A stretch of DNA of 64,000 bases from positions 32,001-96,000 of the forward strand of contig JBGPIA010000007.1 in the NCBI GenBank assembly GCA_041484665.1. Direction: 5' to 3'. Below the pieces are notes generated by a model. That model was given only the letters and a program-made list of their open reading frames with translations, had not been told where the DNA came from and ran no database searches. The position numbers were made by a program, and so were the translations under genes. Shown here piece by piece: positions 1 through 64,000 of the stretch. The stretch's first letter is position 1, and every line of letters begins with the position of its first letter. The stretch is from Candidatus Krumholzibacteriia bacterium. GTDB taxonomy: Bacteria; Krumholzibacteriota; Krumholzibacteriia; JAJRXK01.

Positions 1-227
1 GGCTGCGACACGAGCGCGGCAAGATCATGCGGTGGGCTGCATGCTGCGTCAACGGGTCGTCCAACCTGCACGCGAGCCCTTGTCGCTGGTGCGGCAGGGA
101 CCTATCTTCGCCCCCTGGCCGGACGCCGAGCGCAACCCGCAGGGGAGCGGCTCCGTTTCGTCGGACCCGGCCGGCGCTGGCGTCAGGGGCCAGCACCCCG
201 ACCTACCCTATCGCAAGGAAGGTTGCC

Positions 228-2264
228 GTGAGCACGCAACGGCCGATCGGCGTCATCGGCGCCGGGAACATGGGCAGCGGAATCGCGCAGAAGATCGCCA
301 CCGAGGGACTGCCCGTGGTGCTGGTCGACGTGGACATGGCGACGGTCAACCGCGGCATGCAGCGCATCCGCACCCTGCTCAACGAGGGCGTACAACGGCG
401 GATCTTTACGCCAGCGCAGGTCGAGCAGATCCTGGGGCGCATCCACCCCACCTCCGAGTTGCCAGCGTGCAAGGACTGCGAGCTGGTCATCGAGGCGGTC
501 TTCGAGGACCTGGACCTCAAGCGTGATCTGCTCCGCAAACTGGACGTCATCTGCCGGCCCGACACGCGTCTGGCAACCAACACCAGCAGCTTCTTCGTGC
601 GCGACGTCGCCGACGCGACCCGCCGCCCCGACCGCGTGCTGGGGATGCACTTCTTCTACCACCCGGCCAAGAACCGCCTGGTCGAGTTGATCGGGGGCAC
701 CGAGACCAGCGCGCAGACGCTGCGCTGGGCGTGGACTTTCGCCGAGGTGATCGGCAAGACGCCCATCGCCTCCGCGGACGCGCCGGGCTTCGTGGTCAAC
801 CGCTACTTCGTACCCTGGGTCAACGAAGCCATCCGGCTGCTGGAGGCCGGCATGGCCGACATCCCGACCATCGAGGCAGCGGCCAAGGAGGCCTTCCACA
901 TCGGGATGGGGCCTTTCGAGCTCATGAACGTCACCGGCGTGCCCATCGCGATGCACGCCGCCACGACCCTGGGCGAGGAGCTGGGCCCGTTCTACGCGCC
1001 TGCGCCGCTGCTGGTGCGGCAGGGCGAGGCGGAGAGGCCCTGGAGCCTGGCCGGCGATCCCGACCGCGGCAAGTTCGCCGCGGTGGCCGACCGGTTGCAG
1101 GCCGTGACGTTCTACGTCGCCGCCCAGATGGTGGATGAGGGGGTCTGCACGGTCGAGGATGCGGACATCGGCGCGCGCGTGGGACTGCGCTGGGAGCTGG
1201 GGCCATTCCAGCTCATGAACCGCGCGGGCCTCGCCGCGGTGGTGAAGAAGGTGGAATCGCTGGCCGCGCTCTACCCGCAAGTCCAGGTGCCCAAGCTGCT
1301 GCGCGGGCAAGCTGACCTCGGCAAACCGTTCGTCTTCCAGCTCGTGCGCCTGCGCGCCGAGAATGGGCTGGCCGAGATCACGATCAACCGTCCCGACGCA
1401 CTCAACGCACTCAACGAGGAGGTCATCGACCAGCTCGCGCATGCGTTCGATGACGCCGATCGCCGGCCCGACGTCCGCACGATCGTGCTGCGCGGGGCGG
1501 GCAAGGCCTTCGTGGCGGGGGCCGACGTGAAGTCCTTCCTCGAGAGCCTGGCGGCGAAGGATCTCGACCGCATCTACGCCTTCACGCAGAAGGGGCAGGC
1601 GCTCTTCAAGCGCATCGACGCATCGGCCAAGCTCGTGATCGCCCGACTGGATGGGTTGAGCCTGGGCGGGGGCACCGAGTTGGCGCTGTGCGCCGATTAC
1701 ATCATCGCCACCGAGAGGGGCAGCCTCGGCTTTCCCGAGACGGGCATCGGCATCTATCCCGGGCTGGGCGGCACGCAGCGCGCCGCGCGACGCGTGGGCG
1801 TCGGGCTGGCGCGGTACCTGATCCTGTCGGGCGACACGGTCGACGCGGTGACGGCGCTAACCATGGGCCTGGTCGACGACGTCGTGCGCACCGAACAGAT
1901 CGGTGAGCGCATCCTGCAGATCCACAAGGGCGGCAAGCGTCCCGCTCAAGCCGAGCCCGACCTGGACGAGTGGCTCACCCAGGTGCAGGAGCTGTTCGAG
2001 GGTGCCGACCTGGAGCGGCTGCTCAAGGGTGCCGTCGGCCACGCCGATCCCTCGGTGGCAAAGGCGGCGGGCAAGGTGCGCCACAAGGCGCCCATCGCCT
2101 GCCGCATGGCCGACCGGATGATCCGCGAGGGCGCCGAGCGCGGGGTCGAGCACGGGCTGGAGATGGAGCTCTCCCATCTCAAGGAGATCTTCTCGACGGA
2201 CGACGCCCACGAAGGGCTCAGCGCCCTGGTGCAGGGGCGGCGGCCGACGTTCCAGGGCAAATAG
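228..2264 (+). CDS. 3-hydroxyacyl-CoA dehydrogenase / enoyl-CoA hydratase fusion (HAD N-terminal, crotonase C-terminal)
   Basis: GVIGAGNMGSGIA Rossmann motif, EAVFE, TNTSS, GMHFF, PGFVVNR; C-terminal INRPDALNAL, AFVAGAD, GGGTE, FPETGIG. GTG start at 228 after AAGGAAGG. Confidence 0.93.
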   Translation: MSTQRPIGVIGAGNMGSGIAQKIATEGLPVVLVDVDMATVNRGMQRIRTLLNEGVQRRIFTPAQVEQILGRIHPTSELPACKDCELVIEAVFEDLDLKRDLLRKLDVICRPDTRLATNTSSFFVRDVADATRRPDRVLGMHFFYHPAKNRLVELIGGTETSAQTLRWAWTFAEVIGKTPIASADAPGFVVNRYFVPWVNEAIRLLEAGMADIPTIEAAAKEAFHIGMGPFELMNVTGVPIAMHAATTLGEELGPFYAPAPLLVRQGEAERPWSLAGDPDRGKFAAVADRLQAVTFYVAAQMVDEGVCTVEDADIGARVGLRWELGPFQLMNRAGLAAVVKKVESLAALYPQVQVPKLLRGQADLGKPFVFQLVRLRAENGLAEITINRPDALNALNEEVIDQLAHAFDDADRRPDVRTIVLRGAGKAFVAGADVKSFLESLAAKDLDRIYAFTQKGQALFKRIDASAKLVIARLDGLSLGGGTELALCADYIIATERGSLGFPETGIGIYPGLGGTQRAARRVGVGLARYLILSGDTVDAVTALTMGLVDDVVRTEQIGERILQIHKGGKRPAQAEPDLDEWLTQVQELFEGADLERLLKGAVGHADPSVAKAAGKVRHKAPIACRMADRMIREGAERGVEHGLEMELSHLKEIFSTDDAHEGLSALVQGRRPTFQGK

Positions 2265-2419
2265 CCAAAGGCCGCCACCGTGGGCGTGCCGGTGGGGTCC
2301 ATCGGCCCGCGGTGCGGCGGAACGAGACAGCGGCATGCGGCGGAAGCGGCCGGGGAGGCGATCTCCCCGGCCGCTCCCCGTTGCGGCGCACAGCCCAAGG
2401 CGCCGGCCCCGGCCCGCCG

Positions 2420-2872
2420 CTACCGGCCCGTCCTGCGCAGCGCCGCCAGCAGCGAATCGGGATGCTGCACGCTGATGAGTAGGCTGTAATCCTGCGCGGT
2501 GGGCAGGTAGAGGACGCGCCGGCGGTCCGTGACGAAGACCAGGCTCTTCTCGCCGTTGCGCAGCCGGAACCACCCGGAGGAGTATCCGGGCATGACCGTA
2601 CCGTTGCGCTTGCCTACTGGCTGCAGGGCGACCTCGCGCGTAAGGTCCACGACCCGGGCGTCCGCAAGCGCCAGGGCCAAGAGCGGGATGCTCCGCCCGT
2701 AGAGATCTCGCCGGATCCGCAGATTCGTCCCGGAGACCTCCACCGTCATGTGGCGCGAGGACCACGCCATGTAGCCGAACATCGCGAGCAGCCCGCCGAA
2801 GAGCACCGCCAACCCCACAAGCATCCAAAGGGGGCCGCTCCCGGCCGGAGGTACGGCGAACACCTGCTTCAT
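2420..2872 (-). CDS. Membrane-anchored bacterial PH-domain protein
   Basis: N-terminal TM helix, then KRNGTVMPGYSSGWFRL, typical of bacterial PH-like domains; GAGGTG RBS upstream. Confidence 0.7.
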   Translation of the reverse strand: MKQVFAVPPAGSGPLWMLVGLAVLFGGLLAMFGYMAWSSRHMTVEVSGTNLRIRRDLYGRSIPLLALALADARVVDLTREVALQPVGKRNGTVMPGYSSGWFRLRNGEKSLVFVTDRRRVLYLPTAQDYSLLISVQHPDSLLAALRRTGR

Positions 2873-2903
2873 CGGCTCACCTCGCCCTCGATTGGCCCGC
2901 TGA

Positions 2904-2968
2904 TCTCATCGATCCACCTCGTCCACGATCGGCCGGCTCGTCTCATCGATCCACCTCGTCCACGATCG
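2904..2968. repeat. Two exact 28-nt direct repeats (TCTCATCGATCCACCTCGTCCACGATCG) with a 9-nt spacer
   Basis: Copies read directly at 2904-2931 and 2941-2968. Confidence 0.95.
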
Positions 2969-3007
2969 ACCCGCTGACTCCACCAGTGCCCTGCCCGCGC
3001 GATCGGC

Positions 3008-6000
3008 CTACTTCGACCGCTCGGCCGCCGACGAGAGCTCGGCCGCGGGCCGGGCGGTGATCTCGACGCGCTGCTCCTGCGAGCTCCCGTTCACGTCGGG
3101 CACGTACATCGCAAAGGCCCGTGTCGGCATGACATGGTAGGTGCCGGGCGACTCGGCGCGCAGCTCGTAGGCCAGTACGTGCTCGCCCTGCGGGAGGGAC
3201 GAGACGAAGAACGCCGAGAGCTCGTCGCGGATTTCGCGGCGGCCGCTCACCGGGCTCGGCGGGTTCGGTGCGCCAAAGCCGCCCTTGCCCGCCCGCGCCA
3301 GCGGGATCACGTCGCCACTGCCGGCGAACCAGCCGCTGAGCTGGTCGACCGGCTCGCAGCCCGCAGGGCGCGGGTCCTCGATCGCGATGTACTCCAGTTC
3401 GTTGTGGGCGGTCAGCCAGAGGCGCACGCGCAGGCGGTCGCCGCTGGCCACGCTGTCGCCGTCGCGCAGCGGCTCCTCGATCTGCAGGATCGAGCCGCCG
3501 AGCGTGCGCTGGGGACGAAGCCGGACGATCTCGCGTCGCACCGCCAGGTAGTGCTCGGTGGGCTCGGGGTTCTCGGCGGCGGTCCAGGTGTCGACGCTCA
3601 CGGTGGCGTAGCACGTTCCTTTGCCTTCCAGGTGCAGCCGGACGACGTTCTCGCCGTCGCGCAGCAGACGCGTCGGGAGCGTGAACTCGCCGCCCGCGTC
3701 GAGGAGCGTCTTGCGGGAGACGTCGATGCGCGCGATCTCGGTCCGGGCAGCGGCCGGGCCGGCGGTCGCGACGAGTGTGTAGCGCGCGTCCAGCTCCCCC
3801 GCGTCGCGCGCGTAGTCGGTGAGCGCGTAGATCGTGTGGGCCGTGGCGCGTGTGCTCTGCCAGCGGTTGCCTTCGCGATTGACCACCAGCCAGCGCACGG
3901 CAGCGCGGCGGTTCTCATGGTCCGGCTCCAGCGCGCCGTAGGCCTCGACCGCGAACGCCGTGGTCTCGACCGCGCCCTCCCCACACCACCAGTAGTTGCG
4001 CAGCTTGCCCCAGTGCGCCGTGCCATAGGCCGGGTTACGCTGGATCGTGTTCTCCAGATGGCGCAGCAGCAGCTCGCCCTGGTCGGTGTGGCCCGTGCGC
4101 GCCATGTAGGTGGCGAGCAGCGCACGGGCGTAGTCGGAGAGCTGGTCGCGGTCGGTGAACAGGCGCGTGGCCGATGCGCGCATCGCGTCATCCTCGAGGG
4201 CGTACCCGGCGTCGTGCTGAGTGCTGCCGCGCTGTGCGTCGTTGCTTTGCCCGCCGCTCTTCCGCCCGCCGCTGCCCTGCGCGCCGCCGTCCTGCGTGCC
4301 ATCGGCCGCGGTCAGCGCGTACAGGGCATAGGCGCGGTGATCCGCAGCCAGACCCGGACGCGCGAGCATGCCGCGCAGGGCCTCCCGCCCACGTTGGAGC
4401 AGGCCGCGGTCGACGGCCACTCCGTGCCGCGCCGCGTTAGAGAGCGCGACGAGCACGTGGGCCGTCATGTAAGCATCGCTGACGTCCTCTTTCCACCATC
4501 CCCAGCCACCGTCACCATGCTGGAAATCGGCGATCCGACGCAGCCCCTCACGGACCTTGTCGTCGAGCTTCCCGTCGAAGCGCTTGCTCGAGACGCCCAG
4601 CGCCTGGGTCACGGCGCGTACCGCGGCCGCCGGCACGAAGCGTGAGAGCGTCTGCTCGGTGCAACCGTACGGATACTCGGCGAGGTAGCCCAGTGCGTCG
4701 ATGCACGCCGAGAGCACGCTCGGCGACAGTGTGACGGTGGCGGACTCCACGCCGGTGAGGCGGTCCGTTGGGAGCACGACGCTCAGCTGCGTCTCGCCGG
4801 GCCGCGCCTCGCCCGCGGCCACCACGCGCAGCGTGGTGCCGTGGGGCAACAGCTGCACGGGTCGCTCAAAGGCGTCGGAGTCGACCTCGGTGAGCGCGGT
4901 GACGCGCACGAGCGCCTCGCCCGGGATCACGCGCAGGCGCGCGGCGGCCGAATCGCGGACCACCTTGGCGCCGGCGCTGTTGGCGGCGACGCTGGCCCAC
5001 CACTGCACCTGGGCCTGGCCGTGCGCCTTGATCACGATCTGCTGCTCGCCACCCTCGACGGTGAGCGGTGCGGCCGCCATCGAGACACGCGCCCGCAGGT
5101 CGCGGCCGGTTTCGTTGTGGACGGTGGCCGCGAACAGGAAGCGGTCCTTCTCGCGGAACACCCGCGGGTGGTTGAGGCGCACCATGACGTCCTTGCGGGT
5201 GCGGGCGCTGCCCTCCCCCGTGCCGGCCCTGGTGTCGGGCGTGATCGCCACGCCCAGCGCCTGCCATCTCGTCAGCGACTCGGCCAGCGGGACCTCGACG
5301 CGCGCCACGCCGTCCACGTCGGTCCACACCGCCGTGCGCCAGAGCGCCGTGGTGCGGAAGTCGGTGCGCAGGGTGACGGGGGCGGCGGCGGGGCCACCGG
5401 CGCCGGGGCGGCCTTGCGATGGGGCCGCCGGCGCGGGCATGGCGTTGTCGGCGACCGCGGACATCTTTGCCGAGACCATGCCTTCGGCCTGGGCCGACCG
5501 CCCAGCAGCGCTGGCCTCATCCAGCTCGCGCACCGTGGCACCCAGCCCCGGGGCGCGGAACTCGGACTTGCCGAGCGCGCGGTCCTTCGCCTCCGCGTCG
5601 CGGCGCCGCCCGCTCGGCGGCCACTCCTGCTCGTCGGGCTTCTCCTCGATCCAGGCGAATCCTCCGAACTGCGCCGCGCTGATCTGCAAGTCCGAGGGCG
5701 TACGCGTCGGGAAGGAGTTGAACGCCTGGTTGGGGTCGGCGAGATCGCGGGGCAGGATCGCCAGCACGGCCTCGTCCACCACGGCGAGCGTGACCGGTGC
5801 GCGCACGGCCTTGCCCTGGGCATCCTTCGTCCGTACGCGCAGCCACGCCTTCTCCCCCGGTTTGTAGCTCTCCCGCTCGAACTCCACGGCCACATCCAGG
5901 GCGCGCTTTCCCAGCGGGGCAACGATCCGCGCCGTCGCCTGCTGCAGGCGGAAATCGCGGGCCGTGGCCGCCTGCAGGAAGAAGTACGGCCGGTGGAAGT

Positions 6001-9000
6001 CGTCCAGGGGGATCTCCAGCAGTTTGACCGTGCCCTCCATGCGCAGCACCTGCGTCTCGACTTGCAGACCGAAGTAGCGGCTCAGGTAGACAAGCGCGCC
6101 GGGCGTGTCGCTCACGAGCAGTACGCGGGCGACATCCTGCGTCGCGAACTCGTCCTGCTCGGCGATGAGCTGCAGGGCGCCCGCGCCGTGGACGACTGCG
6201 TGCGTGTCGGGCCCCGCGCACCAGACGACCGCCTGCGCCTCGATGGCGTTTCCGCGCGCATCGCGCGTCTCGTAGCGCAGCTCGTAATAGCCGGGCCGTT
6301 CGGGCTTGAAGGTCAGTAGGGCCTCGCCGTGCTCGTCGGTCCTGACCAGACGCGCGAGGATCTGCCGCGGCTCCGTCTCCGCCAGCCGCGCGTCCTCGCC
6401 GCGCTTGCGCTGCACCTGCTCCTGGCGCCAGAGCGTGGTACGCCCCGCTTGCACGACGGGACGCTCCTGCGCGTCCTGCACGTGCAGACGCACCTGGGCT
6501 TCGTCGCCGGGAGCGACGACGTAGCGCTGCGGACAGAGGTAGGCGTAGATCTCCTGGCGCGTGATCGGCACCGTTGCGCTGCCGCGCTCCTCGCGCCGGC
6601 TGGCGTCGGTCACGCGTGCTTCGACGCTGTACGTCCAGTCCTGCGAGTCGTTCTCGTCAGCCGGGGTCGGGATCAGCACGGTGAGCCTGCCATCGCGACC
6701 CAGCGGCTGGGAGACGCGCAGGACCTCGTCCCCGCCGCCGTGCTGCCACGGCGCGGCACTGCGGCCGATCCCCGCGTCGAAACGGTCGGACAGGCCGTTC
6801 TCCCGCAGCCACCCGAAGCGGCTCCAAGGGCGCCAGGACAGCCAGCGCGGGCTGCGCGTCACGACGACCTCGGCCTCTCCGGAAACGGGCCCGCCGAACA
6901 GGTACTCGGCGGCGACCTCCACGCGCAGCGTGTCCCCGAGCACGTAGCGGCGGCTCGCGTCGAGCTGCGCCGTCACGGTGAACTCGGGCAGGCGGTACTC
7001 GTCGACCTGGAAGCCGCCGCCGCCGATCCAACGCCCCTGCCCGTCCTCGGCCGGCTTCTGCAGCTGGACCTGATACATGCCCAGCGCTGGATGCTCGTCG
7101 AGCACGTGGGTCAGCTCGAGGGCTCCGTTGTCGTCGAGCTTGAGCTCCTGGCGCAGGACCTCGCTGCCATCCGCGGCACGGATCACGACCACGATCGACT
7201 CGCCGGCAGGCGCGACGTTGACCCGCTCGGCCGCCTCCTGGCGGCGGACGAAGGCCTGCAGGTGCACTGTCTCGCCGGGGCGATAGAGCGGCCGGTCGCT
7301 GAGGACGTAGCTGCGCCAGGCTTCCTCGTGCTCCGGGCGATCCCACGAGCCGGGTCCGAGGTTCATCAAGACCGGATGCCCCTTCACCACGCCGATGGCC
7401 AAGCTCAGGTATCCGTTGGTTTGCACCGTGGCGATATGGGCGAGGCCGTCACCGTTGGTCGTGACCTTCGTCGTGCTCCACGCGAGGTTGCGGCGGCTCG
7501 CGTCGTCGCGGATCTGCGCGCGCGCGATCAAGAGCTGCGCGCCGGTGATGGGCTGGCCCGCCTGCATCTCGACCAGCCATAGCTCCTGCTGCCCGCCGCC
7601 GATGGCCTGTTGGGTAAGGCCGAGGTCGGTGACCTGGAAGAGCAGCTCGGCCGGAGCCTCGCCATCTTGCAACACGCGCCCCGCTGCCTCGTTGGGGTTC
7701 GCTGGCCGCTTGCCCGCCTTCGCCGTCTCGGCGGGGCGCATCGTCACGGTGACCCGGTAGAGGCCCGCGGGCAACGGATCCAGGGACATGATCTTGGAGC
7801 GAGGCACGTGGGGCTGCGGTGCCCGGGGCGCGAAGGCGGCCGTGTCCGCCAGCGCCGTGTCGGGGCCTGCGTTGCCGCCGTCTTGCTCCGCCGCTGCTGT
7901 TCCACGGTTTCCCCCCTGCGGGCGCTGCGCGCCCTGCGCGTCCTGCGCGCCCTTCTCTCCCCGCTTCCCCCGCTCCCCCTGCTCGCTCGTAACCGCGGGC
8001 GGTTGCTGCCCTCGCGCCCGCTGCTCCTGCAGGTCGTCGTACGCGCGCGTCAGAATCAGCTTGCCCGCGCCCTCCCGGAAGTAGCCGGAGAGCCCGCGCG
8101 CGCCCGGCGTGGAGGTGGCCGGGAGATCGAGGTCGCGCACCGGATCGAGCTGGCGGACCTCGAGCGTCCAGCCCAGCAGATTGCGCCAGGAGACCTGCAC
8201 GGCGTGGTACGAGCCCGGGCGATACAAATCGGACCCCTGCACCGTCGCCGACGGCGCCGTCAGGCTCGCCAGTCGCTGCGCCGCCTGCTGCACGGCACCG
8301 CTGTCCTTGGCGGGAGCGGCCGCGACGGCAGCCCGGTACTGCTCTTCCGCCTCCCGGAAGAGCCCGCGGTTCTCGGCCAGCTGCCCGAGCTGCCAGTGCG
8401 CTGATGCGGCGAGGGGGCCCGGTGGGTCGAGGGCGAGCACGTCGCGCCCGACACGCTCCCGTGTCTCGCCGAAGCGGTACGCATTCTCGTCGGCGAGGAT
8501 CCGCTCGGCGAGCGCGAGCAGCCGTTCGCGGGGCGCCTTGGCGTTGAACAGGTTCTGCCACATGCGCTCCACCGGCGCCGCCACGTTGGGCCCCGAGCTC
8601 CACTCGAACGGCCGGACCGTGCCCGAGGGCAAGAGCAGCGCGTCCATCAGCTCCAGGTACTCGCGCGTGGCCAGCGGGATGTCCGGCAGCGACTCCCAGC
8701 GCTCCAACGCGAGACCGAAAAGCCGCTGCAACTCCGGCCCTGCCTCCACGCGGGCGCGCACCAGCTCGCGCACGGCCCGCGCGCCCCAGTCGTCCAGCTC
8801 CTCGGAAGCCATGGCCTGCAGTGCGATGCCCTCCAGGCGGGCCTGCTGCTGGTCTTGCTGCATGCCTGCCAGGCGCAGCGCGCAGGTGTGGCGGTAGAAT
8901 CCCACCGCGCGAGTCTCGTAGCCCGGGTCGACCTTGCCGGCGCGCTCGAGCAACGGCAGCGCTTCGGCGTAACGCTGCTCCTCGAACAGCTTCGTGCCCC

Positions 9001-9127
9001 GCTGGAGCAGCTCGGGCGCCGTACCTGTGCTCTGGGAGGTGGTGGAGGCCGCCGCCAGCAGGCCCGCCAACGAGGCCAAGGCGAGCCCTACCAGCAGGTG
9101 TTGGATTCGGAGGTGTCGGATAGGCAT
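3008..9127 (-). CDS. Bacterial alpha-2-macroglobulin family protein with N-terminal TPR-like region
   Basis: Signal peptide, DRPLYRPGETV (MG2), EYRLPEF, LRTDFRTTALW, thioester YPYGCTEQ (CTEQ at 4652-4663), DGGWGWW, C-terminal PAGCEP and PGTYHVMPTRAFAMY. Confidence 0.95.
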   Translation of the reverse strand: MPIRHLRIQHLLVGLALASLAGLLAAASTTSQSTGTAPELLQRGTKLFEEQRYAEALPLLERAGKVDPGYETRAVGFYRHTCALRLAGMQQDQQQARLEGIALQAMASEELDDWGARAVRELVRARVEAGPELQRLFGLALERWESLPDIPLATREYLELMDALLLPSGTVRPFEWSSGPNVAAPVERMWQNLFNAKAPRERLLALAERILADENAYRFGETRERVGRDVLALDPPGPLAASAHWQLGQLAENRGLFREAEEQYRAAVAAAPAKDSGAVQQAAQRLASLTAPSATVQGSDLYRPGSYHAVQVSWRNLLGWTLEVRQLDPVRDLDLPATSTPGARGLSGYFREGAGKLILTRAYDDLQEQRARGQQPPAVTSEQGERGKRGEKGAQDAQGAQRPQGGNRGTAAAEQDGGNAGPDTALADTAAFAPRAPQPHVPRSKIMSLDPLPAGLYRVTVTMRPAETAKAGKRPANPNEAAGRVLQDGEAPAELLFQVTDLGLTQQAIGGGQQELWLVEMQAGQPITGAQLLIARAQIRDDASRRNLAWSTTKVTTNGDGLAHIATVQTNGYLSLAIGVVKGHPVLMNLGPGSWDRPEHEEAWRSYVLSDRPLYRPGETVHLQAFVRRQEAAERVNVAPAGESIVVVIRAADGSEVLRQELKLDDNGALELTHVLDEHPALGMYQVQLQKPAEDGQGRWIGGGGFQVDEYRLPEFTVTAQLDASRRYVLGDTLRVEVAAEYLFGGPVSGEAEVVVTRSPRWLSWRPWSRFGWLRENGLSDRFDAGIGRSAAPWQHGGGDEVLRVSQPLGRDGRLTVLIPTPADENDSQDWTYSVEARVTDASRREERGSATVPITRQEIYAYLCPQRYVVAPGDEAQVRLHVQDAQERPVVQAGRTTLWRQEQVQRKRGEDARLAETEPRQILARLVRTDEHGEALLTFKPERPGYYELRYETRDARGNAIEAQAVVWCAGPDTHAVVHGAGALQLIAEQDEFATQDVARVLLVSDTPGALVYLSRYFGLQVETQVLRMEGTVKLLEIPLDDFHRPYFFLQAATARDFRLQQATARIVAPLGKRALDVAVEFERESYKPGEKAWLRVRTKDAQGKAVRAPVTLAVVDEAVLAILPRDLADPNQAFNSFPTRTPSDLQISAAQFGGFAWIEEKPDEQEWPPSGRRRDAEAKDRALGKSEFRAPGLGATVRELDEASAAGRSAQAEGMVSAKMSAVADNAMPAPAAPSQGRPGAGGPAAAPVTLRTDFRTTALWRTAVWTDVDGVARVEVPLAESLTRWQALGVAITPDTRAGTGEGSARTRKDVMVRLNHPRVFREKDRFLFAATVHNETGRDLRARVSMAAAPLTVEGGEQQIVIKAHGQAQVQWWASVAANSAGAKVVRDSAAARLRVIPGEALVRVTALTEVDSDAFERPVQLLPHGTTLRVVAAGEARPGETQLSVVLPTDRLTGVESATVTLSPSVLSACIDALGYLAEYPYGCTEQTLSRFVPAAAVRAVTQALGVSSKRFDGKLDDKVREGLRRIADFQHGDGGWGWWKEDVSDAYMTAHVLVALSNAARHGVAVDRGLLQRGREALRGMLARPGLAADHRAYALYALTAADGTQDGGAQGSGGRKSGGQSNDAQRGSTQHDAGYALEDDAMRASATRLFTDRDQLSDYARALLATYMARTGHTDQGELLLRHLENTIQRNPAYGTAHWGKLRNYWWCGEGAVETTAFAVEAYGALEPDHENRRAAVRWLVVNREGNRWQSTRATAHTIYALTDYARDAGELDARYTLVATAGPAAARTEIARIDVSRKTLLDAGGEFTLPTRLLRDGENVVRLHLEGKGTCYATVSVDTWTAAENPEPTEHYLAVRREIVRLRPQRTLGGSILQIEEPLRDGDSVASGDRLRVRLWLTAHNELEYIAIEDPRPAGCEPVDQLSGWFAGSGDVIPLARAGKGGFGAPNPPSPVSGRREIRDELSAFFVSSLPQGEHVLAYELRAESPGTYHVMPTRAFAMYVPDVNGSSQEQRVEITARPAAELSSAAERSK

Positions 9128-9362
9128 GGTCGTGCAGCTCCCTTCATCGGCCCCCGCAGGCGGCAGCTCCGTGCGAGCTGGCCCGCGCAGCCGCCGCAAT
9201 CGGCGTTGCGTACACTACCGGCCGACCGACCGGCCTATTCCCGGCCACTGGGTCAGGTCACGTTGCCGGCCACAGCGCCAGCCACCGCGCCGGGCACCGC
9301 GCCCGGCACCTCTCTACCTCGAGTCACGGGCCCCACGCTAGCCCACCGCGACCGGGGCGGGC

Positions 9363-9368
9363 TACAAT
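9363..9368 (+). promoter_or_regulatory. Putative -10 element (TACAAT) of a leaderless transcript
   Basis: TACAAT lies 7 nt upstream of ATG 9376, with no SD sequence. Confidence 0.5.
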
Positions 9369-9375
9369 CGAAAGC

Positions 9376-10221
9376 ATGCATCCGCTCCCGCTGTTGTTCC
9401 TGGCCCTCTGCTTCCTCGCCCACGTGACCGGCGACTTCGTGCTCCAGACCGAGGCCATCGTCAAGGGCAAGCAGAGCAGCGACCGCGTCTTGCTGTGGCA
9501 CGTGGTGCAGCACGTGCTCGCGCTGTGCGTGCTGTTGCCGGCCGGGTCCCTGCTGGTCGGGCTGGCGGCACGCGGCACTCCCAGCGCGCGCCCGACGTGG
9601 GGCGAGCTGGCCGTGATCGTCGCCGGCGTCGCTGTGACGCACTGGGCCATCGACAAGACGAAGATCCTCATCGACCGCCGCCGGGGCGGCTCGGCCACCA
9701 GCTACGTGCTGGATCAGATCGCCCACGTCGTGGCGATCGGAGTGCTGGTGACGTGGCTGCGGGCCCGGCACGACGCGTGGCCGGCCACCGAGCTGGCAAC
9801 CTGGCAGGGGCTGGGCCGCAGCTGGAGCGTGACGCACGTGGCCGCCGGCATCCTGCTGCTGGCCAGCTACGTGTACGCGGCGCGCGCAGGGGCGATCCTC
9901 GCCTGGATGGTCACGCTGTCGCTCACGCGCGACCGTACTCCGGAGGCCCTGGCGGCCGACGGGATCCCTGCCTATCCGTTGCGCGACGGCCGGACCCTGG
10001 CGCTGGGCTATCTGGAGCGCTTGCTGGGACTCACGTGCGTGCTCTGGGGATGGTTGTGGGCGCTGGCGCTGCTGCTGGGAGGCAGGCTCGCGCCGGTCGC
10101 GCGGCGAGCGCTGCGCCGGCGCGACTCCTCTATCGTTCCGGAGTACCGCCTGCTGGAGGTGCTCTGCAGCCTGTCGACCGTATTGGTCGTGGGCGTCGTG
10201 GTGAGGATGTTGTTGCGCTGA
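9376..10221 (+). CDS. DUF3307-like membrane protein
   Basis: LAHVTGDFVLQT, HWAIDKTK and DQIAH motifs; multiple TM helices. Confidence 0.8.
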   Translation: MHPLPLLFLALCFLAHVTGDFVLQTEAIVKGKQSSDRVLLWHVVQHVLALCVLLPAGSLLVGLAARGTPSARPTWGELAVIVAGVAVTHWAIDKTKILIDRRRGGSATSYVLDQIAHVVAIGVLVTWLRARHDAWPATELATWQGLGRSWSVTHVAAGILLLASYVYAARAGAILAWMVTLSLTRDRTPEALAADGIPAYPLRDGRTLALGYLERLLGLTCVLWGWLWALALLLGGRLAPVARRALRRRDSSIVPEYRLLEVLCSLSTVLVVGVVVRMLLR

Positions 10222-10261
10222 CGTCCCCGGTCGCGCAAAGACCAGGGCGGCGAGGCTGGGG

Positions 10262-10909
10262 ATGGGGCTGTTCAGAGTGGCACGACCGCGCGCGCGGGGG
10301 TTGGGGCTGTGGCCGTCGCTCCTGTTCGCCTCCGTGCTGGGATTGGCCGTTGTCGGAGCGGCATGGCTCAAGGCGCACCACCTGGGGTCGCTCGCGCACC
10401 GCGCGGACTGGCAAACGCAGGGCTTCGTGCTGCAGCGCCCCGCCTTCGACCGGCTGGCGTTCGAGCGAACTTCCGGCGGCGGATTCGATCCGTCCGGCGG
10501 CGGGGCGTATCCCGAAACGCTCCCGCAGACCCACAGCGCAGCCCAGCGGGAGTTCCTCCAGGCCATGGACGCCTACCTGCGCGGAGACGATCGCGGCGCG
10601 CTGTCGGGCTTCAATCGCGTCGTGCGCAGGGAGCCGCACTGGCCCGCGGCGCGCTTCTACCTGGGGGTCTCGAACCTGCTCGGCGGACATCCGGTCGCGG
10701 CGGTCTGTGACCTGCAGGCAGCACGTGACGCGGCCTTCTCCCCACCCGACGGCCCCTGCGAGTGGTGGCTTGGCATCGCCCAACTCTATAATGGCGAGCG
10801 CGCCGCTGGGCGGCGCTGCCTGAGCGCCGTCGCGTCATCCGCGGCGCCGCAGGCCGCGCAGGCGCGCAAGATCCTGGAGCACCTGGACCGCGAGGACACA
10901 TCACGATGA
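10262..10909 (+). CDS. Membrane-anchored TPR protein
   Basis: N-terminal hydrophobic helix; TPR-like helices (ARFYLGVSNL, WWLGIAQL); overlaps the next gene by ATGA. Confidence 0.65.
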   Translation: MGLFRVARPRARGLGLWPSLLFASVLGLAVVGAAWLKAHHLGSLAHRADWQTQGFVLQRPAFDRLAFERTSGGGFDPSGGGAYPETLPQTHSAAQREFLQAMDAYLRGDDRGALSGFNRVVRREPHWPAARFYLGVSNLLGGHPVAAVCDLQAARDAAFSPPDGPCEWWLGIAQLYNGERAAGRRCLSAVASSAAPQAAQARKILEHLDREDTSR

Positions 10910-11982
10910 GCGCTCCGAACGCACCCCACCCGACCGCCCAACCGCTTGCGGCGCTCGCGCTCGCAGTGCTGCTGCTGCCGGTGATCGGCGCGCCGGCGCG
11001 GGCCCAGACGATCACCGATATCGCGCCCGGCGTGAAGTTCATGGAGATGAACGCCGGTGACCTGGACGACCGCACCTACGCCTACGCGCTCGTGCGCAGC
11101 TCAGAGGTCCCCAGCATCGTCTTCCTGCCCCCGGAGGGGCTCGGCGCGAGCATCTACCTGGACCGGCCTGCGGGCGAGCCGGGCTGGATGCGGATGGCGC
11201 TGGACGCCGGCTGGAACTCCTTCGCCTTCGACCTGGTCGGCTGCGGGAAGTCACTCCCGCCGACCACCGACGATCTGGGCAGGCTGGTGGACAAGGCGCT
11301 GTACGGCGTCGTCCAGTCGGGCGCCTCGACGCAGTGCACGACGGTGTTCGCCGCGGGGATCAGCGCGGCGTTCCTGATCAAGGCGCGCGCCAGCGATCCC
11401 CAGTACATCGCGCCGGCGGTCCTGCTCGATCCGATCGGGCCGCGCGGCGCGCAGGCCATGACCGCGCTGACCCCGGACCAGCTGGTGGCGCGGCGGCGCA
11501 AGCTGGCGGACGCGCTGTGGGTGGAGTGGGGCGCCGGCCCCGTCCCGGGCAAGGAGAGCAAGAACTCCGATCTGGGCCGGGCGGGCTTCCAGACGCTGCT
11601 CGCCACCTACCAGCGCAACCAGCCGCAGTACTGGGCTGCCGCGCTGAGCAACTTCCAGACGCCCCTGGCGGTCAGCCAGGGATCCAATCTCTCCGGCTGG
11701 CGCGTGCTGATCCTGCGCAGCCCGGGCCGCAGCGGTGAGCAGATCGCACGCGAGGACCAGCTCGCCGCGTGGCTGGGCGAGCGGGGCGTCAAGGTCGAGC
11801 GCCGCAAGTTGGAGGACCTCGGGCTTGCGGGTTTGTCGGCGCTGCCCATGTGCGGACGCAACGCCTCGGCGGTCTTCCACGAGATCCTCACCTGGTCCAG
11901 CCAGTTCATCCCGGCGGGGAAGGCGCCGCACACGGCGCCGCTTCCCGATCAGGCCCCGCAGCAGCCTCAGCAGCCGAAGTAG
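10906..11982 (+). CDS. Exported protein with a degenerate alpha/beta-hydrolase-like fold
   Basis: Signal peptide ending ARA-Q; GWNSFAFDLVGCGKS resembles the hydrolase DxxGxGxS strand; no clear GxSxG. Confidence 0.55.
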   Translation: MSAPNAPHPTAQPLAALALAVLLLPVIGAPARAQTITDIAPGVKFMEMNAGDLDDRTYAYALVRSSEVPSIVFLPPEGLGASIYLDRPAGEPGWMRMALDAGWNSFAFDLVGCGKSLPPTTDDLGRLVDKALYGVVQSGASTQCTTVFAAGISAAFLIKARASDPQYIAPAVLLDPIGPRGAQAMTALTPDQLVARRRKLADALWVEWGAGPVPGKESKNSDLGRAGFQTLLATYQRNQPQYWAAALSNFQTPLAVSQGSNLSGWRVLILRSPGRSGEQIAREDQLAAWLGERGVKVERRKLEDLGLAGLSALPMCGRNASAVFHEILTWSSQFIPAGKAPHTAPLPDQAPQQPQQPK

Positions 11983-12096
11983 CGAGCGGGCAGGCCAGCG
12001 CCATCGGTAAGGATGGTGCGGGTGGCGGGACCGTGGGTGGGACTCGACGAGCAGGCCGGCACCAGCGGCTCGAGAGCGGGCAAGGAGAGCAGCAGC

Positions 12097-12786
12097 ATGG
12101 CAGACTGCGTCTTCGACATCGAGACGGCGCCCCTGCCCGCGGACCACATTCCCGCGGCCGTCGTCGAGGCGTTGCAGCGCAGCTTGCCCGAGGACCGCCA
12201 TGAGCAGTGGCGCGAGCAGCTCGCGCTCCACGCGCCCACGGCCAGTGTGGTCGCGATCGGGATGATCAACCCGCAATCGCGCTCGGGGGTCGCGTTGTAC
12301 GACGACCGCCACGGCCGGTTGTCGTCCATCGCCATGCCCGAGGGCTACAGCTGCACGCAGCTCGCCGGCGGCGATGAGACCGCGATTCTCTCGCGCTTCT
12401 GGGCGCTGATCATTCCCTACGAGCGCGTAATCAGCTACAACGGGCGCGGCTTCGATGTGCCGTTCTTGATGCAGCGCTCGCTGATCCGCGGCGTGCCCCT
12501 CACCCGCAACCTCATGGGATCGCGCTACGGGACCCGCGTTCACCTCGACCTGGCGGACGTACTGACGCAGTTCGGCGCCACGCGCCGCTACAGCCTCGCG
12601 GGCTGGGCGGTGACCCTGGGGGTCCAGAACCCCAAGGAAGGACCCGTGCGCGGAGCCGAGGTCGGCGCCGCCTTCGAGGCGGGACGTACGCAGGAGATCG
12701 TCGAGTACTGCATGCGCGACGTCGTCGCGACGGCCCGACTCGGCGAGCGCGTGCTGCGGCTGTGGAGCGAGGTGTTGCGCGGATGA
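12097..12786 (+). CDS. Stand-alone DEDDy 3'-5' exonuclease (PolB exonuclease-like)
   Basis: FDIET (ExoI), SYNGRGFDVPFL (ExoII), YCMRDV (ExoIII); AAGGAG RBS. Confidence 0.85.
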   Translation: MADCVFDIETAPLPADHIPAAVVEALQRSLPEDRHEQWREQLALHAPTASVVAIGMINPQSRSGVALYDDRHGRLSSIAMPEGYSCTQLAGGDETAILSRFWALIIPYERVISYNGRGFDVPFLMQRSLIRGVPLTRNLMGSRYGTRVHLDLADVLTQFGATRRYSLAGWAVTLGVQNPKEGPVRGAEVGAAFEAGRTQEIVEYCMRDVVATARLGERVLRLWSEVLRG

Positions 12787-12911
12787 GTGGTGGCTCCAGC
12801 GTGCGCGGCGCGCCCGGCACCCGCCGTCTCGAACCGCAGTGTGCGCTCGGTCCGGCAGACCGCTGCCGGACTTCTGCTTGATCTCCCGTCATGTTCGGAG
12901 GAGCTCCTTCC

Positions 12912-14948
12912 ATGAACCGCGCCCAGGCCCAACCCACTGCCTCGTCCCTCGACCAGCTCTGCGTCAACACGATCCGTACGCTGGCTATGGACGCGGTACA
13001 GAACGCCAACTCCGGCCATCCGGGCATGCCCATGGGGGCGGCGCCCATGGCGTACGTGCTGTGGACGCGCCATCTGCGCCACAACCCCAAGGATCCGGGC
13101 TGGGCCGATCGCGACCGCTTCGTGCTCTCTGCCGGCCACGGCAGCATGCTGCTCTACGCGCTGCTGCACCTGACGGGCTACGACGTCGGTATGAACGACC
13201 TCAAGCGCTTCCGGCAGTGGGGTAGCCGCACGCCGGGCCATCCCGAGCGGCTGCTCACGCCGGGTGTCGAGGCCACCACGGGCCCGCTGGGCCAGGGCAC
13301 GGCAAACGCCGTCGGGATGGCGATCGCCGAGCGCGCGCTGGCGCACCTCTTCAATCGCCCGGACCACGCGATCGTCGATCACTTCACCTTCGCCCTCGTA
13401 TCCGACGGTGATCTGATGGAGGGCGTGTCGGCCGAGGCGTCCTCGCTGGCCGGCCATTTGAAGCTCGGCAAGCTCATCTATCTCTACGACTCCAACGGCG
13501 TCTCGTTGGATGGCCCACTCTCCATGGCGTTCTCCACGGAGGACGTCGCCGAGCGTTACCTGGCGTACGGGTGGCAGGTCCTGCGCGTCGAGGACGGCGA
13601 CCGCGACCTCGCGGCGATCGACCGCGCGCTCAGTGCGGCAAAGGCAGAGACCGCGCGCCCATCGCTGATCATCGTGCGCACGACGATCGGCTACGGCTCG
13701 CCTCACAAGGCAGGAACGTCGGCGGCGCACGGCAGCCCGCTCGGCGCCGAGGAGGTCAAGCTGGCCAAGGCCGCCCTCGGCTGGGATCCAGAGCAGACGT
13801 TCTACGTGCCGGCGGCAGCCCTCGAGCAGTTCCGCGCCGCCGTCGGCCGCGGTGAGCACGCGCAGTCCCAGTGGCAACGGCGGCTCGACGCGTACGCGAC
13901 GGCGTTCCCTCCGCTCGCGGCGCAGTGGCGGCAGGCGACGCGCGGGGAGCTGCCCGAGGGGTGGGGCGCGGCGCTTCCGGCCTGGAAGGCGGGGGCGATG
14001 GTCTCCACGCGCGCAGCCGGCGGGAAGGCGCTCAACGCCATCGCCGCCAAGGTGCCCTGGCTGCTCGGCGGAGATGCAGATCTCTCGTCGTCGACGAAGA
14101 CGGCGCTGGAGGGCGCAGGCGCCTTCGACGGCCAGACCGGAGCGGGGCGCAACATCCACTTCGGTGTGCGCGAGCACGCCATGGGCTCGATCGCCAACGG
14201 CATCGCCTACCATGGCGGCCTGCGCCCCTTCGTCTCGACGTTCTTCGTGTTCTCCGACTACATGCGACCGCCCGTGCGCCTGGCCGCCCTCAGCGAGCTG
14301 CCGGTGATCTGCGTGTGGACCCACGACTCGATCGCCGTGGGAGAGGACGGCCCGACCCATGAGCCCGTAGAGCACCTCATGGCGCTGCGGGCCATCCCCA
14401 ACATGAGCATCGTGCGGCCGGCCGACGCCAACGAGACGGCCGCGGCCTGGCGCTGCGCGATGCTGCACGCCGACGGTCCGGTGGGCCTCGTGCTCAGCCG
14501 ACAGGACCTCCCGGTGTTGGCGGCGACGCCGGACCGGGTCGCCGAGGGCGTCAAGCGTGGCGCGTACGTCGTCTCCGATCCGCCCGCCGGGCAGATCGAC
14601 GCTCTGGCGATCGCCACGGGCTCGGAGGTGCAACTGGCCGTGGCCGCGCAGCAGCTGCTCGCCGCCGAAGGCATCGGCGTGCGCGTGGTCTCGATGCCCT
14701 GCTGGGAGTGGTTCGCCCGGCAGGACGGCGACTACCGTGACAGCGTGCTGCCTCCGCAGGTCGCCGCGCGGGTGTCTGTGGAGGCGGGCGTCTCCTTCGG
14801 CTGGCAGCGCTGGATCGGCCCGCGCGGGATCGCAGTCGGCCTGGATCGCTTCGGCGCGTCGGCGCCCGGCGAGGTAAACCTCGAGAAGCTGGGGTTCACT
14901 GCCCAGCGCGTCGCGGAAGCGATCAAGCAGGTGCTCCAGGTCGTCTGA
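12912..14948 (+). CDS. tkt: Transketolase
   Basis: [35 protein letters not shown] ThDP motif, [17 protein letters not shown]. Confidence 0.98.
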
Positions 14949-15704
14949 CTCACCCCGGTCGACCGGGGGCCGGCGGTCTGGCAGGGCGGTCTGCCCGGCG
15001 GGGCGCAAGCGCCGCCGACGCCGCTGCGCCTCGCCCGGGGGGCTGCCGAGCATCCCCGATCACGGACCTTCGCTGCCCCGGCTCACCTCTCCCGTAACGC
15101 ATCGGGCGGCGAGTAGCCCGCGGTCCCCTGCCCCCATGGCCGACGTTCGCATCCGACCATCTCCCGCCCAGGACGCACGTGGCCTGGATCGGACCCCGCG
15201 ACGTCCCAAGACCCAAGCCTCCATCGCCGACGTTCGCATCCGGCTTGTTTCACACTCTGGGCCTGCGGCTCATATGGGTCGCTCGAACGACACGCCCGCG
15301 GTGCAAGCTGAGCGCGCCCGCTAAGCCGCAGCAGCCCGCCGCCCTCGGACCGCCCGAGGGAGCGCCAGTCGCCGGGAACCGTGGCGGCCCCCTGGGCCCC
15401 GCCCAAGCGCGGCATCCTGGCGAATCCTCTCGATTGCAACGAGGCGGATGGGAGAGCATCTCCCATGCCAGACGGGCGTTTGGAGATCAGACTGAAATCT
15501 ATTGAAAATAAACAGTTTAGTCGATCGAAGGACAACCGACCGTCAACGCGCGGCACCCGCGGTGTCACCCTCGCCGGGCACCGCGTCACGAGGCGGTCGC
15601 ATGGGTCCATCAAGTTGATGCACGCCAACGCGTTCGCGCCGCACAGGCCAGCTCTCCTGAGTTCAGGGCACTTTCCGGGCATCAGGACACTCGCCGGAGC
15701 GCCG

Positions 15705-17564
15705 TCAGCCCGTGCGCGCTCCGCGCGCCGAGGCGGACCCCCTCGGCGGGTAATCGAGCGTCCCGTCCATCTCCGACACCGTCGCGGCCGGCATCTCGGG
15801 GATGGGCAGCGCGCCCTGCTGGCGCAGAGCATCCACCTGCTGCTCCGCAAGCGAGGTGCGCTGGGGGTCCGTGCCCCGGTCTCGGCCCAGATAGAGAGTC
15901 TGCGCCGGAACGGCGATGCCCGTTCCGCTCGACTGCAGGACCTCCATCACGCGCAGCAGGACGTCCTCGCGAACCGCACTAAACTCGTGCAAGTCCTTCG
16001 TGCGAACGAAGCCGAGCAGCTCCACGTCCAGCGAGGAGATCCCCAGGCCGACGAAGCGCACCCGCGACGAGTCGGTAACGACGCGGGGGTGCGCGACCAG
16101 CAGCTTCTTGAGCTCGACGAGCACGTAGCGCAGCTGATCGGGGGTGGTCTCGCAGCGCAGGCCCACGCGCAACAACAGCCGGAACTGATCGCGGCGCCCG
16201 AGGTTCTCGATCTGCATGCTGGCGAACTCGCCGTTGGGGATGGCCACCACCGTCCGGTCGAGGGTGCGAATGCGCGTGGAGCGCAGTCCAATATCCTCGA
16301 CCGTGCCCTCGACGCTGCCGATCCGGCAGGCGTCCCCGACGCGCACGGGCTGGTCCATGATCACGGCGATCCCGCCGAAGAAGTTCTCGAACGTCTTCTG
16401 CGCCGCGAGCGCCACGGCCAGTCCGCCCACGCCCAGGCTCGCGACCAGGCCGGTCACCTGCACGCCCAGATTCTGCAGCAGGCCGATGAAGGCCAGGGTG
16501 CCCAGCGCGACCTTCACGGTCCGGCGGCCGAGCGGGAGCACCGAGACCGCGGCGGTCTTTCCCTGAGCCTGCAGCTGGGCCTCGAGCATGGCCGAGCAGA
16601 GATCGACCAAGCGGATCGCGATCCAGGTGACCGCGATGACCGTGATGCCGGCCTGGACCGCCCGCAGCGCCGTATGCACGGGCACCGAGAGGCCCACGAA
16701 CAGCGTGCCGATCGAGAACGCCGCCACCCATGCGCCCACGCGCAGGGGCCCAACCATCATCTCCAGGAGCCGGTCGTCGAAGGTGATTTGCGTGCGCCGG
16801 ACGAGTGGGCGCAGGACCGCGTAGACGATCGACTGGGCGATCCAGGCCACGCCCATCGCCACGAAGATGAGAACCAGCAGCCCGAGCCACTGCCACAATC
16901 GCATCTCCAGGAAGCGGATTCTGACGAGTGGTGCGGGCAGCAGTTTCTCGATCGGTCCATTGCCGAACTCGCCGTAGAGGAATGGGATGCGCGTCACCGT
17001 CGACAAGGAGAACCGCCAGCGGGGCGTTTCATCCGGATCGAAGACGCGCTGCAGCAGGATGTCCACGGAGCCGCGCGAGGTCGCGATGGTCCCGACCCGC
17101 TCGAAATCGTCGGGCAGCCCATCGTCGAGCTCCCCCGCGGGCGCGTCGCTGAGCACGTCGAGATCGATCCACAATTTCTGGTCGAGCACCGTCTTGAGCT
17201 GCTCGGCGAGCACCGGGCCCTCGGCCACGCGCTGGAGCGCGGGGACGTGGCGCAAGTCCAGGAACCCGGCGGCGTGCCGGTAGTCACCGGCGCGGCACGC
17301 CTCGAGGTAGGACAGGACCACTTCGCGGGGTACGTCGCGCAGCGGCTCGTCGGGAAGGGCTCCCACGCGAGTCTGCGTGCTCGACGCAATGGCGGCACCG
17401 GCGGATGCTGCGGCGGGCGTGGTCGCGCGCTCCTGGGCCAGCGGCGCGCTCGTCATCAGGGCGTCCCACGCACCAGCGATCAGCAGAGCGCTCAACAGAG
17501 CGCTGGTCAGAGCGCTCACCGCCGATCGCTGCGTGACGAACCGCAGGTCGCGTCGCATCACCAT
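15705..17564 (-). CDS. MscS family mechanosensitive channel with N-terminal periplasmic domain
   Basis: LGVGGLAVALAAQ, DQPVRVGD, GTVEDIGLRSTRIRT, IPNGEF. Confidence 0.92.
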   Translation of the reverse strand: MVMRRDLRFVTQRSAVSALTSALLSALLIAGAWDALMTSAPLAQERATTPAAASAGAAIASSTQTRVGALPDEPLRDVPREVVLSYLEACRAGDYRHAAGFLDLRHVPALQRVAEGPVLAEQLKTVLDQKLWIDLDVLSDAPAGELDDGLPDDFERVGTIATSRGSVDILLQRVFDPDETPRWRFSLSTVTRIPFLYGEFGNGPIEKLLPAPLVRIRFLEMRLWQWLGLLVLIFVAMGVAWIAQSIVYAVLRPLVRRTQITFDDRLLEMMVGPLRVGAWVAAFSIGTLFVGLSVPVHTALRAVQAGITVIAVTWIAIRLVDLCSAMLEAQLQAQGKTAAVSVLPLGRRTVKVALGTLAFIGLLQNLGVQVTGLVASLGVGGLAVALAAQKTFENFFGGIAVIMDQPVRVGDACRIGSVEGTVEDIGLRSTRIRTLDRTVVAIPNGEFASMQIENLGRRDQFRLLLRVGLRCETTPDQLRYVLVELKKLLVAHPRVVTDSSRVRFVGLGISSLDVELLGFVRTKDLHEFSAVREDVLLRVMEVLQSSGTGIAVPAQTLYLGRDRGTDPQRTSLAEQQVDALRQQGALPIPEMPAATVSEMDGTLDYPPRGSASARGARTG

Positions 17565-17576
17565 GGAACCCAGACC

Positions 17577-18467
17577 TCAACCGGCTGCGGCGCGCGCGCG
17601 AGGCCGGGCGACGAGCTGCCGCGCGACGAGCAGGACCTTCTCCGCCGGCGACAGGCCAACGGTGCGCTCCAGCACCACTTCGGGCTTCGCCGCGATGCGC
17701 CGCAAGATCTCCTGGTAGACCCCGGCCATCAGCCGCGCCGCGAGCCGCGCGTCGTCGTGCAATGCGTCGGAGAGCGGCGCCGCCTCGGCGTAGAAGCGTT
17801 GGGCGCGAGCCACGTTCACGCGCATGACGGCCAGGAAGCCCGGCGAGCTGTGTCCGGCCGCCAGGTCCCGCTCGCGGACACCGAAGCGCGCAAGCTCGTC
17901 GTGCGGCAGGTAGCAGCGACCACCGCGGGCGTCCTCGCCCACGTCCCGCAGGATGTTGGTGAGCTGCAGACCGAGGCTGAGGCTTCGCCCGCAGGTGTGG
18001 GCGCGCTCGTCCTTGGCGCCGAAGATGGCGATGCAGATGCGCCCGATCGACTCCGCCACCAACGCACAATAGCCCAGCAGATCTTCGATCGTCGCGTAAC
18101 GCCGCGCCGAGAGATCCTCTCGGCAGCCCTGGATCAAGGCCGCGAAGGCCTCCTGCGGGATCGGGTAGGCGGACAGCACGTCGGCCAGCGCCAGACCGAT
18201 CGGATGTTGCGGGCGACCGGCGTATACGTCGGCGAGCTCGCGCTCCCAGGCGCCAAGCAGCTCGTGCGCCGAGACGCCGGGCGGATGCAGGCCGGACTGC
18301 GGATGGTCCGCAGCGTCGTCCGCATAGCGGCAGAAGGCGTACGACGCATAGACGGCGCGGCGCTTGAGTGTCGGCAGGAAGCGGAAGCCCACGTTGAAAT
18401 TCGCGCCGCGTTGCTCGGCGATGCGGCGGCAGAAGGCGTGGGCCTGCGCGAGATCCGATGCGCTCAA
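17577..18467 (-). CDS. Squalene/phytoene synthase family protein (HpnD/CrtB-like)
   Basis: YAFCRYADDAAD and LQLTNILRDVGEDA Asp-rich motifs, GRCYLP; TTG start overlaps the upstream TGA. Confidence 0.9.
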   Translation of the reverse strand: MSASDLAQAHAFCRRIAEQRGANFNVGFRFLPTLKRRAVYASYAFCRYADDAADHPQSGLHPPGVSAHELLGAWERELADVYAGRPQHPIGLALADVLSAYPIPQEAFAALIQGCREDLSARRYATIEDLLGYCALVAESIGRICIAIFGAKDERAHTCGRSLSLGLQLTNILRDVGEDARGGRCYLPHDELARFGVRERDLAAGHSSPGFLAVMRVNVARAQRFYAEAAPLSDALHDDARLAARLMAGVYQEILRRIAAKPEVVLERTVGLSPAEKVLLVARQLVARPRARAAAG

Positions 18468-19669
18468 TGGGCCTGCTCCTGGGCTTGGGCCAGCAGCTCC
18501 ACCAACTCCTCGGGGGTCGCCTGGATCCGGCGCGCGCGGCACCAATGGACGCCGAGACGATGGCTGCACGCGGCGGCCCCGGCAATGACTGAACCACCAG
18601 CGCGGCCAGCCCCGCGGCCACCGCCGCGGCCGGCGCCCCAGCGCCACCGCACCCACGGCAGCAGCGCTCGCTTCAGCCCATGTGCCGCGTACAGGCCATC
18701 GAGCGTGGCACGGAGGTCACGCCCCCGCAGCGCCCCGACCATCCGCGCGCTGCCGCCGGGAGCATGCTCGAAGAGATAGCGATCGACAAGGCTTGCTAGC
18801 ATGCGGCGCCTCATCTGCGCGCCCCACAGCCGGTCATAGCTCTCGCCATCGGCCAGCGCCTGCCCCGCCAGTGCCCCCGACACGAGTGCCGGCCGCAGCC
18901 CCAACCCGAATAGGTAGTCCTGGAAGCCGCCGGCCTCGCCCACATGCGGACGGCCATCGACGGTTGCTGACGCCGGCAGGCAGAAGCTCATGGGGTAGCG
19001 TGCCGTTCTCGGTTCGCGGATGTCCACGGCCTGCTGCTGTGCGAAGCGCGCGAGCGCCGCCTCGAGCATGCGCTGCAGCTCGCGGAATCCCGCCACGACG
19101 GCCACTCCCAGCGTGCCGCGCCCGTCGCGGATCATCAGGTAGCCGTAGCCTCCCGGAGTGACCGTATCGTCGAAGAGGACTTCGGTGCGGTCGGGCGAGT
19201 CCGTGCGGAACAGCGCCTCCAACGCGAGCCCATCCACGCTGGCGGGGCCCGTGGCCACGACGTCGGCTTGGGCCAGCGGGAGCCGGCTGTCCGTGTGCAG
19301 CACGACACCCAACTGCGTGGCGTGGCGCGCCAGCGCCGAGTCCAGCGTGCCGGGCTGGGGTCCGCGGCGGATCAGGAGCGCGTAGGGCTCGGCGCTGTGC
19401 AGCTCCACGTGCCTGCCCTGCTGGTGCACGAAGCGTGCGTCCTGCAGGGGCTGCAGCTCGAGGTCGGCGCTGCGCAGCCCCGCGCCCAGGAGCAGCTCGA
19501 AGCCGTGGGGGGACTCGCCGAAGCAGGGCAGGATCTGGAAGCCACCGCCGAAGCGCCCGCCGATCGCGGAGCGCTGTTCGTGGACCTCGGCCTGGATGCC
19601 GCGCTGCGCCAGAGCAATCGCGCACGCGAGCCCGGCAGGTCCGGCGCCGGCAATGCGCACCACAGCCAT
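18464..19669 (-). CDS. FAD-dependent oxidoreductase, geranylgeranyl-reductase-like
   Basis: IAGAGPAGL, PGGYGY, VGEAGGFQDYLFGLGLRPALVSG (GGR/aromatic hydroxylase-type FAD motif). Confidence 0.8.
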   Translation of the reverse strand: MAVVRIAGAGPAGLACAIALAQRGIQAEVHEQRSAIGGRFGGGFQILPCFGESPHGFELLLGAGLRSADLELQPLQDARFVHQQGRHVELHSAEPYALLIRRGPQPGTLDSALARHATQLGVVLHTDSRLPLAQADVVATGPASVDGLALEALFRTDSPDRTEVLFDDTVTPGGYGYLMIRDGRGTLGVAVVAGFRELQRMLEAALARFAQQQAVDIREPRTARYPMSFCLPASATVDGRPHVGEAGGFQDYLFGLGLRPALVSGALAGQALADGESYDRLWGAQMRRRMLASLVDRYLFEHAPGGSARMVGALRGRDLRATLDGLYAAHGLKRALLPWVRWRWGAGRGGGRGAGRAGGSVIAGAAACSHRLGVHWCRARRIQATPEELVELLAQAQEQAH

Positions 19670-19676
19670 CGGCGCG

Positions 19677-21707
19677 TCAGGCGAGCACGCTGGCCGGCAT
19701 CCGGGCCGGCACGGGAGAGGACTCGATGAACCGCTCGTGCCACAGCTGGAAGATGAGCAGCGACCAGATCTGGAAGCTGTTGTCGGCTCGCATCTCCATG
19801 TGGTCGCGCAGCAGTCGCTGCACGACTGGCAGGCGGAGCAACCCGTGGCGGCGCAGGCGGCTCTCCGCCAGCAGGTCCAGGGCCATGGGGCGCAGCGCCC
19901 CGCGCAGCCAGACGTTCTTGGGGACGTTGAAGCCGGCCTTCTTGCGGTAGAGCAGCTCGCGGTCGACGTACGGCAACAGCGCCTTCTTGAGCAGGTACTT
20001 GCGCACGCGCCCCTTGAATTTGACGTGACTGGGAACGCTCGCGGCGAACTCCACGAGCCGGTAGTCGAGGAAAGGCACGCGCGCCTCCAACGAGACGGCC
20101 ATGCTCATGCGGTCGACCTTCACCAGCATGTCGCTGGGCAGGTAGAAGCGCGTATCGACGTAGAGCATGCGCGCCAGCGGGTCGTCGGAGCCGGATGCAT
20201 CGAAGTAGTGGCGCCAGCGCTCGAACGTGGTGGTGCCCGCGCCGCTGCGGCTTCGCCCGGCGGCGCCACCGTTACCGCCCACGCTGCCGCCGGAAACCCC
20301 GGTGGCCTCGCCCGCCGCGACGTCGGCCCGGCCGACCCCGCCCGCCACCGCTCCGTCGGCCAGCAGCTCGCGCTTGGCCTCCTCGGTGAAGATCGTACGC
20401 CAGAAGAAGTGGGCCTCGTCGGCTGGGAGCTCTGCTCCCTCCACGAAGCGGCGCGCCTTGAACTCGAAGCTGATCTTCTTGCTGCTCATAGGCAGCGCGT
20501 GCACCAGCGGCGCGATGACGCCGCGGCGCAGCATGCGCGGCAACAGGCGGTAGGCCTTGCGGGCCCAGTACGCGTTGTAGGTCTCGTAGCCGGCAAACAG
20601 CTCGTCGCCACCGTCGCCGCTGAGCACCATGGTGACGTGTTCGCGCGCGAGCTTGCTCACCAGAAGCACAGGTATGGCCGAGCTGTCCGCCGTGGGCTCC
20701 TCGCTGTGATAGACCAGCCAGGGCAACAGCTCCTCGACGTTGGGTTTGACCGTCAGCTCGTGGTGGTCGGTGTGGTACCGCTGGGCGATCCGCCGCGCAT
20801 AGGGGAGCTCATCGAACGACGCCTCGCCGAAGCCGATGGAGAAGGTCTTCACCGGCTCGTTCATGTGGCGCGCCATCATGGCCACCACCGCGCTGCTGTC
20901 GATGCCACCCGAGAGGAACGCTCCGAACGGCACGTCGCTCACCAGGCGCATGCGGACGCTGTCCTCCAGCAGCTCGATGGCGCGCTCGACAGCGCGCTCC
21001 TGGGTCCACTGTGGGTCGGCGGTGAAGCGTAGGTCCCACCAGATCTTGCGGCGCAGCCCGGCGGTGGTGAGCACCGCCAACTCTCCGGGCAGCAGCTGCT
21101 CGATGCCGGCGAAGAGGGTCCGCCCCGGCGGCAGATAGTTGAGCCCCAGGTAATCGCCGAGCGACTCGCGATCGATGGCGCGCGGAACGCCGGGGTACTG
21201 GAGGATGGCTTTGATCTCACTGCCCCACAGCCAGGTGCCGCCGTCTTGCGGCAGCCGCGTGAAGAACAGCGGCTTGATCCCCAGCCGGTCGCGCGCCAGG
21301 AGCACCGTGCGCGCGCGGAAGTCGGCGATGGCGAACGCGAACATGCCGTTGAGACGGTGCAGCATCTCCTCGCCCACGTCCTCGTAGAGGTGGACGAGGA
21401 CCTCGGTGTCGCTTTGGGTGGCGAAGCGGTGGCCCTTGCGCTCCAACTCGGCGCGCAGCTCGCGGTAGTTGTAGATCTCGCCGTTGAAGACGATGGCGAC
21501 GGTGCGATCCTCGTTGAAGATGGGCTGGTCGCCGCCGGCGAGGTCGATGATCTTCAACCGCCGCATGCCCAGAGCGATCCCGTCGCGGCAGAGCATGCCG
21601 TCACTGTCGGGCCCGCGGTGGACGATGGCGTCGCACATGGCGCGCAACACGGCCGCATTGGGCTGCGGTCCGCGCTGCTGATGGAAGAATCCGGCGATGC
21701 CGCACAT
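19677..21707 (-). CDS. asnB: Asparagine synthase (glutamine-hydrolysing) family amidotransferase
   Basis: N-terminal MCGIAG, HRGPD, FNGEIYN, LSGGIDSS, SGDGGDELFAGY, EARVPFLD. Confidence 0.95.
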   Translation of the reverse strand: MCGIAGFFHQQRGPQPNAAVLRAMCDAIVHRGPDSDGMLCRDGIALGMRRLKIIDLAGGDQPIFNEDRTVAIVFNGEIYNYRELRAELERKGHRFATQSDTEVLVHLYEDVGEEMLHRLNGMFAFAIADFRARTVLLARDRLGIKPLFFTRLPQDGGTWLWGSEIKAILQYPGVPRAIDRESLGDYLGLNYLPPGRTLFAGIEQLLPGELAVLTTAGLRRKIWWDLRFTADPQWTQERAVERAIELLEDSVRMRLVSDVPFGAFLSGGIDSSAVVAMMARHMNEPVKTFSIGFGEASFDELPYARRIAQRYHTDHHELTVKPNVEELLPWLVYHSEEPTADSSAIPVLLVSKLAREHVTMVLSGDGGDELFAGYETYNAYWARKAYRLLPRMLRRGVIAPLVHALPMSSKKISFEFKARRFVEGAELPADEAHFFWRTIFTEEAKRELLADGAVAGGVGRADVAAGEATGVSGGSVGGNGGAAGRSRSGAGTTTFERWRHYFDASGSDDPLARMLYVDTRFYLPSDMLVKVDRMSMAVSLEARVPFLDYRLVEFAASVPSHVKFKGRVRKYLLKKALLPYVDRELLYRKKAGFNVPKNVWLRGALRPMALDLLAESRLRRHGLLRLPVVQRLLRDHMEMRADNSFQIWSLLIFQLWHERFIESSPVPARMPASVLA

Positions 21708-21731
21708 GGCTCAACAGGGGCGCCTGGCGCC

Positions 21732-22697
21732 TCAAAGGTTGCTGTCTTCCCAGTGGAACGTGGCCTGATCGCGTCGCATGGCCGCGACCTGGTCGGTGAG
21801 CAGCCCGAAGAAGAAGATGATCAGTGCCGACACCAGCAGGAACAATGCGCCCACGGACAGCCCGCGCCCGCTCAGCAGGAACGGGATTCCCCACACCACG
21901 CCCAGCGCCGCCAGCACCGCGCTGGTCGGGAAGAACACCCGGAAGGGGTCCAGCAGCGTGATCAGCCGCAGGATCAAGAGCACCGTGCGCGCGCCGTCCT
22001 TGAACGGCTTCACGGTGCTCTGGCCCACGCGCGCCTCGATCACCGTGGGCACGAACTTCACGGCGTGCCCCTGCTTGAGGAAGAGCAGGGTCGTGGTCGT
22101 GCTGGCCGAGAATCCGTCGGGCAACAGGTGGATGTAGCGCATGAGCACGTCACGCTTGATGGCGCGGAAGCCGCAGTTGAGGTCGGGGATGCGCTGGCGC
22201 GCGAGGTAGTTGGCGACCATCGCCAGCACCTGCTTGCCGATCACCCGGTCGCGCGGCACGTGGCTGCGGCTGTCCCGCCAGCCGGTGGCCATGTCGTACT
22301 CGGGGATGAACGAGAGCATGGTACGGATGTCACCGGCGTTGAACTGCCCGTCGGCGTCGTAGAACAGCACGAGCGGGTGCCGGGCGGAGCGCACGCCGTC
22401 CTTGAGGCTGCCGCCGTAGCCCTTGTTGCGCGGGTGGGTGATGACGCGCGCTCCCGCGGCGCGGGCGATGTCGCCCGTGCCGTCCACGCTGCAGTCGTCG
22501 ACCACGATCACCTCGAACGGGCGCCCCAGCTGCTCGAGCTGCCCGATGACCGTGCGCACCACGACGCCGACCCCGTCCGCCTCGTTGAATGCAGGGATGA
22601 TGACGCTGACGCCCGGGTCGGCGGCCTGCGCGCCCTCGCCGACCGCGGCGGGCCGGGGGCGTTGGGTCGAGACGGTGGAGGATGGGGTCGTGCTCAT
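21732..22697 (-). CDS. Glycosyltransferase family 2 (polyprenol-phosphate glycosyltransferase-like) with C-terminal TM helices
   Basis: SVIIPAFNE, VVDDCSVDGT, NKGYG, YDADGQ, DLNCGFR. Confidence 0.92.
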   Translation of the reverse strand: MSTTPSSTVSTQRPRPAAVGEGAQAADPGVSVIIPAFNEADGVGVVVRTVIGQLEQLGRPFEVIVVDDCSVDGTGDIARAAGARVITHPRNKGYGGSLKDGVRSARHPLVLFYDADGQFNAGDIRTMLSFIPEYDMATGWRDSRSHVPRDRVIGKQVLAMVANYLARQRIPDLNCGFRAIKRDVLMRYIHLLPDGFSASTTTTLLFLKQGHAVKFVPTVIEARVGQSTVKPFKDGARTVLLILRLITLLDPFRVFFPTSAVLAALGVVWGIPFLLSGRGLSVGALFLLVSALIIFFFGLLTDQVAAMRRDQATFHWEDSNL

Positions 22698-22892
22698 CGT
22701 TCTCAACAGCGCCCCGACGCCGCCCGGGAGCTCGCCCCTGCCCGGTGGGGCGTCGAGCGGGGTCTGCGAAGGCCAGCGCGGCAGGCGGCGCGCGCCCCGG
22801 TCCGAAAACCCCAGGATTCTAAAGCAATTGTCGCCGTCCTGCCTAGCGTGCCGGGGGTGGGCAAGTGTGGAGCGCGCGCCTACATTGGGCCC

Positions 22893-24320
22893 ATGAACGA
22901 GCTTGGCAAGAACCACGCCCCGGTCGCGCCTGCCTTGCAGCCCGCAGGGGTTGCCCCCGCCGGCACGGAGACCGTGGTCCTCCACGGCATGGCCCACGGC
23001 GGCGAGGCCGTCGGCCGGCTGCCCGACGGCCGCGCGGTGTTCGTTGCGGGCGGCGTGCCTGGCGAAACCGTTCGGGTCCGGATCGCGGAATCGAAGCCCC
23101 GCTGGGCCCGCGCCAAGCTCGGGGAGGTGCTCCACCCCAGCCCCGACCGCGTGGCCGCACCCTGCCCCCACTTCGGCCGCTGCGGAGGCTGCCAGTGGCA
23201 GCACATTGCGTTGCCGCGCCAGCGTGCCCTCAAGCGCGAGATCGTGCTGGGACAGCTGCGGCACCTCGGCGGGCTGGCGGGTCCCGCGAACGCGACCGGC
23301 ATCGCGGTCGCCGCGGCCAGCCCCGGCGGCGATGACAACTCGGGCGCCGCTGGCAGCGCTGGCGCCGCCTCGGATCGGCACGACCCCGCTGCCGCGAGCC
23401 GCTCGGGAGTCGACTTGGACGCGCTGACCGAGCCCACGCGCGCGGTTGGATCAACGGACGGCTTCGGCTACCGCAACCACGCCACCTTCGCCATCGACGC
23501 CTTCGGCCGCGCGTGCTTCCACGCTCCGGGGACCCTCGAGCGCGTCCCGATCGATCGCTGCCTCCTGCTGCATCCGCTGCTGCGCGAGTGGCATGAGGCG
23601 CTGCCGGCGATGCAAGGAGCCACGAAGGTCGAGCTGCGCGTAGGCACGCGCACGGGGCAGCGCTTGGCGCTGGTGGGCGGCGAGCCGTCTGCTTTGGCCG
23701 TCAGCGCTGCGCGCGAGCACGGAATCGCCCTGCACCCCGCCGGCGAGGGCGAGGTGACCGAGATGATCGGCACCGAGCGCTTCCGCATCAGCAGCAAGGC
23801 CTTCTTCCAGGCCAACACCGAAGGCGCTGAGGTGCTGGTGGAGTTGGTTCTGGAGATGTTGCAGCCGACGCCGGAGGACTCCGTGCTGGACGCATACGCA
23901 GGCGTGGGACTGTTCAGCGTGCCGCTCGCGCGCAGGGCGGGGCGCGTGTTCTCGGTCGAAAACAATCCCGCCGCCATCCGCGACCTGCGCGTTCACATCA
24001 AGGGCCTGCCGATCCACGTCGTGGGCGTCTCGCTGGAGGACTCGGATTCGCAGCTGCCCAAGCGCGTGGACCTCATCGTGGCCGATCCGCCCCGCGAGGG
24101 ACTGGGGTCGCGCAACGTCGGGCGGCTGGCGGCCATGCGGCCACGGCGCCTGGTGCTGGTCTCCTGCGATGCGGCCTCGCTGGCCCGCGACGCCAGCTGC
24201 CTGGCCAAGGCGGGATACCCCCTGCGCCGCGCCGTGCCGGTGGACCTGTTCCCTCACACCTTCCACGTGGAGACGGTTGCTCTGTTCGAGAAGTACCCGG
24301 CCGGACCGGCGGCGGCGTGA
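22893..24320 (+). CDS. TRAM-domain RNA m5U methyltransferase (RlmD/RumA-like)
   Basis: TRAM domain (GGVPGETV), CPHFGRCGGC Fe-S motif, FFQAN, LDAYAGVG, DPPREG, VSC, DLFPHTFHVE. TACATT lies 6 nt before the ATG. Confidence 0.92.
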   Translation: MNELGKNHAPVAPALQPAGVAPAGTETVVLHGMAHGGEAVGRLPDGRAVFVAGGVPGETVRVRIAESKPRWARAKLGEVLHPSPDRVAAPCPHFGRCGGCQWQHIALPRQRALKREIVLGQLRHLGGLAGPANATGIAVAAASPGGDDNSGAAGSAGAASDRHDPAAASRSGVDLDALTEPTRAVGSTDGFGYRNHATFAIDAFGRACFHAPGTLERVPIDRCLLLHPLLREWHEALPAMQGATKVELRVGTRTGQRLALVGGEPSALAVSAAREHGIALHPAGEGEVTEMIGTERFRISSKAFFQANTEGAEVLVELVLEMLQPTPEDSVLDAYAGVGLFSVPLARRAGRVFSVENNPAAIRDLRVHIKGLPIHVVGVSLEDSDSQLPKRVDLIVADPPREGLGSRNVGRLAAMRPRRLVLVSCDAASLARDASCLAKAGYPLRRAVPVDLFPHTFHVETVALFEKYPAGPAAA

Positions 24321-24413
24321 GCTGCCTTGCGAGGCGAGCCGCGGCGGAGTGAGCCTCCCCACACGCGCGCCGGCCCCAGCCGAAGCGCCCCCCGGGACGG
24401 GACCTCCGCGGGA

Positions 24414-25253
24414 ATGACGCGCGTCGTGCTGCAGATTATCCTCGTCCTCGCCCTGCTGTACGCAGCGGCCTGCCTGGCGGCCTTCCTGCTGCAGAAGCGC
24501 CTGGTCTACTTCCCGGGGCCGCCCGGCGGCACGACGCCGGCCGACGCCGGGATGCGCTTCGAGGACCTGACGCTCACAACGAGCGACCGCGTGCGGGTCC
24601 ACGGTTGGCTGCTGCCAGCAGCGCACGCCCGCGGCGTCGTGCTGGTCTGCCACGGCAATGCGGGCTCGATCGCGCAGCGCCTGCCCGCGGCCCGCGCCTT
24701 CCTCGCCATGGGGCTGTCCGTGCTGCTGCTGGACTACCGCGGCTACGGTCGCAGCGAGGGATCACCCAGCGAAGAAGGCACCTATCGGGACGCGGAGGCC
24801 GCCTACGACCACCTGGTGCAACAGGCCGGCTTCACGGCGCAAAGCGTGATCGTCTACGGTGAGTCGCTGGGAGCGGCGGTGGCGGCCGAGTTGGCGCTGC
24901 GCCGTGGGGTCGCGGCAGTGATCCTCGAAAGCCCCTTCACGTCGCTGCGCGACATCGGCGCGAGAGCGTACCCGTTCCTGCCCGTGCGGCTGTTGGCGCG
25001 GCTACGCTACGACAACCGCGCCAAGGCCGGCCGCCTGCGTGCGCCCCTGCTCGTCATCCACAGCCCACAGGACGAGGTCGTGCCATTCGCGCAGGGGCGG
25101 GCGGTGTACGAAGCGGCGGTCGAGCCGAAGGTCTTCCTGCAAACCGACGCGGGGCACAACGAGGGAGGGTTCCTGCGCCGGGAGGAGTACCAGGCGAAGG
25201 TGCGGACGTTCCTGGAGGGAGCGTTGGCGCCGGGAGCGCCAGGGTTACCGTGA
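24414..25253 (+). CDS. Alpha/beta hydrolase (ABHD13/17-like) with N-terminal membrane anchor
   Basis: HGNAG, DYRGYGRSEG, GESLG, DEVVP, GHN catalytic triad motifs. Confidence 0.9.
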   Translation: MTRVVLQIILVLALLYAAACLAAFLLQKRLVYFPGPPGGTTPADAGMRFEDLTLTTSDRVRVHGWLLPAAHARGVVLVCHGNAGSIAQRLPAARAFLAMGLSVLLLDYRGYGRSEGSPSEEGTYRDAEAAYDHLVQQAGFTAQSVIVYGESLGAAVAAELALRRGVAAVILESPFTSLRDIGARAYPFLPVRLLARLRYDNRAKAGRLRAPLLVIHSPQDEVVPFAQGRAVYEAAVEPKVFLQTDAGHNEGGFLRREEYQAKVRTFLEGALAPGAPGLP

Positions 25254-25379
25254 GCACTGGGATCTCGGAGCACGCGGGATCTTGGCGAGCATCGGGGTCT
25301 TCACGGCGCGCCCGGCTCAGCAGGAGCGGTGAGATCTGCGGGGCCAGGCTGAAGGTCAGCGCGGGCGATGCGCGCGAGC

Positions 25380-27251
25380 CTACCCCTTCCGCCCTCGCCA
25401 CCACAGGGCCAGGCAGAGCAGCGTCCACAGCTTGGAACCGTGATTGGCGCGGCCGCCGGCGTGCTCGCGGACCAGGCGCTCGATCGTCTCGGTGCGGAAG
25501 TGCTCTGCGAAGAGATCGCCGGCCGCAGCGAATGACTCGCGCAGCATCGGCAGCAGCGGCCCTTTCAGCCATGCCCCGACGGGGGTCGAGAAGCCCTGCT
25601 TGCGCCGCAGGATCGCCTCACGCGGCAGGTAGCGCAGCGCCAGTGCTTTCAAGAGATGTTTGGACACCCCGGTCCGGGATTTCACCGCCACGGGAAGGCG
25701 GGCGCACAGCTCGATCAGCTTGTGATCCAGGAGCGGGCAACGCACCTCGAGGCCGTAGGCCATGGAAGCGATGTCCACCTTGAAGAGCACGTCGCCCGGC
25801 AGATAGGCGTTGCTGTCGATCCACAGCATGCGCTCGTAAGGATCGTCCGCATGGCGGAAGGACTCGTCGATGAGCTCCTGCCGCCAGCGGGCGGTGGATG
25901 CGGCGAGCTCCTGGGGCCTGCCCGGCCGCCAGAGCGCCGCCTTTGCTTGGCCCTGGAAGTACTCCGGACGGAAGAGCGGTTTCATCTCGGGGTACACGTA
26001 GCGATACAGCCAGTGTCGCTGCAGCTTGCCCCATGGCCCGGTCCCGTCGAGCTGGCGTTCCAGCCGCGCGGCCTGGGCGGCCGGCCGCGGAAGATGAGCT
26101 CGTCCGGCCAGCACGGCCAGCCTCGAGCGCCGGTAGTGGGTGTAACCACCCAGCAGCTCGTCACCGCCATCTCCGGTGAGCGCCACGGTCACACCGCGGC
26201 GCGCCATGCGGCTGACCCAGAAGGTCGGCGGCGCCGAGTTGTCCGCGAAGGGCTCGCCATACTGGTTCACCACGAAAGGCAGCATGTCCGCCACGTCCGG
26301 ACGGACGACCTCCTCCTCGTGCTGCGAGCCGAGATGCGCCGCCACCGCGCTCGCGTACGGCAGCTCGTTGTAGGCCGCTTCGCTGAACCCAAGTGAGAAG
26401 GTCCGGACCGGCCGGTCGGCGAGCTTGGCCATCACCGCCGCGACCAGGCTGGAATCCACGCCGCCGCTGAGGAGGACGCCGAGAGGCACATCGCTGATCA
26501 TCCGCAGCCGTACGGCCTGCGTGAGCTCCGCCTCCAGCGCCTCCAGGGCTTCCGGCTCGGCAATGGGCTGCTTGGCGCGGAAGTCCAGCGTCCAGTAGCG
26601 CTGCAACCGCAGCCCGGACCCCTCCAGCACCGCCCAGTGCGCTGGCGGAAGCTTGCGGATCGCCGTGTAGATGGTGCGCGGCGCGGGGACGTACTGCAGG
26701 CTCAGATAGAGATCCAGCGCGACGGGGTCGATCTCCCCGGATACGGCCGGGTGGGAAGCGAGCGCGCGTATCTCCGACGCGAAGACGAAGCCTGTGGGCG
26801 TCTGGGCGTAGACCAGCGGCTTCTTGCCAAGGCGGTCGCGGGCCAGGAAGAGCTCGTGCCGCGCGGGGTCCCAGATCGCCAGCGCGAACATCCCGCGCAG
26901 CAGCTCGAGGCAGCGCGGGCCGCGGGAGCGGTACAGCGCGAGCAGCACCTCGGTATCACCCGCGGTGCGGAAGGCCATGCCATCCTTCTCCAGAAACGAC
27001 CGCAGCTCCTGGAAGTTGTAGATCTCGCCGTTGAAGACGATGGCCTGCCCGGTCGCTGGATCGACCATGGGCTGGTGGCTGCGCGGATCGAGGTCGATGA
27101 CCGACAACCGTGCGTGCCCGAGCGCAGCCTCCCCGAAGCCCTGCACCGCCTGGTGGTCCGGCCCACGATGGAGGATGGCCGCGACCATCCCGCCGACGGC
27201 GGCCGCGTCCGCCACGCCACCGAACCGCACCTCCCCCGCGATCCCGCACAC
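25380..27251 (-). CDS. asnB: Second asparagine synthase family amidotransferase
   Basis: GTG start giving (M)CGIAG, HRGPD, LSGGVDSS, TGDGGDELLGGY, RRKQGF. Confidence 0.93.
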   Translation of the reverse strand: MCGIAGEVRFGGVADAAAVGGMVAAILHRGPDHQAVQGFGEAALGHARLSVIDLDPRSHQPMVDPATGQAIVFNGEIYNFQELRSFLEKDGMAFRTAGDTEVLLALYRSRGPRCLELLRGMFALAIWDPARHELFLARDRLGKKPLVYAQTPTGFVFASEIRALASHPAVSGEIDPVALDLYLSLQYVPAPRTIYTAIRKLPPAHWAVLEGSGLRLQRYWTLDFRAKQPIAEPEALEALEAELTQAVRLRMISDVPLGVLLSGGVDSSLVAAVMAKLADRPVRTFSLGFSEAAYNELPYASAVAAHLGSQHEEEVVRPDVADMLPFVVNQYGEPFADNSAPPTFWVSRMARRGVTVALTGDGGDELLGGYTHYRRSRLAVLAGRAHLPRPAAQAARLERQLDGTGPWGKLQRHWLYRYVYPEMKPLFRPEYFQGQAKAALWRPGRPQELAASTARWRQELIDESFRHADDPYERMLWIDSNAYLPGDVLFKVDIASMAYGLEVRCPLLDHKLIELCARLPVAVKSRTGVSKHLLKALALRYLPREAILRRKQGFSTPVGAWLKGPLLPMLRESFAAAGDLFAEHFRTETIERLVREHAGGRANHGSKLWTLLCLALWWRGRKG

Positions 27252-27552
27252 GTCCGTCTCCCCTTCGCCCGCGGATCTCCCCACGCGCCGTGGATCGCTC
27301 CCACGCGGCGGCGGCGGGTCGGGGATCTAGAGCCCCCCGCAACCCGGTCACTCCAGCGACGGGGAGTCTAGCGCGACTGCGTGAACGCAGCCCGCATTGA
27401 ATGACGGCGGGGGAATCCCGCAACGGCGCGATCCCGCCGCGCGCCTTAGCGCCCGGCCGCGCCCGCGCGCACAGACGGGCGCCCGCGCGCGCGCCCGTGC
27501 GTGGCGCGCCAAGCCAACTCATCACGCGCTGCGCACGGCGTGATTCGTTCAG

Positions 27553-28041
27553 CTACGCGAACGCAATGGTGAGCTGTCGGCCGGAGAGTGTCACCGTCGC
27601 GGGGAACAGATTGCTGCTCGCCGGCCCCGCGAGCAGCTGGCCGTCGGAGTCGAACCGGGAGCCGTGGCAAGGGCAGGAAATGACGCCGTTCGCCGGCAAA
27701 CCCACCTCGCAGCCGGCATGGGGACACGTCGATGAGAGGGCTTCGTAACCACCCCCGGAGATGCGGCGCACGATGACGGGATGGTCGTTGGGCCAGGCGA
27801 CCTTCACGCTTCCACCGACCGTTCCCAGAGCCGCATAGGCGGGATCGTCCAAGTTGATGCTCACGGTGCCGGTGCGGGGGGGCGAGGGAGCAGTGGGGCT
27901 TCCTCCGCACGCGGCCAGGATCGCCCCGGCAAGGGACCCGGCGGCAGCCGTCACCGCCAGGCCGAGCAGGAACTGCCGACGGGAGCAGCACGCCCCAGGC
28001 AGCGGGAGATCGGCGCTCACCGGTTGTTCTGCGCATTCCAT
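27553..28041 (-). CDS. Rieske [2Fe-2S] protein, probable Tat-exported lipoprotein
   Basis: SRRQFL twin-arginine motif, LAAC lipobox, CPHAGC and CPCHGSRF Rieske boxes. Confidence 0.9.
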   Translation of the reverse strand: MECAEQPVSADLPLPGACCSRRQFLLGLAVTAAAGSLAGAILAACGGSPTAPSPPRTGTVSINLDDPAYAALGTVGGSVKVAWPNDHPVIVRRISGGGYEALSSTCPHAGCEVGLPANGVISCPCHGSRFDSDGQLLAGPASSNLFPATVTLSGRQLTIAFA

Positions 28042-28325
28042 GGGAAGTCCTTTCGAGCGCTGCGCAACGTGGGGCGATCCCTCGACGTCAGCCGACAAGG
28101 TGCCGGTCGGCTCGTTGCGGCGCAAGGGATCGAGCGCTGTGCGCCTCGCCCGCTCGTACCGCGAAACCAGGACCTCCGGCCGGTCCGATGCCTGATCGGC
28201 AAAGAACAAGAACTCGTGGATCTTCGTGCCGCGGTCGGCCACATTTGCAAAGGCCTCGCCCGCGAGCTTTGGCTCCCGGCCTGCGGAGGACGTCCTTGCA
28301 AGAGCGTCAGCCCCCGACCTCGTCC

Positions 28326-30617
28326 ATGCGTCTCTCTCTCATGCGTCTGCTGTTGCTCGCAAGCGCGGCGACCCTGGCGTTCGCCGGCGCGCCAGCAACG
28401 CGTGACAACCCGGCCGCGACGCAGCCTTCACCGGTCGATTACGTCCGCCCGCTCGTGGGCACGCAGGGTGAAGGGAACACCTACCCGGGAGCGGTTGCGC
28501 CATTCGGCATGATGCAACTGAGCCCCGACACGGAGCAGTGGCTCTGGGAGACGGCCTCCGGATACGAGTACGCCGACAGCTCGATCATCGGATTCAGCCT
28601 GACGCATTTGAGTGGAACGGGCATTCCCGACCTGGGCGACATCCTCTTCATGCCCATGGTCGGAACGCCCCGCTTCGTTGCCGGGGGCAAGGCGCACCCG
28701 GACTCGGGATACCGCGCGACATACCTGCACGAGGACGAGGCCTGCTCGCCGGGATATTACCGCGTGAGGCTGCGCAAGTCCGCAGTTGAGGTGGAGCTCA
28801 CCACCGCCGAGCGTGCCGGCATGCTGCGCTTCACGTTTCCGGCGGCCGACAGCGCGTGCATCCTCACCGATCTCGCGCACGTGCTGCGCTGGCCCGTGGT
28901 GTGGTCGGACCTGCGCGTCGAGAACGACTCCACGATCACCGGCTTCCACCTGGTCAACGGCTGGGCCAAGGAGCGCTACGTCTTCTTCGCCGCGCGCTAC
29001 GCGCGTCCGTTTGCCGGCTACCTGATCGTGAAGGATGGCAAGCCCGTCCAGTACGATGGCTTTCGATTCCGAAGCCGCGCCGAGGCGGCCGGCAAGAGCC
29101 TGCAGTTCGTTGCGCTCTACCGGACGCGGGCGCACGAGCCGCTCGCCGTCAAAGTCGGCATCTCGGCGGTGAGCGCGACCAATGCCCTGCGCAACCTAGA
29201 CGCGGAGATCCCTGGCTGGGACTTCGAGCGGGTGAGACAGCAGACCAGGGACAACTGGAACCGGGAGCTCGGCAAGATCGAGATCGAAGGCTCGGCGACC
29301 GACATGGAGACGTTCTACACGTCGCTCTACCACGCCTTCCTGGCGCCCAGCCTGTTCGAAGACGTCACGCAGGAGTATCGCGGGCTGGACCAGAACCTCC
29401 ACCGCGCGGACTCCTTCACGAATTATGCCGTCTTCTCGCTGTGGGACACCTACCGTGCCACGCACCCGCTGTTCGCCCTGATCCAGCCGGAGCGGGATGC
29501 CGATATGATCAACTCGATGCTCGCCCACTACGATCAGAGCGTGGAGCACCTGCTACCCGTCTGGTCCCTACAGGCCAACGAGACGTGGTGCATGATCGGA
29601 TATCACGCGGTTCCGGTCATCGTCGACGCCTACATGAAGGGCGTCAGAGGCTTCGATCCCCTGCGCGCGTACGAGGCCATCAAGACCACCGCGCGAAATC
29701 CCAACTACGACAACGTGGCGACCTACGCCAAGCTGGGGTGGGTGCCCTTCGACAAGGAGAACGAGTCGGTCTCGAAGACCCTGGAGTACGCATACGATGA
29801 CTACTGCGTGGCGGTGATGGCGAAGGCGCTCGGGCAACACGCGGACTACGACGAGTTCACGAAGCGCGCCGGCAGCTACAGGAACCTGTTCGATCGGACG
29901 CACGGGTTGATGCGGGGCAGGGATTCGGCGGGCACATGGCGCACCCCTTTCGATCCGCACCGCTACGTGGAGGGCGGCGACTTCACCGAGGGGACGAGCT
30001 GGCAGTACAGCTGGTACGTCCCCCACGACGTGCCCGGGCTGATCGAGCTGCTGGGCGGCAAGGAGCGCTTCACGCAAAAGCTGGATTCGCTTTTCGTGGT
30101 GACCGCGGGCGACAGCATGCAGGGGGTCGATGACATCCAGGGGAGGATCGGGGAGTACTGGCACGGCAACGAGCCGAGTCACCACATCGCCTATCTGTAC
30201 CCGTATGCGGATCAGCCGTGGAAGACGCAGAAGCTGGTGCATGAGATTGTGAGGACCCAGTACGGGAACAGGCCCAATTCCCTGTGCGGCAACGACGATT
30301 GCGGGCAGATGGCGGCGTGGTACCTTTTCAGCGTGATGGGCTTCTACCCGGTGTGCCCCGGGAGCAACGTCTATGTCATCGGCAGCCCGGCGCTGCGCAA
30401 GGCAGTCCTGCACCTCTCCAATGGCCGGACGTTCACCATGACGGCCCACGGCTTGTCCGACGAGAATGTCTACGTGCAGTCTGTGCGGTTGAACGGCGCG
30501 GTGTGGGAGAAGCCGTACCTGGCGTACGACGCGCTGCGCGACGGCGGAACGGTCGAGTTCAGGCTGGGCCCGCGGCCCAACAGGGCCTGGGGTCGCAAGG
30601 AGCCGATTCCGCGGTAG
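28326..30617 (+). CDS. GH92 alpha-mannosidase, exported
   Basis: Signal peptide, GNTYPGAVAPFGMMQLSPDT, HLSGTG, FSLWDTYR, TEG, HGNEPSHH, GNDDCGQM. Confidence 0.95.
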   Translation: MRLSLMRLLLLASAATLAFAGAPATRDNPAATQPSPVDYVRPLVGTQGEGNTYPGAVAPFGMMQLSPDTEQWLWETASGYEYADSSIIGFSLTHLSGTGIPDLGDILFMPMVGTPRFVAGGKAHPDSGYRATYLHEDEACSPGYYRVRLRKSAVEVELTTAERAGMLRFTFPAADSACILTDLAHVLRWPVVWSDLRVENDSTITGFHLVNGWAKERYVFFAARYARPFAGYLIVKDGKPVQYDGFRFRSRAEAAGKSLQFVALYRTRAHEPLAVKVGISAVSATNALRNLDAEIPGWDFERVRQQTRDNWNRELGKIEIEGSATDMETFYTSLYHAFLAPSLFEDVTQEYRGLDQNLHRADSFTNYAVFSLWDTYRATHPLFALIQPERDADMINSMLAHYDQSVEHLLPVWSLQANETWCMIGYHAVPVIVDAYMKGVRGFDPLRAYEAIKTTARNPNYDNVATYAKLGWVPFDKENESVSKTLEYAYDDYCVAVMAKALGQHADYDEFTKRAGSYRNLFDRTHGLMRGRDSAGTWRTPFDPHRYVEGGDFTEGTSWQYSWYVPHDVPGLIELLGGKERFTQKLDSLFVVTAGDSMQGVDDIQGRIGEYWHGNEPSHHIAYLYPYADQPWKTQKLVHEIVRTQYGNRPNSLCGNDDCGQMAAWYLFSVMGFYPVCPGSNVYVIGSPALRKAVLHLSNGRTFTMTAHGLSDENVYVQSVRLNGAVWEKPYLAYDALRDGGTVEFRLGPRPNRAWGRKEPIPR

Positions 30618-30758
30618 CGACCGGGTGGAGCGCGCGGGGTACGCGCGCCGCTGGCAGGTGCCGGTCAAGCCTCACCCTGCAAGGGCCCGGTTGCCTGGGG
30701 CCACGCCGGAAAGCGGATGTCCGTCTGACCACCCCCTGACACGAGGAGGAAACGAACT

Positions 30759-31307
30759 ATGAAGATCTGTACCGCCATCCCGCGCGCCGTGCTGGCGCTG
30801 GTCCTGGCGCTGCCGCTGGTGCTGGCGCTGGTGCTGGCGCTGCCCGTGCGCGCGGGCGAGATGAAACCCGCGGCGACGCCCGATCCTGGATTCACCAAGC
30901 TCAAGGCGCTGCTGGGCGACTGGCAGGCGACCAGCCCCGACGGGAAGCCCGTCCGGTCGTCGTACAAGCTCACCGCCGCGGGCAGCTGCATCGAGGAGAC
31001 CCTCACGACCCCCGACGGCGGCGAGATGGTGACCATGTATCACATGGACGGCACGCATCTCATGATGACGCACTACTGCTCCGCGGGGAACCAGCCACGG
31101 ATGCGTTGCGAGACGGCGGGCGCGGACGCGAAGGCTCTAACCTTCACGTTCGTGGACGCCTCCAACATGGCCAGCAAGGACGACACACACATGCACAAGC
31201 TGGTCGTCTCGTTCGATGACCCCACCCATTTCAGCCAGGTGTGGACCCTCCACGACGCGGGCAAGGACATGCCCGTGACGTTCCACTTCGAGCGCGCCAA
31301 GTCGTAG
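30759..31307 (+). CDS. Exported hypothetical protein (beta-rich, THYC..GNQPRM motif)
   Basis: Strong GAGGAGG RBS, signal peptide, typical codon usage. Confidence 0.8.
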   Translation: MKICTAIPRAVLALVLALPLVLALVLALPVRAGEMKPAATPDPGFTKLKALLGDWQATSPDGKPVRSSYKLTAAGSCIEETLTTPDGGEMVTMYHMDGTHLMMTHYCSAGNQPRMRCETAGADAKALTFTFVDASNMASKDDTHMHKLVVSFDDPTHFSQVWTLHDAGKDMPVTFHFERAKS

Positions 31308-31399
31308 CAACGGAGCGCGAGGCAGGGATCCCGCTGGATGCGATCGTTCCGGCGCCGCGGGGCGCTCCCGGGGGCTGACCCCCCGGCGCCGGGCTCGTC

Positions 31400-32140
31400 C
31401 TACACACCGCCAGCGGCCTCGGCGGCGGCTTCCTCGTCCGCCGGGATCTCCCTGCCGTCGTGGACGATTCGACCGTCCTCGAGCTTCAGGATCCGGGAGC
31501 AGTTCCGGGCGAGACGCATATCGTGCGTGATCAGGACGATCGTCCCACCGTCCTGCCAGATGCGCGTGAACAGGTCGAGGATGCCGCGCCCGGTCCGGCT
31601 GTCCAGGTTCCCGGTCGGCTCGTCGGCGAGGATCACCTTGGGGTCATTGGCGAGCGCACGCGCCACCGCCACACGCTGCATCTCACCGCCGGAGAGCTGC
31701 GTGGGCAGGTGCTCGGCCCGTTGCGACAGGCCCACCTTGTCCAGCATCTCTAGCGCCCGCTCCCGGCGCTTGCGCGCCGGCTGCCCGGCGAAGAGCAACG
31801 GCATCTCGACGTTCTCGCGCGCCGTGGCGTAGGGGAGCAGGTGGAACGACTGGAACACGAAGCCGATCGAGCGGTTGCGCAGGATGGCCAGCTCGGTGGG
31901 CGTCAGGCCCGCGATGTCCCGTCCGCCGAAGTCGTAGCGGCCGCGGCTGGGCGTGTCGAGACAGCCCATCAGGTTCATCAGGGTCGATTTGCCGGATCCC
32001 GAGGCCCCGATCACGGCGACCATCTCGTGGGAGCGGATCGTCAGGTCGACGTCGGACAGCGCCGTCAAGGTGATCTGTCCGCTCGCGTAGACCTTCGTGA
32101 CCTTGTCCATCTGGAGGACGGGGGTCGTCTGCTCACTCAT
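31400..32140 (-). CDS. ABC transporter ATP-binding protein (MacB/LolD-like)
   Basis: GASGSGKST, LSGGEMQR, ILADEPTGNLD. Confidence 0.95.
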   Translation of the reverse strand: MSEQTTPVLQMDKVTKVYASGQITLTALSDVDLTIRSHEMVAVIGASGSGKSTLMNLMGCLDTPSRGRYDFGGRDIAGLTPTELAILRNRSIGFVFQSFHLLPYATARENVEMPLLFAGQPARKRRERALEMLDKVGLSQRAEHLPTQLSGGEMQRVAVARALANDPKVILADEPTGNLDSRTGRGILDLFTRIWQDGGTIVLITHDMRLARNCSRILKLEDGRIVHDGREIPADEEAAAEAAGGV

Positions 32141-33383
32141 GGCGCAAAGCCTCCACGGGATCCAAACGCACGGCCCGGCGCGCGGGCAGCGAGCCGGCCA
32201 AGCAGCCAATCCCGACCAGGACGACGACCGTGACCATCCCCAGCGGGAGCGAAAGGGTCGGCTTGCCCAGGAATTGCAGGGCCTCGCTCTGGATGGGGAT
32301 CCGCTGGACGATCTCGACCAGCAGCAGGGCGAACCCGATGCCGAGGTACCCGCCGAGCCCGGCGAGGATGAGCGACTCGCCGACGATTTGCGTGCTCACC
32401 GCCGACCGCTGTGCGCCGATGGCCATCTGCAACCCGATCTCGCGGGTGCGGCGGTGCACCATCACGAACAGCATGTTCGCCAGGCCGACGCCGGCGACGA
32501 GCAGCGTCATTGCCCCGACGATTCCCAGAAACGTCTGGATCCCGGTCATGATCTTCTTGGCCTCGATGTCGTTCTCAGCAGTGTCCCAGAAGTGGAGGGC
32601 GCCCTCGTCCTGGGGATCGAATCGGTAGCGCCGGGCGAAGACCTCGCGCACCTTCGCCTCGACCGCTTTGGGCGCCAGCCCCCGCGCGGCGGTGTAGAGG
32701 ATGTTGTTGTAGGGCTGCTTGCCGAAGATCGACTCGAAGGCGGAGAGCGGGATCGCGGCCTTGTCGATGTCCGGGCCGCCGTACATCCCGTTCTGCTGCT
32801 TGTCGATCATCACCCCGATCGCCGTGAACGGCACGCCGCGCACGAAAACCGTCTGGCCGATCGGATCGGCGGGGCCGAACAGCCGGTCCTTCAGCTTGGG
32901 ACCGACGAAGAGGACCCGTCGCCCCTGCGCCTGATCGACGTCGCTCAGGAAACGTCCCCCGGGCTGAGGATAGTGGGCCCGCATCGTCTCGAAGCAGGGC
33001 ATCACCCCGGTCAGGTGGGCCGAGACCGAGCGACTTCCCCAGCGCAGGTCGACCGCCCAGCGGCTGGCCTCCCCGGCGAGCTGGTCGATTTCGGCCACCT
33101 CGCGCCGCAGCGCGGTGACATCCTCCTCGGTGAAGCGCACATTGCGCCCCGGCTTCATCCCTTGCCAGGGTCGGGTCGTGGTCCCGGCCCACAGGATCAC
33201 CGGAGTGGTGCCGAGCCCCGCGCGCCCCTTCATCATCTGCAGCTTCAGGCCCTCCCCGAACCCGAGCAGAAGCATCATCGAGAGCGTCCCCCAGGCGACG
33301 GCCAGCAGGATCGAGGCGGGCCGCGACCGGCCCCGTCCGAGGAAGCGCCACATCATCGCGAGGCCTTGCATCCACGGTCTCAT
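32133..33383 (-). CDS. ABC permease (MacB/FtsX family)
   Basis: One TM, periplasmic domain, then three TMs; RTREIGLQMAIGA; DPVEALRHE. Confidence 0.92.
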   Translation of the reverse strand: MRPWMQGLAMMWRFLGRGRSRPASILLAVAWGTLSMMLLLGFGEGLKLQMMKGRAGLGTTPVILWAGTTTRPWQGMKPGRNVRFTEEDVTALRREVAEIDQLAGEASRWAVDLRWGSRSVSAHLTGVMPCFETMRAHYPQPGGRFLSDVDQAQGRRVLFVGPKLKDRLFGPADPIGQTVFVRGVPFTAIGVMIDKQQNGMYGGPDIDKAAIPLSAFESIFGKQPYNNILYTAARGLAPKAVEAKVREVFARRYRFDPQDEGALHFWDTAENDIEAKKIMTGIQTFLGIVGAMTLLVAGVGLANMLFVMVHRRTREIGLQMAIGAQRSAVSTQIVGESLILAGLGGYLGIGFALLLVEIVQRIPIQSEALQFLGKPTLSLPLGMVTVVVLVGIGCLAGSLPARRAVRLDPVEALRHE

Positions 33384-33388
33384 GGCAG

Positions 33389-34618
33389 CTAGCTCCTCAA
33401 CGCCTCGGCCGGGTTCAGGTAGGCCGCGCGCCGCGCGGGACCCATCCCGGCCACCACCCCGATCAACCCGAGCAGCCCGGCCGTCAGCGCGGCCGTGTGC
33501 CACGAGAAGATCGGCGTGCCCATCTCCTCATTGATGGGCAGATAGCGGCTCGCGCTGACCGCACCGCTGGCCAGCAGCACGCCCAGACCGCCGCCCACCA
33601 CAGTCACCAGCAGCGTCTCCAGCAGGACCTGCCCCAGGATCCACCCGCGGCGGGCGCCCAGGGCCATGGCGATGCCGATCTGCGTGGTGCGGTCCTCGAC
33701 CACCATGCTCATAATGTTCGCGACCCCGATCCCCGCGACCGCCAGCGTCAAGATGCCCAACAATCCCAGGAAGGCCTGGAAGCCGACGAACACCGTCGAG
33801 AACATCGCCAGCATCTCGCCGACGTCCCAGTCCATCAGGGCTTCGTGGTCGGATCCGTCGAAGTGGTGGATCTGTCCCAGCACGCGGAAAATGTCCGCCG
33901 TCACGTCGCTGCTCTTGGCATCCCGGCTCACCTCGACCACGAGGTTGTCGGGATAGCGCTCGCCGAGCGACGCCTGCATCACCGAGGAGGGGATGAAGAC
34001 CTTCCGGACGTCCGGGCCGTTGTAGTTGCTGTCCTGCTTCTTCTCGACCATCGTGCCCACGACGACGAAAGGGATGCCCGAGATCTCCAGCGTGCGGCCC
34101 ACCGCAGGCTCGTCGCCGAACAGGTCGTGGCGGACCTCAGTGCCCAGAAAGCACACCCGGCGGCGATCGCGTTCGTCCGGCTCGTCCAGGAAGCGGCCGC
34201 CGGCCTCCGCGACGATACGGCGCATCGCACCAAACCCGGGACGCACTCCGGAGAGATTGACCGACGTCTCGCCCCGGGGCCCCTTCAAGGTCGCGCTGTG
34301 GCCGTATTCGGGGCTCGCCCGCGCGACGCCCGGGACGAGGCGCGCGATCGCGTCAGCGTCTGCGTCCTCCAGGCGGATGTAGCGACCGCGGGGAAGTCCT
34401 TCATACGGGATCGACGTGCGCGAGCCCCAGATCAGGATGATCCTCTCCCCCAGCCCGGCCATCGTGTCCATCTGCTTGCGGCTGAGCCCTTCGCCGAAGC
34501 TCAGCAGGATGATCACGCAGAAGGTCCCCCAGCCCAGCCCGAACAGGGTGAGCCCGGTGCGCAGGCGCTGGGCCTTCATGTCGCGCCAAAACTGGGCGAG
34601 GACGATCCGAAGCTGCAT
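33389..34618 (-). CDS. ABC permease (MacB/FtsX family)
   Basis: GIGVANIM, RTTQIGIAMALGA, PARRAAYLNPAEALR. Confidence 0.92.
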   Translation of the reverse strand: MQLRIVLAQFWRDMKAQRLRTGLTLFGLGWGTFCVIILLSFGEGLSRKQMDTMAGLGERIILIWGSRTSIPYEGLPRGRYIRLEDADADAIARLVPGVARASPEYGHSATLKGPRGETSVNLSGVRPGFGAMRRIVAEAGGRFLDEPDERDRRRVCFLGTEVRHDLFGDEPAVGRTLEISGIPFVVVGTMVEKKQDSNYNGPDVRKVFIPSSVMQASLGERYPDNLVVEVSRDAKSSDVTADIFRVLGQIHHFDGSDHEALMDWDVGEMLAMFSTVFVGFQAFLGLLGILTLAVAGIGVANIMSMVVEDRTTQIGIAMALGARRGWILGQVLLETLLVTVVGGGLGVLLASGAVSASRYLPINEEMGTPIFSWHTAALTAGLLGLIGVVAGMGPARRAAYLNPAEALRS

Positions 34619-34705
34619 GGCGTTGCTTCTTCGCGGGGCGTGGTCTTCGTCTCTGCGGATCTGCGTCTGCCTGATTCGCGGGACCACCTGTCCGTCTTCG
34701 CGAGG

Positions 34706-35797
34706 CTACTTCTTCGCGAGCGTGCTGCGCGGCGGCTCGAGGACCACGTCCCCCTCGATCAGGCCCTGCTTGACCTCCACCGATAGCCCGTCGGAGAGCC
34801 CGGTCACGATCTCGCGCGGCTCGGGCTTCCCTTTCTTGCCGGGGAGGCGGACTGTGGCCTTGCCGTTCTCGTAGTGGACGACCCGCTCGGGCACGACCAA
34901 CACGCTGTCGGCGCGCGCGATCGCGATCTTCGCGTTGGCGGAATAGCCGGCGCGCAGGACGTTCTGCCCCGCTTCGCCGATCTCGGCTTCGATGTCGAAC
35001 AGGGTGGCCGAGTCCTGCTTGCGCGCTTTGGGAGAGATGCGGCGCAGCGTGCCGCGCACGTCGGCGTTGGGGATCGCGCCGACCGTGAAGTGGGCGGGTT
35101 GGCCGATCGTGAGCTTGCCGACATCGACCTCGTCGACCGTGCCGCGGAAGATTAGCTTGCCCATGTCTGCGAGGGTGATGAGAACCGTGCCTGCCTGGTA
35201 CGACGTGAGGGGTACGACCGGATCGCCCGGGTGCACCTCGAGGGTGAGCACGGTGCCGGTCACCGGCGAGCGGATCTGGTTGCTCAGCTCGCCGCCCTCC
35301 AGGTGGGCGCGCCCGTCCTTGAGCAGGTCGAGACGCTCCTGCTCGAGCTGCGCGCGCAACCGCGCCGAGTCGTGGGCGCGCCGTGCGTCCTGCAGCTCCT
35401 TGTCGGAGAGGATCCCGCGCTTGGCCATCTCCTCGGCACGGTCGAGCTCCCGTTGCGCCCCCTCTTCGGTGACGCGGGCCAGCTCGAGATTGCGCTGGCC
35501 CTCGGTCTTCTCGAGCGGGGTCGGGTCGGGCCGAATGTCGATCAGGGGATCGCCCTCGCGGACGCGGTCACCGACGGCGACGTGGACCTTGTCCACGATC
35601 CCCGGGATCTTCGACTTCACGGAGATCTCCTGCTCGGGGACCACGTTGCCGATCGCCAGGGCTTCCTGGACGATCCCTCCGCGCTGCACGGTGACCGTCT
35701 GCGGAACCTGCTCCGCGTGGAGCTTGCTCTGGCGGGTGAAGAACAGGCCGGATGCGACCGCGACCAAAATCGAGGCGAAGACGATCCAACGCTTCAT
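34706..35797 (-). CDS. Efflux periplasmic adaptor (MacA-like)
   Basis: N-terminal TM, lipoyl half-motifs (VKSKIPGIVDKVHVAVGDRV, IRSPVTGTV), coiled-coil hairpin; GGAGGTG RBS. Confidence 0.92.
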   Translation of the reverse strand: MKRWIVFASILVAVASGLFFTRQSKLHAEQVPQTVTVQRGGIVQEALAIGNVVPEQEISVKSKIPGIVDKVHVAVGDRVREGDPLIDIRPDPTPLEKTEGQRNLELARVTEEGAQRELDRAEEMAKRGILSDKELQDARRAHDSARLRAQLEQERLDLLKDGRAHLEGGELSNQIRSPVTGTVLTLEVHPGDPVVPLTSYQAGTVLITLADMGKLIFRGTVDEVDVGKLTIGQPAHFTVGAIPNADVRGTLRRISPKARKQDSATLFDIEAEIGEAGQNVLRAGYSANAKIAIARADSVLVVPERVVHYENGKATVRLPGKKGKPEPREIVTGLSDGLSVEVKQGLIEGDVVLEPPRSTLAKK

Positions 35798-36102
35798 CGG
35801 TACACCTCCCGTGGGGACGGCCGGACAGGGGGCCGGGCGCGCGGCCGGGCTGGCGGTCGGATGGGCGGTCGCAAGGGCGGCTTGCCAGGGCAGCCGTCCG
35901 CCGTGCGTCACCACGGGCCTCCTACGTGCGGGGAGGGCGTGGGGTTTCGTCGGGGGCGGCGGTCCGTGGCCGGCGGGGCCAGAGGCCACAGCGGCGCATC
36001 CCGACCCCCACGATGTCACAGATCCAGAGTCCGCGTCGCCAGCGCGCGTGAGACCACGCGGGCACACCGGTTGCTCGAGCATCCCGCCGTAGAGGTTGGA
36101 CG

Positions 36103-37233
36103 ATGGCGCTGACATCGGCAGACTTCGGCCCGGCAGCCCCACGTGTTTCCGTGGCCGAGCTCGCCCGCCAGTGCGACGAGCTGGCGGCCGTGCCCTGCCT
36201 GGCGGAGTCTCTCGACGCCTACCCCGATCCGGTGGCGGTGCTCAACGCGAGCCGGCAGATCGTGCTGGCAAACGAGTCGTTCGCGAAGGCCGCCGGGCGC
36301 AGCCGTGATGGCTTGCTGGGGATGCGCTTCGGTGAAGCGCTGAACTGCATCCACGCCAACGACGCGCCGCAGGGCTGCGGCACGGGCGCGGACTGCTGCT
36401 ACTGCGGCGCAGCCCTGTCGATGTCAGTTTGCGAGCTCAGCCGCCGGCCCGCCACGCAGGAGTGCCGGATCAGCACCGTCGGAGGCCCAAAGCCCAGCGC
36501 GCTCGACCTGAAGGTGCGGTCGAGCCCGCTCGTGCTCGCGGACGAAGGCTATCTGTTCATCGTGGCCGCGGATGTGAGCGCCGCGAAGCGGCGCCAGGTG
36601 CTCGAGCGACTGTTCTTCCACGACGCGCTCAATACGGTGGGCGGGATCAAGGGCATTCTCGAGATCTGGCCCGATCTCCCGCCGCAAGAGGCCGCGCAGT
36701 TGCGGCTGCGCGCGCAGCAACTTTCGTCCCAGCTCATGGAGGAGATCCAGGCCCATCGCGAGCTCATGGAGGCCGAGCGCGGCGATCTCGCCGTGCGGCC
36801 CGCGGAGATCCACGTCCGAGCGCTCCTCGACTCCCTGCGGACCCTCTATGGGAACCACCCGAGCGCGGAGGGCAAGCTGATCACGGTCTGTTGTGACGGA
36901 TCTGCAGAGCTGCGCGCGGATCCGGTGCTTCTCAGGCGAGTGCTCGGCAATCTCGTGGTGAATGCCCTTGAAGCGTCCAGGCCGGGCCAGGCCGTCACGA
37001 TGACACTGGCGCAGAACGCTCCGCCCGTGTTCGAGGTGCACAACGACGCGGAGATGCCCGAGGCGGCCAAGGCCCAGGTCTTCCAGCGATCCTTCTCCAC
37101 GAAGGATGGGGATGGCCGGGGAATCGGTACCTACAGCGTCCGCCTCCTGACCGAGCGGTATCTGGGGGGACGCGTGTCCTTCACCTCGGATGCCGCCTCA
37201 GGCACCACGTTCCGCGTGCGGCTGCCCGGCTGA
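36103..37233 (+). CDS. Cytoplasmic sensor histidine kinase with Cys-rich PAS domain
   Basis: PAS-like N-terminus, FFHDALNT H-box, NLVVNALEA N-box, FSTK, GIGTY G2 box. Confidence 0.88.
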   Translation: MALTSADFGPAAPRVSVAELARQCDELAAVPCLAESLDAYPDPVAVLNASRQIVLANESFAKAAGRSRDGLLGMRFGEALNCIHANDAPQGCGTGADCCYCGAALSMSVCELSRRPATQECRISTVGGPKPSALDLKVRSSPLVLADEGYLFIVAADVSAAKRRQVLERLFFHDALNTVGGIKGILEIWPDLPPQEAAQLRLRAQQLSSQLMEEIQAHRELMEAERGDLAVRPAEIHVRALLDSLRTLYGNHPSAEGKLITVCCDGSAELRADPVLLRRVLGNLVVNALEASRPGQAVTMTLAQNAPPVFEVHNDAEMPEAAKAQVFQRSFSTKDGDGRGIGTYSVRLLTERYLGGRVSFTSDAASGTTFRVRLPG

Positions 37234-37361
37234 TCGCGCGGCGCGCCGGCTCGCCCGGGTGCGCACTGCCATGCGGGCATCCCACCCAACAAGCGAACGC
37301 CAGAGCGCCTCTTTACGTCGTGTGCTGGCATTCGCCCAATCCCGCGCGGGCGGGCGCCGTG

Positions 37362-38207
37362 TCAATCCTCGTCCAGCCTGCGGTGGATCTCTTTCACGTC
37401 CAGTTGCTCCTCACCCCAGAGCAGCCGCCCTTCCATGCCACCGGCGACTGTGATCACCTCGCCGCTGATGTGTCGGGCGAGCAGCGGGGACGACAGGAAC
37501 ACGATCGCGTGCGCGATGTCCTTGGCGCGCGCCAGCTGGCGCAGCGGCATGGTGCGTACGACGCGCTTGACGACCGCTGAATCCCGCAGGGCGGGGCGCG
37601 CCATGTGCGTCACAGTCCAGCCTGGCTCGACGAGGTTCACGCGCGCGTACGGATCCAGGCGCACGATCTCGTTCTTGAGCGAGCGCATCAGCCCGTGGAG
37701 GCCCGCCTTGGACAAGGCGTAGTCGCAGTGGTCGCGCTCACCGAAGCGGCCGGCCGTCGAGCCGGTGAAGACGATCGACGCGCCGCCCTCCCTGCGCGGG
37801 CCCGTGCGTGCCAGTGCCGCCATGAATGCGCGTGCGGTCCACGCCGCACCCAAAAGGTTGGTCTCCACGGTGGCCCGCAGGCGCTCGACCGGAACTTCAT
37901 GCAGCGGCCGGTCCTCCGCCGGCCATACGCCCGCGTTGGCGACGCAGACGTCCACGCGACCCCACCGCGCGGCGGCCGTGTCCATCGCCGCGCCGATCTC
38001 GTCGGGCCGCGTCACGTCGGCCGGCAGCACCAGCGCACGCTCGCTCCACCCCTTCTGGAGCACGAAGTCCTCGAGCGACTTCAGCTGCCGCTTCCCCTGC
38101 AGCGCCAACAGCGCCCCTTCGGCCGCGAACGCCTCGGCCACGGCGCGCCCGATCCCGCCCGAGGCGCCGGTGATGAAAACGACCCTGTCCGTCAGCCCGC
38201 TCTCCAT
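37362..38207 (-). CDS. Short-chain dehydrogenase/reductase
   Basis: TGASGGIG, ANAG, YALSK. Confidence 0.93.
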   Translation of the reverse strand: MESGLTDRVVFITGASGGIGRAVAEAFAAEGALLALQGKRQLKSLEDFVLQKGWSERALVLPADVTRPDEIGAAMDTAAARWGRVDVCVANAGVWPAEDRPLHEVPVERLRATVETNLLGAAWTARAFMAALARTGPRREGGASIVFTGSTAGRFGERDHCDYALSKAGLHGLMRSLKNEIVRLDPYARVNLVEPGWTVTHMARPALRDSAVVKRVVRTMPLRQLARAKDIAHAIVFLSSPLLARHISGEVITVAGGMEGRLLWGEEQLDVKEIHRRLDED

Positions 38208-38326
38208 GCCGATCCCCTTTGGCTGCGCTGGCGCGGCCGTCGCCTTTGTCCGCGCCTTGGACCCTCTCCGAGCGAGCGTGCAGCATCCGCCGCCTGCGGG
38301 CGGCGACAGGCGCCTGCGCCGCGCTC

Positions 38327-39034
38327 CTAGCCCCCGTCCTGGAACTTGTAGCCGACCTTGTGGATGGTCTTGATGAAGTCACACCCGCCGCTGTCGCCCA
38401 GCTTGCTGCGGATGCGGGCGATGTGCGTGTCGACGGTGCGCGTCGTCGGCATGGCCCCCGGCTCGTAGCCCCAGATCACATTCAGCATCTCCTCGCGCGT
38501 GACCGGCTGCCCCTTGCGCTGGATGAGCAGCCGCAGCATCTCCAGCTCCTTGAGGGAGAACTCCAGCAACCGGCCCTCCTTGCGCACCTCCATGGCGGTG
38601 AAGTCCACCTCGATGTCGCGGAAAGCGAAGCGGTCGGGCGATGCCGCGGGGCGACCGGAGGCGGCGCGGCGCAGCACGGCCCGCACACGAGCGATCAACT
38701 CCTGCACGCTGAAGGGCTTGGTGATGTAGTCGTCCGCCCCGAGCTTGAAGCCCTTGAGCTTGTCCGCCTCGAGCCCCTTGGCCGTGAGCAGCAGCACCGG
38801 CGCCATGAACCCATCGCCGCGCAGGCGCCGCAGCACCTCGAAGCCATCCGCGCGGGGCAGCATCACGTCGAGGATCACCAGGTCGACGCCGCCCGCGCGC
38901 GCGGCAGCGAGCCCAGCGTCGCCGTCGGAGGCCGCGCGCACCTCGAAGCCCTCGTACTGCAGGTTGTGGGCGAGCCCCTTGCGCATGGCGGGCTCGTCCT
39001 CGACCACCAGGATGACCGGCTTGCCTGCGGTCAT
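38327..39034 (-). CDS. OmpR/PhoB-family response regulator
   Basis: VVEDE, LDVMLP, GADDYITKPF, RTVDTHIARIRSKL winged helix. Confidence 0.95.
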   Translation of the reverse strand: MTAGKPVILVVEDEPAMRKGLAHNLQYEGFEVRAASDGDAGLAAARAGGVDLVILDVMLPRADGFEVLRRLRGDGFMAPVLLLTAKGLEADKLKGFKLGADDYITKPFSVQELIARVRAVLRRAASGRPAASPDRFAFRDIEVDFTAMEVRKEGRLLEFSLKELEMLRLLIQRKGQPVTREEMLNVIWGYEPGAMPTTRTVDTHIARIRSKLGDSGGCDFIKTIHKVGYKFQDGG

Positions 39035-39227
39035 GCGTCCTCCGCATCGGTTGCCAATTGCTCGTCTTGGGCGGGCTTTGCAGCCGGCCGTGGCTCCATC
39101 GTATCACCGCTCGCCCGCAGCCGGCACGCGCCGCGGCGGCCCCCGGCGGCCGGCGCGCGCCACGCTGGCCGGGTCGCGCGGACCCTTCGCTGCACGCCCT
39201 TGGGAAACGTGGCGCCGCAGCTCCCGC

Positions 39228-41105
39228 TCAACCCGCCTCGGGCTCGAAGCCCACGGGGAGCCAAACAGTGAACGTGCTGCCCCGGCCAGGCACGCTCTCC
39301 ACGCTCACCCACCCGCCATGGGACTCGGCGACGTGGCGCACGACCGCCAGCCCCAGCCCGCTGCCTTTGACGTCGTGCACCAGACCATGCTCGACACGAT
39401 AGAAGCTCTCGAAGATCTTTCGCTGCTCGCGCTGCGGGATCCCGATGCCGCGGTCGGTCACCGACAGGCAGACATGATCCCCGTTGCGCGCGAGCTTCAC
39501 TCCGATCTCCTTGACCGTGTCGGAGTACTTGGCCGCGTTGTCCAGCAGGTTGATCAGCGCCTGGGCAAGGGCCTCCTCGTCGAGCATCAACAGCGGCAAG
39601 CCCTCTGCGATGTCGACGCGCAGCTCGAAACCCTGTTCGGTGAGCTGGTAGCGGTAGGCGTCCGCCGTCGCGCGCACGGCCTTGGCCGGACTGACCTGGG
39701 CGTAGCTGTAGCGCTTATGGCCGGCCTCGATGCGGTCGAAGTCGAGGATATTGTTGATGAGGTGGGTGAGACGCTTGGCCTCGTTCGAGATGATCTCGAG
39801 GAACTGTTGCCGCTCGGTCTCGCTGCCCACCCGGCCTTGCTCGAGGGTCTCCGTGTAGAGGCGGATCAACGAAAGGGGCGTCTTGAGCTCGTGACTGATG
39901 TTGCTCACCAGGTGGCTGCGCAGTTGGGCCAGCTCGAGCTGCTGGAGGTTGCTGCGCCCCAGCTGGATCACCACCCACACCAGCAGCGCCACCAGCAAGA
40001 CGAGCAGGAGCGGCCACGCTCCCAACCGGCCGTCCCAGCCGGCCGCTCCCGCCGCCGTCGTGCGGATGACCTCGATACGCCAGGGAGCGCCATCTCCCAG
40101 CACGGGGACTTCATAGAGGACGTCGTCGCCGTGCGGAGCGCCGGGTGGGTGGGCGGCCTGGACACCCGCCTCGATCAGGCGTAGCTCGGTGCCCAGCCCG
40201 GCGCGGGCCAGCATGCGCGGCGCCGGCTCGGCGACGCTTCGCCGCCCGGGCGCCCGCGCGCCCGCGGTGTCAGTCGCCGCCGGCTCCTCCTGCGCCAGCG
40301 CCGCCACGCCGGCCACCGCGGCCGGGCGGGCGATCACGGGCAGGACGATGCGCGCCTTGAGCTCGGTCAGGGGCACCACCGCGCCGAACAGCCCTGGCTC
40401 GTCCTCTGGCGTGCGCAGCAGCGGAAAGGTCACGGCGAGCAACGTGTAGTGTCCCGGCCCCGCTGGCGCTCCCACCTGGCGCACATACGGCTCGCATACC
40501 GTGCACGTCGCGCCCGCGGCATCGCGCAGGTCGATGCGCAGCCAGGCGAACCGCGGACCCGCCAGGTCCTCCGCCTCTCCCAACGCCGCGACGCTCGCGC
40601 TGGCGTAGTGCGCGGTGCCGGGGTCGAAGCCCATCAGCTCGCGCGCGCGCCGCGCCATGTGCTCGCGCAGCACCAGCAGCACGGCGTTGCGTCCAGGCTC
40701 CGTCTCTCCCCCCGCGTGCGCGGCAGCATGCCCGCCGGGGGCCGTTGGGTCCTCGGCCAACGGGACGGCTCGCAGCTCGCTGTCAGACAGGAACTGTGGC
40801 GCGTCCATCAGCTCGGCGCTCACGTAGACCCAGTGGAGCGACTTCTGGAACGCCACCTCCCCCTCGCGGCGGGCGAGCATCAGCTTCTGCTGGCGCGGCT
40901 GGAAGTAGTCCAACAGCTCGCGCGCGATGTGGGCGCGGGCGAGCTCGCCGGCGAACACGGCGGAGGTGCGCAGCTGCGCGCGCCGGGCGGAGCTCGCGCT
41001 GCGCATGGCGGTCCATCCGGCGTAGCCCAGCACTAGGATGGGCACGATGGCCAGAACCGTGATGGAGGTGACCCGGCGCCGCTGCGCGGGGTCGTCGCTG
41101 CGCAT
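39228..41105 (-). CDS. Membrane sensor histidine kinase
   Basis: Two TMs, SHELKTPL, NLLDNAAKYS, DRGIGI, GSGLGL. Confidence 0.93.
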   Translation of the reverse strand: MRSDDPAQRRRVTSITVLAIVPILVLGYAGWTAMRSASSARRAQLRTSAVFAGELARAHIARELLDYFQPRQQKLMLARREGEVAFQKSLHWVYVSAELMDAPQFLSDSELRAVPLAEDPTAPGGHAAAHAGGETEPGRNAVLLVLREHMARRARELMGFDPGTAHYASASVAALGEAEDLAGPRFAWLRIDLRDAAGATCTVCEPYVRQVGAPAGPGHYTLLAVTFPLLRTPEDEPGLFGAVVPLTELKARIVLPVIARPAAVAGVAALAQEEPAATDTAGARAPGRRSVAEPAPRMLARAGLGTELRLIEAGVQAAHPPGAPHGDDVLYEVPVLGDGAPWRIEVIRTTAAGAAGWDGRLGAWPLLLVLLVALLVWVVIQLGRSNLQQLELAQLRSHLVSNISHELKTPLSLIRLYTETLEQGRVGSETERQQFLEIISNEAKRLTHLINNILDFDRIEAGHKRYSYAQVSPAKAVRATADAYRYQLTEQGFELRVDIAEGLPLLMLDEEALAQALINLLDNAAKYSDTVKEIGVKLARNGDHVCLSVTDRGIGIPQREQRKIFESFYRVEHGLVHDVKGSGLGLAVVRHVAESHGGWVSVESVPGRGSTFTVWLPVGFEPEAG

Positions 41106-41192
41106 CAGAGCACCGTCCCTCGTCGCAGCAGAAACGGTGGTGGGGCCTTCAGCCGGGGCGAACAGCGGGGAGCGTGGGCTGTGGAGAGGAAG

Positions 41193-41861
41193 CTACTCGG
41201 ACGATGCACGGCTGACCAGCTGCTGCTGGGCCTGGCCGTCCTCGTGCAGCCACTGGACGAGCTCGGGATCGGTGCTGGTCAGCCCCAGGCTGGCGCCAGT
41301 GTCGGTCATCACCCATTCCTGCATGACTTGGCGCAGGTGCACCATGCGCGCGGCGCACAGGTCGCAGATGTGCGGCTCAGCACCTTTGGCGGGCTTGCCC
41401 TGCAGGACCACGCGCAGACCCTCCATCGCACCGTGGACGTCTTCGAGCGCGCCCTTGCGGACAGCGGTCACCTGGACGAGCACGCCGTGCTCCGTGTTCC
41501 ACGTGGTCATGCGGGCCTGGCCACGCTTGACCAGCGAGACCAGCCCCTTGAACGCGTTGCATTCCTCGCAGCGCGCCGCGGCGGCGGTGGTCTTGGCGGT
41601 GAGGCACTGCCCCGACGGCGCGGTCTGGCAGAGGCGGGTCGCGGACGCGGGCTTTGTCCGCGCGCCTGCATGCGCAACGGCGGGCCCGCACCATCGCGCG
41701 GGCGCACCGAGCCCAGCGATCAGCGCAGCCGCGCAGAGGACGGCGAGAGAGAGTTTGCTCGCACCGCGGCCGGGTTCGCCCGCCGCCCGCGGATGGGATC
41801 GGCTCAGGGGTGTCACGAGAACCTCGCTGGCCGCGGATAGGCAGACCACGGCCGCTGTCAC
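41193..41861 (-). CDS. Exported Cys-containing hypothetical protein (start uncertain)
   Basis: Hydrophobic signal-like segment, CEEC and CDLC motifs; same strand as and upstream of the kinase. Confidence 0.6.
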   Translation of the reverse strand: MTAAVVCLSAASEVLVTPLSRSHPRAAGEPGRGASKLSLAVLCAAALIAGLGAPARWCGPAVAHAGARTKPASATRLCQTAPSGQCLTAKTTAAAARCEECNAFKGLVSLVKRGQARMTTWNTEHGVLVQVTAVRKGALEDVHGAMEGLRVVLQGKPAKGAEPHICDLCAARMVHLRQVMQEWVMTDTGASLGLTSTDPELVQWLHEDGQAQQQLVSRASSE

Positions 41862-41923
41862 AAGGGGGTCTTCGATCTCCTTCCGGTTTCCGGCGGGTCT
41901 CCGGCGAGTGGATCGCGTGCTGA

Positions 41924-41979
41924 AGTATAGCGGCGGGAGTGCCAGAGCGTACCAGTGCAGGTGTCAAACAGTTGTGAAA
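41924..41979 (-). promoter_or_regulatory. Putative promoter: TATACT -10 with an upstream 11-bp-period direct repeat
   Basis: Minus strand reads TTTCACA-N4-TTTGACA (41979-41962), then TATACT (41929-41924). Confidence 0.5.
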
Positions 41980-42364
41980 TGGAGAGTTGCGGTGCCGCGG
42001 GCGGTGGACGCCCGCCACGCACGATTCTCCTAGATCGCTACGCACTTCACCTACGACGACGGGGCGATTGTGGCGATGCCTTTCGTATCTGGTTGTCGTG
42101 AAAGGAATTGATCGGGCGGGGGTGCCCCGCTTCCGAGTCGCCCCCACGAGCTGTGCGCGCCTTGCCGGTCCAATCTCCCCGGCCGCATCACAGGTTTTTT
42201 ACTTCGAGCGAGCGAACTTCGGGGCCCTGTCGCGCGTCTAAGTGGTCGGCGTCATCGCAGACACCCCGGCGCGGCGCCCCACCCGCCGCGCCGGGGCGAC
42301 GCACGATGCGCCGGCGCCAGGCGCGAGCTGCACGTGGGCGAGGCCCCCTGAGAGGCGGGACGGC

Positions 42365-42760
42365 ATGAAGCAGGACGGGATGATGATGTCGCGCTTCGAG
42401 CGCCGCGTCGCCTGGTGCAGCGCCGCCATCGTGGTCGCGCTCGGTCTGCTCGTGATGGCCCGCACGCCTTCGCCCCAGTCCGCAGACGCCCCCGCCAAGG
42501 TCGCCGCCCTGCCATGTGGGCTCGACAAGCGGTTGACCGCCGAGCAATGCCGGCGGGTCGTGGACTATCTGGTCGGGCTGGGCCTGCAGTCGGGCTCGAT
42601 CCCCGCGATCACGGCCGAGGAGCTGCGCCAGGCCACCGGGATGGAGATGCCCGAGGAGTCCCTGCCCTGCTTGCAGGAGTACGCGCGCGGGCGGCTCGCC
42701 GAGCGCCGCAATCCCAGCGCCCGGCTCATGCTTCCATCGCGGACTCCGTCACTGGTCTAG
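42365..42760 (+). CDS. Small membrane-anchored/exported hypothetical protein
   Basis: ATG after GAGAGG, TM segment AAIVVALGLLVMA, helical C-terminus. Confidence 0.55.
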   Translation: MKQDGMMMSRFERRVAWCSAAIVVALGLLVMARTPSPQSADAPAKVAALPCGLDKRLTAEQCRRVVDYLVGLGLQSGSIPAITAEELRQATGMEMPEESLPCLQEYARGRLAERRNPSARLMLPSRTPSLV

Positions 42761-42948
42761 CCCAAGCCGCGCCCCGTGGGTCCCAGCCGCAGCGCAGTCG
42801 CCTGACCCGCGCGCTGCCGGAATCTCTCCGCCCACCGGGCAGGCGCGCAGATCCCGTCGCCATGGCCGACCCTGGCCCGTGACAGACTCGGGCGCAGCGT
42901 CTAGCATGCCGCCCGTGAGCGCCTCCGCGCCATCCTCGACAGGCAGCC

Positions 42949-44829
42949 ATGCAAAACCTCGATCTGTTCGCCCAGCTCGCCCTTCCCGCAGAGGCTGCCG
43001 ACCCTGCCGGCGGCGCGGTGCCAGCCGAGGCGCGGCCCGCTGGCAAGGCGCGGGCGAAGCCCGCGCGCAAGGAATCCCGTCCACGCTCCAAGCCCGCTCG
43101 CGACGCGGCACGCGGTGCGACCCCGGAAGCTGGGCCCGCTGCAGCCCCGGATGCGCCGCAGGAGGCTTCCGCCACGGCGCCGGGTGCGACGGAGGCCCCG
43201 GACGCGGTACCCGGGCGCGGGTCGGACGCCGCGCCCGCACCGCGCGGCAACCGCCGCCCTGCACGTGAGCGTTCCCGTGCGACGGCGCAGAGTATGGCCG
43301 CGCAGCAGCGCGAAATCTCCGTCAGCGAGTTCTTCACCAAGAACCGCCACCTGCTGGGGTTCGACAGCCCCACCAAGGCGCTGCTGACCACCATCAAGGA
43401 GGCGGTCGACAACTCGCTGGACGCTTGCGAGGAGGCGGGCATCCTTCCCGACCTGGTCGTGGAGATCCAGGCCGTGGGTCAGGATCGTTACCGGGTCACG
43501 GTCGAGGACAACGGCCCGGGCATCGTGCGCGAGCAGATCCCGCGCATCTTCGGCAAACTGCTCTACGGTTCGAAGTTCCACCGCCTGCGGCAGAGCCGCG
43601 GGCAGCAGGGCATCGGCATCAGCGCCGCCGGCATGTACGGCCAACTCACGACCGGTCGTCCCGTGGTCATTCAGAGCCGCACCGGCGCGAAGAAGAAAGC
43701 CCACCACTTCGAGCTGGTGATCGACACGCTCAAGAACGAGCCGGTCATCAAGAAGGAGACGGTGCTCGACGACTGGCATCGCGAGCACGGCACCCGCGTG
43801 GCAATCGAGTTGGAGGGGATCTACAAGAAGGGCCGCCACGGCGTGGAGGCATATCTGCGCCAGACCGTGCTGGCCAACCCGCACGTCGACCTGACCTACA
43901 AGGGACCCGAGGACGCGCAGCCGGTGCACATGCCGCGCGTGCATGGCGAGCTGCCACAGGAGGCTCTCGAGATCCAGCCGCACCCCTACGGAGTCGAGGT
44001 CGGGTTGCTGGCGCGGATGCTCAAAGCCACGAAGGCGCGCCAGCTGAAGGGCTTCTTCCAGACCGAGTTCAGCCGGGTGGGCCCCAAGGCAGCCACGGCG
44101 ATCTGCGCGGGAGCGAACCTCTCACCCGAGATGGCGCCCAGACGCGTCACGCCCGAGGAGGCCGAGCGGCTGATCGCCGCGATCCGCACCACGAAGATCC
44201 CCGCGCCGCCCTTGAGCTGCCTCTCGCCCATCGGCGAGGACCGCATCGTCGCCAGCCTGAAGCAACAGATCGAGGCGGATCTGTACCTGGCCGTCACGCG
44301 GCCCCCGTCGGTCTATCGCGGCAATCCGTTCCAGGTCGAGGTCGGCGTGGCCTACGGTGGGAAGCTCGAGGCCGAGGAGCTCATGACCCTTCTGCGCTAC
44401 GCGAATCGCGTGCCGCTCATGTACCAGCAGGGTGCCTGCGCCATCTTCAAGAGCGTGCTGTCGGTGAGCTGGCGGGCCTACGGGCTCTCGCAGAGCAAGG
44501 GGGCGTTGCCGGCGGCGCCGATGGTGCTGCTGGTGCACCTGGCCAGCGTCTGGGTGCCGTTCACCAGCGAGAGCAAGGAAGCGATTGCCGGGTACGATGA
44601 AATCGTCCGCGAGTTGAAGTTGGCGCTGCAGGACGCGGGCCGCAAGCTGGGACTCTACATCCGGCGCGGGCAGCGCGAGCGCGATGCCGCCAAGAAGCGC
44701 GCCTACATCGAGAAGTACATCCCGCACATCGGGATCGCGCTGCAGGAGATTCTGGGATTGTCAAAGCCGCAGGAGCAGGAGGTCGTCGAGACGCTCACCG
44801 ACACGTTGGAGCGCAGCCGGAAGATGTAG
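42949..44829 (+). CDS. top6B: DNA topoisomerase VI subunit B
   Basis: [40 protein letters not shown] motifs; RYANRVPL and [11 protein letters not shown] transducer. Confidence 0.96.
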
Positions 44830-44986
44830 CTCGAGCGATCCGGCGGGCGCTGCGACTCGCCGGCCTGGCGCGTGGCGGCACCCTTCGCGGGACGCATCCC
44901 CGGAAGCTGCTTCGCCCGCGAATTGACCGCCTGGACCATCGAGCTGATGGGCGCGCCGACAGCAGACGCATGGCTGCGCCTCTGCG

Positions 44987-46100
44987 TCAGGGAAGCGGGC
45001 TGCTGACCTCGTAGCGGACGCGCACGCCTCCCAGCTGCGCGTTGCTGCCGAACAGGGGGGCGGTCAGCTGATCGCTGTCAGAGCTGTTGTGTACGATTGA
45101 CGGAGGATTCACTGGCAGAGTGAGGGTCGTGGCCCCGCCGGAAAAGCTCGCGGTGTCGAACAGGACCAGCGTCGTGACCAGGGCGTTCTCAAAATCGGTC
45201 CGGTGCACCCAGAGGGTGACGCCCCCGCTGACGGCTGCGTCGTAGAAGCGGCCTTTGACCTCGCTGGTCGACGCGCGGTCGGGGAATTCCACGGGCGCTG
45301 CGAGGGAGATGGTCGATCCGGCCGGCGACCAGATCCAGGTCTGATCCATCTGGTAACCGGAGCCGCTGGTGGTCGGTTGGAACGCGCACGGGGCGACCGA
45401 CAGCCAGCGCAATGTGGACGGGAGCTTGATGGATCCGTCCACGCGCAGGTTGCCCGCCACGTGCAGTCGCTCGCTTGGGCTGAGCGTCCCCACGCCGAGG
45501 TTCCCCGAGGCGTTCAGCAGCACGCGGTCCTGGCCCCCGGCGCGAAACGTCATGGCGTTTCCGGTGGAGTAGGCGATCTAGCCGAGATCGGTTCCGGCCG
45601 CGTTGTTGAAGTTGATCGCCCCCATCAGAGTGGCTCCCGGTGCGTCGTTGCGCAGCTCGATCACCGATCTGTTGGGGTCCACCTGGGACTGGAACGGTCC
45701 CACCGCCTGCCCGGCCGGCACGTGCAGCGGCCAAGCTGGGTTCTGCGTATTGATCCCGACTTGACCGTTGTACGAGACGGCGTTGCCGCTCTGGACCCAT
45801 GGCCCCAGCGCGAACAGCGCCTGCGGGGCAGGGGTGACGCGCTGCCGCGGCGACAGCAACGAGCAGGAGCCCGATCCGGCGGGAGTGCTCACCTCGATCT
45901 CGAGCCAGCGCGCCGACGCCCCGAACGCGCTCCCGCCGAAATCGAGCAGGACGGTGAACAGCCCGTCGTTGACCGTCGCCACGCGCAATTCGACCTGCGG
46001 CCCGATCTGCCCGCCCGAAGCGGCCGCCTCGTACATCCGCAAGCGCAAGTCGGCGAGGCCCGCACCCGCTGGTGCAGCAGCCGGCGGAACACGCCCCAAT
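44987..46100 (-). pseudogene. Degraded fibre-like exported protein gene with an in-frame TAG at 45578-45580
   Basis: ORFs 45578-46228 and 44987-45553 are in the same frame (..DLG*IAYSTGNAMTFR..). They contain GLFTVLLDFG..RWLEIEV..LSPRQRVT and VGINTQNP/LGVGTLSPSERLHVAGN repeats. No intact 5' start or signal peptide is visible. Confidence 0.7.
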
Positions 46101-46340
46101 CGTACCGCTGGGAGCGGGCTGCTGAAGCCCCGCCGACCCCGCGGCGGAGCCGCATCAGCGCGCGGCCAACGCCGCGGCCAACGCCGCGACGCAGCCCCGT
46201 CGGCGCCTTGCGCAAGCCGCGCCGGCAAAGGACTCGCGCGCCGGTTCGACCCGGTTGGCCTGCGGTGCTATCGTGGCTCCGCTGCAGTTTTGGTCCAGGC
46301 CAGGATACGACCAGGGCGTGTCGAACAAGGGGGGTCCGTC

Positions 46341-46991
46341 ATGGCGAAAATCGGGGTTCTCATCTCCGGGTGCGGCTTCAAGGACGGGGCGGAGATCCAC
46401 GAATCCGTGTGCACCCTGCTGGCCGTCAGCCGCCACGGTCACACGATCGTGCCGCTGGCTCCCGACATCCCGCAGCGCGAGGTCGTCAACCATGGCACGG
46501 GCGAACCGACCAGCGAGCTACGTAGCGTGCGCGTCGAGGCCGCCCGCATCTTCCGCGGCCCAGCCCAGACGCCGGACAAGGCCGGTGCGCTCGACGCGCT
46601 GATCCTGCCCGGCGGGTATGGTGCCGTGACGAACCTGTGCGACTTTGCAACCCGGGGTACCAAGTGCACGGTCGAACCCGCGACGGCCGCGTTGATCCGA
46701 TCCATGGTGTCCACCCGCAAGCCGGTGGGCGCCTGGTGCATCGCGCCGGTGACCGTGGCCGCGGTGCTGCGCGGCGACCCGGCGGTGCGACTGACGATCG
46801 GCACCGACGAGTCGACCGCGAAGGCGATCAAGGAGCTGGGCGCGACCCACGTCAACTGCGCCGTCGATGACTGCGTGGTGGACAAGGAGCACAAGATCGT
46901 GAGCACGCCGGCCTACATGCTGGCGAAGAACTCCTGGGAGGTTCTCAAAGGCATCGACAAAGCCGTAGATGCCATCTGCAAGTGGCTGTAG
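46341..46991 (+). CDS. elbB: ElbB glyoxalase (DJ-1/PfpI family)
   Basis: LISGCGFKDGAEIHE, LPGGYGAVTNL, WCIAP, VSTPAYML. Confidence 0.92.
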   Translation: MAKIGVLISGCGFKDGAEIHESVCTLLAVSRHGHTIVPLAPDIPQREVVNHGTGEPTSELRSVRVEAARIFRGPAQTPDKAGALDALILPGGYGAVTNLCDFATRGTKCTVEPATAALIRSMVSTRKPVGAWCIAPVTVAAVLRGDPAVRLTIGTDESTAKAIKELGATHVNCAVDDCVVDKEHKIVSTPAYMLAKNSWEVLKGIDKAVDAICKWL

Positions 46992-47072
46992 GACCGGCTC
47001 CCGGAACGGCCCCGTGGCCGCAGCGGTGTTGCCGGGGCAGCCGTGTGGGGGCTCTTGCCCGCGGCGCCCCGG

Positions 47073-47306
47073 TCACCGAAGCTTGCGCAGGACGAACGGC
47101 AGAAACCACGTGAGCGCGCCGATCGTCCACAGGGATTCCCCGACGATCATCAGGCGGAAGCCCCTGGGCATGTACCAGTCCTGCTGCCGCCAGGGGAGCC
47201 TCCACTGGGTCCAAGGCGCGTCTGGATGGCGATCGAGGATCGAAGCAAACCAGACCGGGATGCCGACCAGTCCCAGGAGGGCGCCAATCAACTGGAGGGT
47301 CTCCAC
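47073..47306 (-). CDS. 77-aa Trp-rich two-TM membrane protein
   Basis: AAGGAG RBS before GTG 47306; two hydrophobic helices flank WTQWRLPWRQQDWY. Confidence 0.6.
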   Translation of the reverse strand: METLQLIGALLGLVGIPVWFASILDRHPDAPWTQWRLPWRQQDWYMPRGFRLMIVGESLWTIGALTWFLPFVLRKLR

Positions 47307-47439
47307 GGTCAGCTCCTTTCCGTGCGAGGCCGAAACCCACGCGCCGCTTACGGGACGCATGCCGGGCACCGCAACGGTGCCGGATCCTAACCGCGGGCCG
47401 CGCGGCCTGCCCAGACTCTCCCCAAGCATGAGGTGACTC

Positions 47440-48576
47440 GTGACCGCACCCAAGAAGCAGACCAGGAAGCGGAACAGCAAGCAGGATGCTGCCAATGCCC
47501 ACGTGATCGGCCAGATCCGCGCCGAGGCCCGGCAGGTGCACGACAAGATCCTGGCGCGCAAGACGCCGGCGTTGCGTCTGCCGCTGCGCAGCCTGGCGAA
47601 TGTCACTTACAAGCCGGCCAAGGGCTTCTTCCAGATCAAGGGACGCAGCAAGGAGCGTACGCTCACCGTGAGCACGGTCAAGACCTTCGCGCAGACGCTG
47701 CGCATGATGGCCTTCAGCAAACAACTGATCGAGACCGACGACATCGCCACCAAGCGAGAAGCCTATTACGTCAGCAAGAACTGGGAGGACGCCCGCTTCG
47801 ACGAGCAGCCCGAGAGCGACGCCGTGATGGATGACGTGGAGGCGCTCTTCGCCGTGAATCGCGAGCAGCTGGGCTTCATCCCTGAGGAGAAGGGCGGTGA
47901 GGTCGCCGGGCAGCTGGTCGTCATCGATCACGACCGTGAGACCGGCGAGGAGCTGCGCATCGACTGCACCCGCTTCGGCAGCGGCGCTTACTCCATCCCC
48001 ATTTCGGTGGAGCACCTCAAGTTCGAGGCCACCGCCAAGTTCATCCTGGTGATCGAGACGGCAGGCATGTTCCAGCGGCTGGTCAAGCACAGCTACTGGC
48101 GCGACGCCCACTGCATCCTGGTGTCGATGGGCGGCGTGCCCACGCGCGCCTGCCGTCGGTTCGTGCGCCGCCTGGCCGACGAGAAGAAGATCCCGGTGTA
48201 CGTATTCGTCGACGGCGACCCCTACGGCTTCGGCAACATCTACCGCACGCTGAAGGTCGGCAGCGGCAACGCGGCACACATGAACGAGTTCTTCTGCGTG
48301 CCGCAGGCGAGGCTGCTGGGCGTCACGCCCCAGGACATCATCGACTACCAGCTGCCCACCCACCCGCTGAAGGACGTCGACATCAAGCGGGCCAAGGACG
48401 CGCTGAAGAACGACCCGTTCATCATGCACCACAAGCCCTGGCAGAAGGCCTTCGAGCAGCAGATCAAAATGGGCGTGCGCGTGGAGCAGCAGGCGCTGGC
48501 CAAGCACGGGCTCAACTACGTCATCGACGAGTATCTGCCGCGCAAGCTCGCGCATCCGGAGCTGTTCTTGCCGTAG
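47440..48576 (+). CDS. top6A: DNA topoisomerase VI subunit A (Spo11-like)
   Basis: TKREAYY catalytic Tyr, FDEQPESD, VIETAGMF and DGDPYG TOPRIM motifs, EQQAL. Confidence 0.96.
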   Translation: MTAPKKQTRKRNSKQDAANAHVIGQIRAEARQVHDKILARKTPALRLPLRSLANVTYKPAKGFFQIKGRSKERTLTVSTVKTFAQTLRMMAFSKQLIETDDIATKREAYYVSKNWEDARFDEQPESDAVMDDVEALFAVNREQLGFIPEEKGGEVAGQLVVIDHDRETGEELRIDCTRFGSGAYSIPISVEHLKFEATAKFILVIETAGMFQRLVKHSYWRDAHCILVSMGGVPTRACRRFVRRLADEKKIPVYVFVDGDPYGFGNIYRTLKVGSGNAAHMNEFFCVPQARLLGVTPQDIIDYQLPTHPLKDVDIKRAKDALKNDPFIMHHKPWQKAFEQQIKMGVRVEQQALAKHGLNYVIDEYLPRKLAHPELFLP

Positions 48577-48759
48577 GGGGGACGGGCGCGCAGCGGGTCG
48601 CGCTGGCTGGCAACGGCCAGCGGCTGCGGGATCCGGGGACGGGGGACGCGTCGCGTTGGATCCCGCAGGCAGGCCGGGGCGTGGCGGAACTCGCGTGTCG
48701 GCGGCCGGGGGAAGGCCTTGGACCAGAAGGGCCGCAGCGTCCGGCGTGCGCGCCGAGCC

Positions 48760-49134
48760 TCAGTCGGCCCAGCGGAACGCCAGCAGCTCGCGCTCGCCCT
48801 GCAGCGACTCCTTAGCCGTCTGCAGGTCGGGCATGACCTCGAACACCTGCTGCAGGCGTGTCACGAACACCAGGCTTCCGATCCGCGCGGACAGCCCGGT
48901 CATGCGCATCCGTCCGCACAGCCGCAGCGCCAAGGCATAGGCGTTCAGCAGGATCCCCAGCCCCAGGCTGTTGATCCGCCGGACGCGAGCCATCTCGAGG
49001 ATGATGTCGCGCTCGCCGGACTGGATGAGCCTGGAAATTGTGTAGAGCAGCGTCTCGCGATCCTCGGCGCCGAGGATGTCGCCGGAGAGCTCCAGCACTA
49101 CCACGTCGCCGCTCATGCGCTCTCGGATCTTCAT
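48760..49134 (-). CDS. STAS-domain anti-sigma factor antagonist
   Basis: VVVLELSGDI, RINSLGLGILL with the phosphorylatable Ser. Confidence 0.88.
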   Translation of the reverse strand: MKIRERMSGDVVVLELSGDILGAEDRETLLYTISRLIQSGERDIILEMARVRRINSLGLGILLNAYALALRLCGRMRMTGLSARIGSLVFVTRLQQVFEVMPDLQTAKESLQGERELLAFRWAD

Positions 49135-49369
49135 GACAGTCCCCCCGTGTTGATTCGGTCGTGGGGCGATGACGGCACGGTGTGGCGCGTCGCCGCCCAC
49201 GCCCACGCCGTTGCACCGGGTGTGCCGATCGCGTAGCGAGAATCAACTGATTGTCCGGCAATAAGTTTTGAACGGATCGACTCGCCGGATCTGGCGAGCC
49301 GCCGCCGGGATCTGGCGAAGCGGCCGGGCCGCGCAGCCCCGGCGGGCCGCTTGCGCCGGGCGGGTCGGG

Positions 49370-49963
49370 CTAAGGCTCCAGGCTCTCCCCGGGCGCGCCC
49401 GGGGCGCCGGGGCGGGCGGCTTGCGGCGGCTCGATCTTCTCGGGCAGCGCGGGCTGGGGCGCGGCACGCCGGCGCAGGCGGCCCCCCAGGGTCAACCACG
49501 CGCCCAGCAACACCAACCCAATCGGCAGCAGGATCTGGAAGATCAACCTCACCAGGATCACGAACAGCCGGGTCGTGAACAGGTAGAGGATGAACGAGAC
49601 CACCATCAGCAGCGTGGCCGGGATGATCGCAGCGCGCTTGCGGCGGCTCATCAGCGAGACCGCGGCCAGCGCCACGCCGGGCGCAAACAAGAAGAACGGC
49701 CAGTGGCGGCCCAGCCGGATCCACTCCCACTCCACGCACTGGAAGAACAGCCCGAACAGCAGACCGAGGATGCCGTTGAATAGCAGCCCCTCCTCGCCCT
49801 CCCCCTCGCCGGTGAAATAGAGCACCAGGAGGCCAACCCCCAGCGCGACCAGCAAGAGCGGCCACAGCTTCCCGAAGCCCGGCAGGCCCAACTGGGCCAG
49901 CAGCATCAGGAACCCGATCACCACCAGCAGGGGCCCGATCCTCGAAGTGCGCGGCTGGGACAT
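49370..49963 (-). CDS. LiaF/LiaI-like multi-pass membrane protein
   Basis: Repeated LWPLLLVALG and HWPFFLFAPG TM units; GAGGAGG RBS. Confidence 0.7.
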   Translation of the reverse strand: MSQPRTSRIGPLLVVIGFLMLLAQLGLPGFGKLWPLLLVALGVGLLVLYFTGEGEGEEGLLFNGILGLLFGLFFQCVEWEWIRLGRHWPFFLFAPGVALAAVSLMSRRKRAAIIPATLLMVVSFILYLFTTRLFVILVRLIFQILLPIGLVLLGAWLTLGGRLRRRAAPQPALPEKIEPPQAARPGAPGAPGESLEP

Positions 49964-49996
49964 GGCCTCCTCCCCTCCTCTTCGTCCTCGCGCCGC

Positions 49997-52900
49997 CTAC
50001 GGCGCGGCGCCCAGTCGCACCGGGACGCGCAGGCGCACCCGGCTGCCATCGCGATCGAGCAGACGCAACTCGCCGCCGTTGACGAAGCCGTCCGGCGCCA
50101 CAGGCGGCGGAGCGCCGGCCTGGACCGAGAGCGGGGCGGGGGCGTCGGGGTACAGGTCGAACGCGGCCGCGTCATGCACCGTGCCCGTGAGCGCCACGCT
50201 GTTCTTGCGCACGAAGCGCTCCACCAGCTGGAAGGTCCAGCTCTCCTTGTCCTTGGCGTGCGTGAAACCGCCCTCCACGACCAGCGTGTAGTGTCCTGCC
50301 ACCGGCGCGTCCAGGGCGACGGTCGTCTTGCGGTAGCCGAGCCCATCGCGCACGACGAACTTGCCGGCGGCGTCGCGGATCACGATCGGCACGTCGGTCA
50401 TACGGTCGTACACCTCGCGCGGCAGCTCGATCTCGAATTCCACGCGCGCGATCGTGTCGTCCACCGGAAACTCGTAGCTCCAAGAATCGGTCCCCTTGAC
50501 CTCCACCGTTCGTGCGCGCCGGTACTGGTTGATCTCGCCGGCCGCGGTGCCACGGAAAGGCTCGTCGAAGAGCGCAGTCAGCTCCAGCTCGGTCTTGGGC
50601 TGCTCGCCGGGCTGGGCGAAGGAGAGGCGCTCCACGGCTGGCGGGCTCACGGCGAAGCCCTCGAAGCGCGCGCGCAGATCGTAGGTCGAGGTGATCGCCG
50701 GGCTGAATCCCGATACGGTGACGATCTCCCAGACGCCGGGCGTCAGCTCCGCGCCGGCGAAGACGCGGGAGACCTTGCGGGTTTCGGTGCTGCTGGCCCA
50801 CCCGATGAAGTCGATCAGCCGCCCCTGCGGGTCGTGGATGGCGGCGTGCACCCGGCCGTCCTTCCCCTCGGGCACGGCCAGCTCGACCTCCATGGCGCAG
50901 GCGCCCGGCGGCACCCGCACGAAGCGGCGCTCCAGCGCGCCGGGGGTGAGCGTGCCCGCCTTCCATTGGCGCTCGTAGCCTTCGGCGGCGGTGAACTCGA
51001 AGGGGCGCACGACGGTGACCTGCAGCTCGAACTCCTGCGCCGCTGGGCCAGAGCGCGCAGCGCCCTTGACCCGCCCAGTCACGGTGCCGACGTAGACGCC
51101 GGGCTTCTGCAGCGCCCTGGGGTCGTAGGTGAGCTTCACCGTGGCCGGGCCCTCGCCGGCGATGTAGGTCTCGCCGCGGTCGAGGCGGATCCACGGCGAG
51201 TCGGCGGTGAGCGTGAAGGCGCGGTAGAAGCGATTGCGCTCGTCTTTCGTGCAGCCATCGGCGAAGCGCGGAGTGATGGTGAAGGTCTGCGCGCGCGGAG
51301 GCTGTGGAACGTAGCTGCCCATGCGCCAGTACGCTGCGGGTCCCTCGCCGTCGCGCTGCAGCGGCGCCTCGGTACGCACCTTGTACAGCGTCACCCGCTG
51401 CGCCTCGCCCGCGTCCGCCAGCGCGGCGGCAGTCTCGTACGCCGCAGGCAGGTCGACCACTCCCGCGCCCACGTCCAGGCGGCTGTAGCCGGGCAGCGGC
51501 TTGGCCGTGGCGCGCAGCGCGCGCTTGATCGTGCCGAAGGTGTAGCCCTTGTTCTGCCCGCGCAGGGCTCCCAGGATGCAGGCGACGCTGCCCGCCGTGT
51601 GCGGACTGGCCATGCTCGTACCGGTATAGAGGTCGTGGCGCGACTCGAACAGCGGCACGGTGCTGCTGGCGCCGCCGGGTGCGGCCACGTCGGGCTTGGC
51701 GAGATCGCCGCCGCGGCTGCTGAAGGCATAGAGCTCGTCGCGGACGAGCCCGCCGCCGTGCAGGGCGCTGCCCGCCTCCTTGGTCAAGAGTGCGGCGCAC
51801 GCAATCACCCCGTCAGCGTCGGCCGGCGTCCCGACGCTGCTGATTCCCGGCCCCTGGTTGCCCGCGCTGGTTACGATCACCAGCATCGAGGTCTTGTCGA
51901 GGAGCTCGTCGAGGAACTTGTCGATCGCCGTGTCGCCCTCGCTCTCGCTGCCGATGCCGTAGCTCATGTTGATGACCACGGGGACGTCGTAGTCCTTCAG
52001 GAAGCGCGCCACGTACTCGAACGCCTTCTTCATCGTCTCGGTGCGCGAGCTGCCGCCCGCCATCCGGCTGTCGCCGACCTTGCAGCTGATCACGCGAGCG
52101 CCCGCAGCCACACCGTCCATCCCCTCCTGCCCGTGGACGCGCCAGCCCGCGGCGATGCCCGCCACGTGGCTGCCGTGGCCGGTCTCGTCGTAGTGGAAGC
52201 TGAGCTGTGGCTGCTCGTCGCCGCGCAGGTCCAGCGCCAGCGTCAGCACGCGGCGCGAGTCCTTGGTGGCCGGATCGCGCAGGTCGATCGTGTCGTAGTC
52301 GACCGTGTAGTCGCGCAGCAGCGCCTCGCCGTCCAGGCGCCCGTCGCGGTCGCGGTCCAGCGCGCACACCCACACCCTCGGCGCTCGTGCGATGCGGTCC
52401 TCGGTCTGGCGCGCCCGCTCGCTCCAAGCGCGGCGCTCCTGTACACCGCGCCCTCCGCCGAGCTTCGCCACGGCTGCCTCGCGCTTGGCCGCGAACACGA
52501 CGAAGCCCCAGCGATCCGACTCGTTCCCGTTGTCATCGAGGTCGCGCGTCCCCTCGTTGTTGACCATTCCGGCCTCGCTCAGCACTCCGGTCCAGACCAG
52601 GCCAGAGTCCGCCGGCGCCAGCGGAAGCTGGTCGAAGCCCGAAAGCCAAAGCCCGTCGGCGACCTCCAGCACGCGCGGGCTCTGTCCCTCGACCCACTTT
52701 GCCGGCGAGAGCTCGACCTTGCCCTGGCCGCTGAAGTCGCGTGCGTCGATGACCTTGACCAGGCCCTCGCTCGTTTGCGTGAGCCCCGGGATGCCCATGT
52801 CGACGCCGGTGTCGAGCACGGCAACTAACGCGCCGCGCCCGTCCCACTGCGGGTGCTGCTCGTGGAAGCGGCGCGCGCCGACGTCCTCGATCGGTAGGAA

Positions 52901-53014
52901 CGGCCAGGGCTGCTTCGCGGCGCCCAGGCGCGACGCGCCGGGCAGCGCGACGCACGCGGCGGCGAAGTGCATCGCGAGCAGGAGCCTTCGGTCGAGACGG
53001 CGGGTCGAGTGCAC
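49997..53014 (-). CDS. S8 subtilase, tripeptidyl-peptidase II-like
   Basis: AVLDTGVD, HGSHVAGIAA, SAGNQGPG, GTSMASP; an insert of about 200 aa between catalytic D and H; long C-terminal beta domains; GGAGG RBS before GTG. Confidence 0.9.
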   Translation of the reverse strand: MHSTRRLDRRLLLAMHFAAACVALPGASRLGAAKQPWPFLPIEDVGARRFHEQHPQWDGRGALVAVLDTGVDMGIPGLTQTSEGLVKVIDARDFSGQGKVELSPAKWVEGQSPRVLEVADGLWLSGFDQLPLAPADSGLVWTGVLSEAGMVNNEGTRDLDDNGNESDRWGFVVFAAKREAAVAKLGGGRGVQERRAWSERARQTEDRIARAPRVWVCALDRDRDGRLDGEALLRDYTVDYDTIDLRDPATKDSRRVLTLALDLRGDEQPQLSFHYDETGHGSHVAGIAAGWRVHGQEGMDGVAAGARVISCKVGDSRMAGGSSRTETMKKAFEYVARFLKDYDVPVVINMSYGIGSESEGDTAIDKFLDELLDKTSMLVIVTSAGNQGPGISSVGTPADADGVIACAALLTKEAGSALHGGGLVRDELYAFSSRGGDLAKPDVAAPGGASSTVPLFESRHDLYTGTSMASPHTAGSVACILGALRGQNKGYTFGTIKRALRATAKPLPGYSRLDVGAGVVDLPAAYETAAALADAGEAQRVTLYKVRTEAPLQRDGEGPAAYWRMGSYVPQPPRAQTFTITPRFADGCTKDERNRFYRAFTLTADSPWIRLDRGETYIAGEGPATVKLTYDPRALQKPGVYVGTVTGRVKGAARSGPAAQEFELQVTVVRPFEFTAAEGYERQWKAGTLTPGALERRFVRVPPGACAMEVELAVPEGKDGRVHAAIHDPQGRLIDFIGWASSTETRKVSRVFAGAELTPGVWEIVTVSGFSPAITSTYDLRARFEGFAVSPPAVERLSFAQPGEQPKTELELTALFDEPFRGTAAGEINQYRRARTVEVKGTDSWSYEFPVDDTIARVEFEIELPREVYDRMTDVPIVIRDAAGKFVVRDGLGYRKTTVALDAPVAGHYTLVVEGGFTHAKDKESWTFQLVERFVRKNSVALTGTVHDAAAFDLYPDAPAPLSVQAGAPPPVAPDGFVNGGELRLLDRDGSRVRLRVPVRLGAAP

Positions 53015-53286
53015 GTTGGCCTCCCGGGTCGCAGGGGTCGCCCAGTCCGTCAAGGCCGCATCGGCCGCGCCGGTCGCCCAGCGCCGCGGATAACACGGGA
53101 AAGGCCGCTCCGCGGGAAGCACGGATCGCGCGGGGCCTGGCGCGCCGGGCGTGGCGCGCGGGACGCAGACGGCCTCCCAAACCCAGCGATCCTAAGCGCT
53201 GAGGCAGCGTGGGCGCAAAGAGGCAGTGCGGACGTCCATTCTGGCGCAGGCGGCGTGGCGATGAGCAGGCTCTCTTGCCCGAAACA

Positions 53287-53314
53287 GTGACGGGTCCCCT
53301 GGGGGACCCGTCAC
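53287..53314 (-). terminator. Perfect GC-rich hairpin, possible intrinsic terminator
   Basis: GTGACGGGTCCCC-TG-GGGGACCCGTCAC, followed by TGTTTC on the minus strand. Confidence 0.5.
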
Positions 53315-53629
53315 CGCTCTCTCTCTCATGGGAGCCCCCTGCTGGTTCGGCCGGGGCTCCTACGCTCTCTGACTCACCTCGACTCGACGCTCTTCGCCTC
53401 CACCCTGGGGCGGGACACCACCTTCGGACGGAAGGCCCGGGCCGCCGCCACAGCGACGTCCGGGGCCGGGTCCAGCCGGTGCGCCACCTGGCGCGCTGGC
53501 GTTGGACACCTGGGTGTCCCCTCCTTGGGACAGCCCCGGCGGCCGGCTCCCCCCGCACCGGCCGGGGGCCAGGGGCGGGGGGAGAGCCAACCAACTTCGT
53601 ATCAAGAACTTCCGGAGCCGTGTCGAGTG

Positions 53630-54733
53630 ATGGACCGAAGAGGTTCCGGGAGCGCGGATACGAACCTGCCAGGGGACTATCACAACGCGTGCCAGGCGGA
53701 GCGCGGGCGGTGGCGTGCGGCAAGATGGGGCGCGTTCGGCCTCAACCTTGCAGGGCTCACCGCTTCGACCATGAGCATCTCCACGCGCTCATCCCTGCAT
53801 GTCCTATTGCAGGAGAGCCCATTCCAGCACGAGCACGCCGCGGTCGCAGCGGCTGGTTCGCTGCCCGAGGGCGAGTGGTTGGCCGAGGCCCTGCTCGCGC
53901 GCACCCCGCGTGTCATGGCCCGTCGGGACTGCCCGCGTGGCGACCTGACCTGGGAGTCGGCCACGGCGCGCGCGGATACCGCGGCTGGCGCCGCCCTCGT
54001 GAGCGCAGCCGGTCACCGCTGGCGAGAGGAGGCCGCCGCGGGGGCGCTCTACCAGTTCAGCGACATGGGGCAGGCCCTCATCTCGCTGCGCTGGGGGATC
54101 GTCGCGGGAGAGGCTATGCCCGAGGAGGAGCTCGATGCGCTGCGCACCTCGCTGGGAGCGGGCATCGTCTTGGAGCAACAGAATCATCTGGTTCCCAAGC
54201 TGCCCTGCGAGATCCCCCGCGAGGGGCCGGAGCCGAACCAGGAGTTGCTCCTGCACGGCGTGGTCGAGGGCAAGGTGGCGATGGCCGGAGCGCTGGCCGC
54301 GACGGCCACGGGCCAACAGGACGTGCGGCGACTCGCGCTGCGCCTGCTGGAGGAGTCGTCCTCGTGGGTGCGGACCGGGCAGCCCAACGATCTGTGCGAC
54401 GTCCATCTGCTGACCCTAGGCGAAGCGATCGTCTTCCTGACCTCCTGCGACTTGCCGCCGCACCGCACTCAGCAGGCGCTCGCTCAGTACGCAGCGTACG
54501 TCGCCTGGTACCGCAACGAGCGGCTGGATGCCGCGCCTCTGGTGACGCGACCGCGCGCGGCCTGGTGGGACGAGCACGTGGCCAAGCTAGAGGCCCCGCA
54601 GTGGCGCACGCGCATCGTGTGGATCCACCGGGTAAAGCTGCTGGCCGCGGCGCGGGCGCTGCGCGGTCAGATCGACCGCAACGTCGAGGGGAGCTTCCAG
54701 CGGGCGCTCGACCTGCTGGAGCAGATGGACTAG
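53630..54733 (+). CDS. Hypothetical helical protein (start 53630 or 53771)
   Basis: Long ORF with typical GC3 bias and balanced composition; no recognisable motif. Confidence 0.65.
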   Translation: MDRRGSGSADTNLPGDYHNACQAERGRWRAARWGAFGLNLAGLTASTMSISTRSSLHVLLQESPFQHEHAAVAAAGSLPEGEWLAEALLARTPRVMARRDCPRGDLTWESATARADTAAGAALVSAAGHRWREEAAAGALYQFSDMGQALISLRWGIVAGEAMPEEELDALRTSLGAGIVLEQQNHLVPKLPCEIPREGPEPNQELLLHGVVEGKVAMAGALAATATGQQDVRRLALRLLEESSSWVRTGQPNDLCDVHLLTLGEAIVFLTSCDLPPHRTQQALAQYAAYVAWYRNERLDAAPLVTRPRAAWWDEHVAKLEAPQWRTRIVWIHRVKLLAAARALRGQIDRNVEGSFQRALDLLEQMD

Positions 54734-54903
54734 CCTCGCTCTCCAAGCCCTCCACGCGACCGGCGCACGCCGATCAGCGGACCCCCGCGGACGATCCCCG
54801 CGGACGCTGCGCCAGCGCGGGTCGTGCGGGGTGTGCTCGGCGCCCCCGGCGCACTGCCGCGCGGGCTGCCCGCTCCCGGTGACGATCCTCGCCCAGAGCT
54901 TCG

Positions 54904-56265
54904 ATGTTCCTCCACGGCGTCTTGCGCTGGGTCTCGCGCTGGCTCTCGCGCTTGGCTGTCCAGCGCGCGCAGCGCGAAGCTGTGGGCGCGCCGCGGCGCC
55001 GGTACGCGGCCGGCCGGCGATCGGCGTGGGTCCTGGCGATCGCCGCCGGCGTGATGGCGGCCTCGTATCTGTACGTGCTGTCGGGCCTGCTGAACGTCGC
55101 GCCCGCAACGTCCATCGTCACGCGTCTCGACGTTCTGTTTTCCTCCGATCTCGCCCTGCGTGTCTTCAACCTGACGGGCGCGACCGACTCGACCCAGGAG
55201 CTGCGCGAGCACCGGATCTCGCTTCCCCACCCGCTCATGAACCCGATCTGGGGGACGGCTGGCGGCCTCGTCTTCCACCTCCTGCCGGGCCCGGCGCCGG
55301 GGCCCGCCCGCCGCTTCGTCGCTGCGCGGCTGCTCGTCGCGATCATCGCGGCAACGGGGATCGCGGCGCTGGTCTCGCTGGGCCACTCCCTGGGAATCCC
55401 TTTGCCATTGACCGTGCTGTTGCTCGCACACTATCTGGCCTTCACCGCGAACGCCCTGGTCGCGCTGCCGGATCACATGGGGATCTCCAGCGGGCTGCTC
55501 ACGCTGTGCTTCTGCGTGTGGGCCCGCAGCGAAGGGCGCCGCCGGGGAGCCGCGCTCGCCGGGCTCGCAGTGTTGTGCGGCGGTACTACGATCACCAACG
55601 GGATCTTTCCCGGCGGTCTGTGGCTCTCCACGCGACTCGAGCGCCGGATGGCCGCAACCGCGGGCCGCAAGCTGCGCCGCCGCAGCGTCTGGGTCGCCAT
55701 GCTGCTGGGCTTGGCGACCCTCGGGTCGATCGCGAGCGTGAAGGCTGTTGCGCACCTCCGGGGCGAGGCCCTCATCTACCGGCATATGAATCCGCGGATT
55801 CTCCACGACCCGATCGCGGGGCTGCGTCTTATACCTGCCGCGCTGGTGTACCCGGCGGTCGGACCCACTCCCCATACGGTCGTGTCCGGGAGTTCACTCG
55901 CGTTGACGTACGAGCCGCTCGACTTCCGCGGCTATGGACCGGCCCAGGGACTGGCCGCGATCGCTTGGGCCACTCTGTTGGCGCTTGCCGCCACGTGCGC
56001 GCTGAGAGACCGGACTGTGCGGAAGTGGGCGTTGGCGGCGGCGGCGTGGATCGGGTTCAACATCGCGTTCCACAGTGTGTGGGGCGACGAGCTGTTTCTC
56101 TTCACTCCCCACTGGTCGTGGGCGCTCATGTCCATCGTCGTGCTGGGGGCGGCGCGGGCTCGGCGCCCGCGCGTGAGCGTGTTGATGGGCGCGCTGATGC
56201 TGGTGTCCCTGGTCGGTCAGGTGACCACGCTGTGCCACATCGTCCAGGCCGTCGCCACCCTGTAG
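54904..56265 (+). CDS. Polytopic membrane protein, possibly GT-C-like
   Basis: About 10 hydrophobic helices; loop after TM1 (DVLFSSD..HPL); C-terminal WGDELFLFTPHW. Confidence 0.7.
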   Translation: MFLHGVLRWVSRWLSRLAVQRAQREAVGAPRRRYAAGRRSAWVLAIAAGVMAASYLYVLSGLLNVAPATSIVTRLDVLFSSDLALRVFNLTGATDSTQELREHRISLPHPLMNPIWGTAGGLVFHLLPGPAPGPARRFVAARLLVAIIAATGIAALVSLGHSLGIPLPLTVLLLAHYLAFTANALVALPDHMGISSGLLTLCFCVWARSEGRRRGAALAGLAVLCGGTTITNGIFPGGLWLSTRLERRMAATAGRKLRRRSVWVAMLLGLATLGSIASVKAVAHLRGEALIYRHMNPRILHDPIAGLRLIPAALVYPAVGPTPHTVVSGSSLALTYEPLDFRGYGPAQGLAAIAWATLLALAATCALRDRTVRKWALAAAAWIGFNIAFHSVWGDELFLFTPHWSWALMSIVVLGAARARRPRVSVLMGALMLVSLVGQVTTLCHIVQAVATL

Positions 56266-56332
56266 CACCCAGCCGAGCAGCGTATCGAGTTGCGCTGACC
56301 CGCCCCGCAGGCCGTCGCCGGCACGTAGCGGA

Positions 56333-57718
56333 TCAGCGCGTCGACTCCACGGAGACGGGCGCGATCGCCGCGACCAGGCGGCGGTTTTCCCGCCCGACCG
56401 CCGCCGCCAGCACGATCCAGACCGCGACCAGCGCCAGGTTGAACAGTGCGAACTCCCTGGTCCCGAGCCTCATGCGGCTGGCGCCCACGAACACCAGCAG
56501 CGCCGAGAGCACGTCGCCCGCCCGCCAGAAGAAAGTATCGATGGCCTGCTTGGCCTTGTACTTCTCCTCGCGCGTCGTGGGCAGGAACAGCACGTGGCGC
56601 ACGGTGTTCTGCAATGAGTAGTCGGTGGCATTCTCGGCGGTCTTGACCCAGCGCACCACCGAGAGCACCGGATACAGTGCGAGCAGCCCGTAGCCCGTGA
56701 GCGCGATGGCCGGCAAGATGAGGATCGCCACGCGCACGCCCAGGTACTTCAGCACGCGCGACACGACGAACAGCTGGATCAACACCCCGGCCACGTTGAC
56801 GACGAGCTGGAAGCCCGAGTAGAAACGGCCGATGAACTGCTCCTCGGTCAGCCCGCCCGCCGTACCGGCAGCCAGGGCGTCCTTCGCCGCCTGCGCGACC
56901 GTACGCCCCAGCACGTACTCGCCGGTCGTGTTCACCCAGTTGAGCACGAGCATGAGGAAGGCGATCATCAGCAGGTAGCGCGTCCGCCACACCAGCGCGA
57001 ACGCCCCTGCGCCGCCGATGGGGTCCTCGGCGGCCGTGCGACGCCCGTGGGTCGCGGCGGCGGCTCGCCGGCGCTCGCGCGCGTCCACGACGTTGGTCAG
57101 CAACAGGCTGACCGCGAGGATCGCCGCGGCCACCAGCATGAGCTGGTAGACACCCAACGGTGCGATCAGGACTTTGGTGACCGCGCTCCCCAGCACCGCT
57201 CCCAGCGACGCGCCAAAGGCCACGATGGCGAACAGTCGCTTGCCGGCCTGTGGGGTGTAGACGTCGTTCGCAAAGGACCAGAATTGGGAGATCACCATCA
57301 GATTGAAGATCCCCACCCATAGGAAGAACACGATTCCCAGCGGAACCCGCGCGTGCGCCAGCAGATAGAAGACGCCCAGGCAGGCTGTAAAGAACAGCGT
57401 GACGACGTTGATCAGGCGCCGGCGCGGGAAGCGGCTGGCCAGAGCGCCGTACAAGGGCACGGCTCCGCTCAGCAGCACCACCTGCCCTGCCGCGAGGTAG
57501 CTCTTCAGCTCGGCGCCGCCGCCGGAGAGGATCAGCGCCTCACGCACCGGCTTGATGATGTAGTACGCCGTCAGCAGCAGGAAGACGTTCAGCGCCAAGA
57601 GCAGCACCGTCGCGCCCTCGCCGGCGCGCACCTCGGCGAACAACGAGAGCAGGGTGTCCAGGAACGATTTACGCCCCGGGACGCCGCCTGCGTTGGCGGA
57701 GGTGATCGGCCGATGCAT
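56333..57718 (-). CDS. Npt1/Tlc (AAA family) nucleotide translocase
   Basis: EVRAGE, AYYIIKPVREAL, FWSFANDVY..KRLF, KYKAKQAIDTFFWRAGD; about 12 TMs; GGGGAGG RBS. Confidence 0.85.
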   Translation of the reverse strand: MHRPITSANAGGVPGRKSFLDTLLSLFAEVRAGEGATVLLLALNVFLLLTAYYIIKPVREALILSGGGAELKSYLAAGQVVLLSGAVPLYGALASRFPRRRLINVVTLFFTACLGVFYLLAHARVPLGIVFFLWVGIFNLMVISQFWSFANDVYTPQAGKRLFAIVAFGASLGAVLGSAVTKVLIAPLGVYQLMLVAAAILAVSLLLTNVVDARERRRAAAATHGRRTAAEDPIGGAGAFALVWRTRYLLMIAFLMLVLNWVNTTGEYVLGRTVAQAAKDALAAGTAGGLTEEQFIGRFYSGFQLVVNVAGVLIQLFVVSRVLKYLGVRVAILILPAIALTGYGLLALYPVLSVVRWVKTAENATDYSLQNTVRHVLFLPTTREEKYKAKQAIDTFFWRAGDVLSALLVFVGASRMRLGTREFALFNLALVAVWIVLAAAVGRENRRLVAAIAPVSVESTR

Positions 57719-57748
57719 GGGGCCTCCCCTGCCTGGCGTGTCGGCGGC

Positions 57749-59476
57749 CTAGCGTTGCAGGGCCACGACGCGACCGCTGGCCCGGGCGATGTACGCCGTC
57801 ACCGAAGCGCTGAACCCGGACCCGCGGTCGACCTGGCACTCCACGGCGATGAAGGGCGCCTTGGCCGCATCCACAGAGCGCAGCACGTCCGCCGCCGCAC
57901 CCTGGCTAAGCGCAACGGTGGTCCACACCTGATCGAGCCACCCCGTGCCGGCGACGACGTGGCGGCCGGCAGTCACGGCCGCCACGCGGGCGTGGTAGCG
58001 GGGGTGCGTGCCGGGGAAGCTGCCGCGCTCCTCGCCCAGGTCGTGGAAGCCAACCGCCTGCCCGTCGCAGCTGAAGAAGTCCAGCGGCGCGAGGCGCTGA
58101 AAGTAGACGCGCGCGAGCTTGTCGCGACGTTCGGCCAGCGTGCGCGCCATGTAGGCAGCCGCACGCGGATCTTGATACCCGCCCTGCTGGCAGACGGCGC
58201 GCAGGTGCTCGTCGCCCAAGGCCGTGATGATCTTGGTCGCCCAGTAGGCATCGCGGTCGGTGGTATTCGCGAAGGCCGCGTTGGGCTGCAGGCCCTTGAA
58301 GCCGGCCGGGTCGTAGTAGTGGCTCTCGAAGTAGCCCACCTCCTGGAGCTCCGCAGGCCGCTGAATCTTCCGCCAGCCGGGCTCCGTCACCCCCACGGTG
58401 AGAGCGCGCGTCATGAGCGGGATGGGGTCGATGGTGTATTCGAAGCCGTAACGCGGAACCGGACCGAGCGCGCCGGCCCCCATCGTGCTGGCGAAGTCGA
58501 TCAGGTGGTGCTTGACGAAGTGCCGGCCGGCCTCCTCGACGTACATGTCGAGCGTGTTGCCCTGCTTGGCGTCGTAGTGGTTCAGCCAGGAGCAGAAGAT
58601 CTTCAGCCCGCGGATCTCGCGACGGTCCTCGTGGTCGACGCGGTCGTTGGCGTCATCATCGCGCCGCCCCTTCCAGTCGAAGGAGCCCACCGGCTTGCCC
58701 GGGAGGTACCGGCTCGCCAACGCCAGCCACGTCCCTTCCTTCGGCTGGTCGACGCGGCGCAGGATAAGGTCGAGATCGGCATCGGTCATGGGCCGCACGC
58801 GGCCATCGGGCTCCACGAATTTTACGCCCTCACCCAGCACGAGATCCGTGCGGCGGAAGAGCACCGCTTCATCCTCGGGCACATTGAAGCCCGCGGCGTG
58901 GAGCAGCTTGCCGCAGATCACGTCGACGGTGATGGTCATCCCCAGGCAACCCGGCGCATCGAACTTGATCACGTAGACGACGCCTTTGGCGTCGCGGATG
59001 TTGAACCCGGGTGTGACGCCCTCGGTCTTGGCCTTGATCACGGTCCATGGACCGCTACGGTCGGGGCCGCCACCCTCGCCCATTCCGCGCGCCACCTCCT
59101 CGGGCGTCATGGGGAACAGCCCGATGCGGTTGGTGAACCAGGTGGAATTGGGCACCTCGTCGAGCGCGTTCAGGTTCGCCGCAGGCAGCACCTGATCGCC
59201 GCCGAACAGCGTCCTCACGCGGCGCACGGCGCGGCCGGGGTGGGTCAAGCGGCCCAGCGGGCGCACGAATACTTCGTTGGGCCCGTCCCACAGCAGGTTG
59301 GGCTCGCGGGTGCGCGGCAGCGGGATGTCGCGCCGGTCGTCCTCGTACCAGATGACGGGCTCGTCCTGCAGCGGCTCGCCGGCGCGCGCGCGCGGGGCGG
59401 TGGCCAGACCGCCGGCGCACAGCCACGCCAGCAACACGACGGCGCGGTTAGCGGCTGGGAACCGGATCGCGGCCAT
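57749..59476 (-). CDS. Exported protein with protein-kinase-like (HipA/PI3K/CotH-like) motifs
   Basis: Signal peptide ending ARA-G; KTEGVTPG loop, YVIKFD, DVICGKLLHAAGFNVP, NHYDAKQGN, LIDFAS. Confidence 0.75.
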   Translation of the reverse strand: MAAIRFPAANRAVVLLAWLCAGGLATAPRARAGEPLQDEPVIWYEDDRRDIPLPRTREPNLLWDGPNEVFVRPLGRLTHPGRAVRRVRTLFGGDQVLPAANLNALDEVPNSTWFTNRIGLFPMTPEEVARGMGEGGGPDRSGPWTVIKAKTEGVTPGFNIRDAKGVVYVIKFDAPGCLGMTITVDVICGKLLHAAGFNVPEDEAVLFRRTDLVLGEGVKFVEPDGRVRPMTDADLDLILRRVDQPKEGTWLALASRYLPGKPVGSFDWKGRRDDDANDRVDHEDRREIRGLKIFCSWLNHYDAKQGNTLDMYVEEAGRHFVKHHLIDFASTMGAGALGPVPRYGFEYTIDPIPLMTRALTVGVTEPGWRKIQRPAELQEVGYFESHYYDPAGFKGLQPNAAFANTTDRDAYWATKIITALGDEHLRAVCQQGGYQDPRAAAYMARTLAERRDKLARVYFQRLAPLDFFSCDGQAVGFHDLGEERGSFPGTHPRYHARVAAVTAGRHVVAGTGWLDQVWTTVALSQGAAADVLRSVDAAKAPFIAVECQVDRGSGFSASVTAYIARASGRVVALQR

Positions 59477-61067
59477 AGAAGAGCCCACCCCTCATGTATT
59501 GGAAGATCTGGTCGGTGCGGAAGCGGAATACGGGGCCCTCGTTGCTGAAGGCCACCTCCGCCCGCGCGATGATCCCGCGACGCCCCACCAGGCGGAAGCC
59601 GCCGCCGAAGGAGGCGGTCATGGCATCCAGCGCAATCTGCTCCGTCCGCCCGAACACCTGCCCGAAGTCGGCCAGCAGGTACATATCCACGCCCTGGTTC
59701 TGCGGCGCGGCCACCGCGAACCACGGGAAGCGGTACTCCGCGGTGAGCGCCAGCATGCCCTTGTCGCGCCACCGGAAGTCGAGGTAGCCGCGGAATTGGT
59801 CCGGCTCGTAGTTGGTCACCAGACGCTGGAAGGGGATCTGGTCTCCCTGCGTGAGGTCGATCCAGGTGACGTATCCCCGTAGCGCGAGCGCACGCTGCGT
59901 GTACCACAACGGCAGGAACTGCTGCAGCTCCACCCGGTAGGTCAGGAATGAAACGTCCCGCCCGCCGGTTCCATCGAACCACGACACGCGAATGCGGCGC
60001 ACACCGCCGTCCTGCGGCCGCGCGGTGGTGCGGGCGTCCTCGTGCTCCAGCGAGAGCGAGAGGGTCACGCCGTCGGAGCGTTCCCGGTAGCCATACGGCG
60101 GCGTCCCCGCGAAGATCTGCTCGATACTGGGATCGAAGTTCTGGCCCGGACCACGGGTGCTGACGGTCGAGTACAGTCCCTCTGCCTGGAAGGCCAGACC
60201 CGGCGGCCCCAGTGCGCGCCGCCACTCCAGCCCGCTCCACGCCAGCTCGGTGGTGAAGAAGGACTTCTGCTCTTCACCGGCGCCGGGGCCGATTCCGTAG
60301 AAGCGCGTGTTGGGACGCATGCGGTAGCCTCCCGCCAGCGTCCACTGTGAGCTCGACCCCTCGCGCAGCAGCAGCGCGCCGCTGAGTTTGTGGATGCGGG
60401 CCGTGGTACCCTCGTAGCGCAGCTGGGCCTTGTTCGTCGGGCGCAAGACGTTGTTGTGATAGAGCGTGATCCCGCCACCCGTACCGGTCGCGCCCCCAGC
60501 GCGCGCGCTGAGCAGGAACCCGAATGTGAGGACCTTGGGCGAGAGGAGCTCGACCGCCCGTCCGATGACGTGCGTCTCGTCGAGATAGACGACCGTCGCG
60601 CCGACCCCATCGCTGACGAGCTTCAACGGGAACTTGACGACGTCGTATGGGTAGACGAGGGTCTTCTCCCACAGCGGCAGCGGCCGGTTGCGGAAGGGAC
60701 TGCGCAGGGAGTCCGCCGCGGCGGGGATCGTCCCCCACGCGCTGGCGCCGCTGCCCTCGCTTCGGTTGGGGCCTGGCGACCTCGGGATCGACACGGAGTG
60801 GATCGCCGCGACCGCCACTGGCGCAGCAGAAGAGTCTGCGGCCGCCGGCTCTGCGGCGAGAGAGCTTGCCGACGGCGGCGCGCTGGCGGCGACTGGAGGC
60901 TGCGCTGCGGCGAGCGCCCCCACCGCTGACAGTGCGAGCGCTGACGCCAGCGACACGGGCCAATGCGGCGGCGCCGCGAGCCCGAACGCCGACAGTGAGA
61001 ACCATGCGGATCGTGGGCGTTTCCAGGCCGGCCGACGCGAGCAGGACTCCATCACGCGCGACTCCAT
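59448..61067 (-). CDS. Omp85/BamA-TamA family outer-membrane beta-barrel lacking POTRA domains (start uncertain, could be 61052 or 60956)
   Basis: Amphipathic beta strands; FRGY loop-6 motif, ADFGQVF, SFGGGFR; signal peptide plus Ala/Pro/Ser linker. Confidence 0.82.
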   Translation of the reverse strand: MESRVMESCSRRPAWKRPRSAWFSLSAFGLAAPPHWPVSLASALALSAVGALAAAQPPVAASAPPSASSLAAEPAAADSSAAPVAVAAIHSVSIPRSPGPNRSEGSGASAWGTIPAAADSLRSPFRNRPLPLWEKTLVYPYDVVKFPLKLVSDGVGATVVYLDETHVIGRAVELLSPKVLTFGFLLSARAGGATGTGGGITLYHNNVLRPTNKAQLRYEGTTARIHKLSGALLLREGSSSQWTLAGGYRMRPNTRFYGIGPGAGEEQKSFFTTELAWSGLEWRRALGPPGLAFQAEGLYSTVSTRGPGQNFDPSIEQIFAGTPPYGYRERSDGVTLSLSLEHEDARTTARPQDGGVRRIRVSWFDGTGGRDVSFLTYRVELQQFLPLWYTQRALALRGYVTWIDLTQGDQIPFQRLVTNYEPDQFRGYLDFRWRDKGMLALTAEYRFPWFAVAAPQNQGVDMYLLADFGQVFGRTEQIALDAMTASFGGGFRLVGRRGIIARAEVAFSNEGPVFRFRTDQIFQYMRGGLFYGRDPVPSR

Positions 61068-62251
61068 CCGACAAGGCAGCGTTCCTGGTGGCGCTGGCGG
61101 TGTGCGCGCTCCTGCTCGCAGGGACGTGGCCCACGGGATCGCACCTGCCGGTGGCTCCCCTGGATCATCCCACGCTGGAGACGCGCGCCGCCTCCCTCGA
61201 GCCGGGGCCCGAGCACGGTTACCGATTCGTGGTGTTCGGGGACCAGCGGGCTCTCGCCGACCGGGAGTGGCCGACCCTGGTACGTCGCATCGGTGAGCTG
61301 GCCGCAGCGGACGGGCGCCTGCTGTTCATGGTGGACACGGGCGATATCGTAAACGACGGCAGGTACGCCGACCAGTTCCCCTTCGCAAGGAAGATCCTCG
61401 CGCCGGCGCGGGCGCTCCCCTACCTGGTGGGCGTCGGCAACCACGAGGTGTACAACAATCGCTCGGGGGTCGCACGGGACCAACTGTCGGCCTTCTTGCG
61501 CGCCCTGGATGCGGGCTTCGCGCCCGACCGCATGTACTACCGCAAGGACGTCGGGCCGCTGCGCCTGCTGTTCCTGGACAGCAACGACCTGGTCTACGGC
61601 CCCGGCGGCCGCGGACCGGCGCGCGAGGCGGCGCGCGCTGCGTCAGCGGCGAGCGAACGGGCGGACAGACCAGCGGACGGACCGGCAACCGGCCGGGAAA
61701 CCGCGCAACTGGACTGGCTGCAAACCCAGCTGGACGAGATCGCCGCGGGCCCATCCGCAACGGTCGTGGTCGTGATGCACCACCCGTTCGTGCAGTCCTC
61801 CCCCAAGCACAGCGAAGAGGCGGGGGCGCTGTGGAGCTACCGCTACCATGGCAAGACGCTGCCGGACCTGCTGCTGGATGGCGGCGTCGACGTGGTGCTC
61901 TGCGGCCACACCCACACCTACGAGCGCTTCCGGGTGCAGCGCCCAGATGGCCGTTCCCTCGTGGTCATCAACTTCTCCGGGCGGCCACGGAGCAGCTTCC
62001 TGTGGTTCGGCGCCGGGTCTCGCCGAGCGCGCGACATCCGCGGACACGAGCAACAATGGTTGGCGGCGCACGGCTGGCACGACCTCTCCGGCTGGCAGCT
62101 CGCCCAGGAGGATGCGATGACCGCGTCCGAGGCGGATCAGTTCGGAGTGTTCACCGTCGAGCCAGCGGGCGGGCTCCTGCTGGAGCTGTGCTATCTCGAG
62201 CCCGCCGCTCCTGGCGGAGTGCGGCGCGTCCCAGCCGTGCGGCTGCACTGA
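61004..62251 (+). CDS. Exported/anchored calcineurin-like metallophosphoesterase (purple-acid-phosphatase-like)
   Basis: FGDQR, GDIVNDG, GNHE, MHHP and GHTH metal-binding motifs after an N-terminal hydrophobic helix. Confidence 0.88.
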   Translation: MRIVGVSRPADASRTPSRATPSDKAAFLVALAVCALLLAGTWPTGSHLPVAPLDHPTLETRAASLEPGPEHGYRFVVFGDQRALADREWPTLVRRIGELAAADGRLLFMVDTGDIVNDGRYADQFPFARKILAPARALPYLVGVGNHEVYNNRSGVARDQLSAFLRALDAGFAPDRMYYRKDVGPLRLLFLDSNDLVYGPGGRGPAREAARAASAASERADRPADGPATGRETAQLDWLQTQLDEIAAGPSATVVVVMHHPFVQSSPKHSEEAGALWSYRYHGKTLPDLLLDGGVDVVLCGHTHTYERFRVQRPDGRSLVVINFSGRPRSSFLWFGAGSRRARDIRGHEQQWLAAHGWHDLSGWQLAQEDAMTASEADQFGVFTVEPAGGLLLELCYLEPAAPGGVRRVPAVRLH

Positions 62252-62371
62252 CGAGCGCGTCTGCCACTCGGCGCACGACTCCGCGCACCCGCTTCTCGCG
62301 GTGCTTGTGTCCCTTGTCTCCCCGCGGAGCATTCCCTATCCTGACGGCGTTGCCATCCCACATGGACCCCC

Positions 62372-63958
62372 ATGCTCCACCCGCAAGGTCGCTGCACCCT
62401 CGCGCGCTGCAAGAGCGAGTCCACAGCCGCTCCGCGCGCGCCACGGCGGCACCGGCACCCCAGCGGGCCGCCACGTGGTGCAGCGCTGCCGCTGCTGCTC
62501 GTGCTTTCTCTGTTGCCGGCGCTGCAGATGATATGGCCGCGGTGGGGCGGCGGGGCCTTTGCGCGCACGTTCACGGTGAGGCTGGATGGCACGGGCGGTG
62601 TGCCGACCTTCCAGGCCGCCATCGACTCCGCGGAGTCGGGCGACGAGATCGTCGTCGAACCGGGTACATACACCTGGGAGAATCAGGGTAGCGGCACCGG
62701 TCACGGCTTGATCGAGTTCCCACGGGACAAGATCGGGATGTGGGTGCATAGCGCCGGCGGTCCCGCGGTGACCATCCTCGATGCGCAGCACCGCGGGCGG
62801 GTGATGTTCATCAATGGCATAAACGATTCGACGTTGCGCGTGTCGCTCACGGTCGAGGGCTTCACGATCCGCAATGGCGTGGCCCCCACCGATCCCGAGG
62901 CGGGCTACGGCTGGGGGGGTGGTGTGTGGGGTCACCTCGCCGACAGCACGCTGCGCGATTGCATCTTCTTAGGCAACTCTGGTGTCAACGGCGGCGCAAT
63001 CTGGTGGGGCGGCGTGAGCGCGATCACGCTGGAGGATTGCGTATTCCGGGACAACCACGCCGAATTCGGCGGCGGCATGATGATCATCAACAGCTACAAG
63101 ACGGCCACGCTGCGTCGCTGTACGTTCACCGGCAACACTGCGAGCAACTACGGCGGCGGACTGTACTGCGTCCACGACGCGTTCGCGCTGTACGACTGCG
63201 TCTTCACCGGCAACCAGGCGATCTGGCTCGGCGGCGGACTCTGCTGTAACACCATCCGTCCTTCCACCGCGGGGAGATTGACCGTCGCTTGGAACTCTTC
63301 CGCCGATGGCAGCGGGATCTACGGGCGCACGCACCCCGATCTCGGGCTGACGAGCGATCTCACGATCGAGCGCGGGCTGATCGCCTTCAATTTCGGGGGC
63401 CCGGCGGTCACCCAGGACCCGCTGAGCCAGTTGACCCTTTCTTGTACCGACCTCTACGGAAACCGGGGAGGCGACTGGAAGGGTAGCATCGCCTCACAGG
63501 CGGGCCAGGCCGGCAACCTCTCCGTGGATCCGTTGTTCTGCCCGGGAGCCGGCGGCGATCCCGGTCTCTGCGCGGCATCGCCGTGCTTGCCACAGAACAA
63601 CGCCTGCGCGGCCACGCTCGGCGCGCGCGGCCAGGGCTGCGACGCATGCACGGCGGAGGTGGCGAACCAGCAGATCGTCCTGCATCCGAGCCTGCACAAC
63701 CCTTATCGCCCATTCTTCCACTCCGGGGCGTTGTTGCCGTTCAGCCTGGCCCAGCCGGGGTTCGTGGAGCTGCGGGCGTTCGACCTGCGCGGGCGTTCGC
63801 TGCGAACCATCCTTGCCGCAGCGCAGGAGGCGGGCGACCACCTCGCCGTGTGGGACGGCCGCGACGCCGATGGGCGCTTCGTGCCCTCGGGCGTGTACGT
63901 CCTGCGGTTGCAGACGGGTGGCCTGCAACAGACCCAGAAGCTCGTGATCGTCCGCTGA
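62372..63958 (+). CDS. Exported right-handed beta-helix repeat protein with C-terminal FlgD-Ig-like domain (start uncertain)
   Basis: FQAAID, FxGN..GGG repeats, GNLSVDPLFC, C-terminal WDGRDADGRFVPSGVYVLRL. Confidence 0.85.
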   Translation: MLHPQGRCTLARCKSESTAAPRAPRRHRHPSGPPRGAALPLLLVLSLLPALQMIWPRWGGGAFARTFTVRLDGTGGVPTFQAAIDSAESGDEIVVEPGTYTWENQGSGTGHGLIEFPRDKIGMWVHSAGGPAVTILDAQHRGRVMFINGINDSTLRVSLTVEGFTIRNGVAPTDPEAGYGWGGGVWGHLADSTLRDCIFLGNSGVNGGAIWWGGVSAITLEDCVFRDNHAEFGGGMMIINSYKTATLRRCTFTGNTASNYGGGLYCVHDAFALYDCVFTGNQAIWLGGGLCCNTIRPSTAGRLTVAWNSSADGSGIYGRTHPDLGLTSDLTIERGLIAFNFGGPAVTQDPLSQLTLSCTDLYGNRGGDWKGSIASQAGQAGNLSVDPLFCPGAGGDPGLCAASPCLPQNNACAATLGARGQGCDACTAEVANQQIVLHPSLHNPYRPFFHSGALLPFSLAQPGFVELRAFDLRGRSLRTILAAAQEAGDHLAVWDGRDADGRFVPSGVYVLRLQTGGLQQTQKLVIVR

Positions 63959-64000
63959 AGACGGGCGGGCCGACCGCGCGGCGCCCTGCCGCCCGCCCGA

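Follow-up and report, generated by a model that had tools for sequence, protein, structure and literature searches.

Fam20 kinases, which work outside the cytosol, need a supply of nucleotide in the lumen, and their catalytic loop differs from the HxDxKxxN loop of the protein described here. CotH kinases act on envelope or coat proteins. Two-partner secretion (TpsA/TpsB) employs a TpsB barrel with POTRA_2 domains together with a passenger carrying a TPS domain, and AMPylases of the SelO type lack the catalytic Asp. According to the common view there is no ATP in the periplasm (the phrase "periplasm lacks ATP" occurs in PMC5740924 and two further papers), and a kinase located there therefore needs an explanation. 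The nucleotide carriers of the NTT/TLC family found in free-living bacteria are given no function in the available text of Major, Embley and Williams 2017 (PMC5381601), which mentions neither kinase nor Omp85 neighbours; the characterised NTTs that it names all import, and one NTT clade moves NAD. PamNTT1, as described in PMC1951785, favours the import of ATP, and its affinity is lowest in the ADP-in/ATP-out exchange. The N-terminal domain of most Omp85 proteins is periplasmic according to PMC11358297, and the word kinase occurs neither in the available text of that article nor in the main text of Heinz and Lithgow 2014 (PMC4104836).

Here we describe a locus in which the gene of an atypical kinase-fold protein, predicted to be exported, is flanked by the genes of a POTRA-less Omp85-family barrel and of a single-domain NTT carrier (Table 1). 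It was analyzed within a window of 64,000 nucleotides from a Candidatus Krumholzibacteriia bacterium. No paper on a module of Omp85, kinase and NTT genes was found in a literature search whose coverage leaves out most subscription journals.

Table 1. Features of the locus, in positions of the window
Feature	Positions	Strand	Basis and remarks
Single-domain NTT/TLC nucleotide-carrier homolog	56333..57718	-	Pfam TLC E 1e-12, above cut-off; 30 bp after kinase stop
Gene of exported atypical kinase-fold protein (P0001, "family A")	57749..59476	-	575 aa; homolog search, conservation, fold
Predicted Sec/SPase I signal peptide, residues 1-32, without lipobox	59381..59476	-	Sequence rule, homolog survey, model helix 7-25
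Kinase-like domain, residues ~135-462	58091..59074	-	VIA-align and Foldseek
Gly-containing loop K150-F158 (KTEGVTPGF)	59003..59029	-	K150, G153, G157, F158 invariant
beta3 lysine K171	58964..58966	-	95/95 and 41/41 homologs
Catalytic loop H300-N307 (HYDAKQGN), with D302 and N307	58556..58579	-	D302, N307 invariant
Metal-binding IDF, D327	58493..58501	-	D327 invariant
C-terminal FN3/Ig-like domain, residues 463-575	57752..58090	-	Z ~8 to fibronectin type III domains
POTRA-less Omp85-family outer-membrane barrel, C-terminal tail (Q-x-F-Q...G) past last strand	59448..61067	-	Pfam Omp85 E 1.4e-7; start codon uncertain
Divergent calcineurin-like metallophosphoesterase, N-terminal hydrophobic stretch	61004..62251	+	Pfam Metallophos E 6.6e-13

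The kinase-fold gene and its product

The open reading frame of the kinase-fold protein contains no internal stops, and its GC content at the three codon positions (70/48/90%) is that of a coding sequence. Scoring of 8000 candidates yielded 558 homologs at E<=0.001, and the residues K150, G153, G157, F158, K171, D302, N307 and D327 are invariant both in 95/95 aligned close homologs (95 of the 120 listed) and in 41/41 sequences reaching down to 25% identity. Thus, the motifs are not a product of chance. K304 of the catalytic loop is invariant in the close set only. A preliminary description of this DNA had proposed an atypical kinase from motifs in canonical order, and each of these was found exactly where it had been placed; the conservation of the catalytic Lys, Asp, Asn and metal-binding Asp in homologs and the predicted fold both back an intact-looking active site. 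Its assignment of an Asp to the usual position of the alphaC Glu did not hold up, since position 185 is D in only 9 and G in 71 of the 95 close homologs. In the wider set this position is acidic in 16 of 41 sequences (12 E, 4 D); a conserved alphaC Glu to pair with the Lys is lacking. Another acid may stand in for it; kinase families with an intact active site and no identifiable alphaC Glu exist, as described in PMC9758233.

The AlphaFold model of the protein (pLDDT 90.6) places the Gly loop between strands 144-150 and 157-161, followed by a strand (167-171) that ends in K171 and by helix 180-195, while D302/N307 and D327 come after helix 286-298 and strand 318-325. Comparison of the model by VIA-align gave Z scores of 13.7 for CtkA, 13.1 for Fam20C, 12.7 for Hydra Fam20, 12.2 for CotH, 11.8 for PI4KIIalpha, 11.0 for MavQ from Legionella and 10.8 for HipA, and the 14 best rows all belong to the HipA/Fam20/CotH/PI4K group (Z 8.6-13.7). 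Foldseek returned CtkA at E 8e-5. The predicted bilobed fold, together with the invariant active-site residues (beta3 Lys, catalytic-loop Asp and Asn, metal-binding Asp), is that of the atypical protein-kinase-like superfamily, and HipA, CotH, Fam20C and PI4K, to which the preliminary description had pointed as relatives, are all among the top fold matches. The C-terminal FN3/Ig-like tail is a common fold and carries no functional implication.

By sequence, the protein matches no Pfam family at E<=1 and nothing in PADLOC; NCBIfam gave a single match of 15 residues (E 0.06), taken as chance, and the PDB sequence searches gave nothing under E 0.8. Family A is an unannotated kinase-fold family, which also occurs in records from Gemmatimonadota, Eisenbacteria and Acidobacteriota. 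Longer, fused forms were absent among 8000 candidates of 1008-2875 aa, which argues weakly against their existence, and long family A open frames considered as fusions were rejected as upstream non-coding extensions. No plasmid match was found. There was no sigma-70 promoter-like site, and the one terminator-like site is at chance level.

Two Arg occur at the N-terminus, a hydrophobic stretch begins at residue 12 (Kyte-Doolittle mean 2.68 over 10 residues) and A-R-A follows at 30-32; the model has a helix at 7-25, within the predicted signal peptide. A comparable hydrophobic stretch is present in 91/95 scorable homologs, and none of them has an internal membrane helix. The conserved N-terminal "MxxIRF" is read as a by-product of the overlap with the conserved barrel tail and not as a signal. 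Sister clades are lipoproteins by rule in 19/21 cases; the clade of the window has no lipid anchor. The cleavable signal peptide of the preliminary description agrees with the sequence rule and the homologs. Its term "secreted" stands as far as predicted export is concerned, but the protein is probably periplasmic and not released. Antitoxin genes are indeed not adjacent, the neighbours being the Omp85 and the TLC/NTT gene. The description of an exported kinase-fold protein was sound, yet by viewing the gene alone it overlooked the conserved module of Omp85, kinase and NTT genes, with a phosphatase in addition, so that as a whole it is partly supported.

Neighbouring genes and their co-occurrence with the kinase

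The last 29 bases of the barrel gene overlap the start of the kinase gene. An Omp85 gene was observed directly upstream of the kinase gene in 39/41 genome loci and in 52/52 metagenome loci whose upstream sequence extends for 700 bp or more, i.e. in 91/93 testable loci. The barrel also matches NCBIfam NF047779 at E 2e-11, below the cut-off. Its residues R327-G328 and F366-x-D368-x-G370 are conserved in the alignment, and with RG(Y/F) and FxDxG motifs and no POTRA it fits the Omp85 "noNterm" group by motifs and domain content, the original subfamilies having been defined by clustering. Among the window proteins, Pfam revealed no POTRA, ShlB or TPS match, and the locus was rejected as a member of two-partner secretion (TpsA/TpsB). 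Prediction of a complex between kinase-fold protein and barrel gave 0.56 (runs 0.56, 0.59 and 0.56) as compared to 0.00 for the best control, on a scale where the mark is reached by 116/157 solved complexes and 2/215 mismatches, and where 18 of the 157 solved complexes and both mismatches lie at the mark but not above 0.60. At least 90% of the contacts agree between the runs, and the pLDDT of the partners is at least 84. These predictions weakly suggest that the kinase-fold protein binds the barrel.

The downstream protein is an NTT/TLC carrier homolog by its Pfam match and by profile matches to the solved ATP/ADP carriers 9j3n (E 1.7e-18) and 9j3j (E 9.7e-14); with 43.6 bits against a cut-off of 387 for TIGR00769 it is not a canonical ATP/ADP translocase. 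The plant ATP/ADP carrier AATP1 needs the four charged residues K155, E245, E385 and K527, as described in PMC4256464. These align with A76/A77, G136, N263 and D402 of the window carrier, in a mapping with a single offset of 84 that fits all four. Since K527, which has been tied to triphosphate transport, corresponds to an invariant Asp in the carrier clade of the window, the cargo cannot safely be taken to be ATP. An NTT gene lies directly downstream of the kinase gene in 26/56 metagenome loci and within ~7 kb of it in 26/41 genome loci.

The metallophosphoesterase, for which a start at 61004 was chosen in a frame open from 60647, is likely exported, judging from its N-terminus. A relative of it was present inside the fetched stretch in 10/41 genome loci, and phosphatases of the Metallophos or PAP2 type recur around the module.

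Within the phylum, family A was found in 55/151 genomes (37/69 genera) and Pfam TLC in 69/151. A second kind of protein, family B, combines signal peptide, kinase-like domain and Omp85 in one chain, with the kinase as the N-terminal domain of the barrel chain, where most Omp85 proteins have their periplasmic part, and occurs in 13/151 genomes after removal of one non-kinase match. An NTT of any clade is present in 65/68 genomes with a family A or B kinase versus 4/83 kinase-free genomes, counts that overstate independence as the genomes are related to each other. The NTT clade of the window occurs in 53/151 genomes (28/69 genera), all 53 with a kinase (43 family A, 10 family B), and in 0/83 kinase-free ones; among the 68 genomes with a kinase, this clade is missing from 15 at E<=1e-90, and 3 have no TLC match at all. 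Where NTT loci came from genomes without family A, 8/12 have a family-B gene beside the NTT clade of the window. The kinase-like fold predicted for the family-B domain matches CotH, PI4KII and CtkA (Z 15.4, 14.8 and 13.4). Profile-profile comparison of the two families was not significant (probability 0.6% and 3.1%), so that common descent of A and B within the kinase group is not evident from their sequences. Thus, carrier and barrel retain a kinase-fold partner even though the kinase family has been swapped.

What the module may do

The conserved grouping of barrel, kinase and carrier suggests that the cells likely send ATP or another nucleotide to the periplasm in order to phosphorylate something there. 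In the reading that we consider best, and in which our confidence is evenly balanced, an active periplasmic kinase sits on its barrel and receives nucleotide from the carrier. The kinase-fold protein would be exported to the periplasm and is likely active there; it would probably dock at the outer membrane, on the barrel whose gene precedes its own. Its phosphoryl donor (ATP or a nucleotide related to it) would likely come from the inner-membrane carrier of the gene that follows, which would export the nucleotide and take up spent diphosphate in exchange. The reaction could be reversed by the phosphoesterase of the neighbouring gene or, elsewhere, by a PAP2 phosphatase, and the periplasmic side would be the site of action. 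Points against this reading are the missing canonical residues of the carrier, the import by characterised NTTs, the partial NTT linkage and the mostly absent alphaC acid.

The fold does not decide the class of substrate. We guess that the substrate is part of the envelope and located at the outer membrane. A lipid or glycan head group seems slightly likelier to us than a protein, given the recurrence of PAP2 phosphatases next to the module and the tie between the enzyme and a membrane barrel. In its fullest form, which we put forward tentatively and regard as somewhat more likely to fail than to hold, this would be an extracytoplasmic phosphorylation circuit: an NTT antiporter working outward (ATP out, ADP back), a barrel-docked kinase of a new family acting on an outer-membrane component and an exported phosphatase reversing it. 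Such a circuit, served by two interchangeable kinase families, would be a counterpart of the Golgi kinase system made from unrelated parts.

The system may instead run inward, which we consider unlikely: the carrier would import nucleotides or breakdown products from the periplasm, barrel and phosphoesterase would help to take up or sense nucleotides from outside, while external ATP would be bound or used by the kinase-fold protein. The direction reported for characterised NTTs and the bias of PamNTT1 fit import, as does genome G093, where the carrier gene has a gene of the SurE nucleotidase family on one side and a metallophosphoesterase gene on the other. In three genomes of one family (3/4 such loci seen), the unlinked carrier gene lies behind genes for a class-III aminotransferase and a carbon-nitrogen hydrolase, a setting that could reflect catabolic import. 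Genes for NTT-HEAT, cNMP-binding and membrane Ser/Thr kinase proteins, which recur near the module, would fit sensing; NTT-HEAT and cNMP genes also occur elsewhere in the source genome. Salvage, however, needs no kinase, yet the carrier clade was accompanied by one in every genome where it was found (53/53), and other NTT clades do occur without a kinase (4 genomes). The RG(Y/F) motif of the lid-lock is present in the barrels here, and Omp85 barrels are not known to serve as solute pores. Closure of the Omp85 dome is described in PMC11358297.

Quite improbable, in our view, is a donor other than ATP or a chemistry other than phosphorylation, with the carrier bringing GTP, NAD or ADP, with polyphosphate as the donor, or with nucleotidyl transfer of the SelO type. 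The loss of the four canonical carrier residues and the existence of an NAD-transporting NTT clade would agree with this, and in three cases the neighbour of a family-B gene encodes a DUF4956 membrane protein in place of an NTT. However, K56/R59 in TM1 of the carrier and K386/K390/D394 align with ATP/ADP carriers and are invariant, and a VTC polymerase was found in none of five genomes searched. For AMPylation, which the preliminary description had raised, no positive sign was found, and the invariance of D302, at the catalytic-base position, in family A speaks against it. SelO is absent among the fold-search matches listed, which does not count against it.

That the barrel carries the kinase to the surface or into the medium, to act like CtkA on other cells or on structures of the surface, appears distinctly improbable. 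The order of the two genes, with Omp85 directly ahead of a protein with a signal peptide, resembles two-partner operons, PlpD has been proposed to translocate its own enzyme domain (PMC4104836), the best fold match is the secreted kinase CtkA and the clade of the window lacks a lipid anchor. The barrel has no POTRA match, however, and the related kinases are lipoproteins in the sister clades or fused N-terminally to the barrel in family B; moreover, a carrier in the inner membrane would be of little use to an enzyme on the outside, yet kinase and carrier are strictly linked. An inactive scaffold (pseudokinase), or a HipA-like toxin with incidental neighbours, is highly improbable: the missing alphaC acid and HipA among the fold matches would fit, but K171, D302, N307 and D327 are invariant down to 25% identity and intact families lacking the alphaC Glu are known, while the signal peptide, the absence of an antitoxin and of Pfam HipA or PADLOC matches, and the conserved neighbours oppose a toxin.

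Comparison with known systems

The top fold match, Helicobacter pylori CtkA (PDB 3AKJ; rmsd 3.8 A over 224 residues), and the HipA/HipT proteins, of which HipA_2 is among the Atlas neighbours at 0.80 (a lead only), share 8-13% identity with the kinase-fold protein, which differs in its Sec-type signal peptide, the lack of an antitoxin and its conserved envelope operon. Membership in HipA toxin-antitoxin systems was rejected in view of the Omp85 and NTT neighbours, the lack of Pfam matches and the signal peptide. CotH (PDB 5JDA) is bacterial and similar in fold to both families, but family A has no Pfam CotH (PF08757) match and is linked to NTT and Omp85 barrel. The lipid kinases PI4KII and MavQ come within ~2 Z of the protein kinases in fold, without a sequence or Pfam match to the protein described here.

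Among the partners, the downstream gene encodes a single-domain NTT like the carriers of free-living bacteria, including the NTT-HEAT(-cNBD) forms, described in PMC5381601. The POTRA-less barrel resembles the "noNterm" Omp85 proteins; in the "Metallo" group a PF00149 phosphoesterase is fused to the barrel, whereas here it is encoded by the neighbouring gene, and in PlpD an enzyme is attached to the barrel, whereas here the kinase-fold protein has a gene of its own (PMC4104836).

Fam20C and Fam20B (PDB 4KQA, 5YH0, 5XOM) share the kinase-domain fold (Z 11.4-13.1), the signal peptide and the work outside the cytosol; the Atlas score to Fam20C is 0.81, again a lead only. The protein described here differs by its ~10% identity, the lack of a Pfam Fam20C (PF06702) match, its bacterial origin, an extra FN3-like domain and its connection with Omp85 and NTT partners. 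What is new is the assembly of barrel, kinase and carrier, for which we infer the mechanism, and not the kinase fold, which is known. The module offers an explanation for a periplasmic kinase that is open to test and, if true, would assign a first role to two groups that are orphans so far, namely the NTT carriers that free-living bacteria possess (PMC5381601) and the POTRA-less Omp85 barrels (PMC11358297).

Conservation and predicted fold of the kinase

The kinase gene is a single minus-strand open reading frame with a coding pattern of GC by codon position, and on this frame the coordinates that the preliminary description had assigned to K171, HYDAKQGN and IDF were exact. The protein has no match by sequence in Pfam, PADLOC or the PDB. 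Scoring of 8000 candidates gave 558 homologs at E<=0.001; relatives carry names including Gemmatimonadota and Eisenbacteria, and Acidobacteriota for Atlas clusters. Of the 120 close homologs listed, 95 were aligned, and in these K150, G153, G157, F158, K171, D302, K304, N307 and D327 are invariant. The same positions except K304 are invariant in a wider set of 41 sequences down to 25% identity, consisting of the query and 40 full-length proteins out of 41 loci, with one split gene left out. Thus, the lysine, aspartate, asparagine and aspartate proposed as kinase motif residues (K171, D302, N307 and D327) are conserved in 95/95 and 41/41 sequences. The aspartate proposed at the usual glutamate position (D185) is not kept: close homologs have glycine in 71/95 and aspartate in 9/95 cases, and an acidic residue occurs in 16/41 of the wider set.

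The AlphaFold2 model built on the close-homolog alignment reached a pLDDT of 90.6 and a pTM of 0.90, and its top Foldseek matches were CtkA (E 8e-5) and Fam20C. In a VIA-align comparison covering 48,161 chains, residues from about 135 to 462 were matched to CtkA with a Z of 13.7 (rmsd 3.8, 224 aligned), to Fam20C (13.1), Hydra Fam20 (12.7), CotH (12.2), PI4KIIalpha (11.8), MavQ (11.0), HipA (10.8) and actin-fragmin kinase (10.7). The structural relatives suggested at the outset were thus recovered, Fam20C among the best Foldseek matches and HipA, CotH and PI4KIIalpha in the VIA-align ranking. Since protein, glycan and lipid kinases all lie within about 2 Z, the modelled fold does not name the substrate. 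For residues 463-575 the matches were to fibronectin type III domains, at a Z of about 8.

In one relative (G056:C50) the kinase and barrel genes contain one in-frame TAG each (L053:7713-7715 and L053:9520-9522). The kinase TAG sits at the invariant E346 position, where Glu is found in a near-identical copy from a metagenome (L149). A search for pyrrolysyl-tRNA synthetase gave none over the cut-off; assembly error, recent inactivation and recoding are candidate explanations.

Gene neighbourhood, predicted export and possible anchoring

Features of the window around the kinase gene
Feature	Position	Strand	Remarks
Large exported subtilase	49997-53122	-	Pfam Peptidase_S8
402-aa soluble-looking protein	53525-54733	+	no significant Pfam match
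453-aa multi-helix membrane protein	54904-56265	+	no significant Pfam match; weak DUF6080, E 0.025
TLC/NTT carrier	56333..57718	-	30 bp downstream of kinase
Kinase-fold protein	57749..59476	-	575 aa
Omp85 barrel	59448..61067	-	no POTRA match; upstream of kinase, 29-base overlap
Metallophosphoesterase	61004..62251	+	divergent to barrel, kinase and carrier genes
Exported beta-helix/polymorphic-membrane-protein-repeat protein	62372-63958	+	C-terminal FlgD-Ig/T9SS-like tail

The gene order was surveyed in 41 genome loci, namely L001 and 40 stretches picked from genome matches of the kinase family (family A), half distant and half close, with long contigs favoured. The barrel gene lies directly upstream of the kinase gene in 39, an NTT gene within about 7 kb in 26, and a related phosphoesterase gene in 10 of them. 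Metagenomes gave 430 loci, of which the best 80 were surveyed: the barrel gene immediately precedes the kinase gene in all 52 with enough flank, the NTT gene immediately follows it in 26/56, and an NTT is present anywhere in 14 of the 15 loci with 4 kb either side. A real, conserved envelope module of barrel, kinase and carrier, with or without the phosphatase, is well supported. It is apparently undescribed so far: the literature searches listed no description of it, though the supplement of PMC5381601 may place the carrier clade.

Genes for PAP2 phosphatases, NTT-HEAT, cNMP-binding and DegP proteins and a membrane Ser/Thr kinase recur near the module. The latter, membrane-anchored, Hanks-type and about 530-550 aa long, is repeatedly the immediate neighbour of the kinase and barrel genes, at times with DegP (L073-L079, L084, L098, L099, L111, L112, L116, L119, L132, L135), which may point to trans-envelope signalling. 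In the window's genome the kinase is single-copy and three further NTT-like genes are present; one of these, an NTT-HEAT gene, heads a row of three at L085:6153-11646 (G000:C13), the next two encoding a double cNMP-binding protein and then a membrane Ser/Thr kinase. Comparable trios border the module in other genomes.

Within the window, the likely 5' ends of the barrel and phosphoesterase genes abut or overlap head to head at 61004-61067, leaving no clear promoter gap, given uncertain starts. The beta-helix gene directly follows the phosphoesterase gene and is not conserved beside the module. The genes for the 402-aa and 453-aa proteins are convergent with the NTT gene, and the subtilase presumably resembles tripeptidyl peptidase II in layout.

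By sequence rules, the kinase N-terminus combines basic residues with a hydrophobic stretch and carries A-R-A at 30-32. Among the 95 scorable close homologs, 91 have such a hydrophobic stretch and three a lipobox-like motif, and internal membrane helices are absent from all; the kinases of more distant clades are lipoproteins by rule. Under a rule tuned post hoc, with the sequences already in view, 97 kinase-barrel pairs comprised 76 with a non-lipidated kinase and a C-terminal barrel tail, 19 with a kinase lipobox and no tail, and two in neither state, though a Cys was seen by eye in both. This split probably reflects one evolutionary event and suggests that the barrel tail may replace the kinase's lipid anchor.

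Co-occurrence with NTT carriers and a second kinase-like family

The phylum was represented by 151 genomes, of which 55 carry family A and 69 have Pfam TLC; 53 of the 55 family-A genomes have TLC. From 16 genomes with TLC but without family A, 12 NTT loci were fetched. In eight of these a protein of about 850 aa (family B) is encoded next to the carrier; in it a signal peptide is followed by an unannotated domain, marked by the motifs GGQQT and GDWDRH, and then by an Omp85 barrel. The model of this domain (pLDDT 89.7) resembles CotH (Z 15.4), PI4KIIalpha (14.8) and CtkA (13.4), and profile comparison of families A and B gave no significant match. Family B occurs in 13/151 genomes, none of which has family A; a fourteenth, G125, was left out because its match lies in an unrelated gene and is confined to model positions 344-402. 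Both families share one locus among the best 80 of 430 from metagenomes.

An NTT is present in 65/68 kinase genomes versus 4/83 others. In a tree obtained by a quick method, with a long-branch warning, the single-domain carriers beside families A and B form one clade (51 rows, SH-aLRT 100), and the carriers of three kinase-free genomes fall outside it. The kinase family is thus swapped beside one type of carrier. At E<=1e-90 the profile of this clade matched 53 genomes, 43 of them with family A and the other 10 with family B, and 0/83 kinase-free genomes; of the 15 kinase genomes without it, 12 have another NTT. None of these counts represents independent trials, since the genomes are related and incomplete.

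Unlinked carriers are found in varied settings; the one in G093 is flanked by SurE on one side and a phosphoesterase on the other. At L169, L171 and L173 (G002, G110, G062; one family) the unlinked carrier is preceded by genes for a carbon-nitrogen hydrolase and a class-III aminotransferase, a pair that we take to resemble pyrimidine catabolism. Three family-B fusions (L184:672-5198, L185:8276-12883, L186:3835-8476) have, in place of a neighbouring NTT, a membrane protein of the DUF4956 type together with an SdiA-regulated/phytase-like propeller; G138, the sole family-B genome without any TLC match, is of this kind. VTC polymerase was not found in five genomes checked.

Possible mechanism and relation to known kinases

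We infer as the most likely mechanism, with about an even chance of holding as a whole, that the kinase would be exported by Sec and dock on the barrel at the outer membrane, that the carrier would supply and recycle its nucleotide, and that the kinase would phosphorylate an envelope component, the phosphatase reversing this. Inbound salvage or sensing is a less likely reading. In AATP1, K155, E245, E385 and K527 are reported as important (PMC4256464). K527 is tied to the transport of triphosphates. According to PMC1951785, import of ATP is the preferred mode of PamNTT1, its affinity being lowest for ADP-in/ATP-out. Outward ATP supply therefore requires a carrier behaving unlike the characterised ones. 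In the carrier clade the four AATP1 positions are matched by A, G, N and D, and for three of them a like charge lies 3-4 residues off; these altered residues could be that very change in behaviour, or the sign of another cargo. The carrier clade shows homology to two solved ATP/ADP carriers, 9j3n (E 1.7e-18) and 9j3j (E 9.7e-14), and retains basic residues in TM1 and the late K-x-K-x-K-x-A-I-D motif. A different donor or a different chemistry is improbable in our view.

Prediction of the barrel-kinase complex scored 0.56 versus 0.00 for the best control, on a scale where, at <=0.60, the mark was reached by only 18/157 solved complexes and both passing mismatches (2/215); 90% or more of the contacts were shared between runs, partner pLDDT was at least 84, and the predicted complex hints that the kinase may bind the barrel. 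Translocation of the kinase to the surface we regard as quite improbable. That the protein is a pseudokinase or toxin, with its four motif residues kept throughout both alignments, is very improbable.

By profile, the kinase is a member of neither CotH nor HipA. It also differs from the Fam20-type secretory kinases in having no Fam20C profile membership, but under the docking and phosphorylation scheme it would work in a manner like theirs.
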